From an uncultured Acidobacteriota bacterium (GTDB taxonomy: Bacteria > Acidobacteriota > Terriglobia > Acidiferrales > UBA7541): a stretch of DNA of 64,000 bases. A program made the translations under genes and the position numbers. The notes beneath the pieces were generated by a model. The model did no database searches. It was not told the origin of the DNA and saw nothing but the letters and a program-made list of their open reading frames with translations. Shown in pieces: positions 1 to 64,000 of the stretch (positions are counted from its first letter, which is position 1; the number at the start of each line of letters is the position of its first letter). Location of the stretch: the NCBI GenBank assembly GCA_963737205.1, contig CAVTRV010000009.1, forward strand, positions 3,044 to 67,043, in the 5' to 3' direction.

Positions 1-590
1 ACGTTTCTTGCGGCAGTTCGGGGCTGATTAACGGGCGAGGAATCGCGGCATTGTCGCTCATGATTATCGCTCAGGCCTCTCCGCCGGTTGGGCGCAAAGC
101 GGGAGAAAGAGCGTTTTTGGCCCGTGCGCAATCGCCCGCAGGCTCGCGACACCAATCGAGAAAGGCACAGCCCCTGGCCTGCTCAAGTTCTTGTGCACGT
201 GCAATTCTCCCTGCGCAGAGGTTCCTCTTTGCGAGACCGTAGCGATTAGCAAGAAGGGGGCGGAATGCATAACCAGAAATAACACCCAAAGACCTCAAGC
301 GTCTGTCTCAAACAGCACACAATTCCATTGCCCCAAGTGCTCCCAATCTGTTGAAGTCGAGCAAAGGTCGAATGAGCAGTTCGTTGACGGTCGTGATCTG
401 TTCTCGCGGGCGCACCGAATCACCTGGTTTTGAACCTGTGGTGATCAGGGTCCTCAATCAAATCAGAAGCATTACTTTGCGGCACATGGTGAATTTTCGA
501 AGCCGTGGAACTAAGCGGCAGGACGAAATAATTCAACTCGAAACAGGACGATGAGCCAGTTTGGTACGCTGCAGGACCCGCAAAGGTGTC

Positions 591-1391
591 CTACCGAGTG
601 TGCGATGCGGCTTCCTCGATCAAAGCCGCGACCTCCTTCGGCCTGGAGACGTAGACCGAGTGACTGGCGCCTGCGACCTCCACCTTGTGGCTCTTGGCTC
701 GGGCGGCATACCACCGTTCGAGGTCAGGGTTGATGATTCTGTCTTTTCCCGGTACCAACATCCAGCTTGGCTTGCTTCTCCACGCGGGCGTGGTGATTAC
801 TCCCTTGAAATTGGCGGCTAGGTTGAGCACTTGCGATCGCGCCATGAATGCGGCCTGTTCAGCAGGTACGTCGGCTGCGAAGTACTCAGGAAACCGCGCT
901 GGGTCGAGGTAAGTGAAGCCGTCAGCCGTCGTCTTCATCGCGCCAGACTTGCTTACGTCACTTGGGAAGCGCTTTCCGTCGCCAGCCTCACTCTCGCCAG
1001 CATCGGGCATGTGTGCCGCGACGTACACCAATCCCACAACAGACGGATCCGTTCCCGCTTCCGTGATCACGGATCCCCCGTAACTGTGCGCGACCAGGAC
1101 GCACGGTCCATCTTGCAGAGCAAGGATGCGTTTCGTCGCGGCGACGTCATCCTGAAACGACGTCTCCGGCTCCTGGACCAGGCTGACGTGGTAGCCATTC
1201 TTGACAAGAATGTCGTAAACGCCTTTCCAGCCGGAACCATCCGCCCAGGCGCCGTGAACCAAAACAATATTCCGAACCCGATGCTCTTCGTTCTGCGCTG
1301 AGAGGCCGCGGCAAGCCAAAACCAACAATATGACGCAAACAGACTGAGACATTCTCCGTACCACGCGCATGGCCTTCGTCGAATCACTCAT
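591..1391 (-). CDS. secreted alpha/beta-fold hydrolase
   Basis: ORF 591..1526(-). I prefer the internal ATG at 1391 (MSDSTKAMRVV...) because GAGGAAGGAAGG lies just upstream. Signal-like VCVILLVLACRGLSAQ, then VLVHGAWADGSGW and a nucleophile-elbow-like VAHSYGGS. Confidence 0.75.
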   Translation of the reverse strand: MSDSTKAMRVVRRMSQSVCVILLVLACRGLSAQNEEHRVRNIVLVHGAWADGSGWKGVYDILVKNGYHVSLVQEPETSFQDDVAATKRILALQDGPCVLVAHSYGGSVITEAGTDPSVVGLVYVAAHMPDAGESEAGDGKRFPSDVSKSGAMKTTADGFTYLDPARFPEYFAADVPAEQAAFMARSQVLNLAANFKGVITTPAWRSKPSWMLVPGKDRIINPDLERWYAARAKSHKVEVAGASHSVYVSRPKEVAALIEEAASHTR

Positions 1392-1710
1392 TTTGTCCTT
1401 CCTTCCTCTCGAATTACCTCTGGCTGATTTCTGCCTGGCCACTCCCTTATCGAAATTAGAGGTTGCGTGCAGACGCCGCGTCGTAATGTGAAGGATGGTT
1501 CCGACCTGCGCATCACGAGATGGCATGGTTTTTCGCTACCCCGAAAGCTTCGCCGCCATGTACCCCCATTGTGGTAGTCAGGAAAAACAGTGCCCCGGCA
1601 AACCTCTCTTGATGCACTCGGCAAAGCTGGCAAATGCTGCTTGGCGATTGTAGGATGTATAGATTCCGAGACATAGGCGCCTCCACGATTCTTAGTGGAC
1701 GGAACACTCC

Positions 1711-2877
1711 ATGCTACCGAGGTTACAGTTGGCCCCTTCCGACCCCAGCCGAGCGCGGGTTTGCCACCGTTCCTTCGGCCGGAGGTCTGCGACACCCACC
1801 CCGGCACCCCTAAACAATTTTGGCCTCGAAGGGGCTTTCCTCCTCTTCTTCTTCTGTACTCTCTTGAGTGGTTGTCGTTTCGGGCAGAGCGGCGCCAAGC
1901 CTTCCATCGAATTCACGAAGGTCCCTCCCGGGGACGAGGGCGGTCCGGACAAGACGGATACGATCGAGGGGCGCGTCGTGGGAGCGCACTCGGGACAGCA
2001 GCTCGTTTTGTATGCAAGAAGCGGTCAATGGTGGGTGCAGCCACTCACCAACGAGCCGTTTACCACGATCCAACCGGACTCAAAGTGGAGCAACTCCACA
2101 CACCTCGGAACGGAATATGCAGCGCTCCTTGTTGAGCCGGGATATCGTCCGGCGCCCAAGATGGCTGCGCTGCCGACGGAAGGCGGCGCGGTGGTCGCTG
2201 TTGCCACTGTTGGAGGCAGACCGGGGCCACGCGAAGTTATCAAGACACTTCACTTCAGCGGCTATGAATGGAAAGTCCGGACGGCTAGCAGCAACTGGGG
2301 GGGCAGTGTAAACACCTATGATCCTGCAAACGTTTGGACCGATGCCGGGGGTGCGCTGCATCTGAAGATCGCGAACGCGTCTGGCAAATGGACCTGCGGC
2401 GAAGTGAGCCTCACGCGAAGCCTCGGATACGGGTCATATCGCTTCGTCGTGCGCGAATCTTCTCGTCTGGAGCCCGCCGCGGTTCTAAGCATGTTTACTT
2501 GGGACGATTCGTATCAGGACCCGAATCACAGAGAAATCGACCTTGAGATCACACGCTGGGGCGATCCACTGAGTAAGAATGCGCAATACGGGATTCAACC
2601 TTACTACGTTCCCGCAAACGTCGACCGATTCATGGTGCCTTCCGGCATCCTGACGTATTCCTTCCAATGGGAGCCGGGAACGATTTCGTTCCGAACGATT
2701 CGGGGAACCAACGCGGGTAACGAATCGCGCCCTGTCGCTGACCACGTGTTCTCATCGGGCGTACCCAGGCCGGGTGGGGAATCTGTTCACATGAACCTGT
2801 ACATATATAAGAACGCAGCGAGTCCGGTGAAGCATCAGAATGAGGTTGTTATTGAGAAGTTTGAGTACCTTCCTTGA
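1711..2877 (+). CDS. putative lipoprotein with concanavalin-like / GH16-like glucanase domain
   Basis: 388-aa ORF. Lipobox-like LLFFFCTLLSGC. NHREIDLEITRWGD matches the GH16 E-x-D-x-E catalytic pattern. The true start is uncertain, since the N-terminal 40 aa look non-native. Confidence 0.55.
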   Translation: MLPRLQLAPSDPSRARVCHRSFGRRSATPTPAPLNNFGLEGAFLLFFFCTLLSGCRFGQSGAKPSIEFTKVPPGDEGGPDKTDTIEGRVVGAHSGQQLVLYARSGQWWVQPLTNEPFTTIQPDSKWSNSTHLGTEYAALLVEPGYRPAPKMAALPTEGGAVVAVATVGGRPGPREVIKTLHFSGYEWKVRTASSNWGGSVNTYDPANVWTDAGGALHLKIANASGKWTCGEVSLTRSLGYGSYRFVVRESSRLEPAAVLSMFTWDDSYQDPNHREIDLEITRWGDPLSKNAQYGIQPYYVPANVDRFMVPSGILTYSFQWEPGTISFRTIRGTNAGNESRPVADHVFSSGVPRPGGESVHMNLYIYKNAASPVKHQNEVVIEKFEYLP

Positions 2878-5800
2878 CTTGTTAAGCGGGCGCAGCCGGC
2901 TATCGAAATGGCTAGCCGCAGGCCTCGGCTTGGCGTGTGCCACCTCCGCATTGCATGCAAAAGAACCGAAGAAGGCTATGTCGCAATATGTGCGCGAGCG
3001 TTGGGGAATTGATCGAGGATTTCCAAGCGGGGCGGTCTATGCCATCACGCAAACCTCAGACGGTTACCTCTGGATCGGGACTGAAAAAGGACTGGTTCGG
3101 TTTGACGGATTGAATTTTCACCTGTTTCAGAAATCGAATACCGCGACGGGACCGGTCGGTCCGGTCCTGGGCCTGACTGCTGATTCCGAGAACAACCTCT
3201 GGATAACATTGCAAGCAGGTTTGCTGCGCTACCACGAAGGAAGATTCGAAGATGCCTCGAATGATTTCCGGCGGCCTGAGACTATCGTAACGGCAATGTG
3301 CCGGGGAAAAGACGGCGAAGCAATTTTTGCCGCGCTCCATAACGGCATCGTCAGATCGGGAGCGGGAGGACTTTTGACGCTGGCGTCCATGCCCGCGATG
3401 CCGAACTTCCTTGTGCTCTCCATCGCGGAAATGGCGGACGGGAGAATCTTGCTGGGTACGCGCGACACCGGCTTGTTCCAACTAAACGGAGGGCAATACT
3501 CGGCAGGTCCAGTTGAGTTGCGGGACCGGAAAATCAACTGTCTTCTTCCCGCTGACAAACAAAAGTTATGGATCGGCACCGACAACGGTCTCGTGCGGTG
3601 GGACGGAAAAGAAGTCGTCAACGCCACAATACCGCCTGGCTTGATCCACGCCCAGATTCTTGCCCTTGGGAAAGATCGCGAGTCGAATACATGGATTGGC
3701 ACGGCTGAAGGTCTCTTTCGAATCGACTCGGAAGGAGTGTCTTCCTCTGATGAAGAACGCCGTCCCCAGCGTGCAGAGGTCACGGCGATCTTCGAAGATC
3801 GGGAAGGCAATGTGTGGACGGGAGGCCCGCAAGGCCTTGAGCGCTTTCGCGACACCGTGTTCACCACCTATTCCCTCCCTGAGGGTCTGCCATCCGAGAC
3901 CAACGGACCGGTCTACGTAGATTCCGATGGCCGCACGTGGTTCGCTCCGTCCGAGGGTGGACTTTACTGGCTCAAGGAAGGAGTGCTTGGGCGCGTAAGG
4001 AGCGATGGGCTGGATGGAGACGTTGTTTATTCCGTGACGGGTGACGGCGGTGAGTTGTGGCTGGGCCGGCAACGCGGCGGGTTGACGCATCTGCGGTACC
4101 GGGACGGGACGTGGACGAGCGAGACCTATACGCAAGCACAAGGCCTCTCCCAAAACAGCGTTTATGCAGTTCATGAGAATCATGACGGAACGGTTTGGGC
4201 TGCGACATTAAGCGGCGGCGTCAGCAGATGGAAGGACGGCAAATTCTCAAATTTCACGTCCGCGGACGGACTCCTGTCCAACTCCGTAGCGGCGATTACC
4301 GAAGGCCCTGATGGCACAATGTGGTTTGCGACACCCCGGGGCCTAAGTGAGTTTTCGAATGGACGCTGGCGGTCTCTTGCCCAAGAGGATGGTTTGCCAT
4401 CGGAGGATGTAATCTGTCTCCTCGAAGATTCAACGGGCACGCTTTGGCTCGGCACCGCGAAAGGGCTCGCATGGATTCGTTCCGGGAGTGTTGGAACGCT
4501 CGAAGAGGCGCCTGATTCACTGCGCGAACCGATCTACGGAATCGAACAGGACCGGAACGGAGGTCTTTGGATAGCAACCGCGAATCGCGTGCTGCGCGTT
4601 GATCGCGTCAGACTGCTCCAAGGAAAGGTCAGCGGCGACGACCTTCGCGAATATGGCCTTGCCGACGGCCTGCGGGGCACGGAAGGCGTGAAGCGAAACA
4701 GGTCGGTGGTTGCGGATCGCGTCGGACGGATTTGGTTTTCGATGAATCGCGGGATTTCCTTTGTCGATCCTGTTCGCGCGATGGGCAGGTCGGTTCCCAC
4801 GCTCGTTCACATTGAAGGAATTTCCGCGGATGGCGCTGCGGTTAGCATGCAAGGAGATGTGCGAATCCCTGCGGCGCACCAGAGAGTGACGTTCACCTAC
4901 GCCGGTTTGAGCTTGTCGGTTCCGGAACGCGTCCGGTTCAGATACAAGCTGGAAGGTTTCGACCGGGACTGGAGCGAGCCAACCGTCGCGCGCGAAGCGA
5001 CGTACACCAACCTCAGTTCAGACTCGTATCGCTTCCGTGTCATAGCGAGCAATAGCGATGGCCTCTGGAACAGCTCCGAATCCGCGCTTAAGTTCAAAAT
5101 TGACCCCGCGTTCTGGCAGACTTGGTGGTTCCGGCTTTCCGGCGTGTTGCTATTCGGACTGGCAACCTTGGCGTTCTTGCGGCTTCGGGAGCTACGGCTG
5201 ACCAGGCACATGAATATGCGCTTCGAGGAACGGCTCGCAGAGCGCACGCGCATCGCACAGGAGCTGCACGATACCTTATTGCAGGGTTTTCTCAGCGCCT
5301 CCATGCAGCTACACGTGGCTGACGACCATATCGATGCCAATTCGCCTGCCAAACCTTTCGTCGGAAGGGTTCTCGAACTCATGGGTCGGGTTATTGATGA
5401 AGGGCGGAACGCCGTTCGAGGCCTCCGTCTGCCCAACAGGGAGCCTCAAGACCTCGAACAGGCGTTTGCCGGAATTCAGCAGGAGGTCGGTGCGGCGCAA
5501 GAGACTGATTTTCGAGTGGTTGCGGAAGGATCGGCGCGGAAGTTGCGCCCTGTGATCCGCGAGGAAGTATATCGGATCGGCCGCGAGGCGCTGGTTAACG
5601 CATTCCGTCACTCCAGCGCGAGCAACGTCGAGGTTGAGCTCGAATACGCGCCCAGCCATTTGCGGCTTCTCGTGCGCGACAACGGCAATGGGATCGACCC
5701 TCAGGTAATCCACGCCGGACGTGACGGGCACTGGGGGTTGTCGGGAATGCGCGAGCGCGCGGAAAGAATAGGCGCCAGATTCAGAGTTCTGAGCGGCGCT

Positions 5801-5947
5801 TCTGCAGGGACGGAAGTAGAGCTTTCCGTTCCCGGCCATATCGCTTTCGAATTTCCGACATCCGAAAGCTCGTGGGGGCGGCTTTGGAAGGCGAATCCTC
5901 AAACGGCTAGGGACGCAAAGAAGGGCAAAAGCGAGAAGCAAAAATGA
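2840..5947 (+). CDS. sensor histidine kinase with periplasmic beta-propeller repeats, Y_Y_Y domain, HisKA_3 and HATPase
   Basis: About ten repeats of the W(I/F)GT..GL.R(F/W) type (YLWIGTEKGLVRFDG, KLWIGTDNGLVRWDG...). Y_Y_Y-like VRFRYKLEGFDRDWSE...YRFRV, then a TM segment. H-box RIAQELHDTLLQ and ATPase VRDNGNGI...GLSGMRERA. Alternative TTG start at 2879, just after the upstream stop. Confidence 0.85.
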   Translation: MRLLLRSLSTFLDLLSGRSRLSKWLAAGLGLACATSALHAKEPKKAMSQYVRERWGIDRGFPSGAVYAITQTSDGYLWIGTEKGLVRFDGLNFHLFQKSNTATGPVGPVLGLTADSENNLWITLQAGLLRYHEGRFEDASNDFRRPETIVTAMCRGKDGEAIFAALHNGIVRSGAGGLLTLASMPAMPNFLVLSIAEMADGRILLGTRDTGLFQLNGGQYSAGPVELRDRKINCLLPADKQKLWIGTDNGLVRWDGKEVVNATIPPGLIHAQILALGKDRESNTWIGTAEGLFRIDSEGVSSSDEERRPQRAEVTAIFEDREGNVWTGGPQGLERFRDTVFTTYSLPEGLPSETNGPVYVDSDGRTWFAPSEGGLYWLKEGVLGRVRSDGLDGDVVYSVTGDGGELWLGRQRGGLTHLRYRDGTWTSETYTQAQGLSQNSVYAVHENHDGTVWAATLSGGVSRWKDGKFSNFTSADGLLSNSVAAITEGPDGTMWFATPRGLSEFSNGRWRSLAQEDGLPSEDVICLLEDSTGTLWLGTAKGLAWIRSGSVGTLEEAPDSLREPIYGIEQDRNGGLWIATANRVLRVDRVRLLQGKVSGDDLREYGLADGLRGTEGVKRNRSVVADRVGRIWFSMNRGISFVDPVRAMGRSVPTLVHIEGISADGAAVSMQGDVRIPAAHQRVTFTYAGLSLSVPERVRFRYKLEGFDRDWSEPTVAREATYTNLSSDSYRFRVIASNSDGLWNSSESALKFKIDPAFWQTWWFRLSGVLLFGLATLAFLRLRELRLTRHMNMRFEERLAERTRIAQELHDTLLQGFLSASMQLHVADDHIDANSPAKPFVGRVLELMGRVIDEGRNAVRGLRLPNREPQDLEQAFAGIQQEVGAAQETDFRVVAEGSARKLRPVIREEVYRIGREALVNAFRHSSASNVEVELEYAPSHLRLLVRDNGNGIDPQVIHAGRDGHWGLSGMRERAERIGARFRVLSGASAGTEVELSVPGHIAFEFPTSESSWGRLWKANPQTARDAKKGKSEKQK

Positions 5948-6573
5948 GCGAAGAGAAACGCATTCGGGTTTTCAGCGTGGATGACCACCCCTTATTGCGG
6001 GAGGGGATCGCTGCGATCATCGACAACCAGCCGGATATGGTGATGGTGGCCCAAGCCGCCAACTCGCAGGACGCTATTCAGCAATTTCGAAAACATCGGC
6101 CGGACGTCACACTGATGGACCTTCGACTTCCCGATGGCAGCGGCATCGAAACGATGATTGCTATTCGAGCGGAATTTCCCGATGCGCGAATCATCATGCT
6201 GACCACGTTTGAAGGCGATGTGGAGATAAAAAATGCCCTCGAGTCGGGAGCCCGAGGCTACATGCTCAAGAGCATGCCCCCCAAGGAGCTGGTTGAGGTG
6301 ATCCGCCAAGTCCATGCGGGGAAAAAGCGCATACCTCCGCAGTTGGCGGCTCAGCTTGCCGAACATATGAGCGACGAGGCCCTCACCGAACGTGAGGTCC
6401 AGGTGCTGAGTCAAATCGCGGGCGGAAACCGGAATCGAGACATCGCGGAGCAGCTCTTCATCTCGGAAGAAACCGTGAAGGTTCACATCAAGCACATCAT
6501 GGAGAAACTGGGGGCAAGCGATCGCACCCAAGCGGTGGCCATCGGCATTCGCCGCGGAATCATCCAACTCTAA
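5944..6573 (+). CDS. NarL/LuxR-family response regulator (REC + HTH_LuxR)
   Basis: IRVFSVDDHPLLREG...DVTLMDLRLPDGSG (REC). LTEREVQVLSQIAGGNRNRDIAEQLFISEETVKVHIKHIMEKLG (LuxR HTH). 4-nt overlap with the kinase stop. Confidence 0.9.
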   Translation: MSEEKRIRVFSVDDHPLLREGIAAIIDNQPDMVMVAQAANSQDAIQQFRKHRPDVTLMDLRLPDGSGIETMIAIRAEFPDARIIMLTTFEGDVEIKNALESGARGYMLKSMPPKELVEVIRQVHAGKKRIPPQLAAQLAEHMSDEALTEREVQVLSQIAGGNRNRDIAEQLFISEETVKVHIKHIMEKLGASDRTQAVAIGIRRGIIQL

Positions 6574-6627
6574 GAAAACAATCGGGATCGCCGGTGCCGT
6601 GACTTACTGGCTCCCACCGCCGGTCTC

Positions 6628-6690
6628 CCCGAAAGTGGTATTCCTAAACGGTCCTGGAGTGGTACCGAAAAACCATTCCATCTCGTGATG
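6628..6690 (+). promoter_or_regulatory. conserved 63-nt intergenic element, copy A (function unknown)
   Basis: CCCGAAAGTGGTATTCC...GTGGTACCGAAAAACCATTCCATCTCGTGATG. 49/63 identical, ungapped, to 8114..8176 (hand count). Lies about 100 nt upstream of the ECF sigma start. Confidence 0.4.
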
Positions 6691-6788
6691 CTTCCTCCTC
6701 TCGAATCCAGCAGAGTGTTGGCGTGACGAGGCGTTAACCAACCGAGCCTCGCACGTCATTTCAAAGCTGAAAAGGGGAGGACAAGGTT

Positions 6789-7496
6789 GTGGCCACAATT
6801 GCATGCAGTGCGGCGAGCCTGAGTGATCTCTTCACGGATCACTCTCAGACGGTATGTGAGACGAGCCTGGTGTCAGCGGCGAAGAGAGGACATCAAGCGG
6901 CTTTCGGAGAGCTTTGCCAACGCCACGCCAAGAGGGTCTTTCGCACTATGCTTCGCATCACCAGAAATCGCGAGGACGCGGAAGACGCTGTACAAGACGC
7001 ATTCTTGCAGGCCTTCCGTCACCTCGATAATTTTGACGGACGCTCCACTTTTTCCACCTGGCTCACACGGATCGCGATCAATTCCGCTCTGATGATTCTT
7101 CGCAGAAGGCGAAACGTGCGCTTCGTTTCTCTGGACGGCCCCGACGATCCCGATGGAGGGGAGACGTGTCCCGAAGTAGCGGATCGTGCGGTGGACCCAG
7201 AGCGGCGCTACCTGGAAAACGAAAGAGGGAGCATCCTTCGGGACGCGATCCAGGCGCTGCGGCCGTCCGCTCGTCGAGTGATCGAGCTTCAGCAGTTGGA
7301 AGAACGGTCCATGAGGGAGGCTGCCCAGGTGATGGGTATCACGGTTCCCGCAGCCAAAAGCAGGCTGTTTCACGCCAAGGCGGCGTTGCGTAAGTCGCCG
7401 AAGCTGAGGCCGTTCACCGCGCGGGAGGAAAGCGAATCGGTTGACTTGGTTATCGCCGCTCAAACCGCAAGCCGGCAAGTCACCGTCGAACTCTGA
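6789..7496 (+). CDS. ECF-type RNA polymerase sigma-70 family factor
   Basis: GTG start preceded by GGGGAGG. Region 2: DAEDAVQDAFLQAFRHLDNFDGRSTFSTWLTRIAINSALMILRRRR. Region 4: RVIELQQLEERSMREAAQVMGITVPAAKSRLFHAKAAL. Confidence 0.85.
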   Translation: MATIACSAASLSDLFTDHSQTVCETSLVSAAKRGHQAAFGELCQRHAKRVFRTMLRITRNREDAEDAVQDAFLQAFRHLDNFDGRSTFSTWLTRIAINSALMILRRRRNVRFVSLDGPDDPDGGETCPEVADRAVDPERRYLENERGSILRDAIQALRPSARRVIELQQLEERSMREAAQVMGITVPAAKSRLFHAKAALRKSPKLRPFTAREESESVDLVIAAQTASRQVTVEL

Positions 7497-7596
7497 ACGA
7501 GCTGAATCGCTCTGGACCGTTACGGTGCACGCACAGAACTAGTCCCTCAGAAGTGGTAGGGAAAGATGCCGCAATGTAGGGTTTCGAGCCGCGTGC

Positions 7597-8076
7597 ATGT
7601 TTGTTTATTTTGGAGGCAGCGCACTTATGGTGGCGCGCCAAGGGAGATACGCGCTGCAAAGACTATACTCCACGTTTCCGGGGGGCCGGCCCGGTATAGG
7701 TCTCTTGCTGTTGCGTTCAGCGGTTGGTATCGCTACTTGCGCTGAAGGGATTTCCTATCTCTCCGGTTCGTCCAATCCCATCTCGGGAAAATGGCTGCTT
7801 GGTCTGCTCTTGATCGCGAGCGGCGCGGCCCTTGCGTCGGGATTCCTCACCCCGATTGCGGGACTCGTGGTGGCCCTAACCTTCCTTGGGATCGCCTTTT
7901 CATGGTTTCCCGAGCCTTCATGGGGTTCGCACGATGCTAGACTTTTGGCTTTCGGCATGATTATTGCGGCCGCCGCGCTTGCGTTGCTAGGGCCGGGAGC
8001 TTTCTCCTGCGATGGCCGCCTGTTCGGACGTCGCGAAATTGTAATTCCCCCCTCATCGCACCCGCCAGAATCCTAA
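7597..8076 (+). CDS. DoxX-like integral membrane protein
   Basis: 159-aa ORF with four hydrophobic segments. QRLYSTFPGGRPGIGLLLLRSAVG resembles the N-terminus of DoxX-family proteins. Start could be the internal M at 7627. Confidence 0.5.
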   Translation: MFVYFGGSALMVARQGRYALQRLYSTFPGGRPGIGLLLLRSAVGIATCAEGISYLSGSSNPISGKWLLGLLLIASGAALASGFLTPIAGLVVALTFLGIAFSWFPEPSWGSHDARLLAFGMIIAAAALALLGPGAFSCDGRLFGRREIVIPPSSHPPES

Positions 8077-8113
8077 CTTCACGCGGTTCAAGGGCTCAGC
8101 GGTGTCGGAACTA

Positions 8114-8176
8114 ACCGAAAGTGTTATTCCGAGTCACCCCTAGGGTGGTACCCGAGAACCATCCCATCTCGTGATG
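8114..8176 (+). promoter_or_regulatory. conserved 63-nt intergenic element, copy B
   Basis: ACCGAAAGTGTTATTCC...GTGGTACCCGAGAACCATCCCATCTCGTGATG. Lies about 180 nt upstream of the efflux operon start. Confidence 0.4.
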
Positions 8177-8356
8177 TGGTCGCGAACTCCGTCCTGCATA
8201 GTGCCGTCCCGAGAACCAGCGGCGGTGGCCGATGTTTTCGCGACGCAAAGGAAGTCCTTTGAACATCTCAAGTCGCCGCAGGCCTCGCTTCCCGGCCGGA
8301 ACCTTTACATGTGAAACCACATCCAATTCGGCTCAGACACGAGGTCGGAGACAAAG

Positions 8357-9606
8357 ATGAACACGCTTAGGAAATATAAATTCTGGATAGGCGGAGCGTT
8401 TTGCTTGCTGGCGGTCGGTCTGATTATTGGCGCGATACGCCCGAAGCACGTATCGGGAGCGCAGCCGAGTGCTCCGGAGGTCGAGGTCGTACAGGTCGAG
8501 CAGAAGGATGTCCCGATTTTCGGCGAGTGGATCGGTACGCTCGACGGATTCACGAATGCCGACGTCAGGGCGCAGGTGACGGGCTACCTGCTGCGGCAGG
8601 GTTACCAGGAAGGCGGATTCGTCAGGAAGGGTCAACTGCTGTTTGAGATCGATCCGCGTCCCTTTCAGGCGGTGCTCGACCAGGCGCAAGGACAGTTGGC
8701 ACAGGCCAGGGCCCAACTCGCCAACGCCCAGGCGGTTCAGGGCAGGACCGAACTCGACGTTAACCGCTACACACCTCTCGCGCGGGAGCAGGCCGCCAGC
8801 CAACAGGATCTGGACAACGCCATTCAGAACAATCTGGCGGCCAAAGCGACAGTCGCTACCGCCGAAGCTCAAATCAAGACGGCCGAGGCCGCCGTTGAAA
8901 CCGCTCAGATCAACCTCGATTTCACCCGCCTCATTGCGCCGATCGACGGCATCGCCGGGCAGGCTCAACTTCAAGTAGGCGCGCTGGTGAATCCAAGCAG
9001 CGGGCCCGTGACTTCCGTGTCTACCGTCGACCCGATCAAAGTCTATTTCACCGTCAGCGAGCGAGAGTACCTCGACTGGAAAAACGCTTCCCGACGGAAA
9101 CTACTCGTCAGGCCGCTGACAAGAATCTGCGTCTCCAACTGATTTTGGCCGACGGCTCAACCTATCCGCGCGACGGCACGTTCTACTTTGCGGACCGCCA
9201 AGTGGATCAGAGCACGGGCGCAATTCGCCTGGCTGGGCTGTTTCCGAATCCAGGAAATATTCTGCGCCCCGGCGGCTACGGCAAAGTTCGCACGGTCGTC
9301 CGAATCGAGCAAGACGCGCTACTCGTCCCTCAACGCGCAGTTTCCGAACTACAAGGCGGCTATCAAGTCGCGGTGGTGGACAACGAGGACAAAGTGAGCA
9401 TCCGAACCGTCAAAGTCGGCGACCGTGTCGGCACCCAGTGGATTATTGCCGACGGACTGAAGCGCGGTGACCGCGTGGTTGCGGAAGGCGTGCAAAAGGT
9501 GCGTCCGGGGATGCAGGTGAACCCCAAGCCTTTTGCTGCGGACAGTTCAAGGAAGGTAATCCCATGTCAAAATTCTTCATCAACCGTCCCATCGTCGCCA
9601 TGGTGA
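8357..9606 (+). pseudogene. RND efflux periplasmic adaptor (HlyD/AcrA family), interrupted by one frameshift
   Basis: Fragments 8357..9142 and 9145..9606. The second frame already reads KNLRLQLILADGSTYPRDG upstream of 9145. Frames join at the A5 run 9080-9084; one extra A would give W-K-K-R-F-P-T-E. Coiled-coil LAQARAQLANAQ and the ADRQVDQSTGAIRL motif are typical of the family. Confidence 0.8.
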
Positions 9607-12600
9607 TTTCCATCGTTCTGGTGATTGTTGGCGCCATCACCATCCTGAGTTTGCCCGTCGCGCAGTTTCCCAACATCGCTCCGCCCGAGATTCAAGATCA
9701 TTGCCACCTACATCGGGGCGGACGCGCAAACCCTCGAGCAATCGGTCGCCACTCCCATCGAGCAGCAGATGAACGGCGTGGACAACATGAACTACATGTA
9801 TTCGCTGAACGCCACCGGCAACTCGACCACCAGCTTGATCGTGGACTTCGACCCAAAAACCGATCCGAACACGGATTACATCCTGGCGCAAAGCCGGGAG
9901 ACGCTCGCTGCTTCCCAACTTCCCGTGGACGTCACGAATTACGGAGTCACCGTTCGAAAGTCAGTGACTGCCCCGCTCATGTTAATCGCGGTGTACTCGC
10001 CGCATGGAACCTACGACGCCAAGTTTTTGGCCAACTATGCGTACATCAATCTTGCGGATCCCATCCTGCGTTCGCCGGGAATCGGCAACGTTCAGGTATT
10101 CGGCTCCGGCCAATACGCGATGCGATTGTGGGTAAAGCCCGACCAGCTGGCAAAGCTGGGCATCACCGTTCCGGAAATCGTCAGCGCCATTCAAGCGCAG
10201 AACACCGTCAACCCAGCCGGGAAGGCGGGAGGCGAACCGGCACCCAAGGGCACAGGAATTTACCTATTCGGTTCTCGCGCAAGGCCGCCTGACGTCCCCG
10301 GAAGAGTTCGGACAGATCGTCGTCCGCGAAACGCCGGACGGCGGAATCGTGCGCGTCCGCGATGTGGCCCGAATCGAGCTGGGTTCCCAGGACTACAGCG
10401 TGGCGGGACGTTTTAATGGCAAAGCCGAGCGCCGTCATCGCCACCTACCAATTGCCCGGCTCGAACGCAGTGGATGCGGCCGCAGGCGTCAAGAAGCTGA
10501 TGGCGCAGATGAAGCAGCGCTTCCCCGAAGACCTGGATTTCGACGTCGCTCTGGATACGACGCGCGCGGTCACGGAAGGAATAAAGGAAATCGTCGAAAC
10601 GCTCTTGATCGCCCTCGCGCTTGTGATCCTTGTGGTGTACATCTTCTTGCAGGGCTGGCGCGCCACGCTGATTCCGCTTCTTGCCGTGCCGGTCTCGCTT
10701 GTGGGCACGTTCATACTGTTTCCCGATATTCGGTTTTTCCATCAACACGCTTTCTCTCTTTGGTCTGGTGCTGGCGATCGGGCTTGTGGTGGACGACGCC
10801 ATCGTCGTCGTCGAAGGCGTGGAACGGCATATCGAGGAAGGAATGACGCCGAAGGACGCGGCGTTGAAAGCGATGGAAGAGCTTTCCGGCCCCGTTGTCG
10901 GCATCGCGCTGGTTCTCTCCGCCGTGTTTGTGCCGACGGCCTTCATTCCCGGAATCACCGGCAAGCTCTACCAGCAATTCGCCGTCACCATCGCGATTTC
11001 CGTTCTGCTTTCCGCGTTCAATGCGCTCACGCTCAGCCCGGCGCTCGCGGCGCTTCTGCTGCGGCCGAAGGAACCGAGCCGGGGACTCCTGAGGAGATTT
11101 TTTGATTGGTTTAACCGCGTATTTGAGCGAGCCACAGAGGGCTATGTGCGCTGGAGCGCGGTATTGGTCCGAAAGACCGTCGTCGTGCTCGTGTTGCTTT
11201 TGGTCTTTTGTGTGGCGGGTGGCTTTTTTGCCAGCCGAATTCCGTCGAGCTTTCCTCCCGGACGAAGATCAAGGCTACGCCTACGTCAATGTGCAGCTGC
11301 CGAATGGGGCTTCTCTGGAACGCACCACGGCTGTCACAGCGGATGTGGAAAAAATCCTGATGGATACGCCGGGGGTCGAACACGTTACCATGCTTCGTCG
11401 GCTTCAGTTTGCTCAGTTTTGTCCGCACCAGTTACAACTCCACTTTTTTTGTGACCCTGAAGCCGTGGGATGAACGAACGACAAGGGCCCAGCAATTTCA
11501 ATCGCTCAAGGCGCATTTGAACCAGCAGTTGAGCAAGTTGCCCGCAGCAGTTGCCTTCGGTTTTTCCCCGCCCGCCATTCCAGGTGTCGGCACTGCGGGT
11601 GGATTTACGTTAATCCTCGAGGACCGTTCGGGTAGCGATCTTCAGTTCCTCGCCAAAAATTTGGGCATTTTTCTTGAAGCCGCCCGAAAGCGGCCGGAAA
11701 TCGCCAGCCTCAGCACCACTTTTTTGGCGAGCGTCCCGCAAGAGTTTGTCCACGTGGATCGCGACAAAGTGCTGAAACAAGGTGTGGCCCTCAACGATGT
11801 GTACAGGACGATCCAGGCCTTCATGGGCGGATATTTCATCAACTATTTCAATCGCTTTGGCCGCCAGTGGCAGGTCTATATCGAAGCGGAAGGCGAAGAC
11901 CGCGCCAAAGCGGAAAACGTCGGACAGTTCTACGTCCGGAACAACAAGGGAGAGAGTGTCCCTCTCTCCACACTTACCACTGTAGAGTCGCGCCTCGGCC
12001 CGGAATTCACCTTGCGCTTCAACGAATACCGTTCGGCGCAAATCAACGGCAGCGCTGCGCCGGGCTACAGCGCGGACCAGGCCACCGCGGCCCTCGAAGA
12101 TGTTTTCAAACAGACGATGCCGCGCGAAATGGGCTTCGATTACTCGGGCATATCCTTTCAGGAGCAGAAAGCGCGAGAGGGCGTGCCTCCGGCGGTGATC
12201 TTCGGACTTTCGCTGCTATTCGTATTCCTGATTCTGGCGGCACTGTACGAAAGCTGGACGCTTCCGTTCAGCGTGCTGCTGAGCACGCCCGTGGCGATTT
12301 TCGGAGCGTTCGGAATTCTTTTGCTGCGCCGTGTCCTGCTCGGCGTATTTCTATCCGCCCTACCTGGTCCAGATCGAGACCGATATCTACTCGCAAATCG
12401 GACTGGTCATGCTCATCGGTTTGGCTGCCAAGAACGCGATTTTGATCGTCGAGTTCGCCAAGGATGAATACGACAATGGAAAGCCTCTCGCGGATGCCGC
12501 GCTCGAAGGAGCCAGGCTTCGTCTGCGGCCGATTTTGATGACGTCTTTCGCGTTCATTCTCGGCTGCGTGCCGCTGTGGATCGCCACGGGCGCCGGAGTC

Positions 12601-12777
12601 GGTGGCCCGCCAAATCATGGGCACCACAGTCATCGGCGGGATGCTGGCCGCCAGCTTCATCGGAATTTTCTTCGTGCCTGCAATTTTCTATCTGGTGGAG
12701 AAATGGTCGGGTGCCAGGACACGGAGCACGCTGCGGGAGCGTTGCCGGCGACGCCTGCTCCGGCGGAGGGGGACTGA
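9564..12777 (+). pseudogene. RND (AcrB/HAE1-type) inner-membrane efflux transporter, interrupted by at least 8 frameshifts
   Basis: Collinear fragments at 9564, 9769, 10349, 10362, 10681, 11102, 11409, 12331 and 12602 read as one AcrB-like protein. Motifs: MSKFFINRPIVAMVISI; LVLAIGLVVDDAIVVVEGVERH; [24 protein letters not shown]; [19 protein letters not shown]. No in-frame stops other than those caused by the shifts. The C-terminal frame is ambiguous (stop at 12777 or 12832). Confidence 0.85.
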
Positions 12778-12795
12778 GATGGACACCGCGATACG

Positions 12796-14222
12796 GTGCG
12801 AAGGATACGCGGAGTGCCTATCAAGAAATTAGCGGCCATTCATGGCGGCTGTATTGAGCTCGGCTCTAATCGGAGGGTGCACGGTAGGCCCAAACTACCA
12901 TCGACCTGCCGTTCAGACTCCAGCGGCCTACCGCGATCTCAGCGAAAACCCGCAGGTGCAGGCTCAAGCCGCGTCCTATGCAGATCTTCCCTGGTGGCAG
13001 GTCTTCCAGGACCCGCAATTACAAGAACTCATCCGCACTGCGCTGAAGCAGAACTACGATTTGCAGCTTGCCACGGAGCGCATCAACGCAGGGCGCGCTC
13101 AAGTGGCGATAACGCGCTCGAGTCTTTTCCCGCAAGTGCAAGGAAACGGCAATTTCGCGGCGGCAAAGAGAACAACTTCCAGACCAAGTACAACTTTCTC
13201 ACGCTGACGGCAGACGCATCGTTCCAGCTGGACTTCTTCGGCAAGTTGCGTCGCGCGACGGAAGCGTCACGCGCCGAACTCCTGGCTACCGAGGATGCGC
13301 AGCAGACGGTGATCTTGACGCTGGTGAGCGATGTGGCGAGCGACTATTTCGCGCTCCTGCAACTGGACCTTGAGCTGCAAATCACGCGCGAGACCGTAAG
13401 CACTCAGGAAGACTCGGTGAAGCTCACCAATCTTCGCCTCCAACACGGCGTGGCCACGAAGCTCGACGTTTTGCAGGCTCAGCAGGTTCTCGATTCCGCG
13501 AATGCCCAGATCCCCGACTTGGAGCGGCAGATCGCGCAGGAAGAAAATGCGATCAGCATTCTTCTCGGCAACTACCCGCAGGCCGTCCCACGCGGACGCC
13601 CGCTGGTGGAGCAGCCGCTTCCTCCCGAAGTGCCGCCGGGCCTGCCGTCGTCACTCATCGAACGCCGACCCGACATTCGCGAGGCCGAGCAAACCTTGGT
13701 GGCCGCGAACGCCGAAATCGGCGTCGCCAAGGCTCAGTTCTTTCCGCAAATCTCCCTGACCGGCTCGGGCGGCGGCGCCTTCGGGCGCAGCAGTGCGTTC
13801 TCCAGCCTGATGAGCTCGCAGATCGGAATCTGGTCTTACGGCGCCCAAGTGAGCCAGCCCATTTTCACGGGGGAGCTCTTCGCGGAAATCTTCGCTTGGC
13901 GGAGTCGCAGCATCAACAGGCTCTGATCGCTTACCGGCAATCCATTCAGCAAGCGTTCGGTGACGTATCCGATGCGCTGATCGCCTATCAGAAATTCCAT
14001 CAAGTCCGGGTTCGCCAAGAAGAGAGCGTCGCGGACCTGCAGGAATCCGTCCGCCTGTCCAACATGCGGTACAAGGGAGGCACTACCACTTATCTCGAAG
14101 TGTTGGACGGCCAGCGGTCACTCTTTGCAGCGGAACTCACTCTCGCGGGGGCGCGCGGCACCGAATACCAGAGTCTCGTGCAACTTTACAGGGCACTCGG
14201 CGGAGGCTGGCAGCAGAGTTAG
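12796..14222 (+). pseudogene. outer-membrane efflux lipoprotein (NodT/OprM family), interrupted by 2-3 frameshifts
   Basis: Fragments 12842..13207, 12796..13926 and 13896..14222. Lipobox LIGGC followed by TVGPNYHRP. FQLDFFGKLRRA and QPIFTG|GALRGNLRLAESQHQQAL join across a G5 run at 13869-13873. Confidence 0.8.
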
Positions 14223-14490
14223 GGTTTGAGTGATCGGATCGTCGGATTGGCCACCACGCTGACCTGTCCCCAATAGGCTGGGCGGCTGGCTGAAAACCAC
14301 CAGCACCGCTTGAAAATCACCAAGAGCCCCTCCTCCGCGGAGCTCCATCGCTCAGATCCGACTCTCCCATTCCATTGAAAATAAATGGGTTCGCGCGCCA
14401 GCGGCACGATCGGACCATTTGGCAATGCTTGTGCACTCTCTTAGGGCGGCAGTTCGGAAAGGGTTTCAAGGATCTCAAAGGAGGTCCAAA

Positions 14491-14997
14491 ATGCGATACC
14501 TAAAAGTTCTGGCTTTAATTGCGGTTTGTGGCATTTGCCTGGCCTCAGCGCCTCTCGCAAGCGCACAAAGAGTGGCGATCGGCGTTGGAATCGGGCCTGG
14601 CTACGTAGGCACGGCTCCTGTCTGCGCCTACGGTTACTACGGATATTACCCGTACGCGTGCGCGCCTTACGGCTACTATGGACCTAGCTGGTTCTCCGGT
14701 GGCCTCTTTATCGGAGCCGGCCCGTGGTTTCACGGAGGCTTCTACGGACGCCCCGGCTTCTACGGTCGTGGCGGCTTCTATGGTCGCCCCGGCTATCGTG
14801 GGTTCGCTGGTCGCGGCACAGTAGCGGCAGGGCGCGGCTTCGCGGGACGCGGTCCAGTCGGCGGGTTCCGAGGTGGCGCCGTGGCTCGGGGTCCGGTGGG
14901 CGGGTTCCGCGGTAACGCGGCCGTTCGCGGTGGCGGTGGTTTCCATGGCGGAGGCAGCTTCCACGGTGGAGGCTCTCACGGCGGCGGACACAGGTAG
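14491..14997 (+). CDS. secreted Gly/Arg/aromatic-rich low-complexity protein with His-rich tail
   Basis: ATG at 14491 preceded by AAAGGAGG. Signal peptide MRYLKVLALIAVCGICLASAPLASA. Then GYYGYYPYACAPYGYYG, repeated GFYGRPG/GFAGRG/GGFRG, and GGFHGGGSFHGGGSHGGGHR. Confidence 0.7.
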   Translation: MRYLKVLALIAVCGICLASAPLASAQRVAIGVGIGPGYVGTAPVCAYGYYGYYPYACAPYGYYGPSWFSGGLFIGAGPWFHGGFYGRPGFYGRGGFYGRPGYRGFAGRGTVAAGRGFAGRGPVGGFRGGAVARGPVGGFRGNAAVRGGGGFHGGGSFHGGGSHGGGHR

Positions 14998-15025
14998 GCT
15001 TCAATTAGACTGAACAAGTAGACCG

Positions 15026-15055
15026 AACGGCCGGCAGCAAACGCTGCCGGCCGTT
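15026..15055 (+). terminator. strong hairpin after the Gly-rich gene
   Basis: AACGGCCGGCAGC-AAAC-GCTGCCGGCCGTT gives a 13-bp stem. Only a short T run follows. Confidence 0.55.
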
Positions 15056-15186
15056 TCGCGCATAAATCCGCTGTGCCCCACCTCTAGTCGATTCTTGCCT
15101 TTCCGAAGTTTAAGTGTTCCAATACGGCGCACTGGGGTACGGGCTGGGCTTGGCGCGAACCACTGTTCGCTCAGGGTTACTCAGTC

Positions 15187-16746
15187 ATGCAGAAGAAGCC
15201 TCGAACCTCTGCGTCGCGCGCAGCCTCTCGGCCAAAGCCAGCCCGCATAGCGCGCGCCGTGGATGCTCTCCTATCCAGCGAAGAACGCTTCCGCAACCTC
15301 CTTCAGGATTTGCACGTAGCCGTCATCTTGGCCGGACCTGGCGTAAAGGTCCAGTTTGCCAACAAGGCGGCGCTCGATATGTTCGGGCTCACCGAAGAGG
15401 AAGTCCTTGGGAAAACGCCAGACCAACTTAATTTGACTGTTCTTCGAGAGGACGGGTGGGAATACCCGTTTTCGATGCGTCCCGGTCCCCGCGCGGCGAT
15501 GACCGGGCAAGCGGTTCGCAACGAGGTAGTAGGTTACCGTCGTAAGGGCACGGATGAAGTCATCTGGGCTTATGGCGCGGTTGTTCCTCAGTTTGGCTCC
15601 GACGGCTCTGTCAACCGTGTCACCGCCACGTTCACCGACATCACCGAAAGAAAGAAAACCGAGGCTGCACTTCAGAAGGCCAATGAGCTGAACCAGGAAA
15701 TCCTTTCGAGCGTTCGGGAAGGAATCATCGTTCACGATCGCCAGCTCCGATATGCCCTGTGGAACCCTTTTATGGAACGCATCAGCGGCATGAAAAAAGA
15801 AGATGTCCTCGGGAGACATCCCCTGGACCTATTTCCTTTTTTGGGCAAGGTGGGAGTCTATGCCCAGATTGAGAGAGCCCTGACGGGAGAGTCCGTTACG
15901 ATTCGCAACGTACCGTATACGGTTCCCCAGACGAAACAGGCGGGGTGGTGCGACAACACATTTGCGCCCCTTCGCGATGCAGCGGGCGAGATCGTTGGCG
16001 TCGTAGCGGCCGTGCGTGACATCACGGGCCGCAAGCGAAGAGAAGACGAGTTGCGCCAGCTATCCTCCCGTTTGCTGGCGATGCAGGATGAAGAGCGCCG
16101 GCGTATCGCGCGGGATCTTCATGACAGCGCGGGCCAGCATCTATTCGCTGTGGGTCTGAATCTCGGGAAGTTGAGCAAATCCGCGGAGAGTCTCGACCCA
16201 GGCGGACAGCGCCTATTGGCGGACACCCGCAGGATGGTAAGGAGTCTCTCGCGCGAAATCCGTTCCCTTTCGTATCTCTTGCACCCTCCCGGACTCGACG
16301 AACTTGGCCTGGCAGCCGCAATCGAGGAATACGCCAACGGGTTCAGTCAACGCAGCGGCATTGACGTCGAACTCGATCTGTCATCCGAAGTTGGTCGCTT
16401 GCCCCAGGAGTCTGAAACTGCGCTTTTCCGAATCGTCCAGGAAGCGCTGGGAAACATTCAGAAGCACTCGGGAAGTTCCAAGAGCAAGATCCGGCTGGTG
16501 AGAGACAGCGGGCACAATGTGCTTGAAGTGACCGACGCAGGGCGCGGGATGCAGGCCAGAAACCTGAAGAAGAAACTGGTCGCTCAAAGCCCACTCGGCG
16601 TCGGGATCCTCGGCATGAGGGAACGGATGAGGCAACTCGGTGGCTGGATCGAAATCAGCTCTGGCAGTTGGGGGACGACGGTGAAGGCGATGCTGCCGCT
16701 GCGCGGCGAGGTCCACGATGTCAGTTCGCATCCTCGTGGCGGATGA
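15187..16746 (+). CDS. cytoplasmic PAS-PAS sensor histidine kinase (HisKA_3/HATPase)
   Basis: Two PAS-like modules (SEERFRNLLQDLHVAVIL...; NQEILSSVREGIIVHD...). H-box RIARDLHDSAGQHL. ATPase VTDAGRGM...GILGMRERMRQLGG. Confidence 0.85.
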   Translation: MQKKPRTSASRAASRPKPARIARAVDALLSSEERFRNLLQDLHVAVILAGPGVKVQFANKAALDMFGLTEEEVLGKTPDQLNLTVLREDGWEYPFSMRPGPRAAMTGQAVRNEVVGYRRKGTDEVIWAYGAVVPQFGSDGSVNRVTATFTDITERKKTEAALQKANELNQEILSSVREGIIVHDRQLRYALWNPFMERISGMKKEDVLGRHPLDLFPFLGKVGVYAQIERALTGESVTIRNVPYTVPQTKQAGWCDNTFAPLRDAAGEIVGVVAAVRDITGRKRREDELRQLSSRLLAMQDEERRRIARDLHDSAGQHLFAVGLNLGKLSKSAESLDPGGQRLLADTRRMVRSLSREIRSLSYLLHPPGLDELGLAAAIEEYANGFSQRSGIDVELDLSSEVGRLPQESETALFRIVQEALGNIQKHSGSSKSKIRLVRDSGHNVLEVTDAGRGMQARNLKKKLVAQSPLGVGILGMRERMRQLGGWIEISSGSWGTTVKAMLPLRGEVHDVSSHPRGG

Positions 16747-17362
16747 CCATGGCGTAGTCCGCAGAGGCCTCCGCGCCCTCTTGGAATCCAGGAAGGGATG
16801 GAAGATCTGCGGCGAAGCGGCGAACGGCCGTGAAGCCGTCGAGCGCGCCAAAAGACTGAAGCCCGACGTAGCCATTCTGGACATCGGTATGCCCGGTCTC
16901 AACGGAGTGGAAGCCACACGTCAAATCCGCAAGGTCTCGCCAAAGACCGAAATATTGATTCTGAGCGCGCATGGTTCGGAGAAGCTGGCGCTTGAGGTTC
17001 TCGAAGCCGGCGCTCGAGGCTACGTGGTCAAAGAAGAAGCGGACGAAAGCCTCATGGTGGCCGTTGACGCTTTGCTGCGGCACGTTCCCTTTCTCACCGC
17101 CCGAATTGCGAAACTGATGGCTCGCGAAAAACGGAGTGCGCTCAGTAAAGCGCCGAAGAGCCGCCTAACGCCTCGCGAACGTGAAATAGCCCAGCTTCTC
17201 GCAGAGGGAAGGAGCAACAAGGAGGTTGGGGGCGTGCTTGGGATCAGCGCGAAAACCGTCGAAACTCATCGCGCCAACATCATGCTGAAACTCAACCTTC
17301 ATTCGATTACCGACCTGGTGCATTACGCGATACGAAATAAAATGATTGTCACCAATGAATGA
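16718..17362 (+). CDS. NarL/LuxR-family response regulator
   Basis: VRILVADDHGVVRRGL...DVAILDIGMPGLNG. LTPREREIAQLLAEGRSNKEVGGVLGISAKTVETHRANIMLKL. Confidence 0.9.
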   Translation: MSVRILVADDHGVVRRGLRALLESRKGWKICGEAANGREAVERAKRLKPDVAILDIGMPGLNGVEATRQIRKVSPKTEILILSAHGSEKLALEVLEAGARGYVVKEEADESLMVAVDALLRHVPFLTARIAKLMAREKRSALSKAPKSRLTPREREIAQLLAEGRSNKEVGGVLGISAKTVETHRANIMLKLNLHSITDLVHYAIRNKMIVTNE

Positions 17363-17450
17363 CGTAAATCTGCATCTACAGTTTTTCCCCTAGGAAATCA
17401 GCCGAATTCACCCCCTCATTCGTTTCCGTTACGCTGTACCACTTTCATCC

Positions 17451-17894
17451 GTGCCAAACTCGTTGAAGGAGAGGAAATTGCGTTCGAAGAAACACATTCG
17501 GGTAATCGTAGTAGACGACTCACCCATGGCGTTAGCGGCCATCTGTTCGTTCCTAGAAACTCAGAGTGAGATGGAAATCGTCGGAACGGCGAACGATGGC
17601 TTTGAACTGCTGGAGATGGCCGAGAAATTGAAACCCGATCTGGTTATTACCGACCTTCATATGCCTCGCATGAGCGGATTGGAGTGCACGCTGCTTCTCC
17701 ACAATATATTGCCTGCCACGCGAGTCATCGTGTTTACGGAATTGGATTCGCCTCTCGCCGGACTTGTGTGTCTGGAAGCGGGAGCGGATGGCTGCGTTCT
17801 TAAGGATCACATGTCCGAGAAACTCTTCGTCGCTATCCAACGCCTGTTCCCTTGGCTCGCCGAAGAACCACGCACTTGGAGAAACACCGCGTAA
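17451..17894 (+). CDS. stand-alone receiver (CheY-like) protein
   Basis: IRVIVVDDSPMALAAI...DLVITDLHMPRMSG; no output domain. GTG start is uncertain. Confidence 0.7.
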   Translation: MPNSLKERKLRSKKHIRVIVVDDSPMALAAICSFLETQSEMEIVGTANDGFELLEMAEKLKPDLVITDLHMPRMSGLECTLLLHNILPATRVIVFTELDSPLAGLVCLEAGADGCVLKDHMSEKLFVAIQRLFPWLAEEPRTWRNTA

Positions 17895-17992
17895 CTTCTC
17901 GCCCTGGCACGTTCTCGATTCGCTTGACTAGACAAGCATTCGCAAATGCCGTTGACTTGCTGAAATGCTTTCCGCCGGGCACCGAGGAATCA

Positions 17993-19030
17993 TTAGGGAC
18001 TAGCACGTTTGTGCGGCTTGGCTTCGCCAGGTTCTTTCACACGACGAACGATCGTCTGATGCATGCGGTACGTGCGGCTATGGGGCGCTCCGCTGCCCAG
18101 ATCCTCGAACGAGAAGGTGACGTCGCCCGCTGAAGTCGTACTTCGTGTTAGCTCCACCGGCAGCTTGCCGCAAACACCGCTATCGACGAAGGCGGTCTCG
18201 TACCGGTTCCGCTGGACTCCCCAGGTATAGACACGCACGGAACTGAAGTCGCAGGCTTGCCCCTCCGGCCCTTTCGATCCCAGCAAGAGGTACTGCGTTT
18301 TCGGATTGCCCGACGAGTCTTTCGCCTTATTCAAGTCGAACCACGCAACGATGCGCGTGCCGGCTGAGCTGGCGTAGTCCGGCAGCGGCGCGGGAACGTC
18401 AAGCTCAATGAAATGGCCGAGAATCCATCCCGAAAACGGCGCTTCGCCAGGCGGGTGCGCGCGAACGAGCCACCAGTCCTCCTTCTTCGCTTGCGCCGGC
18501 TCAGATGGGGAATTGTCCTCGTCGGTATTCGCGCGATCCGTGTTAGCGCGATCAGTGTTCCCGTGATTGGCCGCAGGAATATCGACCGATTGGCGAGCGA
18601 GGAGATCGAGCGGAACGTCCCTGCTTAGCTGGCGAATTCGGGCTGCGTCCCGGCCTGCGTCCAGATGGAGATTGCTGAGAACTTTCGTGTGGCCATGCGC
18701 CTGAACCGGCATGGCTGCGGCCTTCGCTTCAAGGGAGCGAGCTTGGTCCCACAGCTCTGCCGAGAGCAATTCGTGCTCGTTTACCCAACCGGTGGCGCCG
18801 CCAGACGCGCGAACCTTCACTTCTTCGTCGAAGCTGTCGAGCACGTCCAGCCGTTCGCCGAAGTTGACGATCGCCACAGGCTCGCGAACTTGCGCCGTCG
18901 TGCTCCAAAGCGTGACTTGGCGGTTGCCGGCGTACGCGACGTCAATCGGACCCTTCTTGTGATGGAATCGTAAGTAGGCGGCCACCGCGATGATCACGAA
19001 CAACGCGAAACCAACCATCACCTTGCGCAT
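17993..19030 (-). CDS. membrane-anchored hypothetical protein with SH3-like segment
   Basis: N-terminal TM segment VMVGFALFVIIAVAAYL. VKVRASGGATGWVNEHEL resembles bacterial SH3. Contains an NTDRANTDRANTDED repeat. Confidence 0.6.
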   Translation of the reverse strand: MRKVMVGFALFVIIAVAAYLRFHHKKGPIDVAYAGNRQVTLWSTTAQVREPVAIVNFGERLDVLDSFDEEVKVRASGGATGWVNEHELLSAELWDQARSLEAKAAAMPVQAHGHTKVLSNLHLDAGRDAARIRQLSRDVPLDLLARQSVDIPAANHGNTDRANTDRANTDEDNSPSEPAQAKKEDWWLVRAHPPGEAPFSGWILGHFIELDVPAPLPDYASSAGTRIVAWFDLNKAKDSSGNPKTQYLLLGSKGPEGQACDFSSVRVYTWGVQRNRYETAFVDSGVCGKLPVELTRSTTSAGDVTFSFEDLGSGAPHSRTYRMHQTIVRRVKEPGEAKPHKRASP

Positions 19031-19265
19031 CAGAGTCCGCTATCCGTTGTGCGGCAGTTGCGACGGGCCACTCGCATGATCGAAACGTCTCCCGGGAACA
19101 AACGAAGATTCTACACCAACGCACTTGCTGCGTTCCGCGGCGCGCGGGGAGAGTTTCCGGCGCTTCGTTTCAACCGCACTCCGCGCGGCGTGCTGCGTCG
19201 CGGAGTTCTGCTACAATCCGGAGCGTTCAAAACAGGTTCGCGATGAAGACGCGTGAGGGAGAGCG

Positions 19266-19697
19266 ATGCAGAGTCTGGAAAAACTGAAGCCGCTTGCTTT
19301 GCTGCTGTTGCGTGTTGCCCTCGGAGTGATTTTCATTTTTCACGGCTATCCGAAGCTGACGCACTCGCCGCAGTGGGTGGAGAATTTCGCTCATATGGGA
19401 TTTCCGGGATATTTCGCCTACATCGCGGGGGTGCTCGAAGTTTTTGGCGGCGCGATGCTGATCGCGGGAATCTTCACGCGAATCGCGGGGCTGCTGCTAG
19501 CGATCGAGATGGGCGTCGCACTGGTAAAGGTCCACGGCCTCCTTTCGAATCCTTCCAACGTTCACAACTACGAATTCCCGCTGGTTCTTTGTGCCGCGTC
19601 TTTCGTGCTCGCGACGGTTGGCGCCGGCCTGATTTCCATCGATCAGGCGCTGTTCGAGCGGCGGCCATCATCCTGGGGCCGCAAGTCGAAGCCCTAG
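19266..19697 (+). CDS. DoxX family membrane protein
   Basis: LLLLRVALGVIFIFHGYPKL...GVLEVFGGAMLIAG..., with four TM segments. Confidence 0.75.
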   Translation: MQSLEKLKPLALLLLRVALGVIFIFHGYPKLTHSPQWVENFAHMGFPGYFAYIAGVLEVFGGAMLIAGIFTRIAGLLLAIEMGVALVKVHGLLSNPSNVHNYEFPLVLCAASFVLATVGAGLISIDQALFERRPSSWGRKSKP

Positions 19698-19707
19698 CTG
19701 TTCTCCG

Positions 19708-20064
19708 TTAAGCGGGCTGCGTCGATTGCGGCGCCGGCGCCGGCGGAGCCTGCTGCACCGCCACAGGAATTGGGAATGGCGCTTGCGGGATCACCGCCCA
19801 GCAGATCAGATACGCAAGCCCGCCTGGGACGAATCCGGTGAAAATGAAAATCAGCAGCCACACCAGCCGCACGACGGTGGAGTCGATGCCGAGATATTCA
19901 GCAAAGCCTCCACAGATGCCGGCGATCTTACAGTCCACCGAGGACCGCATCAACCGCCTCTGTGCGGGCGGGCAAGCCGCGCTGGCCACCTGCTGCCGCG
20001 TGCCGCAGTAGTAGCAGAAATTCGAATTATCGGCGATGTCTCTACGGCAATTCGCGCACATCAT
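19708..20064 (-). CDS. zinc-ribbon + PspC-domain membrane protein
   Basis: CANCRRDIADNSNFCYYCG (zinc ribbon) followed by RSSVDCKIAGICGGFAEYLGIDSTVVRLVWL (PspC motif). Confidence 0.75.
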   Translation of the reverse strand: MMCANCRRDIADNSNFCYYCGTRQQVASAACPPAQRRLMRSSVDCKIAGICGGFAEYLGIDSTVVRLVWLLIFIFTGFVPGGLAYLICWAVIPQAPFPIPVAVQQAPPAPAPQSTQPA

Positions 20065-20159
20065 ATCGTTACCCTCCGGCGCGGGTCGTGCCCGGTGTTC
20101 CCCGCACTCCCTGCATTAGTTACGATTCAAGCCCGAAAAAGGTTTCCGCGCCAGTCATG

Positions 20160-22319
20160 TTAGTAAGCCGCGAGGTCGCGGACGGCGCGGGCGATGTCCT
20201 CCGTCTGCGGCAGAATTGCGTCCTCGAGTTTCGGGTGATAGGCGACGAACGTGTCGGTGGCGGCCACGCGGCGGACGGGCGCGTCCAGGTCGCCGAACAG
20301 CTCGTCGGCGATGCGCGCGACAATCTCGGCGCCATAGCCCCACGAAAGCGTATCCTCGTACGCGACGATCACGCGATTGGTCTTGCGCACGCTTGCGGCA
20401 ATCGTGTCCCAATCGTACGGACTGAGCGTTCGCAAATCGAGAATCTCCACGGAAACGCCGTCGCGCGCCAGTGACGCGGCGGCCACTTCGGCGCGATGAA
20501 CCACCGCGCCGTAGGTGACGATCGTAACGTCCGTGCCTTCGCGCACCACGCGAGCCTTGCCGAACGGAATCGTGAAATCCGCGCCGGGATACGGCGAGCG
20601 GTTGTATGGCTGGCGATAGAGATGTTTGTGCTCGAGGAAGAGCACCGGATCATCGGAGCGAATCGCGGTACGAAGCAGACCGGAGACGTCGAGCGCCGTC
20701 GACGGCATCACCACGCGAAGTCCCGGTATGTGCGTGAAAATCGACTCGCCGCACTGGCTGTGATAAATCGCTCCTCCGGTGAGATAGCCGCCAATCGGAA
20801 CGCGCACGACGATGGGCGCTTTGAATCTGCCTCCCGAACGCCATCGCAGCGTGGCCAGTTCGTTGCGGAGCTGCATCATGGCCGGCCAAATGTAGTCGAA
20901 GAACTGAATTTCGGGGACGGGCTTCAAACCGCGCACGGCCATTCCGATCGAACGGCCGATGATGGCGGCTTCGGCGAGCGGCGAATTGAAAACGCGCGAC
21001 AGGCCGTAGCGCCGTTGCAGGCCTGCGGTCGCCTTGAAGACGCCTCCCTTCCCTTTCACGCTGGCGAGGTTTTCTTCGCGGCTGCAATCGGCCACGTCTT
21101 CGCCGAAGACGACGATGCGCTCGTCGCGCGCCATTTCGTCCAGCAGCGTTGCGGAGATGATTTCCACCATCGTCTTGGGATGGCCTTCCGCTTTTGGTTG
21201 CGCCTCGAACTGCTTCCCGGTGGGATCGACGTCAGCCGAGTAAACGAAGGAATAAATCGAATCAGGCGACGGCGTTTCGGCCGCCAGCGCGCGGTCGGTG
21301 GCTTCGATGATCTCGCGATCGACTTCCGCTTCGAGCGCTTCGAGTTCGCCCTCTTCCAGCACGCCTTCACGCACGAGAAACAAACCGAATTTCGGAACCG
21401 GATCGCGATGGGCTTCCGCTTCCCGCTCCTGTGGAGTTTTGTAGAGTTTTTCGTCGTCCGAGAGCGAGTGGGAATAGGGCCGCGTGACGTGCGCGTGAAC
21501 CAGAGCGGGCCCGCTGCGCGCACGGCAATGGTCGACGGCGCGTTTCAGGACGGCGTAACTTTCGAGCGGTTCCGTGCCGTCACATTCCTCGATATGCAGA
21601 TTCGGGAAATTTGCGACGAGTTTCGAGATGCTGCCTCCGGCAGTTTGCGCTTCGACGGGAACCGAAATCGCGTAGCCATTGTCTTCGACGAGAAAGAGAA
21701 CCGGCACGCGGCGCAGCGAGGCGGCATTGATGGCTTCGTAGAATTCGCCCTCGCTGGTGGATCCTTCTCCTCCGGAGACGTAGGCCACTTCGTCGCGATG
21801 GAAGCTGACCGAATCGCCCAGCGGAGCGCGGCGCGCCTGTTCAAGGGCCTTCGGGAATTTTTCGTAGTACAAGGAAGCTTCCGCGGCACCGACTGCGTGC
21901 AGCCATCGCGTCCCCGTGGGTGATGATCCGGTGACGATGTTCCATTTCTGGCTTCCCCAGTGCGACGGCATCTGGCGGCCGCTGGAGGAGGGGTCGTCCT
22001 TTGCGCCGACGGCCTGGAGCAGCATCTCGTATGGCGTGACGCCAAGCATGAGGGCGAGAGCGCGGTCGCGGTAGTAGGGGAAGAACCAATCGTAGCGCGA
22101 CTTCAACACCAGGCCCGCCGCGACGAGGACGCCTTCATGCCCGGCACCGCTCATCTGAAAGTAGGTTTTGTTTTGGCGCTTGAGCTGGATTTCGCGGTCG
22201 TCCAGGCGGCGCGAGAGGAACATCGTGCGGTAGAGGCGAATCAGCGTTTCGCGGTTGAGGCCCTGATATTTTGTCGAGTCAAATGCTGCGGCGGTTCTGA
22301 CTTTGGTTTGGGACGCCAC
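20160..22319 (-). CDS. 2-oxoacid dehydrogenase E1 component, fused alpha/beta subunits (TPP-dependent)
   Basis: ORF 20160..22415. Likely GTG start at 22319, preceded by GGAGG. Alpha part: [14 protein letters not shown] and [39 protein letters not shown]. Beta part: FGEDVAD...[13 protein letters not shown]. Confidence 0.85.
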
Positions 22320-22903
22320 GCAGTTTGCCTCCGCTCGAGGGGTTGGGCGGCTGGAATGATTACACCCCATTATAGCAAGGTCAAGGGGAGTGGCCCCCAG
22401 AAAGAGGCGCGGCAAGCGAGTGACGATGGGCTGGAGGAGGCAAAGGAGAGAAAGGAAGTAGAGGAGGTAGAGGAAAAGGCGTGGCCGGGCTGCGTTGAGC
22501 CATCGGTTAGCGACCCTTAGTCCCTCAGGGTGAGGCGAAAGTGCGGCAAAGCGGAAGTGGTGTTTTTGTCTCGATTAGAAAATGTTTTCTCGTTTATTTC
22601 CATGGGATTGCGGCGGTTTTTGAATGTGAGGTTGTCTCGATTAGATTTTTCTTCGCCCTCGGAGGGACGAGAGACAGTGACGAGTGACGAGTGGCTAGAA
22701 ACGGCATCGCCACATCAACGAGGGATTGCCTCCCGAGTTCCACGGATTCGGGTACTGGTCCCTGGCTTCGGCTCGTTCTGTCGATTTGGCAGCTCATAAA
22801 AACGGGCCATGGTAGCACGGAAGTCGTCGGATGGGTAGTAACAAAGTTACGGTAGTAGTTCTATAACGTACAGAACTCAGCGGGTCATAGTCGGCGGCGC
22901 GCG

Positions 22904-22931
22904 TTGTATACTGCCTCGCGAGTTGTATACT
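22904..22931 (+). promoter_or_regulatory. sigma-70-like promoter candidate for the DUF2911 gene
   Basis: TTGTAT, 16 nt spacer, TATACT, about 30 nt upstream of ATG 22960. Both hexamers lie inside a direct repeat GTTGTATACT (22903 and 22922). Confidence 0.4.
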
Positions 22932-22959
22932 CGCCTAAAGATAAGGAAGGACATCGGAA

Positions 22960-23559
22960 ATGAAACTAATCCTAGTGAGTGCTCTTTTGTTCGGAAGCTC
23001 GATGCTGGCCTCCGCCCAGGTGAAGAAGGAAGACCTGGTCACTAAGAACACCGCCAGCCCGGGCGCCGAAACCGACGTCACCATCGACGGCAAGAACATT
23101 TGGATCTACTACCACGCCCCCTCCGTCAGGGGTCGCCACATTTTCGGTGGCGCCGACGCGCACCAGCCAGATGGCACCATATGGCGTCTGGGCGCCGATT
23201 ACGCCACTGTCCTGCACACCGACGCCGACCTCGACCTGAATGGCCTCGCCATTCCCAAGGGCGACTACACCCTGTACGCCGACCTCGACAACGGCCAGTG
23301 GAAGCTGATCGTCAACAAAACCCTGATGGCTGGCGCCCGTCACATCTGGGGCGTGGGGAAATCACTGGACGGCATTCGCGAGGGCGCCACCACCGATGAT
23401 CCGGCCACCGAACTGGGTCGCGCTTCGCTCACCATGGGCAAGCCGTCATCACTGGTGGAAACCCTCAAGATCACGCTGTCGGACGCCGGCGGCGACAAGG
23501 GAAAACTGCTGATCGAATGGGAGAATGTGACGGCGTCGGCGCCGTTCACCGTGAAGTAG
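22960..23559 (+). CDS. secreted DUF2911-like protein
   Basis: Signal peptide MKLILVSALLFGSSMLASAQ. WRLGADYATVLHTDADLDLNGLAIPKGDYTLYADLDNGQWKLIVNK is typical of DUF2911. Confidence 0.65.
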   Translation: MKLILVSALLFGSSMLASAQVKKEDLVTKNTASPGAETDVTIDGKNIWIYYHAPSVRGRHIFGGADAHQPDGTIWRLGADYATVLHTDADLDLNGLAIPKGDYTLYADLDNGQWKLIVNKTLMAGARHIWGVGKSLDGIREGATTDDPATELGRASLTMGKPSSLVETLKITLSDAGGDKGKLLIEWENVTASAPFTVK

Positions 23560-23585
23560 GGGTTTCCCGCGGTCATCTGTCTTGC

Positions 23586-23734
23586 GGGGCACGGCATCCC
23601 GAATTGTCGGGACGAAGATTCAATCGTCCCTACGGGACTAGATCTTCTTTCTAGTTCGCTCTCCCGGCATTCCGCTGGCGCTCCATGCCGGGCTAAGTAC
23701 AATCGCCGCTCCGCGGCTTTAGATGCGTCCTACG
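23586..23734. repeat. composite REP-like intergenic element, copy 1
   Basis: Modules GGGCACGGCATCCCGAATTGTCGGGACGAAGATTCAATCGTCCCTACGGGACTAG and TTCGCTCTCCCGGCATTCCGCTGGCGCTC...GCCGGGCTAAGTACAATCGCCGCTCCGCGG. They recur at 26812, 29948 and 31740. Confidence 0.8.
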
Positions 23735-23790
23735 AGGAAACATCGAACTGGCGGCGGGCACAGCGTGCTGTGACCCTGCAGACGGGGCGC

Positions 23791-23872
23791 GGCAAAAAGC
23801 AGATCCCTCGTCGGCTGAGAGGCGCCTCTGTCGGGATGACAGGCGGGACGCGCCCAGAATCGCAAGGTGGGT
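23791..23872. repeat. hairpin repeat GCAAAAAGCAGATCCC...GGGATGACA, copy 1
   Basis: ATCCC/GGGAT arms enclose the palindrome AGAGGCGCCTCT. Related copies at 26885..27000 and 53813..53865. Confidence 0.75.
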
Positions 23873-23932
23873 TACTTCTGCCCGGCGCGGCGATTGCCTG
23901 CATTGGGCCGCTCGGTATAGCATCCAGTTCCA

Positions 23933-26794
23933 GTGACCGATTCCCTACCCATGATCGGCCGGACGGTCAGCCACTACCGCATTCTGGAGAAGATCGGCGG
24001 CGGCGGGATGGGTGTGGTTTACAAGGCTGAGGACACCAAGCTTCGCCGCTTCGTGGCCCTGAAGTTCCTTCCTGACGGTTTCACGCGCGACTCGCAAGCC
24101 GTGAGCCGCTTCCACCGCGAGGCGCAGGCTGCTTCCGCCCTGAATCATCCCAATATCTGCACGATTTATGAGATCGGCGAACACGATGGTCAGCCTTTCA
24201 TTGCTATGGAGTTTCTCGACGGTGAGACGCTGAGGCATCGCATTGCCGGCAGGCCGTTGCCGCTTGAGGAAGTGCTGGAGCTCGGGATAGAGATTGCCGC
24301 CGCACTGGACGCAGCGCACGCCAAAGGAATCGTCCACCGCGACATCAAGCCGGCAAATATCTTCGTGACCAACGGCGATCATGCCAAGATTTTGGATTTT
24401 GGGCTGGCAAAGCTGGCGCCGGCGGGCGGTGCTGCGAATCTTTCCGCGATGCCGACAGCTGAAGAATTGGACCAGCTCACTCGCCCGGGCGCGGCGATTG
24501 GCACCATCACGTACATGTCGCCCGAACAGGTGCGCGGGGAAGAGCTGGATGCACGCACGGACTTGTTTTCGTTTGGAGTGGTGCTCTACGAGATGGTGAC
24601 GGGCGCGATGCCCTTCCGCGGTGAAACCTCCGCTGTGATTACGGAAGCGATTCTGAATCGCGCGCCCGTTGCGCCCGTGCGGCTGAATCCCGAGGTTCCG
24701 GCAAAGCTCGAAGAGGTGGTCAACAAGGCTCTGGAGAAAGACCGGAAGCTGCGGTACCAGAGCGCCGCGGAGATTCGCACGGACTTGCAGCGACTGAAGC
24801 GCGATTCAGATTCGAGCCGCTCAGCCGCGTTGACCGCCGAGGCGCTGGTTAAGCCCGCTACTAAATCCACCAAGTTTCGACGGTCTGTGGTCACTGGCGC
24901 CACATTGCTCGTTGTCGGACTGGCCGTGGGCGGCTGGTTGCTCTTCTCCCGGAAGACCCACGCGCTGACCGATAAAGACACGGTCGTGCTCGCCGATTTC
25001 ACCAACACCACGGGCGATCCTGTGTTCGACGAAGCCCTCAAGCAGGCGCTTGCAGTGCAGCTTGGCCAGTCACCATTCCTGAACATACTCTCCGACGCGC
25101 GCTTACGCGACACACTGCCACTGATGGGACGGGCTCGAGACTCCAAAGTCGATTTGGAAACGGCGAGAGAGGTTTGCGAGCGGACGGGGAGCGCGGCAGT
25201 GTTGTCGGGCTCGATTGCTCCGTTGGGGAATCAGTATGTCCTAGGCTTGAACGCCATGAATTGTCAGACCGGCGACACGCTCGTGCGGGAACAAGTGCAG
25301 GCTGCCGGGAAGGAACAGGTTCTGACGGCGATGGATGGCGCTGCGGGGAAACTGCGCGTCCAGCTCGGCGAATCGCTCAGCTCGGTGCGGCAGTTCGGCA
25401 CGCCGGTGGAGCAAGCGACAACATCCTCGTTTGAAGCATTGAAAGCATTCAGTCTCGGGATGCAAATCCATGAGACCAAAGGGGATGATACGGAAGCGAT
25501 TCCGCTCTTCGAGCACGCCGTGGAACTCGATCCCAAGTTTGCTATGGCGTACGGCTCGCTCGGGATCGCCTATTCTAATTCGGGACAAGAGGATCTGGGC
25601 GATCAGGACATCAAGAAGGCGTACGAACTTCGGGACCGCGCGAGCGAGCGTGAGAAATTTCGTATCGCCACATATTACTTCGCTTCTGTGACCGCGAACC
25701 TCGAGAAGATGACGGAAAATTGCGAGCAATGGGTGCTTACCTATCCTCGAGACTGGGTGGCCCACGGGCTTCTCGGAGATGCCTTGGCATCGCTCGGGCG
25801 TTACGAGAGGGCTCAGGCGGAGCAAGACGAGTCCCTGCGCTTGAATCCAGATGCAGCCGGCGTTCGCGACGACATCGTTCTTAATTACCTGGCGCTCAAT
25901 CGGCTGAACGAGGCGGAGGCTGCGCTTCGAGATGGCGAGAAACGAGATGGCGATTACGAGATGTTTCATATTGAACGGTACATCCTTGCTTTTCTGCGCG
26001 CCGATGCGACCGGCATGGAACGTCAGGTGGCTTGGGCCGCAGGAAAACCGGGGCTCGAAGTCGAACTGCTGGCTTTCGAAGCAAGCAAGGCCGCCTATTC
26101 CGGTCGACTATTGATGGCGCGAGAGCTTTGCGACCGGGCGGTCGCCTCTGCACAGCGGGCGGGAGATAAACAGGATGCAGCAGACTTCCAGGTGGCCCTG
26201 GCGTTGGCAGAAGGCCTTCTCGGTAATTCGGACGAGGCCAGGCGGAGGGCCGCAGCGGCTTTGCCCCTGTCGAGAGGCCGCGAGGCGCAGTATAAACTGG
26301 CCCTGGCGATGAGCTTGGAGGGTGACGCGGCTCATGCGCAGGCCCTTGCGGATGATTTGGACAAGCGGTTTCCGGAGGGTACCTTGGTGCAGTCGGTGTG
26401 GGTGCCAACGATTCGCGCGCAACTCGCGCTCGCCCGCAAGGATTCCGGGAAAGCTATTGAGCTTCTCGGGCCTGTTGCGCCGTACGAACTGGCGGGACGT
26501 GACGGACCGTATGGTTTGTTGGCTGTTGCGGTGCGAGGGAATGCCTATCTGATGGCGCGGAAAGGCAGCGAGGCTGCCGCAGAGTTCCAGAAAATCCTCG
26601 ATCACCCTGGCATCGTTGAGAGTAACCCCATCGGCGCACTCGCACATCTCCAAATCGGCAGAGCCTACGCGATGCAGGGCGACACCGCAAAAGCCAAGGC
26701 GGCGTATCAGGATTTCCTCACGCTGTGGAAGGACGCCGACGCTGACGTCCCCGTCCTGATCGCCGCGAAAGCGGAGTACGCGAAGCTGAAGTGA
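23933..26794 (+). CDS. membrane Ser/Thr protein kinase with extracytoplasmic and TPR region (paralog 1)
   Basis: Kinase motifs [41 protein letters not shown] segment [17 protein letters not shown]-terminal TPR-like helices. Start is GTG 23933 or ATG 23951. Confidence 0.9.
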
Positions 26795-26811
26795 CGGAGC
26801 GCATGGGAGGC

Positions 26812-26875
26812 GGGCACAGCATCCCGAATTGTCGGGACGAACCGGCGGCGGGCACGGCATGCCGTGCCCCTACGG
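26812..26875. repeat. composite REP-like element, copy 2, including a 20-nt perfect palindrome
   Basis: GGGCACAGCATCCCGAATTGTCGGGACGA, then GGGCACGGCATGCCGTGCCC at 26850..26869. Confidence 0.8.
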
Positions 26876-26884
26876 ACCGGACCC

Positions 26885-27000
26885 GGCAAAAAGCAGATCC
26901 CTTCCCGCAGGATCGTCCGGGACGCAAACGGCGCGCGCCGGCTGAGAGGCGCCTCTGTCGGGATGACAGGCGGGACGCGCCCAGAATCGCAAGGTGGGTT
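26885..27000. repeat. hairpin repeat GCAAAAAGCAGATCCC...GGGATGACA, copy 2
   Basis: Same ends as copy 1, with an extra internal insert. It is part of the duplicated 5' region of the kinase paralogs. Confidence 0.7.
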
Positions 27001-27049
27001 CCTTTTGTCCGGCGCGGCCGATTGCCTGGGTAAGGGCGCCCGGTATAGC

Positions 27050-29929
27050 ATGCCTTCAGTGACCGATTCTTCGCCAACACCAGGCAGTACGATTTCCCAT
27101 TACCGCATCCTGAGCAAGATCGGTGGCGGCGGGATGGGCGTGGTTTACAAGGCTGAGGACACCAAGCTTCGCCGCTTCGTGGCCCTGAAGTTCCTTCCTG
27201 ACGGTTTCACGCGCGACTCGCAAGCCGTGAGCCGCTTCCACCGCGAGGCGCAGGCTGCTTCCGCTTTGAATCATCCCAATATCTGCACGATTTATGAGAT
27301 CGGCGAACACGATGGTCAGCCTTTCATTGCTATGGAGTTTCTCGACGGTGAGACGCTGAGGCATCGCATTGCCGGCAGGCCGTTGCCGCTTGAGGAAGTG
27401 CTGGAGCTCGGGATAGAGATTGCCGCCGCACTGGACGCAGCGCACGCCAAAGGAATCGTCCACCGCGACATCAAGCCGGCCAACATGTTCGTGACTGGTC
27501 GATCCCACGTGACGGTGTTGGATTTTGGGCTGGCAAAGCTGGCTCCAGCGGGCGGTGCTGCGAATCTTTCGGCGATGCCGACAGCTGAAGAGCTAGACCA
27601 GCTCACTCGCCCGGGAACGGCGATTGGCACTATCACGTACATGTCGCCCGAACAGGTGCGTGGCGAAGAGCTGGACGCGCGCACAGACCTGTTTTCATTT
27701 GGAGCGGTGCTCTACGAGATGGTGACGGGCACGATGCCCTTCCGCGGCGACACGGCCGGCATCATCACGAACGCGATTCTGGAGCGATCGCCCGTGCCGC
27801 CGGTTCGACTGAATCCTGACCTTCCGCCAAAGCTCGAAGAGGTGATCAACAAGGCGCTAGAGAAAGACCGGAAGCTGCGCTACCAGAGCGCCGCGGAAAT
27901 CCGCACGGACTTGCAACGACTGAAGCGCGATTCGGATTCGAGCCGTTCGGTCGCCGCGACACTGCAAGTGGAATCGAAGTCCGCCGCGAAATCCGCTCGG
28001 TTGCGGTGGGGAATGGCCGCGGGCGCGACGATACTGATCATCGGACTGGCCGTGGGCGGCTGGTTGCTGTTTTCCCGCAAGGTTCACGCGCTGACGGACA
28101 AAGACACCGTCGTCCTCGCAGACTTTACGAACACGACCGGCGATGCTGTGTTTGACGGCACGCTGCGGCAAGGGCTCTCCGTACAACTGGAACAGTCCCC
28201 CTTCTTGAGCATCATCTCTGACCAGCAAATCCAGCAGACCCTGCGGATGATGGACCAAAAGCCGGATGCGAAGCTGACGCCGGAAATTGCGCGGGAACTA
28301 TGCCAGCGAACGGCGAGCGCCGCCGTCCTGGACGGTTCGATTGCGCAAATTGGCACGCAGTATTTGCTCACCCTCAAGGCAGTCAATTGCGCGAGCGGCG
28401 AATCACTGGCCAGCACGGAGGCTCAGGCCAGCGACAAGAACCACGTGCTGGATGCTCTGGGAAAGACGGCTTCGGCAATTCGGAACCAATTGGGCGAATC
28501 GCTAAGCACGGTGCAGAAGTTCGATACCCCTCTTCAACAAGCCACCACACCGTCGCTGGAAGCCCTCAAAGCTTTCAGCTCAGGGTTTAAGGTTGCCACC
28601 ACATCAGGACCTGCCGCAGCCATTCCGTTCTTCAAACAGGCCATCGAGCTCGATCCAAATTTTGCCCTCGCCTATGCACTTTTGGGCCGCGTATATGGGG
28701 ACGATAAAGAATACAGCCTCTCCGCCGAGAGCACGCGTAAAGCTTACGAACTCCGCGAGCGAACGAGTGAGCGGGAGAAGTATTTCATCTCCACATCCTT
28801 TTACGCCATGGTCGCCGGGGACATGGAGAAGGCCGAGCAATCCTGCGAGCTATGGAAGCAAGCTTATCCGCGCGGTCTAGAGCCGCATGACTTTTTGTCG
28901 GGAATAATTTATCCGGTGACGGGGCAATATGAGAAAGCGGCTGGAGAAGCCGCCGAGGCAGTCCGTTTGAATCCGGACTTTCCCATCTCTTACGCCAACC
29001 TCATGCTCAACGACGTCGCGCTTGGCCGCCTCGATCAGGCCAAGGCCACGTACGGGCAAGCTCTGGAACGCAAACTTGACTTTGCTTTCCTCCGTTATGC
29101 CCTCTATCAGATTGCCTTCTTGCAGAACGATGCGGCGGGACTGGCGCAACAGGCAGCATGGTCGACGGGCAAGCCAGGTATCGAGGATTGGTTTCTGGAT
29201 TGGGAGGCTAATACCGCAGCTTATTCCGGGCAGCTTAAGAAGGCACGAGAGCTTTCCCGCCGCGCAGTGGATTCCGCCGAGCGAGCAGACAAAAAGGAAA
29301 CTGCCGCGACGTACACTGCTCTTTCTGATTTGCGGGAAGCCTTGTTCGGCAACGGGGGCGAAGCACGGCGGCGCGCCGCTTCGGCACCGGAGGGCACCAC
29401 AGGCCGCGACGAGGAATACTGCGACGCGCTGGCTGCGGCGTACACGGGAGATGATAAGACGCTGCAAGTACTGGCCGGCGATTTGGCCAAGAGATTTCCG
29501 GAGACCACAATCGTGCAGTTCAATTACGTGCCAACCCTCCGGGCAAAGCTTGCCGTCAACAGGGGAAATGCCTCCGAGGCCATCGAGAGCCTAAGAGTTG
29601 CCACTCCGTATGAGTTAGGCAAGCCCAGTGCGAGTAACTATTGGCTGGCTTTGTATCCTGCACATGTCCGCGGCGAAGCCTATCTAGCCGCGCGTAAGGG
29701 CAACGAAGCCGCCGCCGAGTTTCAGAAAATCCTCGACCATCGGGGAGTGGTAGGCAACGAACCCATCGGTGCACTCGCGCACGTCGGCCTCGCCCGCGCC
29801 TACGTTTTGCAAGGCGACACCGCCAAGGCCAAGGCGGCTTATCAGGATTTCCTCACCCTCTGGAAGGATGCCGACCCTGACATACCCATCTTTGTCGCTG
29901 CCAAAGCGGAGTACGCGAACCTGAAGTGA
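27050..29929 (+). CDS. membrane Ser/Thr protein kinase with extracytoplasmic and TPR region (paralog 2)
   Basis: ORF 26864..29929. I start it at ATG 27050 (MPSVTDSSP...) because upstream codons run through repeat sequence. Kinase domain is nearly identical to paralog 1, the middle is diverged, and the C-terminus is conserved ([22 protein letters not shown]). Confidence 0.9.
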   Translation: MPSVTDSSPTPGSTISHYRILSKIGGGGMGVVYKAEDTKLRRFVALKFLPDGFTRDSQAVSRFHREAQAASALNHPNICTIYEIGEHDGQPFIAMEFLDGETLRHRIAGRPLPLEEVLELGIEIAAALDAAHAKGIVHRDIKPANMFVTGRSHVTVLDFGLAKLAPAGGAANLSAMPTAEELDQLTRPGTAIGTITYMSPEQVRGEELDARTDLFSFGAVLYEMVTGTMPFRGDTAGIITNAILERSPVPPVRLNPDLPPKLEEVINKALEKDRKLRYQSAAEIRTDLQRLKRDSDSSRSVAATLQVESKSAAKSARLRWGMAAGATILIIGLAVGGWLLFSRKVHALTDKDTVVLADFTNTTGDAVFDGTLRQGLSVQLEQSPFLSIISDQQIQQTLRMMDQKPDAKLTPEIARELCQRTASAAVLDGSIAQIGTQYLLTLKAVNCASGESLASTEAQASDKNHVLDALGKTASAIRNQLGESLSTVQKFDTPLQQATTPSLEALKAFSSGFKVATTSGPAAAIPFFKQAIELDPNFALAYALLGRVYGDDKEYSLSAESTRKAYELRERTSEREKYFISTSFYAMVAGDMEKAEQSCELWKQAYPRGLEPHDFLSGIIYPVTGQYEKAAGEAAEAVRLNPDFPISYANLMLNDVALGRLDQAKATYGQALERKLDFAFLRYALYQIAFLQNDAAGLAQQAAWSTGKPGIEDWFLDWEANTAAYSGQLKKARELSRRAVDSAERADKKETAATYTALSDLREALFGNGGEARRRAASAPEGTTGRDEEYCDALAAAYTGDDKTLQVLAGDLAKRFPETTIVQFNYVPTLRAKLAVNRGNASEAIESLRVATPYELGKPSASNYWLALYPAHVRGEAYLAARKGNEAAAEFQKILDHRGVVGNEPIGALAHVGLARAYVLQGDTAKAKAAYQDFLTLWKDADPDIPIFVAAKAEYANLK

Positions 29930-29947
29930 GGGTGCGCACGAGGAGCC

Positions 29948-30067
29948 GGGCACAGCATCCCGAATTGTCGGGACGAAGATTTTCCCGGTACTTCGCTCCG
30001 CTACGTACCGGGCTAAGTACAATCGCCGCTCCGCGGGCGGCGGGCACGGCATGCCGTGCCCCTACAG
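29948..30067. repeat. composite REP-like element, copy 3
   Basis: GGGCACAGCATCCCGAATTGTCGGGACGAAGATT...GGGCTAAGTACAATCGCCGCTCCGCGG, plus the palindrome GGGCACGGCATGCCGTGCCC at 30042..30061. Confidence 0.8.
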
Positions 30068-30068
30068 A

Positions 30069-31718
30069 TCAGGGTGTGGCAGCAGCGCCGCCCCTCGGGC
30101 CACCACGACCCTTCGGAATCATGAGGCGGGCGACTGCGGCGCTTGCCAGCGACAGGGCTGCGCAGATCATGATGACGATGCGGAATCCGAATACGAAGGC
30201 GTCGCCAATGGATTCGTGAATGGCGGCTTTCGTGGTGGGATCTAGGTCGGGCGGAATCGGGAGGCCAGCGAGTTTGATCTCCTGTGCGCGAAGCTGCTGC
30301 AGAACGCCCGGCGGGACCGACTGAGCCAAGTCGCGGTTCAGGCGATGGCCAAAGGCGTTCACCATGACAATGCCAAGGACTGCTATCGCGAGCACGCTTG
30401 CCACGCGCGACACGGCGTTGTTGATTCCTGAAGCCGCGCCGACGCGGTCTTGAGTTACTGAATTCATGACGACGGTGGTGAGGGGAGCCACGGTGACGGC
30501 CATCCCGAACCCCAGGACAATCACCGCTGGGAAGAACGTCTTCCAATAGCTGCCTCCAACGGAAGGCACCGCGAACAGAACAAAACCCAAGGCAGCAATG
30601 AGAGGGCCAACGATTAGCGGACCTCTGGGGCCATACCGCGCGACAAGTCCGCCAGACCAGCGGGAAAGAAGAAACATAAGCAAAATGAAAGGAAGGATGG
30701 CGGCGCCGGTTGCTGTGGCGGAGTATCCCTGGACTTGAATCAGGTTCAGCGGAAACAAGAAAAAGAAAATTCCGAGAGCCGAGTACAGGAGGAGCGTGAG
30801 CAAATTCGCGCCACTGAAGCTGCGGGATTCGAACAACGCGAGGGGAAGCATCGGCGAAGCGACGCGAGCCTCGAAAAACACGAGCGCAATAAGACAGACG
30901 AAGCCGACGACCAAACTCGCGAGAACCAGGGGGCTTCGCCAACCCAAGTTGGCCGATTCGATGAAGCCGGCAACCAAACCGCCGAGTCCGATGGTGGCGA
31001 GAAGCGCTCCCAGCCAATCGACCCGACCTGCCTCATCGCTGCGACTTTCCGGAATCCGCCAAAGCGAAATAGCAATCACAGCCGCCGCGAGAGGAAGATT
31101 GATGAAGAACGCCCAGCGCCACGAAGCATGCTGAACCAGCCAGCCGCCAAGAACCGGTCCAACGGCGGCGGTGATCGCCGTGAAGCCCGACCAGGTACCG
31201 ATAGCTCGACCGCGGCTTTTCTCGTCGAAAGACGCACTGATAATCGCGAGACTGCCGGGTACGAGAAGCGCGGCGCCCACGCCTTGAACGCTGCGCGCGA
31301 TGATGAGCTGATGAATGTTGGAAGCAGCGCCGCAAGCCGCGGAAGCTACGGCGAAAATCGATACGCCCACCAGGAAGATCAGGCGGCGCCCAAACAGGTC
31401 GCCTAGCGAACCTCCGACGAGAATCAGTGCTGCCAGAAGCAGGCCATAAGACTCGACGACCCATTGCACGTCCACGACGGTGGCGCGAAAGTTGGCTTGG
31501 ATCGCGGGCAGGGCCACGTTTACGACGGTGCTATCGATGAAGGCCAAGCTCGAGCCGAGAATGGTCGCGGCTAGGATCCACGGTCGCGCGTCGTCGCTGG
31601 GTGGAATTGCGGTGCGCGCCGACCGAATTACGCCTTCGTCGCCAGGTGTCCTCATCAAGGGTATGGATGCCGCGTGAGGCGCCATGGGTTCCAAAGGTGA
31701 GCGGGAGGGATGCGGCAA
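30069..31718 (-). CDS. MFS transporter, DHA2 (EmrB/QacA-like, 14-TMS) type
   Basis: 549-aa ORF with about 14 hydrophobic segments. LGSSLAFIDSTVVNVALPAI and GSLGDLFGRRLIF are DHA2-like motifs. The exact start is uncertain. Confidence 0.8.
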   Translation of the reverse strand: MPHPSRSPLEPMAPHAASIPLMRTPGDEGVIRSARTAIPPSDDARPWILAATILGSSLAFIDSTVVNVALPAIQANFRATVVDVQWVVESYGLLLAALILVGGSLGDLFGRRLIFLVGVSIFAVASAACGAASNIHQLIIARSVQGVGAALLVPGSLAIISASFDEKSRGRAIGTWSGFTAITAAVGPVLGGWLVQHASWRWAFFINLPLAAAVIAISLWRIPESRSDEAGRVDWLGALLATIGLGGLVAGFIESANLGWRSPLVLASLVVGFVCLIALVFFEARVASPMLPLALFESRSFSGANLLTLLLYSALGIFFFLFPLNLIQVQGYSATATGAAILPFILLMFLLSRWSGGLVARYGPRGPLIVGPLIAALGFVLFAVPSVGGSYWKTFFPAVIVLGFGMAVTVAPLTTVVMNSVTQDRVGAASGINNAVSRVASVLAIAVLGIVMVNAFGHRLNRDLAQSVPPGVLQQLRAQEIKLAGLPIPPDLDPTTKAAIHESIGDAFVFGFRIVIMICAALSLASAAVARLMIPKGRGGPRGGAAATP

Positions 31719-31739
31719 AAGAGTGGTATGGCGCGGAGT

Positions 31740-31900
31740 GAAGATTCAATCGTCCCTACGGGACTAGGGCTTCTTTGTAGTTCGCTTTCCCGGCATTCCG
31801 CTGGCGCTCTTCTGGATATCAGGGTTTGAATCATCAAACCCTGAAACCCGCCGGGCTAAGTGCAATCGCCGCTCCGCGGCTTTGGACGTGCCCCTACGGG
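31740..31900. repeat. composite REP-like element, copy 4 (lacks the first module)
   Basis: GAAGATTCAATCGTCCCTACGGGACTAG...TTCGCTTTCCCGGCATTCCGCTGGCGCTC...GCCGGGCTAAGTGCAATCGCCGCTCCGCGG. Confidence 0.75.
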
Positions 31901-32063
31901 AAACTTCGAACGGGCGGCGGCGCGAGAGCGCTTGAATTGCGGCCGGCGGGTCGCGACCCACCCCTACGACCGGATTCGCCCAACGGCGGGGCCGACATGC
32001 GGCGGGTCTCCGGGGACAACCGACCGAACCGATCGGAATGCGTCGGCATTTGGCTCCTTGGAT

Positions 32064-32081
32064 ATGCAGAATTTTCTGCAT
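32064..32081. promoter_or_regulatory. 18-nt perfect palindrome, candidate MarR operator
   Basis: ATGCAGAATTTTCTGCAT in an AT-rich stretch about 30 nt upstream of the MarR start. Confidence 0.45.
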
Positions 32082-32112
32082 CCGATACACATGTATATAC
32101 ATCTATGTGAAT

Positions 32113-32562
32113 ATGAGCCACTCACACCTTCCCGACTTGCCGTGCATGTGCAGCAGCTTCCGACGGGCGTCGCGGGCGCTTACACAACTCTACGACCAGA
32201 CGCTGCGTCCGCTTGGGCTGCGTGCCACCCAGTTCACCGTGCTGCAGGTGCTGTCGCGTACCGGAGAGATATCCCAGGGCCGACTGGGCGAAATACTCGC
32301 GATGGACAGCACGACCCTGACGCGAACGCTCGAAATCATGCGCCGGCGGGGCTGGATTGCGGAGCGCCGCGGCGAAGACCGGCGAGAACGATGGCTGCGT
32401 CTGGCCAAGGCCGGGGAGGCACAACTTAACCGCGCTCTACCGGCGTGGGAGAAAGTTCAATCGCGCTTGCGACATCGCGTCGGGGACAGGGCTTGGGAAA
32501 GTCTTTTTCAACTCACCAATCAGGTGACGGATCTAGTCGTCAGTCAAGGAGACTCGATATGA
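32113..32562 (+). CDS. MarR-family transcriptional regulator
   Basis: ORF 32038.., started at ATG 32113 (MSHSHLPDL...). LRATQFTVLQVLSRTGEISQGRLGEILAMDSTTLTRTLEIMRRRGWI is a winged HTH. Confidence 0.85.
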   Translation: MSHSHLPDLPCMCSSFRRASRALTQLYDQTLRPLGLRATQFTVLQVLSRTGEISQGRLGEILAMDSTTLTRTLEIMRRRGWIAERRGEDRRERWLRLAKAGEAQLNRALPAWEKVQSRLRHRVGDRAWESLFQLTNQVTDLVVSQGDSI

Positions 32563-33209
32563 AAAACTATGGAAAAGCTATCGTGGGACTGATTGCCGGT
32601 TGGTTTATCTTTGCTTTGGCCGCCTCGGCGTTACACCTGTTCGAGAATAATTCGAACCGCTTTGGACTCGGCGTCGCGGTGGCTGCGGTGGCACCGATCG
32701 TCGTCTTCTCGCTGTGGTTTGCGGCTTCGGAGAAGTTTCGACAATTCACGTTGTCGTTGAATCCGCGGGTCTTGACCTATGTGCAGTCCTGGAGAATTCT
32801 CGGAGTCACATTCGTGATACTGGCGGCTTACGGCGTGCTCCCGGCAATATTTGCGCTGGCCGCAGGATACGGCGACATGACCATTGGGGCCACCGCTTCG
32901 CTCGTGGCATGGAAGCTGGCGAATCCCGGTCATCGCACCGGCTTCATTCTTTGGCAGGTGCTCGGAATTACGGATCTGGTGACGGCGGTGAGTCTCGGCA
33001 CGACCGCGCGCTTACTTGTTCCGCAGAGCGTTCCTATGGGCGCCATGACGGTACTGCCGCTGAGCCTGGTTCCGACGTTCTTTGTGCCTTTGCTGCTGAT
33101 CCTTCATGTGATTTGCATTGCGCAGGCAAGAGCCTGGAAAGGCGTTTCCGGCTACACACGTGAGACTGCAACATCTGGCGGGGTCCTGCGTTCCTCGGGG
33201 AATGCGTGA
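32559..33209 (+). CDS. integral membrane protein of unknown function, co-transcribed with MarR
   Basis: ATGA start/stop overlap with the MarR gene. About six hydrophobic segments (MKNYGKAIVGLIAGWFIFALAASAL...). Confidence 0.65.
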   Translation: MKNYGKAIVGLIAGWFIFALAASALHLFENNSNRFGLGVAVAAVAPIVVFSLWFAASEKFRQFTLSLNPRVLTYVQSWRILGVTFVILAAYGVLPAIFALAAGYGDMTIGATASLVAWKLANPGHRTGFILWQVLGITDLVTAVSLGTTARLLVPQSVPMGAMTVLPLSLVPTFFVPLLLILHVICIAQARAWKGVSGYTRETATSGGVLRSSGNA

Positions 33210-33230
33210 GCGTGTTTGTCGCAGACACTT

Positions 33231-33313
33231 GGCCGGTAGAGGGCGGGTCTTAGACCCGCCCTACACCGAGTTTGCGAATGAAAAGCCGGGCACGGCATGC
33301 CGTGCCCCTACAG
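33231..33313. repeat. hairpin plus palindrome repeat
   Basis: GGGCGGGTC-TTA-GACCCGCCC at 33241..33261. Third copy of GGGCACGGCATGCCGTGCCC at 33288..33307. Confidence 0.7.
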
Positions 33314-33401
33314 AGAAAATTTGGAAGGCGAGTTTCCGCTCGGCCGCGCGCGTAAATTCGGCGGCGTCGCGAGCGCGCCGTGGTCTATAATTCGCGACTC
33401 G

Positions 33402-35983
<2,582 letters not shown>

Positions 35984-35984
<1 letters not shown>

Positions 35985-36625
35985 TGGGCGCGCAAACCGC
36001 GCGAGCGGACATTGTGCGAGAACCTCGGTGGCCTGCCTTTGTGGCCATGCTGGCGGCGGCGTGCGTGTACTGGGCGCTGCCGGAGGAGCTGTCCGTGGGG
36101 CCGGGATGGGGATTGTTCGCGGTGATTTTCGTGCTGCTGATACCGACGGTGATTTCGACGCGTCGCGGCGACTACCACATTGCGCGGGTTCTCGCGTTCG
36201 TCGCGAATGGCGCCATCACAATTGCGATGATTGCTTCGCTGGCGTTTCTGATCGAGGGACTGCCGAAGCATCGCGATCCGCCGCAGATGCTGCTCCGGTC
36301 GGCTGTGGCGCTGTGGATCACGAACGTGCTGGTGTTCGCGCTGTGGTACTGGAAACTTGATGCGGGCGGTCCGGTGGGTCGCGAGAGCTCGAAGGGGCGC
36401 GTCGCGAGCGCGTTTCTGTTCCCGCAAATGCTGGCGGATGAAAAATCGTCGTGGTCGCCCAACTTCGTGGATTACCTGTTTCTGGCGTTCAATACGAGCA
36501 CGGCGTTCTCGCCCACCGATACGGCGGTGCTGTCGCGGTGGGCCAAGGCCGGCACGATGACGCAGTCGCTGATCTCGCTGACGATCGTTGCGCTGCTGGC
36601 GGCCCGCGCCGTGAATATTTTGTAA
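35984..36625 (+). CDS. DUF1345-like membrane protein
   Basis: TAATG overlap with the kinase stop. Several TM segments. YLFLAFNTSTAFSPTDT motif. Confidence 0.6.
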
Positions 36626-36716
36626 TTTCAAATTTGAAATTTGAAATTTGGCAAATACAAAGGATTAACACAGAGGGCACGGAGAAAAGCACGAGAACAC
36701 AGAGAAGACTCAGGAT
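36624..36716 (+). repeat. CACAGAG-type REP, copy 1
   Basis: AATTTCAAATTTGAAATTTGAAATTTGG, then AACACAGAGGGCACGGAGAAAAGCACGAGAACACAGAGAAGAC. Confidence 0.75.
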
Positions 36717-36859
36717 CCCCGGGAAGACTGTGAGTTCCCACAAAACGAGTGGCATACAGGAAAAGCCCCCTGCGGCGTGCGGCGAATCCGGGATTGCTGC
36801 GCGGCGGCGCGAATCGTAGGATGCGCGCAGATGTTCACGCCAAGCGGGAGCCAAAACGG

Positions 36860-37027
36860 ATGAGACGAAGCCCTTTGTTCATTGTGCTGCTGGTGCTACT
36901 CGTGCTGCTGATCCTTGGGGCGTTGCCGACGTGGCCTTATAGCATGGGTTGGGGCTACTACCCGAGCGGCGGTCTGGGGTTGGTTCTGCTGATTGTGTTG
37001 CTGCTCGTGCTGTTCGACCGGCTCTGA
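36860..37027 (+). CDS. DUF3309-family small membrane protein (55 aa)
   Basis: MRRSPLFIVLLVLLVLLILGALPTWPYSMGWGYYPSGGLGLVLLIVLLLVLFDRL. The PTWPYS..WGYYPSGGLG signature is characteristic. Confidence 0.75.
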   Translation: MRRSPLFIVLLVLLVLLILGALPTWPYSMGWGYYPSGGLGLVLLIVLLLVLFDRL

Positions 37028-37063
37028 AGCGACAGAAGCCGGAAAAAGCCGAAGGCGTTCTGA

Positions 37064-37134
37064 TCGAAATTCAAAGGACTAACACAGAGAACACTGAGAA
37101 AAGCACGAGGACACAGAGAAGACGCACGCAGGAT
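37064..37134 (+). repeat. CACAGAG-type REP, copy 2
   Basis: CGAAATTCAAAGGACTAACACAGAGAACACTGAGAAAAGCACGAGGACACAGAGAAGAC. Confidence 0.75.
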
Positions 37135-37420
37135 CTCCCCCCGCCGAAGACCCCATAGCTCAAGCCGCCAAGCCCTACTACACCAATTGGAACTAACCGG
37201 GCGGCAGGTCGGAATCAACTGGGGCCACCCAGAGGCCGTCCGGAAGCTATCCACCAACCATCCATTGACGCAGAATTCGCGTACTTATGACGGGGCCGCA
37301 CTGTGAACCGTAACCACTACCGGGCCGTCGAGGTGATTACGCGGATTTGACACGACGATGACAACGGGGCCTGCGTCGGGCGCTAGCATTTGTGGCGGAG
37401 CAAGAAAGAGAACGGGCGAC

Positions 37421-38167
37421 ATGGATTCGAACGGGGATTCGAGCGGGAATTCCAACGTGGACACGGCAAACGCAGCGAACGAAGCTATGGGCGCCGGATC
37501 AAACGGAGCGCCTGCTGCCACGCTCACCGAGGCGGAAGCGATTCGGCTCGCGCAGGCTGGTAACGGCGAGGCCTTCGAATTTCTATATCAGATGCATTGC
37601 CGGCGAGTGTACGCGCTGTGCATGCGCATGACGGGCAATCCCGCCGAGGCGGAGGACCTGACGCAGGACGCGTTCCTGCAACTGTTTCGGAAAATCAGCA
37701 GTTTTCGCGGCGAGTCGAGCTTCTCCACGTGGCTGCATCGGCTGACCGTGAATGTGGTTCTGATGCGGTTTCGCAGGAAGCGGCACCCGGAGGTTTCGCT
37801 CGACGAGCCTGGGGGCGCGTCCGGCGACGACGCGGCAGCTTTGCCGTTCGAGATCGGCGAGCCCGACTTGCGGGTGCGCGGGACGCTGGACCGCGTGATG
37901 CTCGACCGCGCGATCAAGCAGTTGCCCGCGGGCTACAAGGTGATGTTCCTCCTGCACGACATTCAAGGGTACGCGCACGAGGAAATCGCGCAGATTCTGG
38001 GGTGCTCGATCGGCAATTCGAAATCGCAACTCCACAAGGCGCGCCTGCGCATGCGCGAGCTGCTCACTAGCCGAATCCGGCGCGCGCGGCGCAAACGCGC
38101 AGCGAAAACCGGCAGGACGTCAGGCGCGGCCGTGCGGCTGAAGTGGCCGGCACCCTCTGGAGCGTAG
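37421..38167 (+). CDS. ECF-type sigma-70 family factor with low-complexity N-terminal extension
   Basis: Region 2: EAEDLTQDAFLQLFRKISSFRGESSFSTWLHRLTVNVVLMRFRRKR. Region 4: VMFLLHDIQGYAHEEIAQILGCSIGNSKSQLHKARLRM. The start (37358 or 37421) is uncertain. Confidence 0.8.
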   Translation: MDSNGDSSGNSNVDTANAANEAMGAGSNGAPAATLTEAEAIRLAQAGNGEAFEFLYQMHCRRVYALCMRMTGNPAEAEDLTQDAFLQLFRKISSFRGESSFSTWLHRLTVNVVLMRFRRKRHPEVSLDEPGGASGDDAAALPFEIGEPDLRVRGTLDRVMLDRAIKQLPAGYKVMFLLHDIQGYAHEEIAQILGCSIGNSKSQLHKARLRMRELLTSRIRRARRKRAAKTGRTSGAAVRLKWPAPSGA

Positions 38168-38368
38168 AGCCGACCTGAATTTGCGGCATTTACGTCGTGC
38201 CCAGCCACGACCCACAAAGGCTCCTCGTGCTACGACAATCGTCGTTTTGACAATTACCGGGGAATGTTTTGACAATTCCGTGACATCTCGCCTGCCCGCG
38301 AAGAATTAGGCTCCACTCCCCCAGCCCTTCCGCAGAACGAAGAGGGTGAATCGAGAGGAGAAAACCTA

Positions 38369-39547
38369 ATGAAACTGCTGAAGTCCTTGCCATTCCTTAT
38401 TCTTGCGATCGCGCTCCATCCGGGCGTGGTCTTTGCCCAGCATTACACGCAGACGAACCTGATTTCGAACGTGAGTGGCCAGGCGCCCGTGACGGATCCC
38501 AACCTGCAGAATCCATGGGGCTTGGTTCACGGTCCGACCAGCCCATGGTGGGTGGCAAATAACGCCAACGGCACCTCAACCATTTACACCGGCGCAGGCG
38601 CGATCATTGCCTTACCGACTCCGACGGGAGCAGTCACCGTCCCGAACGCTCCTAGCCAGCCCGCGCCCGGTTCTCCCACGGGCATAATGTTCAACGGCAG
38701 CGCCACGGATTTTCTGCTGGCTCCGGCCGTTGGCACCACGCCCGGCAAGCAAGCGATTTTCCTGTTTGTGACGGAAGACGGCACGGTACAGGGCTGGAAT
38801 CCGGGCGTGAGCCTTTCCACGGCCGTCATCAAGGTGGACAATTCCGAAAAGCCGAACAAGAAAGACGGAGCGGTGTACAAGGGCGCGACGATCGTCGTGG
38901 TGGACGGGCACAGGTTCATCTTGGCCGCCAACTTCCGCAGCGGACGAATCGACGCTTTCGACACCAACTTCAATCAGGTGCAGTGGAAGAATCATGACGA
39001 GGCCTTCGAAGATGACAATCTCCCCTGGGGCTACACTCCCTTCAACGTGCAAGAGTACGGGCCGAACGTCTACGTCACGTACGCGAAGCAGGATGCGGCC
39101 AAGCACGATCCGGTCCAGCCAGGCGAGCCGGGCGACGGCTTCGTTGACGTCTTCAGCCTCCATGGCAGACTGATCTCTCGCTTGGAGCATGGTCCCTGGT
39201 TCAACGCGCCGTGGGGGGTTGTCCTGACGACGGCGGACTTCGGCCAGTTCAGCCACACTTTGCTGGTGGGCAATTTCCGCGGCGGCACTATCGCTGCCTT
39301 TAATCCCATCACCGGCCAGTTTCTCGGCAACGTGCTGAATCCGGACGGCACTACGCTCAATATCGACGGTCTGTGGGGACTCGCCTTCGGCGCAGGCAGC
39401 ATCGACTCTGCCGATCCCACGAAGGACAGTTCTTCCGGGTCCGGGAACGTTCTGTTCTTCACCGCTGGGCCCAACAACGAGACAAACGGTCTGTTTGGCA
39501 CGTTGACGCCCGTTGCGGCTGAATTGGCGGCAGACGGCGAACAGTAG
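38369..39547 (+). CDS. secreted TIGR03118-like beta-propeller protein
   Basis: RBS GAGAGGAG and signal peptide MKLLKSLPFLILAIALHPGVVFA. YTQTNLISNVSGQAPVTDPNLQNPWGL and GLWGLAFG are typical of the family. Confidence 0.7.
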   Translation: MKLLKSLPFLILAIALHPGVVFAQHYTQTNLISNVSGQAPVTDPNLQNPWGLVHGPTSPWWVANNANGTSTIYTGAGAIIALPTPTGAVTVPNAPSQPAPGSPTGIMFNGSATDFLLAPAVGTTPGKQAIFLFVTEDGTVQGWNPGVSLSTAVIKVDNSEKPNKKDGAVYKGATIVVVDGHRFILAANFRSGRIDAFDTNFNQVQWKNHDEAFEDDNLPWGYTPFNVQEYGPNVYVTYAKQDAAKHDPVQPGEPGDGFVDVFSLHGRLISRLEHGPWFNAPWGVVLTTADFGQFSHTLLVGNFRGGTIAAFNPITGQFLGNVLNPDGTTLNIDGLWGLAFGAGSIDSADPTKDSSSGSGNVLFFTAGPNNETNGLFGTLTPVAAELAADGEQ

Positions 39548-39569
39548 AATCAATTCGACAAACAGAAGG

Positions 39570-39612
39570 CGCGCTGAAACCGATTGGCGGGGTCAGCGCG
39601 GTTTTCTTTTTC
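39570..39612. terminator. intrinsic terminator between convergent genes
   Basis: CGCGCTGA, 15-nt loop, TCAGCGCG, followed by GTTTTCTTTTTCC. Confidence 0.65.
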
Positions 39613-39636
39613 CTGCTCCTACGCAAGTCTTGACTT

Positions 39637-40386
39637 TCAACTCTTCGGATACCAATCGAGGATGCGGACCTCAATGCCAGTCCCCTGCAAACCTTTTTCG
39701 AAGACGGTGAGGTCTGACCCGCGGTAGTGGTACGGGATCACGATCTTCGGATGGAAGGCTGTGACGGCGTTGGCGGCTTCGTCGGGCGGCATGGTGTACG
39801 GCAGATTCATGCAGACGAAGGCGACGTCGATATTCTTGAGCGCGCGCATTTCGGGAATGCCTTCGGTGTCACCCGAGAAATAGAAGCGCTTTCCGCCGTA
39901 GGTGAGGACATAGCCGTTGCCGCGGCCTTTGTCGTGGTAGAGGGTGCCGGGCGACGGGCCGCGCTTGATGTTGTACATCGGGATCGCTTCAATGGTCCAA
40001 TCGCCCCACGTTTTTGTCTCGCCATTTGAAATGGGGCTCGCCGAAGTTACCGTTTTGACCACCGCGGGTGGCGCCATAATCTGCGTTCCCGGCTTGCTGA
40101 TCGCGGCGATCGAGGCTGGATCCATGTGGTCGCCGTGAATGTCGGTGATGAGGATCAGGTCAGCCGGCGGGAGGCCCGCGAAATTGCTGGGCTTCGCGGG
40201 ATCGAGGTAAATCGCTTTGCCCCCAGCCTCAATCAGCAAACTCGCGTGAAAAATCGGCGTGATCTTGACGGGGCCGGCGGAGGTGTCGAACGTCTGCACC
40301 GGCCGGGAAGATTGAGCTCCGGCCTGAGCGGCAAAGACAAAAACCAAGAACAACGACGCAGCAGCGATCTTGAGGGAGAGTTGCAT
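39637..40386 (-). CDS. secreted MBL-fold metallo-hydrolase
   Basis: Signal peptide MQLSLKIAAASLFLVFVFAAQAGA. LILITDIHGDHMD is an H-x-H-x-D-H-like motif. Confidence 0.7.
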   Translation of the reverse strand: MQLSLKIAAASLFLVFVFAAQAGAQSSRPVQTFDTSAGPVKITPIFHASLLIEAGGKAIYLDPAKPSNFAGLPPADLILITDIHGDHMDPASIAAISKPGTQIMAPPAVVKTVTSASPISNGETKTWGDWTIEAIPMYNIKRGPSPGTLYHDKGRGNGYVLTYGGKRFYFSGDTEGIPEMRALKNIDVAFVCMNLPYTMPPDEAANAVTAFHPKIVIPYHYRGSDLTVFEKGLQGTGIEVRILDWYPKS

Positions 40387-40438
40387 TCAGCACGACTCCT
40401 GAAATCAGATTCCGCGAGCAAAGTGAGTTTAAGCCGAT

Positions 40439-40996
40439 TTAGTTTCCCGCGCCAGCAGAGCCGGTGGCCGTCTGCGTAACCAGCTTTTTCACGTCGTCAA
40501 CGACTGCGGCCACCGCCAGATCGAAGTTCTTATCGCGGTACTCCTGCGTCTTTGCGGACGCCACGTGCTCGGTGAGCGTCCACAGCACCACGCGCGTTTT
40601 GGGATCCAGGAGCACTAAGATGAGTTGAGGATCACTCGTCGATTGGCCGGAGATAATGGCTCCGTCGGTAACCTCAACAGACACGATGGGATTCGCAAAA
40701 CTGATTTCACAAATCAAGTCGGCGTCGACCGGAGCAGCTACAAATTCAAAATGACCCCAGCCCTTCATCGCCGCATAGAACTGATTGTAAGTTCGATCGG
40801 GATCCCCGCTATATTTGGCCCGGGGCGTGTCTGCCATCGCGTGCGACACAAACACCTTCTTGGCGGTGAGGATTTGTGCAGGGACTGGCGCCGCGGCGAC
40901 TTTCGATGTCTGCTGCGCTCGCAGCGGTACAGGAACCGCTGCGAATCCGGCCACGAAAGCTGCAGAAAGAACCGCTCGCGTGATGAAGGTCGCCAT
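40439..40996 (-). CDS. secreted hypothetical protein
   Basis: RBS GGGAGGGG and signal peptide MATFITRAVLSAAFVAGFAAVPVPLRAQ. No recognisable domain. Confidence 0.55.
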   Translation of the reverse strand: MATFITRAVLSAAFVAGFAAVPVPLRAQQTSKVAAAPVPAQILTAKKVFVSHAMADTPRAKYSGDPDRTYNQFYAAMKGWGHFEFVAAPVDADLICEISFANPIVSVEVTDGAIISGQSTSDPQLILVLLDPKTRVVLWTLTEHVASAKTQEYRDKNFDLAVAAVVDDVKKLVTQTATGSAGAGN

Positions 40997-41084
40997 AACC
41001 CCTCCCGATGCAACTCCAAATCGAAGCGCGAAGTCGATCTCGCGTAGCTAAGACGTTGTGCCAGGAAGGCGCGTTACGGAAGAA

Positions 41085-41507
41085 TCAATCGAGCGACTCG
41101 AATCGCTCGGCGGCCTTGCCGAACGAGGCGTCGTTGTGGCGCAGTGTTTCGGCCTTCGCGGACTTGAATGGTTCTTCGGCGGGGATGCGGTCGAGCCAGC
41201 GCTGGTGCGAAAGCTTTTCGTGGTCTGAAAAATCCAGGCGGACCAGGAGTTTCACCTGCGCGCTCGCTCCATCGTCCTTTTCATCTTTCGCAGACGATTT
41301 CTTATGAGCGGCGGCCTTCTTTCCGTGCGCGTGCTTTGCTTCATCGGCGTCGCCGGCCGGTTTCGGTTCGTTTTCCACACGCTCGAACTTGAGCAGGATC
41401 TTGTTGCCGAGACGGAAACCCTGTTTCCAAGCTTCCACCTTGTGACGTGCCTGTTGCGCCGCTTCTTCGTTGGTGCCGAAATCGAAAATCAAAATTGTTT
41501 GCGCCAT
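41085..41507 (-). CDS. hypothetical protein with Lys/Ala/Asp-rich linker
   Basis: 140-aa ORF MAQTILIFDFGTNEEAAQQARHKVEAWKQG.... No recognisable domain. Confidence 0.5.
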   Translation of the reverse strand: MAQTILIFDFGTNEEAAQQARHKVEAWKQGFRLGNKILLKFERVENEPKPAGDADEAKHAHGKKAAAHKKSSAKDEKDDGASAQVKLLVRLDFSDHEKLSHQRWLDRIPAEEPFKSAKAETLRHNDASFGKAAERFESLD

Positions 41508-41612
41508 GGCTTTATTCTAGCGCATGGGCAGCGATGCGTCGATGCTCCGACCGCATCGCTGGCCACCCCAGGGGCTAAAGCCCCCATCTAATTTTTTGTG
41601 AGGGCTTCTTTC

Positions 41613-41654
41613 GGGTGGCCTCAAGGCCACCCTCCCCGGACTGAAGGTCCGGGG
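41613..41654. repeat. twin GC-rich hairpins downstream of the esterase gene (REP- or terminator-like)
   Basis: GGGTGGCC-TCAA-GGCCACCC at 41613..41632. CCCCGGAC-TGAAG-GTCCGGGG at 41634..41654. Confidence 0.45.
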
Positions 41655-41696
41655 CTGACACAAAAGCCGGGAAACCATTTATGAGATGGCTTCGTG

Positions 41697-43325
41697 TCAC
41701 TTGCTTTCGGGCGCGCAGACGAAATTGGCGGCGTCGTTTGTGTCGCCTGTGCCCTTGTATTTCGCGGCTAGCGGATAGGGGCACAGCGGGCGCGTCATCT
41801 TCACGCCTTTCGAGGGATCGTCGCCTATATATTTCGTCGCGATGATCGTGGAGGGCGCGACGCCTTTTTCCACCCATTCTTCGATCGCTTCCTGAGCGCT
41901 GTGCTGCGGGTCATTCGGCGCGTTGGGCTGGCGCTGCACGAATGTGTTGGCCCCGGGTCCTCCGCCGCAGTGCTGCATCCCCGGCACCATATAGAGCCGC
42001 ACGAACGATTCGGTATCGTGCAAGCTCATCTTGGCGACAACGCTATCGTAATAGTTGATGGAGTTGAGCGCCGAAATTGCCGCGTCGTTCCAGCCGTGAT
42101 AAATGATCAGCTTGCCCCCGCGAGCCTTGAACGGCGCGAGGTTAGGGTCGGCGGCATTCAAGATGCGAGCCGTTTTTTCGTCGGCTGCCTTCAGGATTTC
42201 TCCGAGGTTAGCGTCTTTGTAATTCCAATCAGCCTTTTCGTAGACGATGCCGGAAAAGTAGCCGACGCCGAAGAAGAAAAGCAGGCTCTTGCCGGGCGCG
42301 GTTCCTGTAATCCAGGGCGCCCAGCCTCCAGGACCGTCTTCCCCACCGGGCAAGTAGCCGGGAAAGATTTCGCGGCCGTGAGAATCGTGCGCGCCCGCGT
42401 AGAGCTTCTTGAGGGCGGCTAGTTGCGGGGCCGTCAGACAACTGTCGGAATCGCTCACCTTGCAGAGCAGCGTTGCCGGTTCGAAGTGGCATTTCCGCGG
42501 GTCGTTCAGGACGCCGTCCGTCACGCCGTCCTTCGCGTCGCATGCCGCATTCACCGCCTGGGCGATTGCCGGCAGGTTGCTGGCAGGGATGTAGCTGGCG
42601 GGATCCAACGTGGTCGCCTGGGCATTCGCGATCGCATTCGTCAGCAGGTGAGTCCAGTAATTGGCGGGCGCTCCGGCAATGATGCCGTCGTAGTCTGCCG
42701 GGAAGCGCTGCGCCTCCATGAGAGCTTCTCTGCCGCCGTTCGAGCAACTGACGAAATAGGAGCGCTGCGCGTTGTTGCCGTAGAACGCCTCGATCGCGGC
42801 CTTGGCGAGCTGCGTCATTTGATGGATGCCGCGGTAGCCGTAGTCGATGAGCTTTTCGGGATGCCCTGTCGCCCAAGACGCGCCGGGCACCGATGCGGAA
42901 TGGCCTGTGTCTGTGCCGGCTGTGGCGTAACCTTGAGCGAGTTCGATTCCCATCGAGTGATAATCAATCTCTCCCGCGAAGCCGCCGTTGCCCTCGCCGT
43001 GAAGTTTTCCGTTCCAGCCGGTCGCCGGCATCCAAACCTCGATCTTGATGTCGGAATCAGCGCTGGGCGTGCCAGTGATCGAAACCCTGCAGAACTTTGG
43101 AAGCGTCGCGTAGAAAGCGGCGCCGCCGCGCGGCATCCCCATCTCCGCAGCGGGAGGCGGCGTAAATGCTCCCGCTGCAACCTCCTGCGCGGCTGTGACC
43201 TTCGCGTTTGGCAACGCGAGTTGCGCGAGGCTTTCGCACGAGCGCGCTCCCGACCGCGCCTCTTGGCCGAGAGCCGCGCATGAAGTTACAGCCGCGACGA
43301 GAATCGCAACGAACATTTTGCCCAT
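41697..43325 (-). CDS. secreted tannase/feruloyl-esterase-family hydrolase
   Basis: ORF 41697..43592, started at ATG 43325 (RBS GGGAGGG; MGKMFVAILVAAVTSCAALG). YFVSCSNGGREAL matches the family G-C-S-x-G-G-R nucleophile motif. Confidence 0.8.
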   Translation of the reverse strand: MGKMFVAILVAAVTSCAALGQEARSGARSCESLAQLALPNAKVTAAQEVAAGAFTPPPAAEMGMPRGGAAFYATLPKFCRVSITGTPSADSDIKIEVWMPATGWNGKLHGEGNGGFAGEIDYHSMGIELAQGYATAGTDTGHSASVPGASWATGHPEKLIDYGYRGIHQMTQLAKAAIEAFYGNNAQRSYFVSCSNGGREALMEAQRFPADYDGIIAGAPANYWTHLLTNAIANAQATTLDPASYIPASNLPAIAQAVNAACDAKDGVTDGVLNDPRKCHFEPATLLCKVSDSDSCLTAPQLAALKKLYAGAHDSHGREIFPGYLPGGEDGPGGWAPWITGTAPGKSLLFFFGVGYFSGIVYEKADWNYKDANLGEILKAADEKTARILNAADPNLAPFKARGGKLIIYHGWNDAAISALNSINYYDSVVAKMSLHDTESFVRLYMVPGMQHCGGGPGANTFVQRQPNAPNDPQHSAQEAIEEWVEKGVAPSTIIATKYIGDDPSKGVKMTRPLCPYPLAAKYKGTGDTNDAANFVCAPESK

Positions 43326-43354
43326 GGAAACCCTCCCTATCGAACCGCCAGATT

Positions 43355-44896
43355 CTAGCGCGCTGCCCTCTCCAGGCGAAGCGCGATTCCGTCCTGAAAT
43401 TCGGGCGCTCGCAGGATTTTCGCTCCGCCGGAATGCTGGAAGCGCTCGCTTCGCTCGATCGCGCCCGTCTTCATATTGAGCCAGTCGCCGGAATATTCGC
43501 CTGCGGGCAAGTCGAGCGCGACATCGGCCGGGCCACTCCCGTCGAAATACATCGCGTACTCGCCGCCGGAGCTTGACAGCACGCGCGCGCACGTTCCTCC
43601 CGCATGCGTCACGGTGCGAGTGTCTGGCGTCATGTCAACGAGCGGCAATTTTTTCAGGAATTCGCTGAGTATTCCCAACTGGCGGCGCAGGGCCGCACTG
43701 CCTCCGCCGGGACCGTTTGGCGCGGTGTCACTGCCATCTTCGTGGCCCACCGTGAAGGAATAATCCAGGGCGTCAAACACGCTGCCGCCCGACAGCATGA
43801 AGTTCCACGCCTGGCGGCGGTAGCTATCGTCGTCTGCGCCGAGGAATCCCGTTTCGTCGTAGGCGATGGCCTTTCGCAGTCCGTAGTTCGACGACGCTGT
43901 TTCCGGAAAGGCGTAGTGAAAATTCACGATGCTGACGCCCGGAATAATGTCTTCGACGGGCAATCCGAAATCGCAGTAGTTCTGCGCGATGAGATGCTTG
44001 TTTGGCAGGGACGATTCCTCACTCGTGATCCATTGGGCTACGCGCGTTTGCCAGGCGATGGAAGCCTCGTCGGCCAGCTCGATCGAGTTTGGAAATTTGG
44101 TGCGCGCCGGCGGAAAAAGATATGGATTCACGACGTCTTTCAGCAGCGGCCGATCCGCGAATGGCTCGTTCTGAATTTCGAAGATTACATTGTCGAACTT
44201 GTTAGCTTCTCGCACGAGCTTGCGCGAGTAGCGCTCCTGATAGGCAAGAATGTTGCCGTTCGCGAGCGTGTTGACGTTCTTCCAGTCGATTGCTGTGGTC
44301 TGGTTCACATTGTTTGCCGGATTCAAGGGGCTCATCGCCCACTGCGCATCGCCATACTGCGAGGAGAACAGGCTGATTTCGACGGCGATGCCGCGATTCC
44401 CAGCCTCCGTGAGGAAATCGTCGAAACGCTTGAAATATTCCGGGTCCCACTGATCGAGATCGAACTTGTTGCCTCCGCCCGCATATCCCGCGGCGGTGCT
44501 GCGCGCCCACGGCGCCGCGAGACGGCCCGGTGCCGGGGCCAAATCGTTGCGCTGAATTCCGAACGACTTCGCGGGGACTTCCACATAGCTTCCCGGAAAC
44601 AGGCGCGTGTAGTTGAGCCCCGCGGCCTGGAGCGTCGCGAGATACCGGCGGTAATCGAAGTCGGCGTTTATCACCGCGCCGTAGTGCTCGCCGCTGGTGA
44701 TTAGCGCGACACCTTTGCCGCGAAGCAGGAAATAGTGGGGATTCCGCGGATGAAGGCGGATTGGATCGGCGCCGGCGGGATGCGCCTGGCGTCCCGCGAG
44801 CAGGAAGAATGCGAGAAATAGTGAAATGCAGATTGCTCCGCGTCTAAGCACAGTTTGTGAGCCCTTGGGCACGAGCGCGCGTCCGCCGGGGCACAT
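43355..44896 (-). CDS. secreted glycoside hydrolase, GH5-like TIM barrel
   Basis: Signal/TM segment AICISLFLAFFLLAG. VIFEIQNEP contains the NEP acid/base motif of clan GH-A. Family assignment is tentative. Confidence 0.55.
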   Translation of the reverse strand: MCPGGRALVPKGSQTVLRRGAICISLFLAFFLLAGRQAHPAGADPIRLHPRNPHYFLLRGKGVALITSGEHYGAVINADFDYRRYLATLQAAGLNYTRLFPGSYVEVPAKSFGIQRNDLAPAPGRLAAPWARSTAAGYAGGGNKFDLDQWDPEYFKRFDDFLTEAGNRGIAVEISLFSSQYGDAQWAMSPLNPANNVNQTTAIDWKNVNTLANGNILAYQERYSRKLVREANKFDNVIFEIQNEPFADRPLLKDVVNPYLFPPARTKFPNSIELADEASIAWQTRVAQWITSEESSLPNKHLIAQNYCDFGLPVEDIIPGVSIVNFHYAFPETASSNYGLRKAIAYDETGFLGADDDSYRRQAWNFMLSGGSVFDALDYSFTVGHEDGSDTAPNGPGGGSAALRRQLGILSEFLKKLPLVDMTPDTRTVTHAGGTCARVLSSSGGEYAMYFDGSGPADVALDLPAGEYSGDWLNMKTGAIERSERFQHSGGAKILRAPEFQDGIALRLERAAR

Positions 44897-44998
44897 ACTA
44901 GCGGAATAGCGCTTGGTGTTTCAAACGTGTTCGCACGCGATGTCATGCTGCGCGGCGGGATTCGATTCAGACGTGATAGAATGACTGCGAAAACATAA

Positions 44999-45080
44999 AG
45001 GCGATGGAGTTCGCCTGAACCGTCCGTCACCGGACTGATGACTCCTGGCCGCCGCTCGGCGCCAGGAGTTTTTTGTTTTT
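44999..45080 (+). promoter_or_regulatory. fluoride riboswitch (crcB RNA motif) with terminator expression platform
   Basis: AGGCGAUGGAGUUCGCCUGAACCGUCCGUCACCGGACUGAUGACUCC matches the crcB-motif aptamer: GGCGAUG..., CGCC, AAAC, CUGAUG, and pseudoknot GGAGU/ACUCC. The 3' strand overlaps the hairpin CTCCTGGC...GCCAGGAG (45042..45068), which is followed by TTTTTTGTTTTT. Confidence 0.9.
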
Positions 45081-45111
45081 GGCGCGGGCGGCGAGCGGAA
45101 ACGGAGAGACT

Positions 45112-45483
45112 GTGCGGATTGCGTTGCTGATTGTGTTTGGCATGGCGGGGACGCTGGCGCGTTACGGGCTGCAGGGCGTGGTGCAGGAGCGCACGGGCGC
45201 GACGTTTCCGTACGGAACACTTGTGGTGAACCTCCTGGGATGTTTTCTGCTGGGCGGAATCGCGCAGTATGGGCTCGCGCATTTGACGATTCCACCGGAA
45301 TGGCGCATCGGAATTACCGTCGGATTCTTCGGGGCGTTCACCACTTTTTCGACGTTCAGTTGGGAGACGGTTCGGTTGATGGAAGATGGGGAGTGGATGC
45401 GGGCGACGGCGTATGTGCTGGCGAGCGTCGCAGGCGGATTGGCGTGCATATTTTTCGGGATGCGGATCGCGGACCGGATTTGA
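45112..45483 (+). CDS. crcB: fluoride ion channel CrcB/FluC
   Basis: GTG at 45112 after GGAGAG. GTLARYGLQ...PYGTLVVNLLGCFLLG...GFFGAFTTFSTFS are CrcB signatures. Confidence 0.9.
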   Translation: MRIALLIVFGMAGTLARYGLQGVVQERTGATFPYGTLVVNLLGCFLLGGIAQYGLAHLTIPPEWRIGITVGFFGAFTTFSTFSWETVRLMEDGEWMRATAYVLASVAGGLACIFFGMRIADRI

Positions 45484-45509
45484 GAAGCGGAAGAGGGAAA
45501 ACGACAAAG

Positions 45510-45712
45510 ACTTTACCGCAGAGACGCTGAGGGCGCTGAGAACTTCAACCCGGAATTGGAAATTTCAAATTTTAAAATTTCAAAGAAAAACCAAACTCAA
45601 AGCGAAACACAGAGGGCACGGAGAAAAGCCGGAGAGCACAGAGAAAGACTAAAGATTACCGCGGAGACCCGCCTAGCGAGATGGCGGGCTAGCCGCTGAG
45701 GGCGCTGAGAGG
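45510..45712 (+). repeat. CACAGAG-type REP, copy 3 (largest)
   Basis: TTACCGCAGAGACGCTGAGGGCGCTGAGAAC...GGAAATTTCAAATTTTAAAATTTCAAAG...AACACAGAGGGCACGGAGAAAAGCCGGAGAGCACAGAGAAAGAC...GCCGCTGAGGGCGCTGAGAGG. Confidence 0.75.
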
Positions 45713-45727
45713 ATCCTGGGAGGAATT

Positions 45728-46084
45728 ATGGAGACGGGCGGCAAGCACGAGCGATTCGAGGGCGAGCGCACGCTGATGCGCATCCACATCGGCGAGTCAG
45801 ACCGGTGGCACGGCAAACCGCTGTATGAGGCGATTATCGAGGTGCTGCGGCGCGACAGTTTCAGCGGCGTGACGGTGCTGCGCGGCATGGGAGGCTACGG
45901 GTCGTCGAGCATCTACCATACCGAAAAGATTCTGCGGCTTTCGCAGGATTTGCCGATCGTGATCGAGGTGGTGGAGTTCGCCGAACGCATCGAGGCGATT
46001 CTGCCGCGGCTCGACGAAATGATCGGCGGCGGCCTGGTGACGCTCGAAAAGGTTCGCGTAATCCTGTACCGGCCCAACAAGTAG
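45728..46084 (+). CDS. DUF190 (PII-like) protein, commonly linked to crcB
   Basis: MRIHIGESDRWHGKPLYEAIIEVLRRDSFSGVTVLRGMGGYG. Confidence 0.8.
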   Translation: METGGKHERFEGERTLMRIHIGESDRWHGKPLYEAIIEVLRRDSFSGVTVLRGMGGYGSSSIYHTEKILRLSQDLPIVIEVVEFAERIEAILPRLDEMIGGGLVTLEKVRVILYRPNK

Positions 46085-46103
46085 TCTCGCCCCTTGAGCG
46101 TCC

Positions 46104-46556
46104 GTGTTCGGGGATCGAGGATTGATGGCGAATGCCCCTCGAAAAATCGAATTCAGCGAAAATCACCGGCGCGCAATCTCGATCCTGATGCGCGGCACCG
46201 AGCGCGCGTGCGACCGGATTCTCGAGTGGCTCGAGCGGCCTTCGAGCCTGATGACGGAGGTTCGCGACGACCTGACGAGCGCCGAGCGCGTGGAGCTGCG
46301 AGAACTCGTCGAAGAATTGAGAGAAGAAGTGCACGGTTTCGTTGCGAAAGCCGCGCTCGACCGATCTCCGGCTTCGCGGCGCCGCTCCGTTGCCGCAATT
46401 CTTTCCGCCGCGCTGATCGATCTGCAGGAAGTTCGCGATTCCGAACTCAAAGGCTACGGGCGGCTGCCGGCGGACGAGAAGCGCGTCCTCAACGAGCACA
46501 TTCAGCGGATGGTGCCGTTGCTCGAACGCATGCTGCATGTGGTCGAGAGCGAGTGA
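46104..46556 (+). CDS. hypothetical all-helical protein
   Basis: 150-aa ORF with sensible composition. No recognisable motif. The start may be ATG 46125. Confidence 0.45.
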   Translation: MFGDRGLMANAPRKIEFSENHRRAISILMRGTERACDRILEWLERPSSLMTEVRDDLTSAERVELRELVEELREEVHGFVAKAALDRSPASRRRSVAAILSAALIDLQEVRDSELKGYGRLPADEKRVLNEHIQRMVPLLERMLHVVESE

Positions 46557-46579
46557 CTCAGCGACTCTACGGCCGCATG

Positions 46580-47050
46580 TCAAAGGCGCGAGATGAGGCG
46601 CAGATCGAATTCGAAGTCGAGCGCGTTGCCGATTTCGATTTTGGCGAAGGCGGAGTGCTGCGGGTTCAGCAGGAAGATATGCTCGGCCGGGATGACGGCG
46701 CTGGGCAGTTCGAGAACGGGCGAAGGCTCCTCGGCAATCCACGCGTCGCCGATCGCGCGGGCGCTGGCGGGTGGCGGGCTCACGCGCCAATCCTTCGGCA
46801 GGTCGGATTTTGCGATGCGAGTGATGAGCGAGGCGTCGAAACGCGCTTCGATTACGACGTACTCGTGCAGCAAATCGGAATTTTCGAGATGGACGAGCAA
46901 TTCGAGTGCGGCCAGCGATTGTGATTGCGCGGTGTAGACCACCGAGACGCCCGGCGAATTCCAGCGTCCGCCGTAGAGCCGCGCGCCTTCCCCGCTGAAC
47001 GCGTCTTTCGCGAGTTTTCGCTTGACGATTCGCCAAGCGGACACCCTCAC
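46580..47050 (-). CDS. RES-domain toxin
   Basis: GEGARLYGGRWNSPGVSVVYTAQSQSLAALE carries the R...E...S signature. 4-nt overlap with the upstream antitoxin gene. Confidence 0.85.
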   Translation of the reverse strand: MRVSAWRIVKRKLAKDAFSGEGARLYGGRWNSPGVSVVYTAQSQSLAALELLVHLENSDLLHEYVVIEARFDASLITRIAKSDLPKDWRVSPPPASARAIGDAWIAEEPSPVLELPSAVIPAEHIFLLNPQHSAFAKIEIGNALDFEFDLRLISRL

Positions 47051-47514
47051 GTGAAGACCCCATGCTCCAGGCGGCCGATCAGGTTTTCCACTTCGCGCGC
47101 GCCCAATTCCGAACCCGCATAGGACATCGGAACTTTATCGCCGAGGGCCTTTTTCGGTTTCGTCAGCCACTCTACCGCCTCGCCAACGTTGCCTTCGAAC
47201 AGCGCCACGGCTTTCTCGAAAATGGTCGAGATGCGCAGCAACCGTTCGGATTCGTCCGGCGACAATCGCCCCGACGATTTGCGGCGGGCAAATGTGCGCT
47301 CGGGAATTTGTATCAGGGACGCGACGCTCGCGGGCGCGAATCCGGTCTCGGACGAAAAATTTTCCAGCGCTCGAAAGGAAAGCCCTCGTTGCACCGCATC
47401 GATGAGATCGTTGGTTGCGAGCGCGGAAAGACCCAGGCTTGAGCCGCGCGTGGGATAGCGCGCAAGCCGGCGGTCAGAGCGGGCGGCGGCGTTGCGTCGT
47501 GGATTGAATGCCAC
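47047..47514 (-). CDS. Xre-like/DUF2384 antitoxin (ParS/MbcA type)
   Basis: RLSPDESERLLRISTIFEKAVALFEGNVGEAVEWLTKPKKALGDKVPM is typical of the DUF2384 C-terminal domain. Confidence 0.8.
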   Translation of the reverse strand: MAFNPRRNAAARSDRRLARYPTRGSSLGLSALATNDLIDAVQRGLSFRALENFSSETGFAPASVASLIQIPERTFARRKSSGRLSPDESERLLRISTIFEKAVALFEGNVGEAVEWLTKPKKALGDKVPMSYAGSELGAREVENLIGRLEHGVFT

Positions 47515-47598
47515 GATGTGACCATAACAGAATCCCAGCCATTTGGCAACGTCTTATGTGCCATGTGGCATGTGACGAAATCGTCGAGCAGTCCATGC

Positions 47599-47844
47599 TC
47601 ATCTGCGATCCTTCCCGGCTCTTCCTGCGTCCTTCGTCAGATGCCAGGCGTCGCACCACGAGCATAGATAGGCTCGAAGTTCCTTCGGCGCGTTGGCCGT
47701 TGCGATCTGGTGCGCGGCTGTTGCCAAGGCTTCGCCTTCGGTTGCGTGCTTGCGCTTCCCGCTGACCGGACATTTTGATTCGTCGTCCACCGCGAGCCCT
47801 TTCCATTCTGTGCGACAGACCCGATCATCAGGCATTACGGCCAA
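47599..47844 (-). CDS. small hypothetical protein, possible zinc ribbon
   Basis: 81-aa ORF with CPVSGKRKH...YLCSWCDAWHLT. Weak support. Confidence 0.35.
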   Translation of the reverse strand: MAVMPDDRVCRTEWKGLAVDDESKCPVSGKRKHATEGEALATAAHQIATANAPKELRAYLCSWCDAWHLTKDAGRAGKDRR

Positions 47845-47962
47845 TCAAGCAAACGCCTGATTACCGCGGAAATCGGAAACTTAAGCAACAAGACTCGAGA
47901 TTCTCGCTTGCGTCGGCACCGACAGTCTGCTAGGTTAGCGAACAAAAAGCGAAGGAGTTCGC

Positions 47963-50420
47963 GTGCCCTCATTTCCGCTAGGACTGGCTGTTCGACCCCA
48001 AGCAACGCCTGAAAAGACGGCGCCTGAATCAGCGCTGCATGTGCCTCTAAATACAATCGAGGCGTTCCGGGACGCTCTCACCACGCTGGCGGGGCGCTAC
48101 CGCGCCGACGAGGTGCTCACCGCGGTGAAGCACATCCCTGCGCGCGAGGCGCAGTTCCGGCCGATGCCCGATTGGGTACGGCCCGAGCTTCGCGCCGCCT
48201 ATCGGGCCAAGGGCATCGAGCAGCTTTACTCGCACCAGGCGGCTGCTGCCGAACTGGCACGCGAGGCGAAGAATTTTGTGGTCGTGACGCCCACGGCTTC
48301 GGGCAAAACGCTTTGCTACAACCTGCCGATCCTGAACTCGATTCTTGAAAATCCGGATACGCGCGCGCTCTACCTCTTCCCTACCAAGGCGCTCGCGCAG
48401 GACCAGCTCGCCGAACTGCACGACCTGGCGACGCGGCTCGACGATTGCTTCGGCGTTTTCACGTACGACGGCGACACGCCCAGCGACGCGCGCAAAGCGA
48501 TTCGCGAGCGCGGGCACGTGATCCTGACGAATCCGGACATGCTGCACACCGGCATCCTGCCGCACCACACGCGCTGGACGCGCCTCTTCGAGAATTTGCG
48601 CTACATCGTGATCGACGAGCTGCACACGTATCGCGGCGTGTTCGGGAGCCATCTTGCAAATGTGCTGCGGAGGCTCGCGCGCATCGCGCAACTTTTATGG
48701 CTCGAAGCCGCAATTCATTTGCTGCTCGGCGACGATTGCGAATCCGGGCGAACTCGCGGCGCAACTGATCGAACAAGAGGTGGGCGTAGTGGATGACAAC
48801 GGCGCGCCGGCGGGCGAAAAACTGTTCGTCTTCTACAACCCGCCGATGGTGAACCGCAACCTCGGCATCCGGCGCAGCTATTTGAACGAAGCCACGCGCG
48901 TCGCGAAGGAGCTGCTCGCGCGAAAGCTGCAGACGATCGTCTTCGCGAACAGCCGCCTGCACACGGAAGTGCTGCTCACGTACTTGCAGCAGGCGAATCC
49001 GCCGAAGCCGGGCCACGCGGAACCGATTCGCGGTTATCGCGGAGGATATTTGCCGGGCGAACGGCGCGAGATCGAGCGCGGTTTGCGCGAAGGACGCATT
49101 CGCGGCGTGGTGACGACGAACGCGCTGGAGCTGGGCATCGACATCGGCTCGCTCGATGCGTGCGTGATGAGCCGGATACGCCGGCTCGATTGCTTCCACG
49201 TGGCAGCGCGCGGGCCGCGCCGGACGCCGCAACGGGAGTTCGTGCGCGGTGATGGTGGCGTCGTCGGCGCCGCTCGATCAATTCATCGTGCAGCATCCCG
49301 ACTATTTCTTCGGGCGCTCGCCCGAGCATGCGTACGTGCAGCCGGACAATCTGGAGATTCTGGTCAACCACTTGAAGTGCGCGGCGTTCGAGCTGCCGCT
49401 TTCGCCGGAGGAGAAGTTTGGCGCGGTGGCACTGCCGGAACTGTGCGAGCGGCTGAGCGAACGCGGGCTTTCTGCATCGCAGCGGCGAAAATTGGCATTG
49501 GGTGCAGGAGGCATATCCGGCGGACACGGTCAGCTTGCGGTCGGTGACGTCGGACAATTTCGTGATCATCGATGTGTCGGGCCATGGCGAGGGTGATGAA
49601 GACGGCCAGCCCGAAGTGATTGGCGAGGTGGATTTTTCGTCGGCGCTGACCACCGTGCATCCGAAGGCCATCTACATCCACCAGGGGCAGCAATATCACG
49701 TCGAGCGGCTCGATTTCGAGCAGCGCAAGGCCTACGTGAAACCGGTGAAAGTGGATTACTTCACCGACGCGATTCGCTACACGCAGGTGCGCGTGCTCGA
49801 AATAGCAGAGCGAAGAGCGCATCGCCGGTCCTGCGGCGCGGGCGCATGGCGACGTGCTGGTGCGGTCGCAGGTGGTGGGATTCAAGAAGATCAAGTTCTT
49901 CACGAATGAAAACGTGGGCGCCGGGAAACTCGAATTGCCGGAAAACGAAATGCACACCACGGCGTTCTGGATCACGCTCGAGCGAAGTTTGCTGGCCGGA
50001 TTGCCGTTCGCGATTTCGGAGCGCCAGAGCGGGATTTTCGGATTGCTGCATGCGCTGGAGTCCATGGCGACGCTGCTGCTGATGTGCGACCGGCGCGATC
50101 TGGGAACGGCGGTGGGCGAACGGCCGCCGAGCGCGGGAGTTGAAACCGAGTGGCACGAATATACGGCGGCCACCGACGATCCGCAGCAGATGAAGGAATT
50201 CTTCGAGCCGAATCTGTATCTCTACGATGCGTATCCCGGCGGAATCGGGTTCAGCGAGCCGCTCTATTGCGTGCATGATTTGCTCTTGCGCCGCACGCGC
50301 GAATTGATTGCGGCATGCCCGTGCGAAAGCGGGTGCCCTTCGTGCGTGGGGCCATTCGGAGAGAAGAGCGAGCGGGCAAAGGAAGTGGCGCTCGCGATCC
50401 TGGATCGTGTGTGCGGATAA
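47963..50420 (+). pseudogene. DEAD/DEAH-box helicase with C-terminal DUF1998 zinc domain (MrfA/YprA-like), interrupted by 4 frameshifts
   Basis: GTG 47963 after GAAGGAG. Collinear fragments at 47963, 48654, 49249, 49502 and 49854. Motifs: VVVTPTASGKT, VIDELHTY, CCSATIANP, TNALELGIDIG, and (across a shift) STWQRAGRAGRR. C-terminal CPCESGCPSCV. Each junction is explained by one extra base (near 48689, 49172, 49468, 49812). Confidence 0.85.
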
Positions 50421-50433
50421 AGCGAACTGCTTG

Positions 50434-50527
50434 CACCGCAGAGACGCAGAGGACGCTGAGAAACCCGAAAATACTTACCACAGAGGTCACAGAGGAGGAA
50501 AACATGAGGACACAGAGAAGGACGACC
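50434..50527 (+). repeat. CACAGAG-type REP, copy 4
   Basis: CACCGCAGAGACGCAGAGGACGCTGAGAAAC...CCACAGAGGTCACAGAGGAGGAAAACATGAGGACACAGAGAAGGAC. Confidence 0.75.
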
Positions 50528-50531
50528 TAGG

Positions 50532-51860
50532 TTGAATGCGACCACGCAGGATCGATTCGCTCGACTCGCTGCGCTGAAGCCTGCGAAGCGCCACGTGGCC
50601 GACGTCCCCGAATTGCGCGGCACCGTGCCGGACATTCCCGAAGGGTCGCAGCGGCTCGCGGAGCTGCTTGGCGCGATGCCGAGCAGCAATCGGTTCGGCG
50701 AGCACCTCGCGCTGCGGCGATGGTTCTCGGAATCGATTGGCTGCGAGCCTCCCGAGGGAAACGTGGATGGCGCGGCGCTGAGGCTGCTTGCGCCGGACGC
50801 GCTCGACGAAGTGGCCGACCCGCGGCAATGGCTTTTTCTCGATACGGAGACAACGGGGCTTGCAGGCGGCACGGGAACGTACGCGTTCTTGGTGGGAATC
50901 GCGTGGTGGGACGCGGGCGGCCTGGAAGTGGAGCAATTTTTCATGCGCGACCACAGCGAGGAGCATTCGCTGCTGGTGGCGCTTGCGGAGCGGATGGCGG
51001 AGCGGCGCGTGCTGGTGACGTTCAACGGCAAGTCGTTCGACTGGCCGCTGCTCGAGACGCGTTTTCGAATGACGCGGACGATTCGCACGCCTGCGCCGCG
51101 CGCGCATTTGGACTTTTTGCATCCGGCGCGGAATTTGTGGCGGTTGCGGCTGGGGTCGGTGCGGCTGGCGGAGCTGGAAAGGCACGTGCTCGGTTGGAAT
51201 CGCGGCGTGGATGTGATGTCTGAACTGATTCCGACGATTTATTTCGAATTTCTGCGGGGAGGACCGCCCGAGCCGCTGATCCCGATCTTCCATCACAACC
51301 AAATGGATTTGCGCGGGCTCGCGGGCTTGGCCGCGCACACTCTTTCGCTGCTCGCCGATCCGGAAACGCGCGGCAAGGATGCGCTCGAACTTTTCGGTGT
51401 GTCGCGAATTTGCGAACGCCGCGGAGAAGCCGCGCGCGCGCGGAAGTTTTACTCGCAGTCGATTGCGGCGGAGCTGCCGGAAGAAACCGGCCGCGCGGCG
51501 CGAAAATCGCTGGCGCGGCTCGCGAAGCGCGACGGGGATTTGCCGCTCGCGTGCGAGCTTTGGACCGCGATGCTCGGCAATTCGCGCGAAGGTCTCGATG
51601 CCTACGAACAGCTTGCGATCCACTACGAACGCCGCTCCCGCGAAATCGATCGTGCGGCTGCGCTGGTGCGCGATGCGCTTGCGGAGCTGCGGCGCGCGCA
51701 TCGGCTCGGCGACGTCGCGGCGGATGTTCGCCGGCGTTACCGGACGCGTTTCGAAGCCCGCTTGACGCGGCTCGAGCGGAAGCTCTTACGCGATGTCGAG
51801 AGGAAGGTGGCCAACAAGTCTGCGATGCTTACTTTGGTCGAGCGTCTCGGGGATGAATAG
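50532..51860 (+). CDS. RNase-H-like (DEDD) exonuclease with helical C-terminal region (YprB/MrfB-like)
   Basis: WLFLDTETTGLAGGTGTYAFLVGIAWW...VLVTFNGKSFDWPLLETRF...IFHHNQMDL. TTG start is uncertain. Confidence 0.75.
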   Translation: MNATTQDRFARLAALKPAKRHVADVPELRGTVPDIPEGSQRLAELLGAMPSSNRFGEHLALRRWFSESIGCEPPEGNVDGAALRLLAPDALDEVADPRQWLFLDTETTGLAGGTGTYAFLVGIAWWDAGGLEVEQFFMRDHSEEHSLLVALAERMAERRVLVTFNGKSFDWPLLETRFRMTRTIRTPAPRAHLDFLHPARNLWRLRLGSVRLAELERHVLGWNRGVDVMSELIPTIYFEFLRGGPPEPLIPIFHHNQMDLRGLAGLAAHTLSLLADPETRGKDALELFGVSRICERRGEAARARKFYSQSIAAELPEETGRAARKSLARLAKRDGDLPLACELWTAMLGNSREGLDAYEQLAIHYERRSREIDRAAALVRDALAELRRAHRLGDVAADVRRRYRTRFEARLTRLERKLLRDVERKVANKSAMLTLVERLGDE

Positions 51861-52282
51861 CCTCAATGTCTGGATAACGAGCAAAATCCGCGGTATTGAG
51901 GGTCAGAATGCGCCTGACGCCATGCACTCGCATCGCGGCGGCCAACCGCGTCGTGGACCTGGACTCCTGACACACCACGCGCGACAAGCAAGTTCCGCCA
52001 TTCCTCGTGTACAGCCAGACTGTCGGGGAGGAATCGGAGCTTCTCTTCGAAGAATCTGGCTCGCCGGTCTGCCTCCTGCGGAGAAAGGCCGTACCCATTG
52101 CGGTCGAGAGGGCGAGTACACGCGTTCCAGAATTCGCCGAGGTTTTGCGAGGTGTAGCAGAGCACTTCGTTTTGCCGGAGTACGGCGTCAATTGCGTCGA
52201 CTACGAGACCATAATCGTTGTGGTCAGGCTTGACCCACCGCAGAAGGATATTGCTATCGACGAGGTACAGCGTCCCTGCCAT
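51829..52282 (-). pseudogene. vapC: PIN-domain VapC toxin, one frameshift
   Basis: MAGTLYLVDSNILLRW...GVQVHDA continues in another frame as LAAAMRVHGVRRILTLNTADFARYPDIEAI (ORF 51829..52191). One extra base sits near 51944-51949. Confidence 0.75.
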
Positions 52283-52538
52283 CTATCCGGTCCTCGTAGA
52301 AGCTTTGGCGCGAGAAGCTTTCGGTGGGCAAATCGGGCAGAGCATCCGAGCCCTCTGCCATAGCGTGAAGCATATGGTGAAATTCATCGACGGTCAGCAT
52401 GCCGTTGGGCGCAGAACCGGGCGTCAGAGCCTCGTTGAGAAGCCGCTCCGCCAATTTCTCGAGCGGCACGCCCTGAGCGCGCGCTTCGGCAACGAGGCGC
52501 GCCTCCGTGTCTGGGTCGAGATTAACTCGAATATTCAT
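52254..52538 (-). CDS. VapB-type antitoxin (ribbon-helix-helix-like)
   Basis: MNIRVNLDPDTEARLVAEARAQGVPLEKLAERLL. Directly upstream of, and overlapping, the PIN gene. Confidence 0.65.
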   Translation of the reverse strand: MNIRVNLDPDTEARLVAEARAQGVPLEKLAERLLNEALTPGSAPNGMLTVDEFHHMLHAMAEGSDALPDLPTESFSRQSFYEDRIDGRDAVPRR

Positions 52539-52697
52539 CTGAATGCTCCGCTGCGCACTAGATTAGACGTGTTCCTATCGAAATGCCAGCCACTCCCTCT
52601 CCCAATCGCAGCGGCGACAGGCTTTCGCCGGCAGGTGGCGGAATCGAAATCGCCACCGCTGGAATCGAATTAGGAGACGCTTCCAGGAGCAAATTCC

Positions 52698-53780
52698 ATG
52701 CCGAATTCGGATAGCAGCGCAGCCCAGACCGCGAGAATATCCAAAGCGGGAGACAAAGCCATGGCCGAAGTAACGGAACCTTACTTGCGCGAACAGCTCG
52801 AAAAGCGCCGCGACGAGCTGAAGCAGGCGATCGCCTCGCCGGCGGCCGGCGTTCCACCCGCGGCCTTCCTTCATCTGCTGCAGGAAGTGGACTCGGCGCT
52901 GGAGCGCATGGACGAAGGAACCTTCGGGATTTGCGACGTCTGCCACGACACAATCGAGAAAGACCGGCTGATCTCCGACCCGCTGATTCGCCTTTGCATC
53001 GATCACTTGACGAGCGCGGAGCAGCGGGCGCTCGAAGGCAACCTCGAGCTTGCCTCGCGAATCCAGCGGGGCCTGCTTCCGCAGGCCGACGTGACGTTTC
53101 GCGACTGGCGGATTCAGTATGAGTACAACCCGGCAGGACTTGTGAGCGGAGATTATTGCGACCTGATCTTGCCTTCGGGGGACGACGGCAAGCTGATTTT
53201 TCTGCTGGGCGACGTTGCGGGCAAAGGCGTGGCCGCTTCCCTGCTGATGACGCACCTGCACGCGATGTTTCGCAGCCTTTCGGCCATCGCAATCGACCTC
53301 GATAAGCTGCTCGACGTGGGCAACCGAATATTTTGCGAGAGCACGATCGCGGGGCAGTACGCCACGTTGATTTGCGGACGCGTGGGACGCGATGGCGAAC
53401 TCGAAATTACGAGCGCCGGCCATTTGCCCGCGCTTCACGTGGGAAAGGACGGCGTGGAGAAAATCGACTCGCCGGGGCTGCCGCTGGGCATGTTTTCCAG
53501 TAGCCGCTACAAGGTGCAGCGCATGCGGCTCGAGCCGGGAGATAGCTTGCTACTTTTCACCGACGGAATTTCCGAAGCGCGCAATACAACGGGAACGGAG
53601 TATGGCGTGGAGAGGCTCTCCATCATCGCGGGCGAACAGCACGGCATCGTGCCGCTCGAGCTGCTGGCGGCTTGCCTCAAGGATGTGCAGGGCTTTTCAT
53701 CGGGAACGCGCCAAGCGGACGATCAGACGCTGATGGCGATTCACCGCACGGATTCAGCAGGGGTGTCTTTGGGGGAATAG
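52698..53780 (+). CDS. TraR/DksA-type zinc-finger fused to PP2C/SpoIIE phosphatase
   Basis: Coiled N-terminus, then CDVCHDTIEKDRLISDPLIRLCIDH (CxxC-x17-CxxH). Then RIQRGLLP...SGDYCD...LLGDVAGKGVAASLLM...LLLFTDGISEA...QADDQTLMAI (PP2C). Confidence 0.8.
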   Translation: MPNSDSSAAQTARISKAGDKAMAEVTEPYLREQLEKRRDELKQAIASPAAGVPPAAFLHLLQEVDSALERMDEGTFGICDVCHDTIEKDRLISDPLIRLCIDHLTSAEQRALEGNLELASRIQRGLLPQADVTFRDWRIQYEYNPAGLVSGDYCDLILPSGDDGKLIFLLGDVAGKGVAASLLMTHLHAMFRSLSAIAIDLDKLLDVGNRIFCESTIAGQYATLICGRVGRDGELEITSAGHLPALHVGKDGVEKIDSPGLPLGMFSSSRYKVQRMRLEPGDSLLLFTDGISEARNTTGTEYGVERLSIIAGEQHGIVPLELLAACLKDVQGFSSGTRQADDQTLMAIHRTDSAGVSLGE

Positions 53781-53812
53781 ACAGCGCTGCCCGGCATCCT
53801 CAACTGTGAAAA

Positions 53813-53865
53813 AGCAAAAAGCAGATCCCTCACCCCGCACAAGCCGCGGGGATTCGGGATGACAA
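53813..53865. repeat. hairpin repeat GCAAAAAGCAGATCCC...GGGATGACA, copy 3
   Basis: ATCCC/GGGAT arms with inner CCCCGC/GCGGGG stem. Confidence 0.65.
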
Positions 53866-53888
53866 GCTGGCCCGGGTTTCACGATGCG

Positions 53889-55334
53889 CTAGCGCGCCGG
53901 CACACTGGCCGTTTCGCGACGATCGTGGCTGGTTTCCACTCGGGTGTTTTGCATCGCGGCAGGAGCGGGAGCCGGCGCCAGGGGCCAGCCGATCGCCCGC
54001 GTAATCTTGTCGTAGACTTCGCGCGTGGTGCCTTCCACCGCCAGGCAGTCGTTTCCAACGCAGCGAAGGAATACTCCGCCGTCGGGCGTCGTGAACTGGA
54101 AGTAATTTGGGCGGCGGAAAAGATCCTTCCGCTCTTTGTACTTCAGCTCCAGCGCCTCGCTGTATTGTCCGCAGAAACGCGCGGCATTTTCGTCTTTATC
54201 AAAGGCGAGGCGATAAACGAGAATCGTATTTTTCGTTTTCTGATCCTCGAAGACCGCGTAGCGATCTCCCGCCCATGCGGGCGAGAGCAAGTCCGCGCGC
54301 TGCTGCCCCAGAAATTGCTTCAGCACTTCCTCGAGGCCGAATTCGCCCATCACGTTTTCCTCGAGCAGCTTCCAATCGCTCGGCGCAACAGCCTTCCAAT
54401 CCGGCAGCGAAACAGCCACGGGCTTCACTCCCTTGAGGTACAAATCGGGATGCAGGATTTGCTGCGTCGAGACGGGCGGATTCTCGAAGAGCAGCTTGAT
54501 GTCTCCCCACCCTGTATGCGCCTTCAAGAACTGCTGCGAAAAGGAGGTGCCCGCGAGATACGGGAACAGCAATTCGTCGCGAATGTAGATGGGAGCGTGC
54601 GAGAGCTTCGGGTCTTTGTCCATTTCGGCCATGGCGCCGGAACGGATGAGCACGGTGACGTCGGGAACGTCGCGGACGCTCATTTTTTCGTCGCGCAACG
54701 TGTAATCCACCATCGCGGCCACGGCGGAGCCTTCGCTCACCGAATCGCGCGCGAGTTCGGCGTCGTCGTTCGGGCGCGCGGCCTTGATCCACGGATCGAT
54801 GTGAAAGGATTGGTCCTCGAGGGCGTGCGTGAGTTCGTGGGCCATCACGGGGCGCTGTTCGTCGGCGGGAATCCAATCGGCGATGTAAAACTCTTCTGCC
54901 TTCGGGTCGTACAGGCCCGCCACCTGATCGGTGAGAACGTCGAGCATGAAAGAATCGAGCGGAAAACCTTTCGGAATCAGGCCAAAAGCTTCCAGGGCTT
55001 TGTCGTCCGCGTAGCGTTGGGCTTCGTCTTTGTCCTCTTTCTCCTCGCGGATCAGATAGTCGCGAATTTCCTGCTTCGAGCGGAGACTTTTCTTGAGCGG
55101 TTCCTTCACGGGAAGACTCAGGATTTCGCTCATTTGGCCGAGGACTTCATCCGCAGCCTCGGCGAAGTCGGTTTTCGCCGACGGCGGTTGCGCGGAAGAT
55201 CCTGCCGGCGAAGCAGGAACGGGCTTCGGCGGAGGTGTGGCCTGCTGCGCGGCAACGCCCGCAATAAGGATAAGAATCAGCAGAGGGGCGGACAGTATCT
55301 TCACTCCCCACCGCTTAACGTCCAGCCATTTCAT
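53889..55334 (-). CDS. secreted putative zinc metallopeptidase (HExxH)
   Basis: Signal/TM segment ILSAPLLILILIAGVAA. VMAHELTHALED is an HExxH motif, with a downstream SEGSA that could supply a third ligand. Family not identified. Confidence 0.6.
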   Translation of the reverse strand: MKWLDVKRWGVKILSAPLLILILIAGVAAQQATPPPKPVPASPAGSSAQPPSAKTDFAEAADEVLGQMSEILSLPVKEPLKKSLRSKQEIRDYLIREEKEDKDEAQRYADDKALEAFGLIPKGFPLDSFMLDVLTDQVAGLYDPKAEEFYIADWIPADEQRPVMAHELTHALEDQSFHIDPWIKAARPNDDAELARDSVSEGSAVAAMVDYTLRDEKMSVRDVPDVTVLIRSGAMAEMDKDPKLSHAPIYIRDELLFPYLAGTSFSQQFLKAHTGWGDIKLLFENPPVSTQQILHPDLYLKGVKPVAVSLPDWKAVAPSDWKLLEENVMGEFGLEEVLKQFLGQQRADLLSPAWAGDRYAVFEDQKTKNTILVYRLAFDKDENAARFCGQYSEALELKYKERKDLFRRPNYFQFTTPDGGVFLRCVGNDCLAVEGTTREVYDKITRAIGWPLAPAPAPAAMQNTRVETSHDRRETASVPAR

Positions 55335-55451
55335 GAACTGCCTCCCCGCTCACACATACATCAGACGACGTAACTTTGATGATGTTAGTAGGATAACAGG
55401 TTTGACGCAGCCAGCAGCGGCGGCCAGGGAGTTCCGACGCGGAGGCGTGGT

Positions 55452-58400
55452 CTAGCGCTTGAGGGCGCCGTGGACTTCGATGGCGAGCACGCTCTGGACT
55501 TGCTTCCAGAAGGCTTCGATCTCGAAGGGCTTGCGCACGACGGGGCAGCCGGATTGCCCGAGTGCTTCGCTAAGCTCGGGATCAGGGGCGTTCCAAACCG
55601 TGAAGATGATCCGGCGTGCCAGCTCGGGGCGATTTCGCTCGATCCAGGCGCAGAGGTCCGCGACGGAAACTTCGCCGGGCGTTCGAATGTCGATGACGGT
55701 GGCGTCGATGGTGTCGCGCTTCAATATGTTGATTGCTTCGCCAGGGCTTTTGGCCATTTTTACCGAGATGCCCCGCGCGACCAGGATTTCCTGCTCGAGC
55801 TGAAGGACGGCGTCATCGTCGTCCACCAGGAGGATTTTCCCCGACGCAGCGGCGCGCCGGGAACGCGGCGACTTTTCCGGTTTCTGCTCGGACGCAAACG
55901 GGGCCAGCGGAAGCGTGATGGAAAACACCGCGCCTCCCTGTTCCGCGTTGCGAACCTGAATTTCTCCGCCGTGTTCCTTGACGATGCCGTAGCAGATGCT
56001 CAAGCCGAGTCCGGTTCCCTTGCCGACGGCCTTGGTGGTGTAAAACGGGTCGAAGACGCGATGAGGATTTTGAACTCCGGGGCCATTGTCGGCGAATTCG
56101 ATCACCAGCTTGTCGCCGATGACCAGCGTGCGCAGCCAGATTTCGCCCTTGCCGTGCTTTTCGGCCACGGCGTCCACGGCGTTGTTCAGAATGTTGAGGA
56201 AGACCTGTTGGAGCTGATTGCCGTCGCCGCCGATCGAAGGCAGGTTCGGATCGAGTTCGCGATGAATCTGGATACTGTGGAGCTTCATATCGTATTCGCG
56301 AAGGGAAAGCGTGTCTTCCAGAATCTGGTTGATCTGAATGGGCGCGCGCTCCGGCTTGTGCTGGCGCGCGAAGCTGAGCAGATTTTGAACGATGTGATGC
56401 GTGCGCTGAGCCTGCTTGTAAAGCTTCTCGAGATAGTCGGAGCTTCGGGCGTTCGCGGATTCCTCGGATTTCAGGAGCTGGCTGTAACCGAGAATGGCCG
56501 TGAGCGGATTGTTGAGTTCGTGGGCGACGCCTGAGATGAGTTGGCCGACGGCGGCCATTTTTTCGCTTTGCAGCAACTGCTCCTGCGTGTGGCGGAGCGT
56601 ATCGTAGGCTTCGCGCGTTTCTTCCAGGAGGCGCGATTTGTCGATCGTCGTGGCAATCTGATTTCCCACGGCTGCCAGCAGGTTCAGCTCGGCGGCGGAG
56701 AATTCGCGCATTTCGCGGCACGCGATCACCAGCGTGCCGATGATGCGGTCCTTGGCCCACAGGACCACAATCTGCGACGCCAGGACGCCTTCTTTTCTCT
56801 GCAACTCGCGAAACTCCTCCGGCAGCGCCAACGCGGCGCCAGATAGCAGCGTGGCCCGGGCTTGTCGAACCTGCTGCAGAAGAGAAGCGGAAATCTGGAC
56901 GGGAGCCAAGCGGCGCGCGTATTCGGAGCGGTGTCCGAAATTCGCGGCGAGCTTCAAGGTTCGCGAGGCCTCGTCGAGGAAATACACGGTGACGCTATCC
57001 GCGGCAAAAAGCTCCGCGATCTTGGCCAGCGCGCGCGTGAGGACGTCCTCAAGCGTAGATGACTGGCTCAGGAGTTCCGCAATGACGTTGAGCGCGAGCA
57101 ATTCGCGATTGCGCCGGCGGATTTCGAATTCTGCCTGCTTGCGTTCGGTCACATCGAGCACGAAGCCCTGGTAGGCGACGATCGCGGCGGAGTCGTCGCG
57201 CGTGACGAAGCTGGATTCGTGCGCGGTGCGGATTTCTCCGTCGCGCCGGCGGAAGCGAAACTCGAAGTCGGTGACTTCGCCGTATTCGTGCAGAAGCCGC
57301 TTCAGGCGCTGACGGTCGGCCGAATCGATGTAAATCTCGCCGGGGATATCGATCTTGAGCAATTCCTCGCGATTTTCGTAGCCGAGCATGCGCATGAACG
57401 CATCGTTGAAATCGACGAACTTCCCGTCGGGCGTCGACATGAAGATGCCTTCCTGAACCTTCTCGAACAGGGCGCGGAACTTGCTTTCGGCCTCGCGGCG
57501 TTCGGTGAAATCTTTCAGAACGTGGACGGTGCCGAGACAATTTCCTTCGGAATCGTGGAAATTCGAGTTCGTAACCAAGAAGTGCCCGCCGAAGCTGGGA
57601 TCCACCTGCTCCGGCTTGCCGGCGGCTCCCTCGCAGTAGGGGCAGGCGCTCCAGCGAATTTCGCCATGCTTCAGCAACTCGCGCAGCAGGTGGCCCTGGA
57701 CCAGATCGGGCTCGAGGCCAAGATGCCAGGCGAGCGAGCGGTTCGCGCGGAGAATGCGGCCATTCGGAGAATGAACGAGAATCAGGTCGTCGATCGAATT
57801 GAAGGTATCCAGCCATTGGCGGCGAGCCGTTGCCGCAGATTCGATCAGCGCGACATTCTGCACCGTCAACCCGAGCAGGTTGCCGACGTTTGTGAGGAAG
57901 TCGATTTCGTCGCGCTCAAAGGTCCGCGCCGCCGAAGAAGCGATGCAAAGAAGTCCCAGGGGCTTTTCCTTGCCGGGGATGCGCACCACAACCGCGGCGG
58001 ATAATCTCTCTTTGTCGAGCCAGGCGGGTGGCTTGGCTTCCGAAGAGCGCTCGTAGGAAACGAATGGCGCGTTCCCTTCGAGGGCGTCTCGAGCCCATGG
58101 TTCCGTTTTCGCAATTCGCGCATATTGCCTCGCGGCTCGCTCGTCGAAGCCCACGGATGCGCGGAGCACCAGCAAGGCCAGGTCGCCATCGCTGTCGAGA
58201 AGGAAGACGAGGCCATGGCTCGCGTTCAAACTAGCCACGAGATTGCGCAGAACGCCATCGAGAGTCTGATGGACGCGCAGCGACTGCGTGGCCTCGGCCG
58301 TGATCATCGCCAGACTGCGCAATTTCTCGTTCAGGTCCTCCATTCGAGCGCGGCCGGACTCCAGGACCAGGACCGCCATGGAAATTCCCATCGTGATACC

Positions 58401-58964
58401 GAACAGGTCCTCCAGTGAAATGCGGAAGAGGGCCAGAGCCTGAAAGCTCCAGTCCGGGCTGTCGAGGCCGTGAAGACCGTAGAGAAGAAGCGAGCCGGCG
58501 AGAAGCTTCCACCCAACTCCGCGATGCCGGAGTTGGGAACGCCAGAGGATCAGGCCTGCCACGATGAACAGCACGGATTCGAGGATCGACTCCGCCCAAA
58601 TCGCCATTTCGGAGGATCTCTTGTCGAGCAGGAACACGGTGATGACAGCGATCAGCGCAAACGGCCACAGATACTTCAATCTTCGGCCGAGGCCGCTGCA
58701 CTCCAGGATCGCGGTGAAGAAGACGGCGGCTGTGACCAGGGATACCCCGGAACGGAACAGTTGAACGTCCGGCCCTCCATTCCACAAATGGGAAATCCGC
58801 AGGGCCGCGGCGAAGACGTACAGAGTCCAGCCGGCCAGCCAGTAGCGGAAGAAACGCGCCGGAAACCCCGGAGCCAGAAGGACATAGAGGACGAGCAGGA
58901 TGAACGCGGCAGAGCACTCAATGAATGCCGCCGCCAGAAAACCCGGGTTGGAAACAAAAGCCAT
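55452..58964 (-). CDS. multidomain hybrid sensor histidine kinase (TM region-GAF-PAS-PAS-GAF-HisKA-HATPase-REC)
   Basis: Six to seven N-terminal TM segments. H-box ISGVAHELNNPLTAILGY. ATPase FADNGPGV...GKGTGLGLSICYGIV. C-terminal REC KILLVDDDDAVL...VIDIRTPGE. Confidence 0.85.
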   Translation of the reverse strand: MAFVSNPGFLAAAFIECSAAFILLVLYVLLAPGFPARFFRYWLAGWTLYVFAAALRISHLWNGGPDVQLFRSGVSLVTAAVFFTAILECSGLGRRLKYLWPFALIAVITVFLLDKRSSEMAIWAESILESVLFIVAGLILWRSQLRHRGVGWKLLAGSLLLYGLHGLDSPDWSFQALALFRISLEDLFGITMGISMAVLVLESGRARMEDLNEKLRSLAMITAEATQSLRVHQTLDGVLRNLVASLNASHGLVFLLDSDGDLALLVLRASVGFDERAARQYARIAKTEPWARDALEGNAPFVSYERSSEAKPPAWLDKERLSAAVVVRIPGKEKPLGLLCIASSAARTFERDEIDFLTNVGNLLGLTVQNVALIESAATARRQWLDTFNSIDDLILVHSPNGRILRANRSLAWHLGLEPDLVQGHLLRELLKHGEIRWSACPYCEGAAGKPEQVDPSFGGHFLVTNSNFHDSEGNCLGTVHVLKDFTERREAESKFRALFEKVQEGIFMSTPDGKFVDFNDAFMRMLGYENREELLKIDIPGEIYIDSADRQRLKRLLHEYGEVTDFEFRFRRRDGEIRTAHESSFVTRDDSAAIVAYQGFVLDVTERKQAEFEIRRRNRELLALNVIAELLSQSSTLEDVLTRALAKIAELFAADSVTVYFLDEASRTLKLAANFGHRSEYARRLAPVQISASLLQQVRQARATLLSGAALALPEEFRELQRKEGVLASQIVVLWAKDRIIGTLVIACREMREFSAAELNLLAAVGNQIATTIDKSRLLEETREAYDTLRHTQEQLLQSEKMAAVGQLISGVAHELNNPLTAILGYSQLLKSEESANARSSDYLEKLYKQAQRTHHIVQNLLSFARQHKPERAPIQINQILEDTLSLREYDMKLHSIQIHRELDPNLPSIGGDGNQLQQVFLNILNNAVDAVAEKHGKGEIWLRTLVIGDKLVIEFADNGPGVQNPHRVFDPFYTTKAVGKGTGLGLSICYGIVKEHGGEIQVRNAEQGGAVFSITLPLAPFASEQKPEKSPRSRRAAASGKILLVDDDDAVLQLEQEILVARGISVKMAKSPGEAINILKRDTIDATVIDIRTPGEVSVADLCAWIERNRPELARRIIFTVWNAPDPELSEALGQSGCPVVRKPFEIEAFWKQVQSVLAIEVHGALKR

Positions 58965-59100
58965 GGGACGCCGGGAACTGCCTGTTTACCAAAACGTTAT
59001 GGAGAGTTTCAGGGAGCCTGTTCGAAAACAAAATTAGCACGCGCTTGTAACTTAGGGCAACACGCCCCTCAGGACCCTGTGCCCTGCCTTATAATGATGT

Positions 59101-60198
59101 TTGGGGACGGAGCGACCTTTGGACAAAGAGAAGATACTGGTTGTAGACGACGAAGAAGCGATTCGAGAGGTAGTCTCAACGCTTCTCGAGGCGCAGGGTT
59201 ATCAGACCTGTGTGTGCTCAAACGGTCGTATCGGTCTCGAGAGTTTCTGCAACGACACGTTCGATCTGGTCCTGAGCGACATCGTCATGCCGGAAATGGA
59301 CGGCCTGAAGCTGCTCGGGGAACTGCGCATTCAGGATCCCGACGTCCCTGTGATCATGGTCACAGCCATGCATGACATTTCGATCGCTCTGGAGGCGATC
59401 CGCTCCGGCGCCTACGACTATATCCTGAAGCCTTTCGAGAAGGACCAGCTGCACTTGAGCGTCCGGCGCGCCCTGGAGCATCGCCGGCTTGTGCTCGAGA
59501 ACCGCACGTATCAAAGCGACCTCGAACATCTGGTGGCGGAACGCACGCAACAGCTCTCGATTGCCCTCCAGGACCTCGAGCAATCCTACGACTACACACT
59601 CGAAGCGCTGGGCGGCGCGCTCGACGCGAAAGACGCGGAGACGGAAGGCCACTGCCAGCGCGTGACGGCGTTCACGATTACGATTGCGCGCGCGATGGGA
59701 GTCGACAAAGGCTTGCTGCGCCACATTGCTCGCGGCGCTTTTCTCCACGATATTGGCAAGATGGGAGTCCCGGACAGCATACTCACCAAGCCGGGACCGC
59801 TGACGCCCGACGAGCGCGAGATCATGCGGAAGCACTGCCAAATCGGTTTCTCCGTGCTCGAGCGGATTCCGTTTCTCAAGGAAGCAGCCGAAATCGTGCT
59901 GTCGCACCAGGAATGCTACGACGGGTCGGGCTATCCGCGCGGCCTGAAGGGCGAACAAATTCCGCTGGGTGCCAGAATTTTCGCGGTCGCAGACACGCTC
60001 GATGCCATGATTTCCGACCGTCCGTACCGCAAAGCGCTTCCCATCTCGGCCGCGCGCGAGGAAATTCAGCGTTACTCCGGGCGGCAGTTCGATCCGCGCG
60101 TGGTGCAAGTCTTCATGTCGCAGCCAGACCGCGTGTGGCTGGATCTGCACGAGAGAATCGGCGATCCCTTCCGCCTCGCTCAACTCGAACACGTTTAG
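59101..60198 (+). CDS. response regulator with HD-GYP output domain (c-di-GMP phosphodiesterase type)
   Basis: KILVVDDEEAIRE...DLVLSDIVMPEMDG (REC). HCQRV...FLHDIGKMGVPDSIL...HQECYDGSGYPRGL (HD-GYP). Confidence 0.85.
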   Translation: MGTERPLDKEKILVVDDEEAIREVVSTLLEAQGYQTCVCSNGRIGLESFCNDTFDLVLSDIVMPEMDGLKLLGELRIQDPDVPVIMVTAMHDISIALEAIRSGAYDYILKPFEKDQLHLSVRRALEHRRLVLENRTYQSDLEHLVAERTQQLSIALQDLEQSYDYTLEALGGALDAKDAETEGHCQRVTAFTITIARAMGVDKGLLRHIARGAFLHDIGKMGVPDSILTKPGPLTPDEREIMRKHCQIGFSVLERIPFLKEAAEIVLSHQECYDGSGYPRGLKGEQIPLGARIFAVADTLDAMISDRPYRKALPISAAREEIQRYSGRQFDPRVVQVFMSQPDRVWLDLHERIGDPFRLAQLEHV

Positions 60199-60294
60199 CC
60201 CGGCCTGAAAGCATCCAACCGGCAAGCAGCGGAAAGCGTGCAGTCTTGCCTGGCTCGCGGAACGCAGGTAGTATGCCCACTCGGAGGGCGACGA

Positions 60295-60549
60295 ATGGCT
60301 CTGGTGCCGATCAAGACAGCGTCAACGACGGGCTACTGCGATTGCATTTGCGGCTGCTACGAATTGGCGAGCCAGCGCGACGAAGATACCGGAAAAGGCT
60401 ACTGCCCGCGATGCGCGAAAGAGCATCTGGAATTGAATCGCGGCATCGGCTTGCCGCAGTTGCCGCCGTCGAGGCTCCCCGACAGCGAAGGTCCTGCGCT
60501 TGACCTTCACACTCCCGAACCCGCCGATCCCCCCGGCCGCTTGCGCTGA
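60295..60549 (+). CDS. small Cys-rich hypothetical protein
   Basis: ATG 60295 after GGAGGG. TGYCDCICGCYE...GYCPRCAKEH has six Cys. Pro-rich tail. Confidence 0.4.
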   Translation: MALVPIKTASTTGYCDCICGCYELASQRDEDTGKGYCPRCAKEHLELNRGIGLPQLPPSRLPDSEGPALDLHTPEPADPPGRLR

Positions 60550-60654
60550 CGTATCGTCCCTTCACGCCGGAGCCCCGGAACCTTTCCGCATAGTTTTCCG
60601 CTGGACGGGCGCTTATAATCGCGTTGGGCTTTACTAACCCAAAACGGAGGAAGC

Positions 60655-61230
60655 ATGAAGCGCAGCGTCATGGCATTGACTGGCTTGCTTCTGCTGCTGC
60701 TCGCGGGATGGTTCCCCGCTGCGGCGCAGGACGACGCCATGGCCACGACAACCTTGAAGGTGGGCGATGTCGCGCCGGATTTCAGTTTGCCGAGCGATCA
60801 ACCAAAGCCGGTGAAGCTGAGCGACTATCGTGGAAAGAAGACTGTAATCCTCGCCTTCTACGTCCTGGCTTTCACAGGTGGTTGAACGAAGGAACTACAG
60901 GCCTATCAGGCTGATCTGGCCAAACTCGAAGCAAACGACACCGAAGTTCTCGGAATCAGCATCGACAGTCCCCCCGCCAACGCAGCATTCGCGAAACAAA
61001 TCGGCGTCACGTTCCCGCTCCTAAGCGACATGAATCACAAGGTCCTCACTGCTTACGGGATTCTGAAAAAGTATCCCATGGGCGGAGATGAGTACGAGTG
61101 GGCACGGCGCACGACGTTCGTGGTGGACAAAGACGGAAAGATTCAGCACATCGAATTCGACAACAGCGCCGTGAATCCCAACAACGCCCTCGACGTCTGC
61201 CTGAAGCTCCACGACAAAGCAACACCATAG
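60655..61230 (+). CDS. signal-peptide peroxiredoxin (AhpC/TSA, AhpE-like) with in-frame TGA at the peroxidatic Cys position; candidate selenoprotein
   Basis: ORFs 60655..60885 and 61030..61230 share one frame, and the only stop between them is TGA 60883-60885. Read-through gives ...VILAFYVLAFTGG[U]TKELQAYQADL...VLGISIDSPPANAAFAKQIGVTFPLLSD.... RBS GGAGG, TATAAT at 60614-60619, and its own terminator. Confidence 0.65.
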
Positions 61231-61257
61231 CCAGCAATCCGCGCGTAGCAGATCACC

Positions 61258-61290
61258 GGGGCGGGATCACTCCCGCCCCTTTTTCTTGCT
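61258..61290 (+). terminator. intrinsic terminator of the peroxiredoxin gene
   Basis: GGGGCGGGA-TCAC-TCCCGCCCC followed by TTTTTCTTGCTT. Confidence 0.85.
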
Positions 61291-61430
61291 TGGTTGGGTT
61301 TCACGCCTACGCAACCCAGGCTTCCGTTGAAATGCACGGCCGCGTGGACGTTTCTCGCCGGACGATGGTAAGCTTCCGGCCTCAATCTTGGCACGCGAGG
61401 CGAGCGCGTTATCTCGAAGAGTGAGATTCC

Positions 61431-62561
61431 GTGCGCCCTCCAGGACGACATTCGATGAACCCCGATCCGAAGAGCGTTCGCAATGCCCCCGAGGGCTTGC
61501 GGACGCTTGCGCAGCCGGTGTCCGCACTGATCACTCGCGCCGCAATATTCCTGGTGGTCACTCTGAAACCGGGGTCAGAAAGTCGCGCGGCGGTTCGGTC
61601 GTTGTGCGGGGACCTCGCGGCGCTGTTGCGCTCGGTGGGATTTCGCGATCTCGAAGGAGCCCTTTCCTGCATCATGGGATTTGGCTCTGACGCGTGGGAC
61701 CGCCTCTTTGGGCCGCCCCGGCCGGCGGAGCTTCATCCGTTCCGCGAGTTTCGTGCCGGAACGCGCCACGCGGTGTCCACACCGGGCGACTTGCTATTTC
61801 ACATCCGCGCCAAGCGCATGGATTTGTGCTTCGAGCTTGAGACGCAAATCATGGAGCGCATCGAAGATGCCGTCACGCCGGTGGATGAAGTGCACGGCTT
61901 CCGTTTCTTTGACGACCGCGACCTCATCGGTTTCGTCGACGGGACGGAGAATCCGACGGGCGAAGCAGCGGTAGACGCCGTGCTGATCGGCGAGGAGGAC
62001 GCCGCGTTCACCGGCGGCAGCTATGTGATCGTGCAGAAGTATCTCCACGACATGGAAGGTTGGAACGCGCTCCCCACCGAAGCTCAGGAACGAATCATCG
62101 GCCGCAAGAAGCTCTCCGACATCGAACTCGATGATTCCGTCAAGCCAACCTCGGCGCACAACGCGCTCACGACGATCGTCGAGAATGGGAAAGAGGTGAA
62201 AATCCTGCGCGACAACATGCCCTTCGGCCGGCCCGCGCACGGTGAATTTGGCACCTATTTCATCGGCTACAGCCGTTCGCCCCGCACCACCGAGCAGATG
62301 ATCGAAAACATGTTCGTGGGGCGTCCGCCCGGCAATTACGACCGGCTGCTCGACTTCAGTCGCGCCGTCACGGGAACCCTGTTCTTCGTGCCGTCCGCCA
62401 CGTTTCTGGACGGCGTGGCCGATGACGAGCCACCATCCGAGGCGACGTCGGTCACGACGCCGGCTGCCGCACCTCCCGCCGAGCTTTCGTCATCCAACCA
62501 GTCGCAGAGCGACGGCTCGCTAGGTATCGGTTCCCTCAAAGGAGACACCTCACATGAATAA
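61431..62561 (+). CDS. DyP-type peroxidase with C-terminal encapsulin targeting peptide
   Basis: FGSDAWDRLFG...LLFHIRAKRMDLCFE...GFVDGTENP... (DyP). Long Pro/Ser/Ala linker ending in SDGSLGIGSLKG (cargo-loading motif). Start may be ATG 61455. Confidence 0.85.
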   Translation: MRPPGRHSMNPDPKSVRNAPEGLRTLAQPVSALITRAAIFLVVTLKPGSESRAAVRSLCGDLAALLRSVGFRDLEGALSCIMGFGSDAWDRLFGPPRPAELHPFREFRAGTRHAVSTPGDLLFHIRAKRMDLCFELETQIMERIEDAVTPVDEVHGFRFFDDRDLIGFVDGTENPTGEAAVDAVLIGEEDAAFTGGSYVIVQKYLHDMEGWNALPTEAQERIIGRKKLSDIELDDSVKPTSAHNALTTIVENGKEVKILRDNMPFGRPAHGEFGTYFIGYSRSPRTTEQMIENMFVGRPPGNYDRLLDFSRAVTGTLFFVPSATFLDGVADDEPPSEATSVTTPAAAPPAELSSSNQSQSDGSLGIGSLKGDTSHE

Positions 62562-63372
62562 TCTACATCGCGAGCTGGCCCCCATTTCCGATGCGGCGTG
62601 GGCTCAAATTGAAGAGGAAACTTCGCGCACCTTCAAACGATACCTGGCCGGGCGGCGCGTCGTCGACGTGCACCCGCCGGTGGGCACGAGTCTTTCCGCC
62701 GTCGGCACCGGCCACCTGAAGACGATCGCGGCTCCCCGGGACGGCATCCTCGCCCGGCAGCGCGAGGTGAATGCGCTGGTGGAGCTGCGTTTTCCGTTCG
62801 AGCTCGATCGCCATGACATCGACGACGTCGAACGCGGCGCGAACGACTCGAACTGGCAGCCGGCGAAGGACGCTGCGCGCCAAATCGCGTTTGCCGAAGA
62901 CGGCGCCATCTTCGAGGGCTACGCCGCAGCAGGCATCGGCGGCGTCCGCCAGGGAACCAGCAATCCGAAGGTGACGCTTCCTGCCGATGTGCGCGAGTAT
63001 CCGCAAGCCATTGCCCAGGGCTTGAGTCAGTTGCGCCTGGTAGGCGTCAACGGCCCCTACTCGGTGCTGCTCGGCGCCGACGCCTACACCGCGCTCGCCG
63101 AAACCAGCGACCACGGATACCCGGTGCTCGAGCACGTCAAGCGGCTGAGCATCGATAAAATCATCTGGGCGCCCGCCATCGCCGGGGCCTTCGTGATCAC
63201 CACTCGCGGCGGCGATTTCGATCTTCATATCGGCCAGGACGTCTCCATCGGCTATCTCAGCCACACCGATAAAACCGTCCGGCTGTATTTGCAGGAGACG
63301 TTTACGTTCCTGTATCTCACCGCCGAGGCTGCAGTCGCATTTGCCCCTTATGGGAAAGCGCAGAAGAAGTGA
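62554..63372 (+). CDS. family 1 encapsulin (linocin M18-like) shell protein
   Basis: MNNLHRELAPISDAAWAQIEEE...RRVVDV...ELRFPFELDRHDIDDVERGANDSNWQPAKDAARQIAFAEDGAIF. 8-nt overlap with the DyP stop. Confidence 0.9.
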   Translation: MNNLHRELAPISDAAWAQIEEETSRTFKRYLAGRRVVDVHPPVGTSLSAVGTGHLKTIAAPRDGILARQREVNALVELRFPFELDRHDIDDVERGANDSNWQPAKDAARQIAFAEDGAIFEGYAAAGIGGVRQGTSNPKVTLPADVREYPQAIAQGLSQLRLVGVNGPYSVLLGADAYTALAETSDHGYPVLEHVKRLSIDKIIWAPAIAGAFVITTRGGDFDLHIGQDVSIGYLSHTDKTVRLYLQETFTFLYLTAEAAVAFAPYGKAQKK

Positions 63373-63416
63373 CGGGGCGCGCCGTTCGATAACGTCAACC
63401 TGCATGAAGCACTACG

Positions 63417-63665
63417 CTAGCGGGAAGTGTTGCGGCGGTTGAAGATCAGTACGAAGATGCCGACGAAGAGGCTCAACGTAGGAAACAGAAGAATCAGGAT
63501 GCCGTGGCGCAAAGCTTCGCGGCCCTGCGGCCCGGATGCGGCGGCGTTCTGGTAGCACATCGCGCAACCCTGCGCGGCCGCGTGCGGCGCGCAAACCGCG
63601 AATAGTGCGAGGCAGGCAGCCAACATCGCCGCCGCTCGAAACACGAAGTTAAACCTCGCTTTCAA
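63417..63665 (-). CDS. small membrane protein with CxxC motif
   Basis: Signal-like MLAACLALFAVCAPHAAA, then QGCAMCYQN and a C-terminal TM segment. Lies directly downstream of the oxidase subunit IV-like gene. Confidence 0.45.
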   Translation of the reverse strand: MKARFNFVFRAAAMLAACLALFAVCAPHAAAQGCAMCYQNAAASGPQGREALRHGILILLFPTLSLFVGIFVLIFNRRNTSR

Positions 63666-63684
63666 TCCGCGCCTCTCCGGTCGC

Positions 63685-64000
63685 TCATTGCGGCCGCATG
63701 TGCAGCAGCCGGACGCTGTCCGGGAAGAACATGATCAGCATCATGCAAATGCAGAATACCATGGCCGGCACCAGCAGCAGAAAGAGCCCCAGCCGCTCGA
63801 ATCGCAAGTGCATGAAGTACGAGACGATCAGCGCCGCCTTGATCAGCGACAGTCCTACCAGGATCGTCAGCATCAGCACCGGAGCGAGCCTCAAATACGC
63901 GAGGAACACTTCCACTCCCGTCAGCGCCAACAACCACACCCACACGATGACAAACGCTTTGTGGTGTCCTACATCGTGACTTTCCGCGGCTGCGGCATGC
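63685..64000 (-). CDS. cytochrome c oxidase subunit IV-like (COX4_pro) membrane protein, 5' end probably outside the window
   Basis: ...ESHDVGHHKAFVIVWVWLLALTGVEVFLAY...IKAALIVSYFMHLRFE. The frame stays open to the window edge. Confidence 0.65.
   Translation of the reverse strand, partial: HAAAAESHDVGHHKAFVIVWVWLLALTGVEVFLAYLRLAPVLMLTILVGLSLIKAALIVSYFMHLRFERLGLFLLLVPAMVFCICMMLIMFFPDSVRLLHMRPQ

Follow-up and report, generated by a model that had tools for sequence, protein, structure and literature searches.

An in-frame UGA at the catalytic site of an acidobacterial peroxiredoxin is almost certainly a conserved selenocysteine codon

Introduction

Selenocysteine-containing peroxiredoxins (Sec-Prx) are an established family, with the motif TxxU found in the domain PF00578 (PMC13188914, PMC1794560). 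Published members include PrxU from Eubacterium acidaminophilum as well as 12 bacterial Sec-Prx compiled by Zhang et al. 2006. The bacterial SECIS element that accompanies a Sec codon is described by the bSECIS model, with an apical loop of 3–9 nt, an upper stem of 4–16 bp, a distance of 16–37 nt from the UGA, a G in the first two loop positions (N1-G-[G/U]-N-N2) and a minimum free energy (MFE) of −7.5 kcal/mol or lower (PMC13188914). In the phylum Acidobacteriota, SelA, SelB and a Sec-containing FdhA are found in Solibacter, i.e. the Sec trait is present in the phylum (PMC1794560 supplements). Peroxiredoxins of the cell envelope are also known. PprX of Caulobacter crescentus is a BCP/PrxQ-type Prx with a signal sequence and forms part of the pathway ScsB > TlpA > PprX (PMC3322552).

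Described here is a peroxiredoxin gene from an uncultured Acidobacteriota bacterium that is interrupted by one in-frame UGA. The window, i.e. the whole stretch of DNA analyzed, is 64,000 nucleotides long. The UGA almost certainly encodes a conserved catalytic-site Sec in a peroxiredoxin that is exported, and the gene is almost certainly a real but routinely mis-annotated selenoprotein gene of a kind already known.

Results

Reading frame and gene layout

Two open reading frames annotated at 60655..60885 and 61030..61230 (+ strand) share one frame, and the sole internal stop is the TGA at 60883–60885, which is codon 77. Translation of 60655–61233 yields 191 sense codons and the one internal stop, followed by TAG at 61228–61230. 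The first-pass annotation, which was made from the sequence alone, had proposed this single frame as well as a GGAGG ribosome binding site and a terminator, and all three are found (Table 1). GGAG-type motifs occupy the same place 5′ of the start in orthologues. A TATAAT box had also been claimed. The hexamer is present, but a consensus scan of 60200–61500 shows no −35/−10 pair and TATAAT stands alone.

Table 1. Features of the peroxiredoxin gene and its surroundings (positions are those of the window)
Feature	Position	Strand	Basis
TATAAT hexamer, possible −10 element (weak evidence)	60614..60619	+	sequence reading
Shine-Dalgarno GGAGG	60646..60650	+	4 nt 5′ of ATG
Selenoprotein peroxiredoxin gene (probable)	60655..61230	+	191 codons incl. 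Sec77; translation, Pfam, PDB matches, AF2 model of Cys homologue
Sec-type signal peptide, MKRSVMALTGLLLLLLAGWFPAAA/QDD (slash, cleavage)	60655..60726	+	conserved architecture; predicted cleavage site
Active-site segment V70-L-A-F-T74	60862..60876	+	alignment to 2ywn and AhpE: V70 on Pro, T74 on Thr
UGA, probable selenocysteine codon U77, peroxidatic position	60883..60885	+	codon conservation, Cys homologues, Prx structure alignment
SECIS hairpin (predicted)	60900..60921	+	covariation, synonymous constraint, bSECIS model fit
Arg152, catalytic Arg of peroxiredoxins	61108..61110	+	aligns to AhpE Arg in ANRGTFVVD
Cys182 (TGC), C-terminal Cys, candidate resolving residue	61198..61200	+	conservation; putative role
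Intrinsic terminator	61258..61289	+	9-bp GC-rich stem (61258–61279), then T-run
DyP peroxidase (context only)	61431–62561	+	Pfam Dyp_perox_N/C
Encapsulin (context only)	62554–63372	+	Pfam Linocin_M18

Peroxiredoxin family and catalytic residues

With Cys placed at codon 77, residues 36–166 match the Pfam AhpC-TSA profile (PF00578) from position 1 to 124 of 124, with an E-value = 6e-37 and 126.7 bits against a cutoff of 26. The match covers both sides of the TGA, and the earlier proposal of a complete AhpC/TSA-fold read-through product is thus borne out. Sequence matches in the PDB to BCP/PrxQ and AhpE proteins show E-values from 7e-28 to 1e-22, and the profile match gives E = 3e-40. An AF2 model of a Cys homologue (pLDDT 88.6) displays target-normalized TM scores of 0.83–0.89 in Foldseek comparisons with BCP/AhpE structures.

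Codon 77 aligns to the peroxidatic Cys of Sulfolobus tokodaii Prx 2ywn (AFTQVCTKE) and of Mycobacterium tuberculosis AhpE (AFTGICQGEL), and T74-G-G-U77 to the TxxC of both proteins; in the model of the Cys homologue the active-site helix begins at the UGA position, in line with the place of the peroxidatic residue of peroxiredoxins at the N-terminus of helix alpha2. The first-pass annotation had placed the TGA at the catalytic Cys of an AhpE-type motif. The alignment column is as it described, but the Pro that it quoted is Val (FYVLAFTGG-U), and the Pro of the PxxxTxxC motif is not found, Val70 being in its column. V70 is present in 91% of the 81 orthologous sequences (otherwise Ile) and T74 in 100%. 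Arg152 and Cys182 are invariant, both in the 81 orthologues and throughout a family alignment of 72 Sec and Cys members, and the model places Cys182 in its C-terminal helix. Since Val stands in place of a Pro that is universally conserved in peroxiredoxins, it is not certain that the protein is a fully competent peroxidase; peroxidase activity despite this Val is predicted from sequence.

The score against the NCBIfam model for PrxU (NF040737) is 61.9, with a cutoff of 270, and against that for Prx-SUH (NF045827) 38.3, with a cutoff of 298. Both are below threshold, and membership in either curated equivalog is rejected on score.

Signal peptide

The N-terminus of the window protein reads MKR-SVMALTGLLLLLLAGWF-PAAA/Q, where the slash marks the predicted cleavage site. 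A basic n-region, a hydrophobic core and an AxA-Q motif are displayed by 78 of the 80 orthologues in a simple hydropathy and charge test. The signal peptide suggested in the first-pass annotation is therefore well supported, being signal-like here and kept in its architecture among relatives. The mature protein would be located in the periplasm.

Conservation of codon 77

Relatives of the gene are found in 351 stretches of GTDB species-representative genomes. Among its carriers are the chromosome OY969555.1 and the MAGs CAVVWI01 and CAVUSU01; CAVVWI01 holds L001, the GTDB locus with the highest identity in the gene (97.2%). An identical sequence is found only in the Logan contig SRR30413551 (955 bp), whereas the ENA contigs that carry the identical 76-aa fragment come from close relatives and do not match exactly.

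Codon 77 is TGA in 80/80 orthologues, each from a different GTDB species representative, and the sequence FYVLAFTGG(stop)TKELQAYQ is kept around it. A second clade, 59–64% identical, also shows TGA in 80/80 metagenome contigs. More distant homologues show Cys in this column (31 of the top-120 cluster representatives), and the codon is TGC in both Cys homologues read at the DNA level (P0053 and P0037). Several Cys clades are nested among Sec forms. The alignment of homologues that had been recommended as a check thus gives TGA in 160/160 sequences of two clades and Cys in distant homologues.

The predicted SECIS hairpin

The hairpin begins 15 nt after the UGA, has 8 bp and a predicted free energy of −9.0 to −9.1 kcal/mol. 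It consists of an outer stem, 60900–60903/60918–60921 (GGCC/GGCC), an upper stem, 60905–60908/60912–60915 (AUCA/UGAU), and an apical loop G-G/U-C at 60909–60911; the apical sequence CAG[G/U]CUG is invariant. This is the hairpin noted in the first-pass annotation, where the stem was called weak. The stem is small, yet the comparative data show that it is not weak evolutionarily. Folded as a single sequence, it is not distinguishable from shuffles (z = 0.13). Since it is unexceptional when folded alone, its significance rests on comparative data only.

Within the clade of the window gene, 99% of cells are paired, with three covarying pairs (0/500 shuffles). Compensatory GC>AU, CG>UA and CG>GC changes are found and there are no one-sided changes. 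Across the two clades 94% are paired (0/500 shuffles), and controls in which the structure is slid along the alignment drop to 14–39%. Counting positions from the U of UGA, pair 21:36 (CG 61/GC 47) and pair 24:32 (UA 64/CG 55) switch jointly. A sub-clade of clade 2 has a broken outer stem, with 24 sequences unpaired at 19:38. A different hairpin, formed by columns 14–20 with 27–33 and with a GGUCCA loop, was rejected as a general SECIS, with 74.6% pairing and covariation not beyond that of shuffles on the joint alignment. Part of clade 2 has this hairpin as its MFE fold, and it may substitute in the sub-clade with the broken outer stem.

The coding sequence over this region is also constrained at synonymous sites. 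dS is halved over codons 78–90, synonymous entropy is about 0–0.19 at codons 82–87 and 89, and Tyr84 is TAT in 77/77 sequences, while other Tyr codons favor TAC.

The published bSECIS criteria, applied directly to the hairpin, agree with it in all four respects: first, a loop of 3–5 nt (the length varies with the pairing status given to A26-U30) on an upper stem of 4 bp; second, the loop pattern, A26-G27-G/U28-C29-U30; third, a spacing of 22–23 nt; and fourth, an MFE of −9.0 kcal/mol. A 4-bp lower stem is situated below the upper stem. Rfam shows no match near the gene at gathering thresholds, and a permissive scan of 60850–60980 gives only a chance snoRNA fragment.

Sec machinery and other selenoprotein genes

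In a search for tRNA-Sec with ARAGORN the window was free of tRNA genes, and 60 flanks contained tRNA-Leu, tRNA-Lys and tRNA-Asp only. A tblastn search with E. coli SelA, SelB and SelD gave no match in the window and the 80 loci (~1.5 Mb of flanks). These searches cover a 64-kb genome fragment and orthologous flanks, and because sel genes need not be linked to the genes they serve, the lack of sel genes and tRNA-Sec in cis is uninformative. With Solibacter SelA as query, many acidobacterial SelA proteins are found; the search yielded relatives of 72% identity or more and no others, and the few that carry a name are from Solibacter, Bryobacteraceae and Acidobacteriia. SelA is also present on two long ENA contigs (P0200 and P0122), neither of which is among the genomes carrying the Prx gene. 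The source organism presumably has the SelA/B/D/C machinery.

An all-against-all comparison of TGA-bridged open reading frames in 1.6 Mb recovered the Prx gene in 81/81 cases. It showed no other selenoprotein genes in the 1.6 Mb, only off-frame noise and the true stop that ends cytochrome oxidase subunit III.

Genomic neighborhood

The DyP peroxidase and encapsulin genes 3′ of the Prx gene had suggested a peroxide-handling locus. This association is not conserved: the pair adjoins the Prx gene at just 4 of the 80 orthologous loci, and DyP-encapsulin as a conserved functional partner is rejected. It is a lineage-specific insertion and not part of the selenoprotein unit. The usual neighbor in relatives is an aa3 cytochrome c oxidase operon. 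No ScsB/DsbD/TlpA-like gene is seen adjoining the Prx gene.

Database annotation

NCBI-type gene callers give 110–111 aa fragments of the gene. JGI calls on short contigs use code 4 and place Trp at the catalytic site. In the one such case read at the DNA level (P0001) the W is TGA, and the other 66 JGI W calls are taken to be the same artefact. In two calls the UGA region is spliced out.

Discussion

Probable Sec decoding and its alternatives

It is highly probable that 60655–61230 encodes a BCP/PrxQ-AhpE-type peroxiredoxin with a peroxidatic Sec that is recoded by SelB and SECIS, and that the protein is exported. The UGA at 60883–60885 would be recoded in translation by SelB with Sec-tRNA(Sec), SelB being recruited by the hairpin at 60900–60921. 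The signal peptide of the pre-protein would then direct export to the periplasm by the Sec pathway. There Thr74 and Arg152 would activate Sec77, and reduction of peroxide would leave a selenenic acid, which Cys182 probably resolves as a selenenylsulfide; a periplasmic thiol reductant would then recycle the enzyme. The resolving role of Cys182 is putative, and so is the reductant. Incorporation of Se in the source organism is likewise a prediction from sequence, and the predicted tryptic peptide across codon 77 is TVILAFYVLAFTGG-U-TK.

Read-through of stops stimulated by a 3′ structure exists in principle. The UGA might thus be read without Sec, as Trp, Gly or Cys, by a reassigned code or by a near-cognate or suppressor tRNA, with the hairpin acting only as a stimulator. 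JGI pipelines do print W with code 4, one source prints G, and the Sec machinery of the source genome is itself presumed. However, TGA is the commonest stop of the long open reading frames in the window (10/22), the full-length encapsulin among them, so the genetic code is not changed. With Trp or Gly in the peroxidatic position the protein would lose its Prx chemistry, and yet Thr74, Arg152 and Cys182 do not vary. The exact alternation of U and C at the redox-active site is the signature of Sec, and the hairpin agrees with the SECIS model of SelB type, its G[G/U] loop and spacing included. Decoding without Sec is therefore improbable.

Less probable still, and very unlikely, are two separate products, the first an exported N-terminal peptide of 76 residues that stops at the UGA and the second a C-terminal fragment with its own start. 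Many 110–111 aa database "proteins" do begin with LQAYQ just past the UGA, but this start is not a conserved start codon. Codon 81 reads CTA in the window gene and CTC, TTG, CTA or others in orthologues, with maximal synonymous entropy. A complete thioredoxin fold is contained in neither of the two fragments by itself. The Pfam and PDB alignments are continuous across the UGA, and the active-site helix of the model starts there.

A last alternative is a pseudogene, with the TGA due to nonsense mutation or to an error of sequencing or assembly. A lone sequence with an internal stop looks exactly like this, and gene callers do split or truncate the gene. This reading is effectively refuted by the recurrence of the TGA in every one of the independently assembled relatives from both clades, the lack of extra stops or frameshifts, a dN/dS close to 0.10 both upstream (0.098) and downstream (0.095) of the UGA and the selection on RNA structure 3′ of it. 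The first-pass annotation had favored Sec decoding over a nonsense mutation, and the conserved TGA, the Cys homologues, the purifying selection and the constrained SECIS-like hairpin agree with that choice.

Significance

With the gene read as encoding a selenoprotein, hundreds of database records would be corrected, and there is an argument for a dedicated family model. The use of selenoproteins in Acidobacteriota is extended beyond formate dehydrogenase, and the gene points to Se-dependent handling of peroxide in the periplasm of abundant soil organisms. The natural Sec/Cys series and the active site without Pro are material for asking what Sec buys a peroxiredoxin. Nothing is overturned, as Sec-peroxiredoxins, SECIS elements in coding regions and an envelope peroxiredoxin are already established.

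A wider reading is put forward only tentatively and with more doubt than confidence. It is that these genes form the first recognized family of selenoperoxiredoxins exported by the Sec pathway, a distinct BCP/AhpE-like branch with Val for the supposedly universal Pro, an invariant C-terminal resolving Cys and its own type of SECIS, ancestral and near-universal in a large soil/peat order of Acidobacteriota. The family would have gone unnoticed because pipelines truncate the gene or translate it with code 4. If this is true, it would mean a Se-dependent periplasmic peroxide defense, with the gene beside the aa3 oxidase operon.

Comparison with known systems

The E. coli fdhF SECIS is, like the hairpin here, a stem-loop right after the UGA inside the open reading frame. 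The fdhF apical sequence is CAGGUCUG and that of the present gene CAGGCUG or CAGUCUG, and in both loops a G is followed by G or U. Compared with fdhF, the present stem is shorter and less stable (−9 vs −16 kcal/mol over 60 nt). Its loop G is at +27 from the U of UGA, that of fdhF at +23, and an equivalent of the fdhF bulged U is absent.

PprX is a functional precedent, a periplasmic peroxide reductase that needs a membrane electron relay. By its published description, PprX uses Cys and keeps the Pro, Thr, Cys and Arg residues.

The best sequence and structure matches are M. tuberculosis AhpE (Rv2238c) and archaeal BCP/PrxQ proteins (S. tokodaii 2ywn/4g2e, S. solfataricus Bcp1/Bcp4). The ..LAFTxxC.. 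active-site helix and the catalytic Arg are in common with these proteins, which, however, are Cys enzymes of the cytoplasm and have the canonical Pro. AhpE belongs to the 1-Cys Prx; the present protein, by contrast, has the invariant Cys182, Val for Pro, a predicted Sec for Cys and a signal peptide.

Published Sec-Prx share with the present gene a Sec in place of the peroxidatic Cys in TxxU and a SECIS that follows within the coding sequence. Identity to the 11 that were compared is 30–45%. The published list consists mostly of Deltaproteobacteria and Clostridia, whereas the gene here is from Acidobacteriota and has a conserved signal peptide. The closest published Sec-Prx is Prx_2 of Anaeromyxobacter dehalogenans, with 41% identity over 146 residues and U in the same column. 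Prx_2 also is without the active-site Pro (FYTKAFTPGU, with Thr in that position), and it has the C-terminal Cys in common with the protein described here.

Reading frame and position of the UGA codon

The first-pass annotation had read two open reading frame fragments as one frame split by a single TGA, and translation of the peroxiredoxin gene (Sec-Prx) agrees, the TGA at codon 77 being its sole interruption before the final TAG. Once codon 77 is read as Cys, the complete Pfam AhpC/TSA profile is matched at residues 36–166 (E-value = 6e-37). The match thus spans both sides of the TGA, and the read-through product is a complete AhpC/TSA protein, as had been proposed. In structure-sequence alignments, codon 77 falls on the peroxidatic Cys of the S. 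tokodaii peroxiredoxin 2ywn (AFTQVCTKE) and of M. tuberculosis AhpE (AFTGICQGEL), which places the TGA at the catalytic Cys position, and Thr74 and Arg152 are in the columns of the catalytic Thr and Arg. The active-site Pro column, normally invariant in peroxiredoxins, is filled by Val70. The gene was also described as functional in appearance; its GGAGG ribosome-binding site, signal-peptide-like N-terminus and terminator bear this out, but the TATAAT sequence shows no −35 partner in a promoter scan.

Features and their coordinates in the window
Feature	Position	Strand	Remark
Fluoride riboswitch	44991–45054	+	Rfam RF01734, 50.8 bits; directly upstream of 136-aa ORF
136-aa ORF, CrcB/FluC-like	45073–45483	+	identity judged by eye
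118-aa ORF, DUF190-like	45728–46084	+	identity judged by eye
Hybrid histidine kinase	55452–58964	−	1170 aa (GAF/PAS/HisKA/HATPase/receiver)
HD-GYP response regulator	59101–60198	+	
Small Cys-rich ORF	60238–60549	+	GYCDCICGCYE...GYCPRCAKEH; no Pfam match
TATAAT	60614–60619	+	lone hexamer
GGAGG ribosome-binding site	60646–60650	+	sequence
Sec-Prx ORF	60655–61230	+	191 sense codons, one frame (translation)
In-frame TGA	60883–60885	+	codon 77
SECIS hairpin	60900–60921	+	
Final stop TAG	61228–61230	+	
Terminator	61258–61279	+	strong, then T-run (sequence)
DyP peroxidase	61431–62561	+	
Encapsulin (Linocin_M18)	62554–63372	+	start overlapped by DyP gene
Small CxxC membrane protein	63417–63665	−	82–84 aa, no Pfam match; in related locus L018, 10457–10711 (−)

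Conservation of the UGA codon

A search of GTDB species-representative genomes with the part of the protein after the UGA gave 351 related stretches. The 80 best of these come from separate species, almost exclusively Acidobacteriota MAGs (Acidiferrales, Acidoferrum, Sulfotelmatobacter, Terriglobia), and TGA stands at this codon in 80/80, with FYVLAFTGG and TKELQAYQ kept on its two sides; the closest locus is 97% identical to the window, and full identity was seen solely in a Logan contig of 955 bp. A second clade from JGI metagenomes, 59–64% identical and with the motif VYVLAFTGG-U-TKQLQAVQ, also shows TGA in 80/80 of the contigs fetched, and the DNA of the Cys homologues P0053 and P0037 reads TGC at the site. 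The dN/dS values (Nei-Gojobori) are 0.098 for codons 34–76 vs 0.095 for codons 91–185, near-equal values that show both halves to be translated and equally constrained. A lesion that breaks the frame is ruled out by the conserved TGA, the Cys homologues and this equal constraint. A separate start at codon 81, where shortened gene calls begin, is rejected as well; that codon is CTA in the window and the most synonymously variable of the gene, thus there is no conserved internal start. A reassigned genetic code is ruled out because TGA is the ordinary stop of 10 of the 22 long open reading frames in the window, that of the full-length encapsulin among them. The conserved TGA, the Cys pairs, the constraint on both sides and a covarying SECIS mark the UGA as almost certainly a Sec codon, not a nonsense mutation, and the earlier interpretation of a Sec-decoded UGA in an exported peroxiredoxin is supported with high confidence.

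SECIS hairpin

The hairpin noted after the UGA is present (MFE = −9.0 kcal/mol) at a spacing of 22–23 nt, within the bacterial SECIS distance as claimed, and covaries within the first clade and across the two. Single-sequence folding of the segment is not above shuffled sequence (z = 0.13). Counted from the U of UGA, columns 18–21 pair with 36–39 and 23–26 with 30–33. Across 72 distinct orthologues, pairing holds in 99% of cells; double compensatory changes occur in three pairs (GC>AU, CG>UA, CG>GC), one-sided changes are absent, and 0/500 shuffles reach the observed values. Relative synonymous entropy is 0–0.19 at codons 82–87 and 89 vs about 0.7 elsewhere, dS is halved across the SECIS codons, and the Tyr84 codon is TAT in 77/77, the remaining Tyr codons favouring TAC. 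In the second clade these columns again form a hairpin, with other bases in the stem. Joint alignment of 120 distinct sequences from both clades leaves 94% of cells paired, with 61 CG and 47 GC at pair 21:36 and 64 UA and 55 CG at pair 24:32; slid controls bring pairing down to 14–39%. Part of the second clade has another hairpin as its MFE fold, but this one lacks comparative support.

The apex CAG[G/U]CUG is invariant. The hairpin agrees at every point with the published model of bacterial SECIS elements (PMC13188914), having a loop, A-G-[G/U]-C-U, that fits the N1-G-[G/U]-N-N2 pattern of that model and an upper stem of 4 bp. No Rfam family matches the region. In P0037 (Cys form; loci L173, L174) TTCAGGCTGG is kept 48 nt past the TGC, near the SECIS apex CAGGCUG, and may be a fossil SECIS from a recent Sec-to-Cys conversion. 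In P0053 the motif is lost (CAGGCGGG).

Sec machinery and public gene calls

The search for selA, selB, selD and tRNA-Sec, which covered the window and 1.5 Mb of flanks, found none. Solibacter usitatus has SelA, SelB and Sec-FdhA (PMC1794560 supplements), and SelA is abundant in acidobacterial assemblies by protein search; the Sec trait exists at the phylum level in Acidobacteriota.

Public calls mishandle the Sec codon in four ways (protein cluster representatives P0001–P0120; locus L083 450–452): as W, as G, by fragmentation and by splicing. Among the top 120 cluster representatives, 67 display W (code 4, JGI short contigs) and 31 Cys; G comes from one source. The W of P0001, a JGI short-contig call under genetic code 4, is TGA in the DNA, and the other W calls are presumed to be artefacts of this kind. 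Approximately 14 relatives are fragments of 107–111 residues, mostly beginning LQAYQ right after the site, and the calls for P0011 and P0079 splice away the region around the UGA. For P0100, PGAP gives only a truncated "redoxin domain-containing protein", because the Sec-Prx product matches neither PrxU nor Prx-SUH, the two NCBIfam equivalogs.

Export, fold and catalytic residues

An N-terminus of MKR, a hydrophobic core and AAA|Q is kept in 78/80 orthologues, each start preceded by a GGAG-type ribosome-binding site. This conserved signal-peptide-like sequence, without a twin-arginine motif, indicates predicted Sec-pathway export to the periplasm. The AF2 model for Cys homologue P0023 (pLDDT 88.6) has helix alpha2 beginning at the active residue and the last helix carrying the invariant C-terminal Cys (Cys182 in the window). 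Structurally it is nearest to Sulfolobus Bcp1/Bcp4 and AhpE (target-normalised TM 0.83–0.89; profile search E-value = 3e-40). Neither Arg152 nor Cys182 varies in 72 Sec and Cys family members, and Cys182 is therefore the obvious candidate for resolving a selenenic acid through a selenenylsulfide. In a rough neighbour-joining tree most branches contain Sec forms, with at least four Cys clades nested among them, a hint of repeated Sec/Cys exchange.

Gene neighbourhood

The hybrid kinase and HD-GYP regulator are divergent upstream of Sec-Prx, the regulator being syntenic in 65/80 loci and the intervening Cys-rich ORF kept in 46/80. Downstream, tail-to-tail, is an aa3-type cytochrome c oxidase operon (53–56/80 loci) in the order COX2-COX1-COX3-COX3-COX4_pro. 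Its last gene, adjoining Sec-Prx in 56/80 loci, encodes the small CxxC protein, in which the motif reads GCAMCY and a signal peptide is combined with a transmembrane segment at the C-terminus; it may serve in oxidase assembly or as a periplasmic redox partner.

The C-terminal tail of the DyP peroxidase, SDGSLGIGSLKGDTSHE, looks like a cargo-loading peptide for encapsulin. Apart from the window, only the 4 closest relatives (4/80 loci) have the DyP and encapsulin genes between Sec-Prx and the oxidase operon, so the pair was inserted there. The peroxide-handling locus suggested earlier is therefore a recent juxtaposition and not a conserved unit. Neighbourhoods of the Cys homologues are unrelated to that of Sec-Prx, and the surroundings of Sec-Prx yielded no further selenoprotein gene.

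Two loci assigned to other phyla, L006 (DATJWH010000008.1, 'Candidatus Limnocylindrales', Chloroflexota) and L030 (DATLSB010000023.1, 'Candidatus Dormiibacterota'), show the acidobacterial gene order, with response regulators 93% and 83% identical to that of the window, and are probably mis-binned or mislabelled. Elsewhere in the window, the 136-aa and 118-aa ORFs look like a CrcB/FluC fluoride channel and a DUF190 protein, and with the riboswitch form a putative ordinary fluoride-resistance unit.

Comparison with known systems

Sec-Prx is widely distributed, mis-annotated, and belongs to an already known kind of selenoprotein. The finding is in principle unsurprising, and its use is in annotation and Sec/Cys enzymology. 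Sec peroxiredoxins (TxxU, PF00578) are an established family, with PrxU of E. acidaminophilum experimentally verified (PMC13188914), and Zhang et al. (2006) listed 12 bacterial members (PMC1794560). The closest of these, A. dehalogenans Prx_2 (41% identity over 146 residues), likewise has U in the same column, no Pro, and a C-terminal Cys. What sets Sec-Prx apart is its predicted export, Val in place of Pro at the active site and an invariant C-terminal Cys, together with a compact SECIS specific to the family. The SECIS loop resembles that of E. coli fdhF (CAGGUCUG), but the element is smaller and about 4 nt farther downstream. PprX, an envelope PrxQ with a signal peptide that is fed by ScsB and TlpA (PMC3322552), is a functional precedent for a periplasmic peroxiredoxin.
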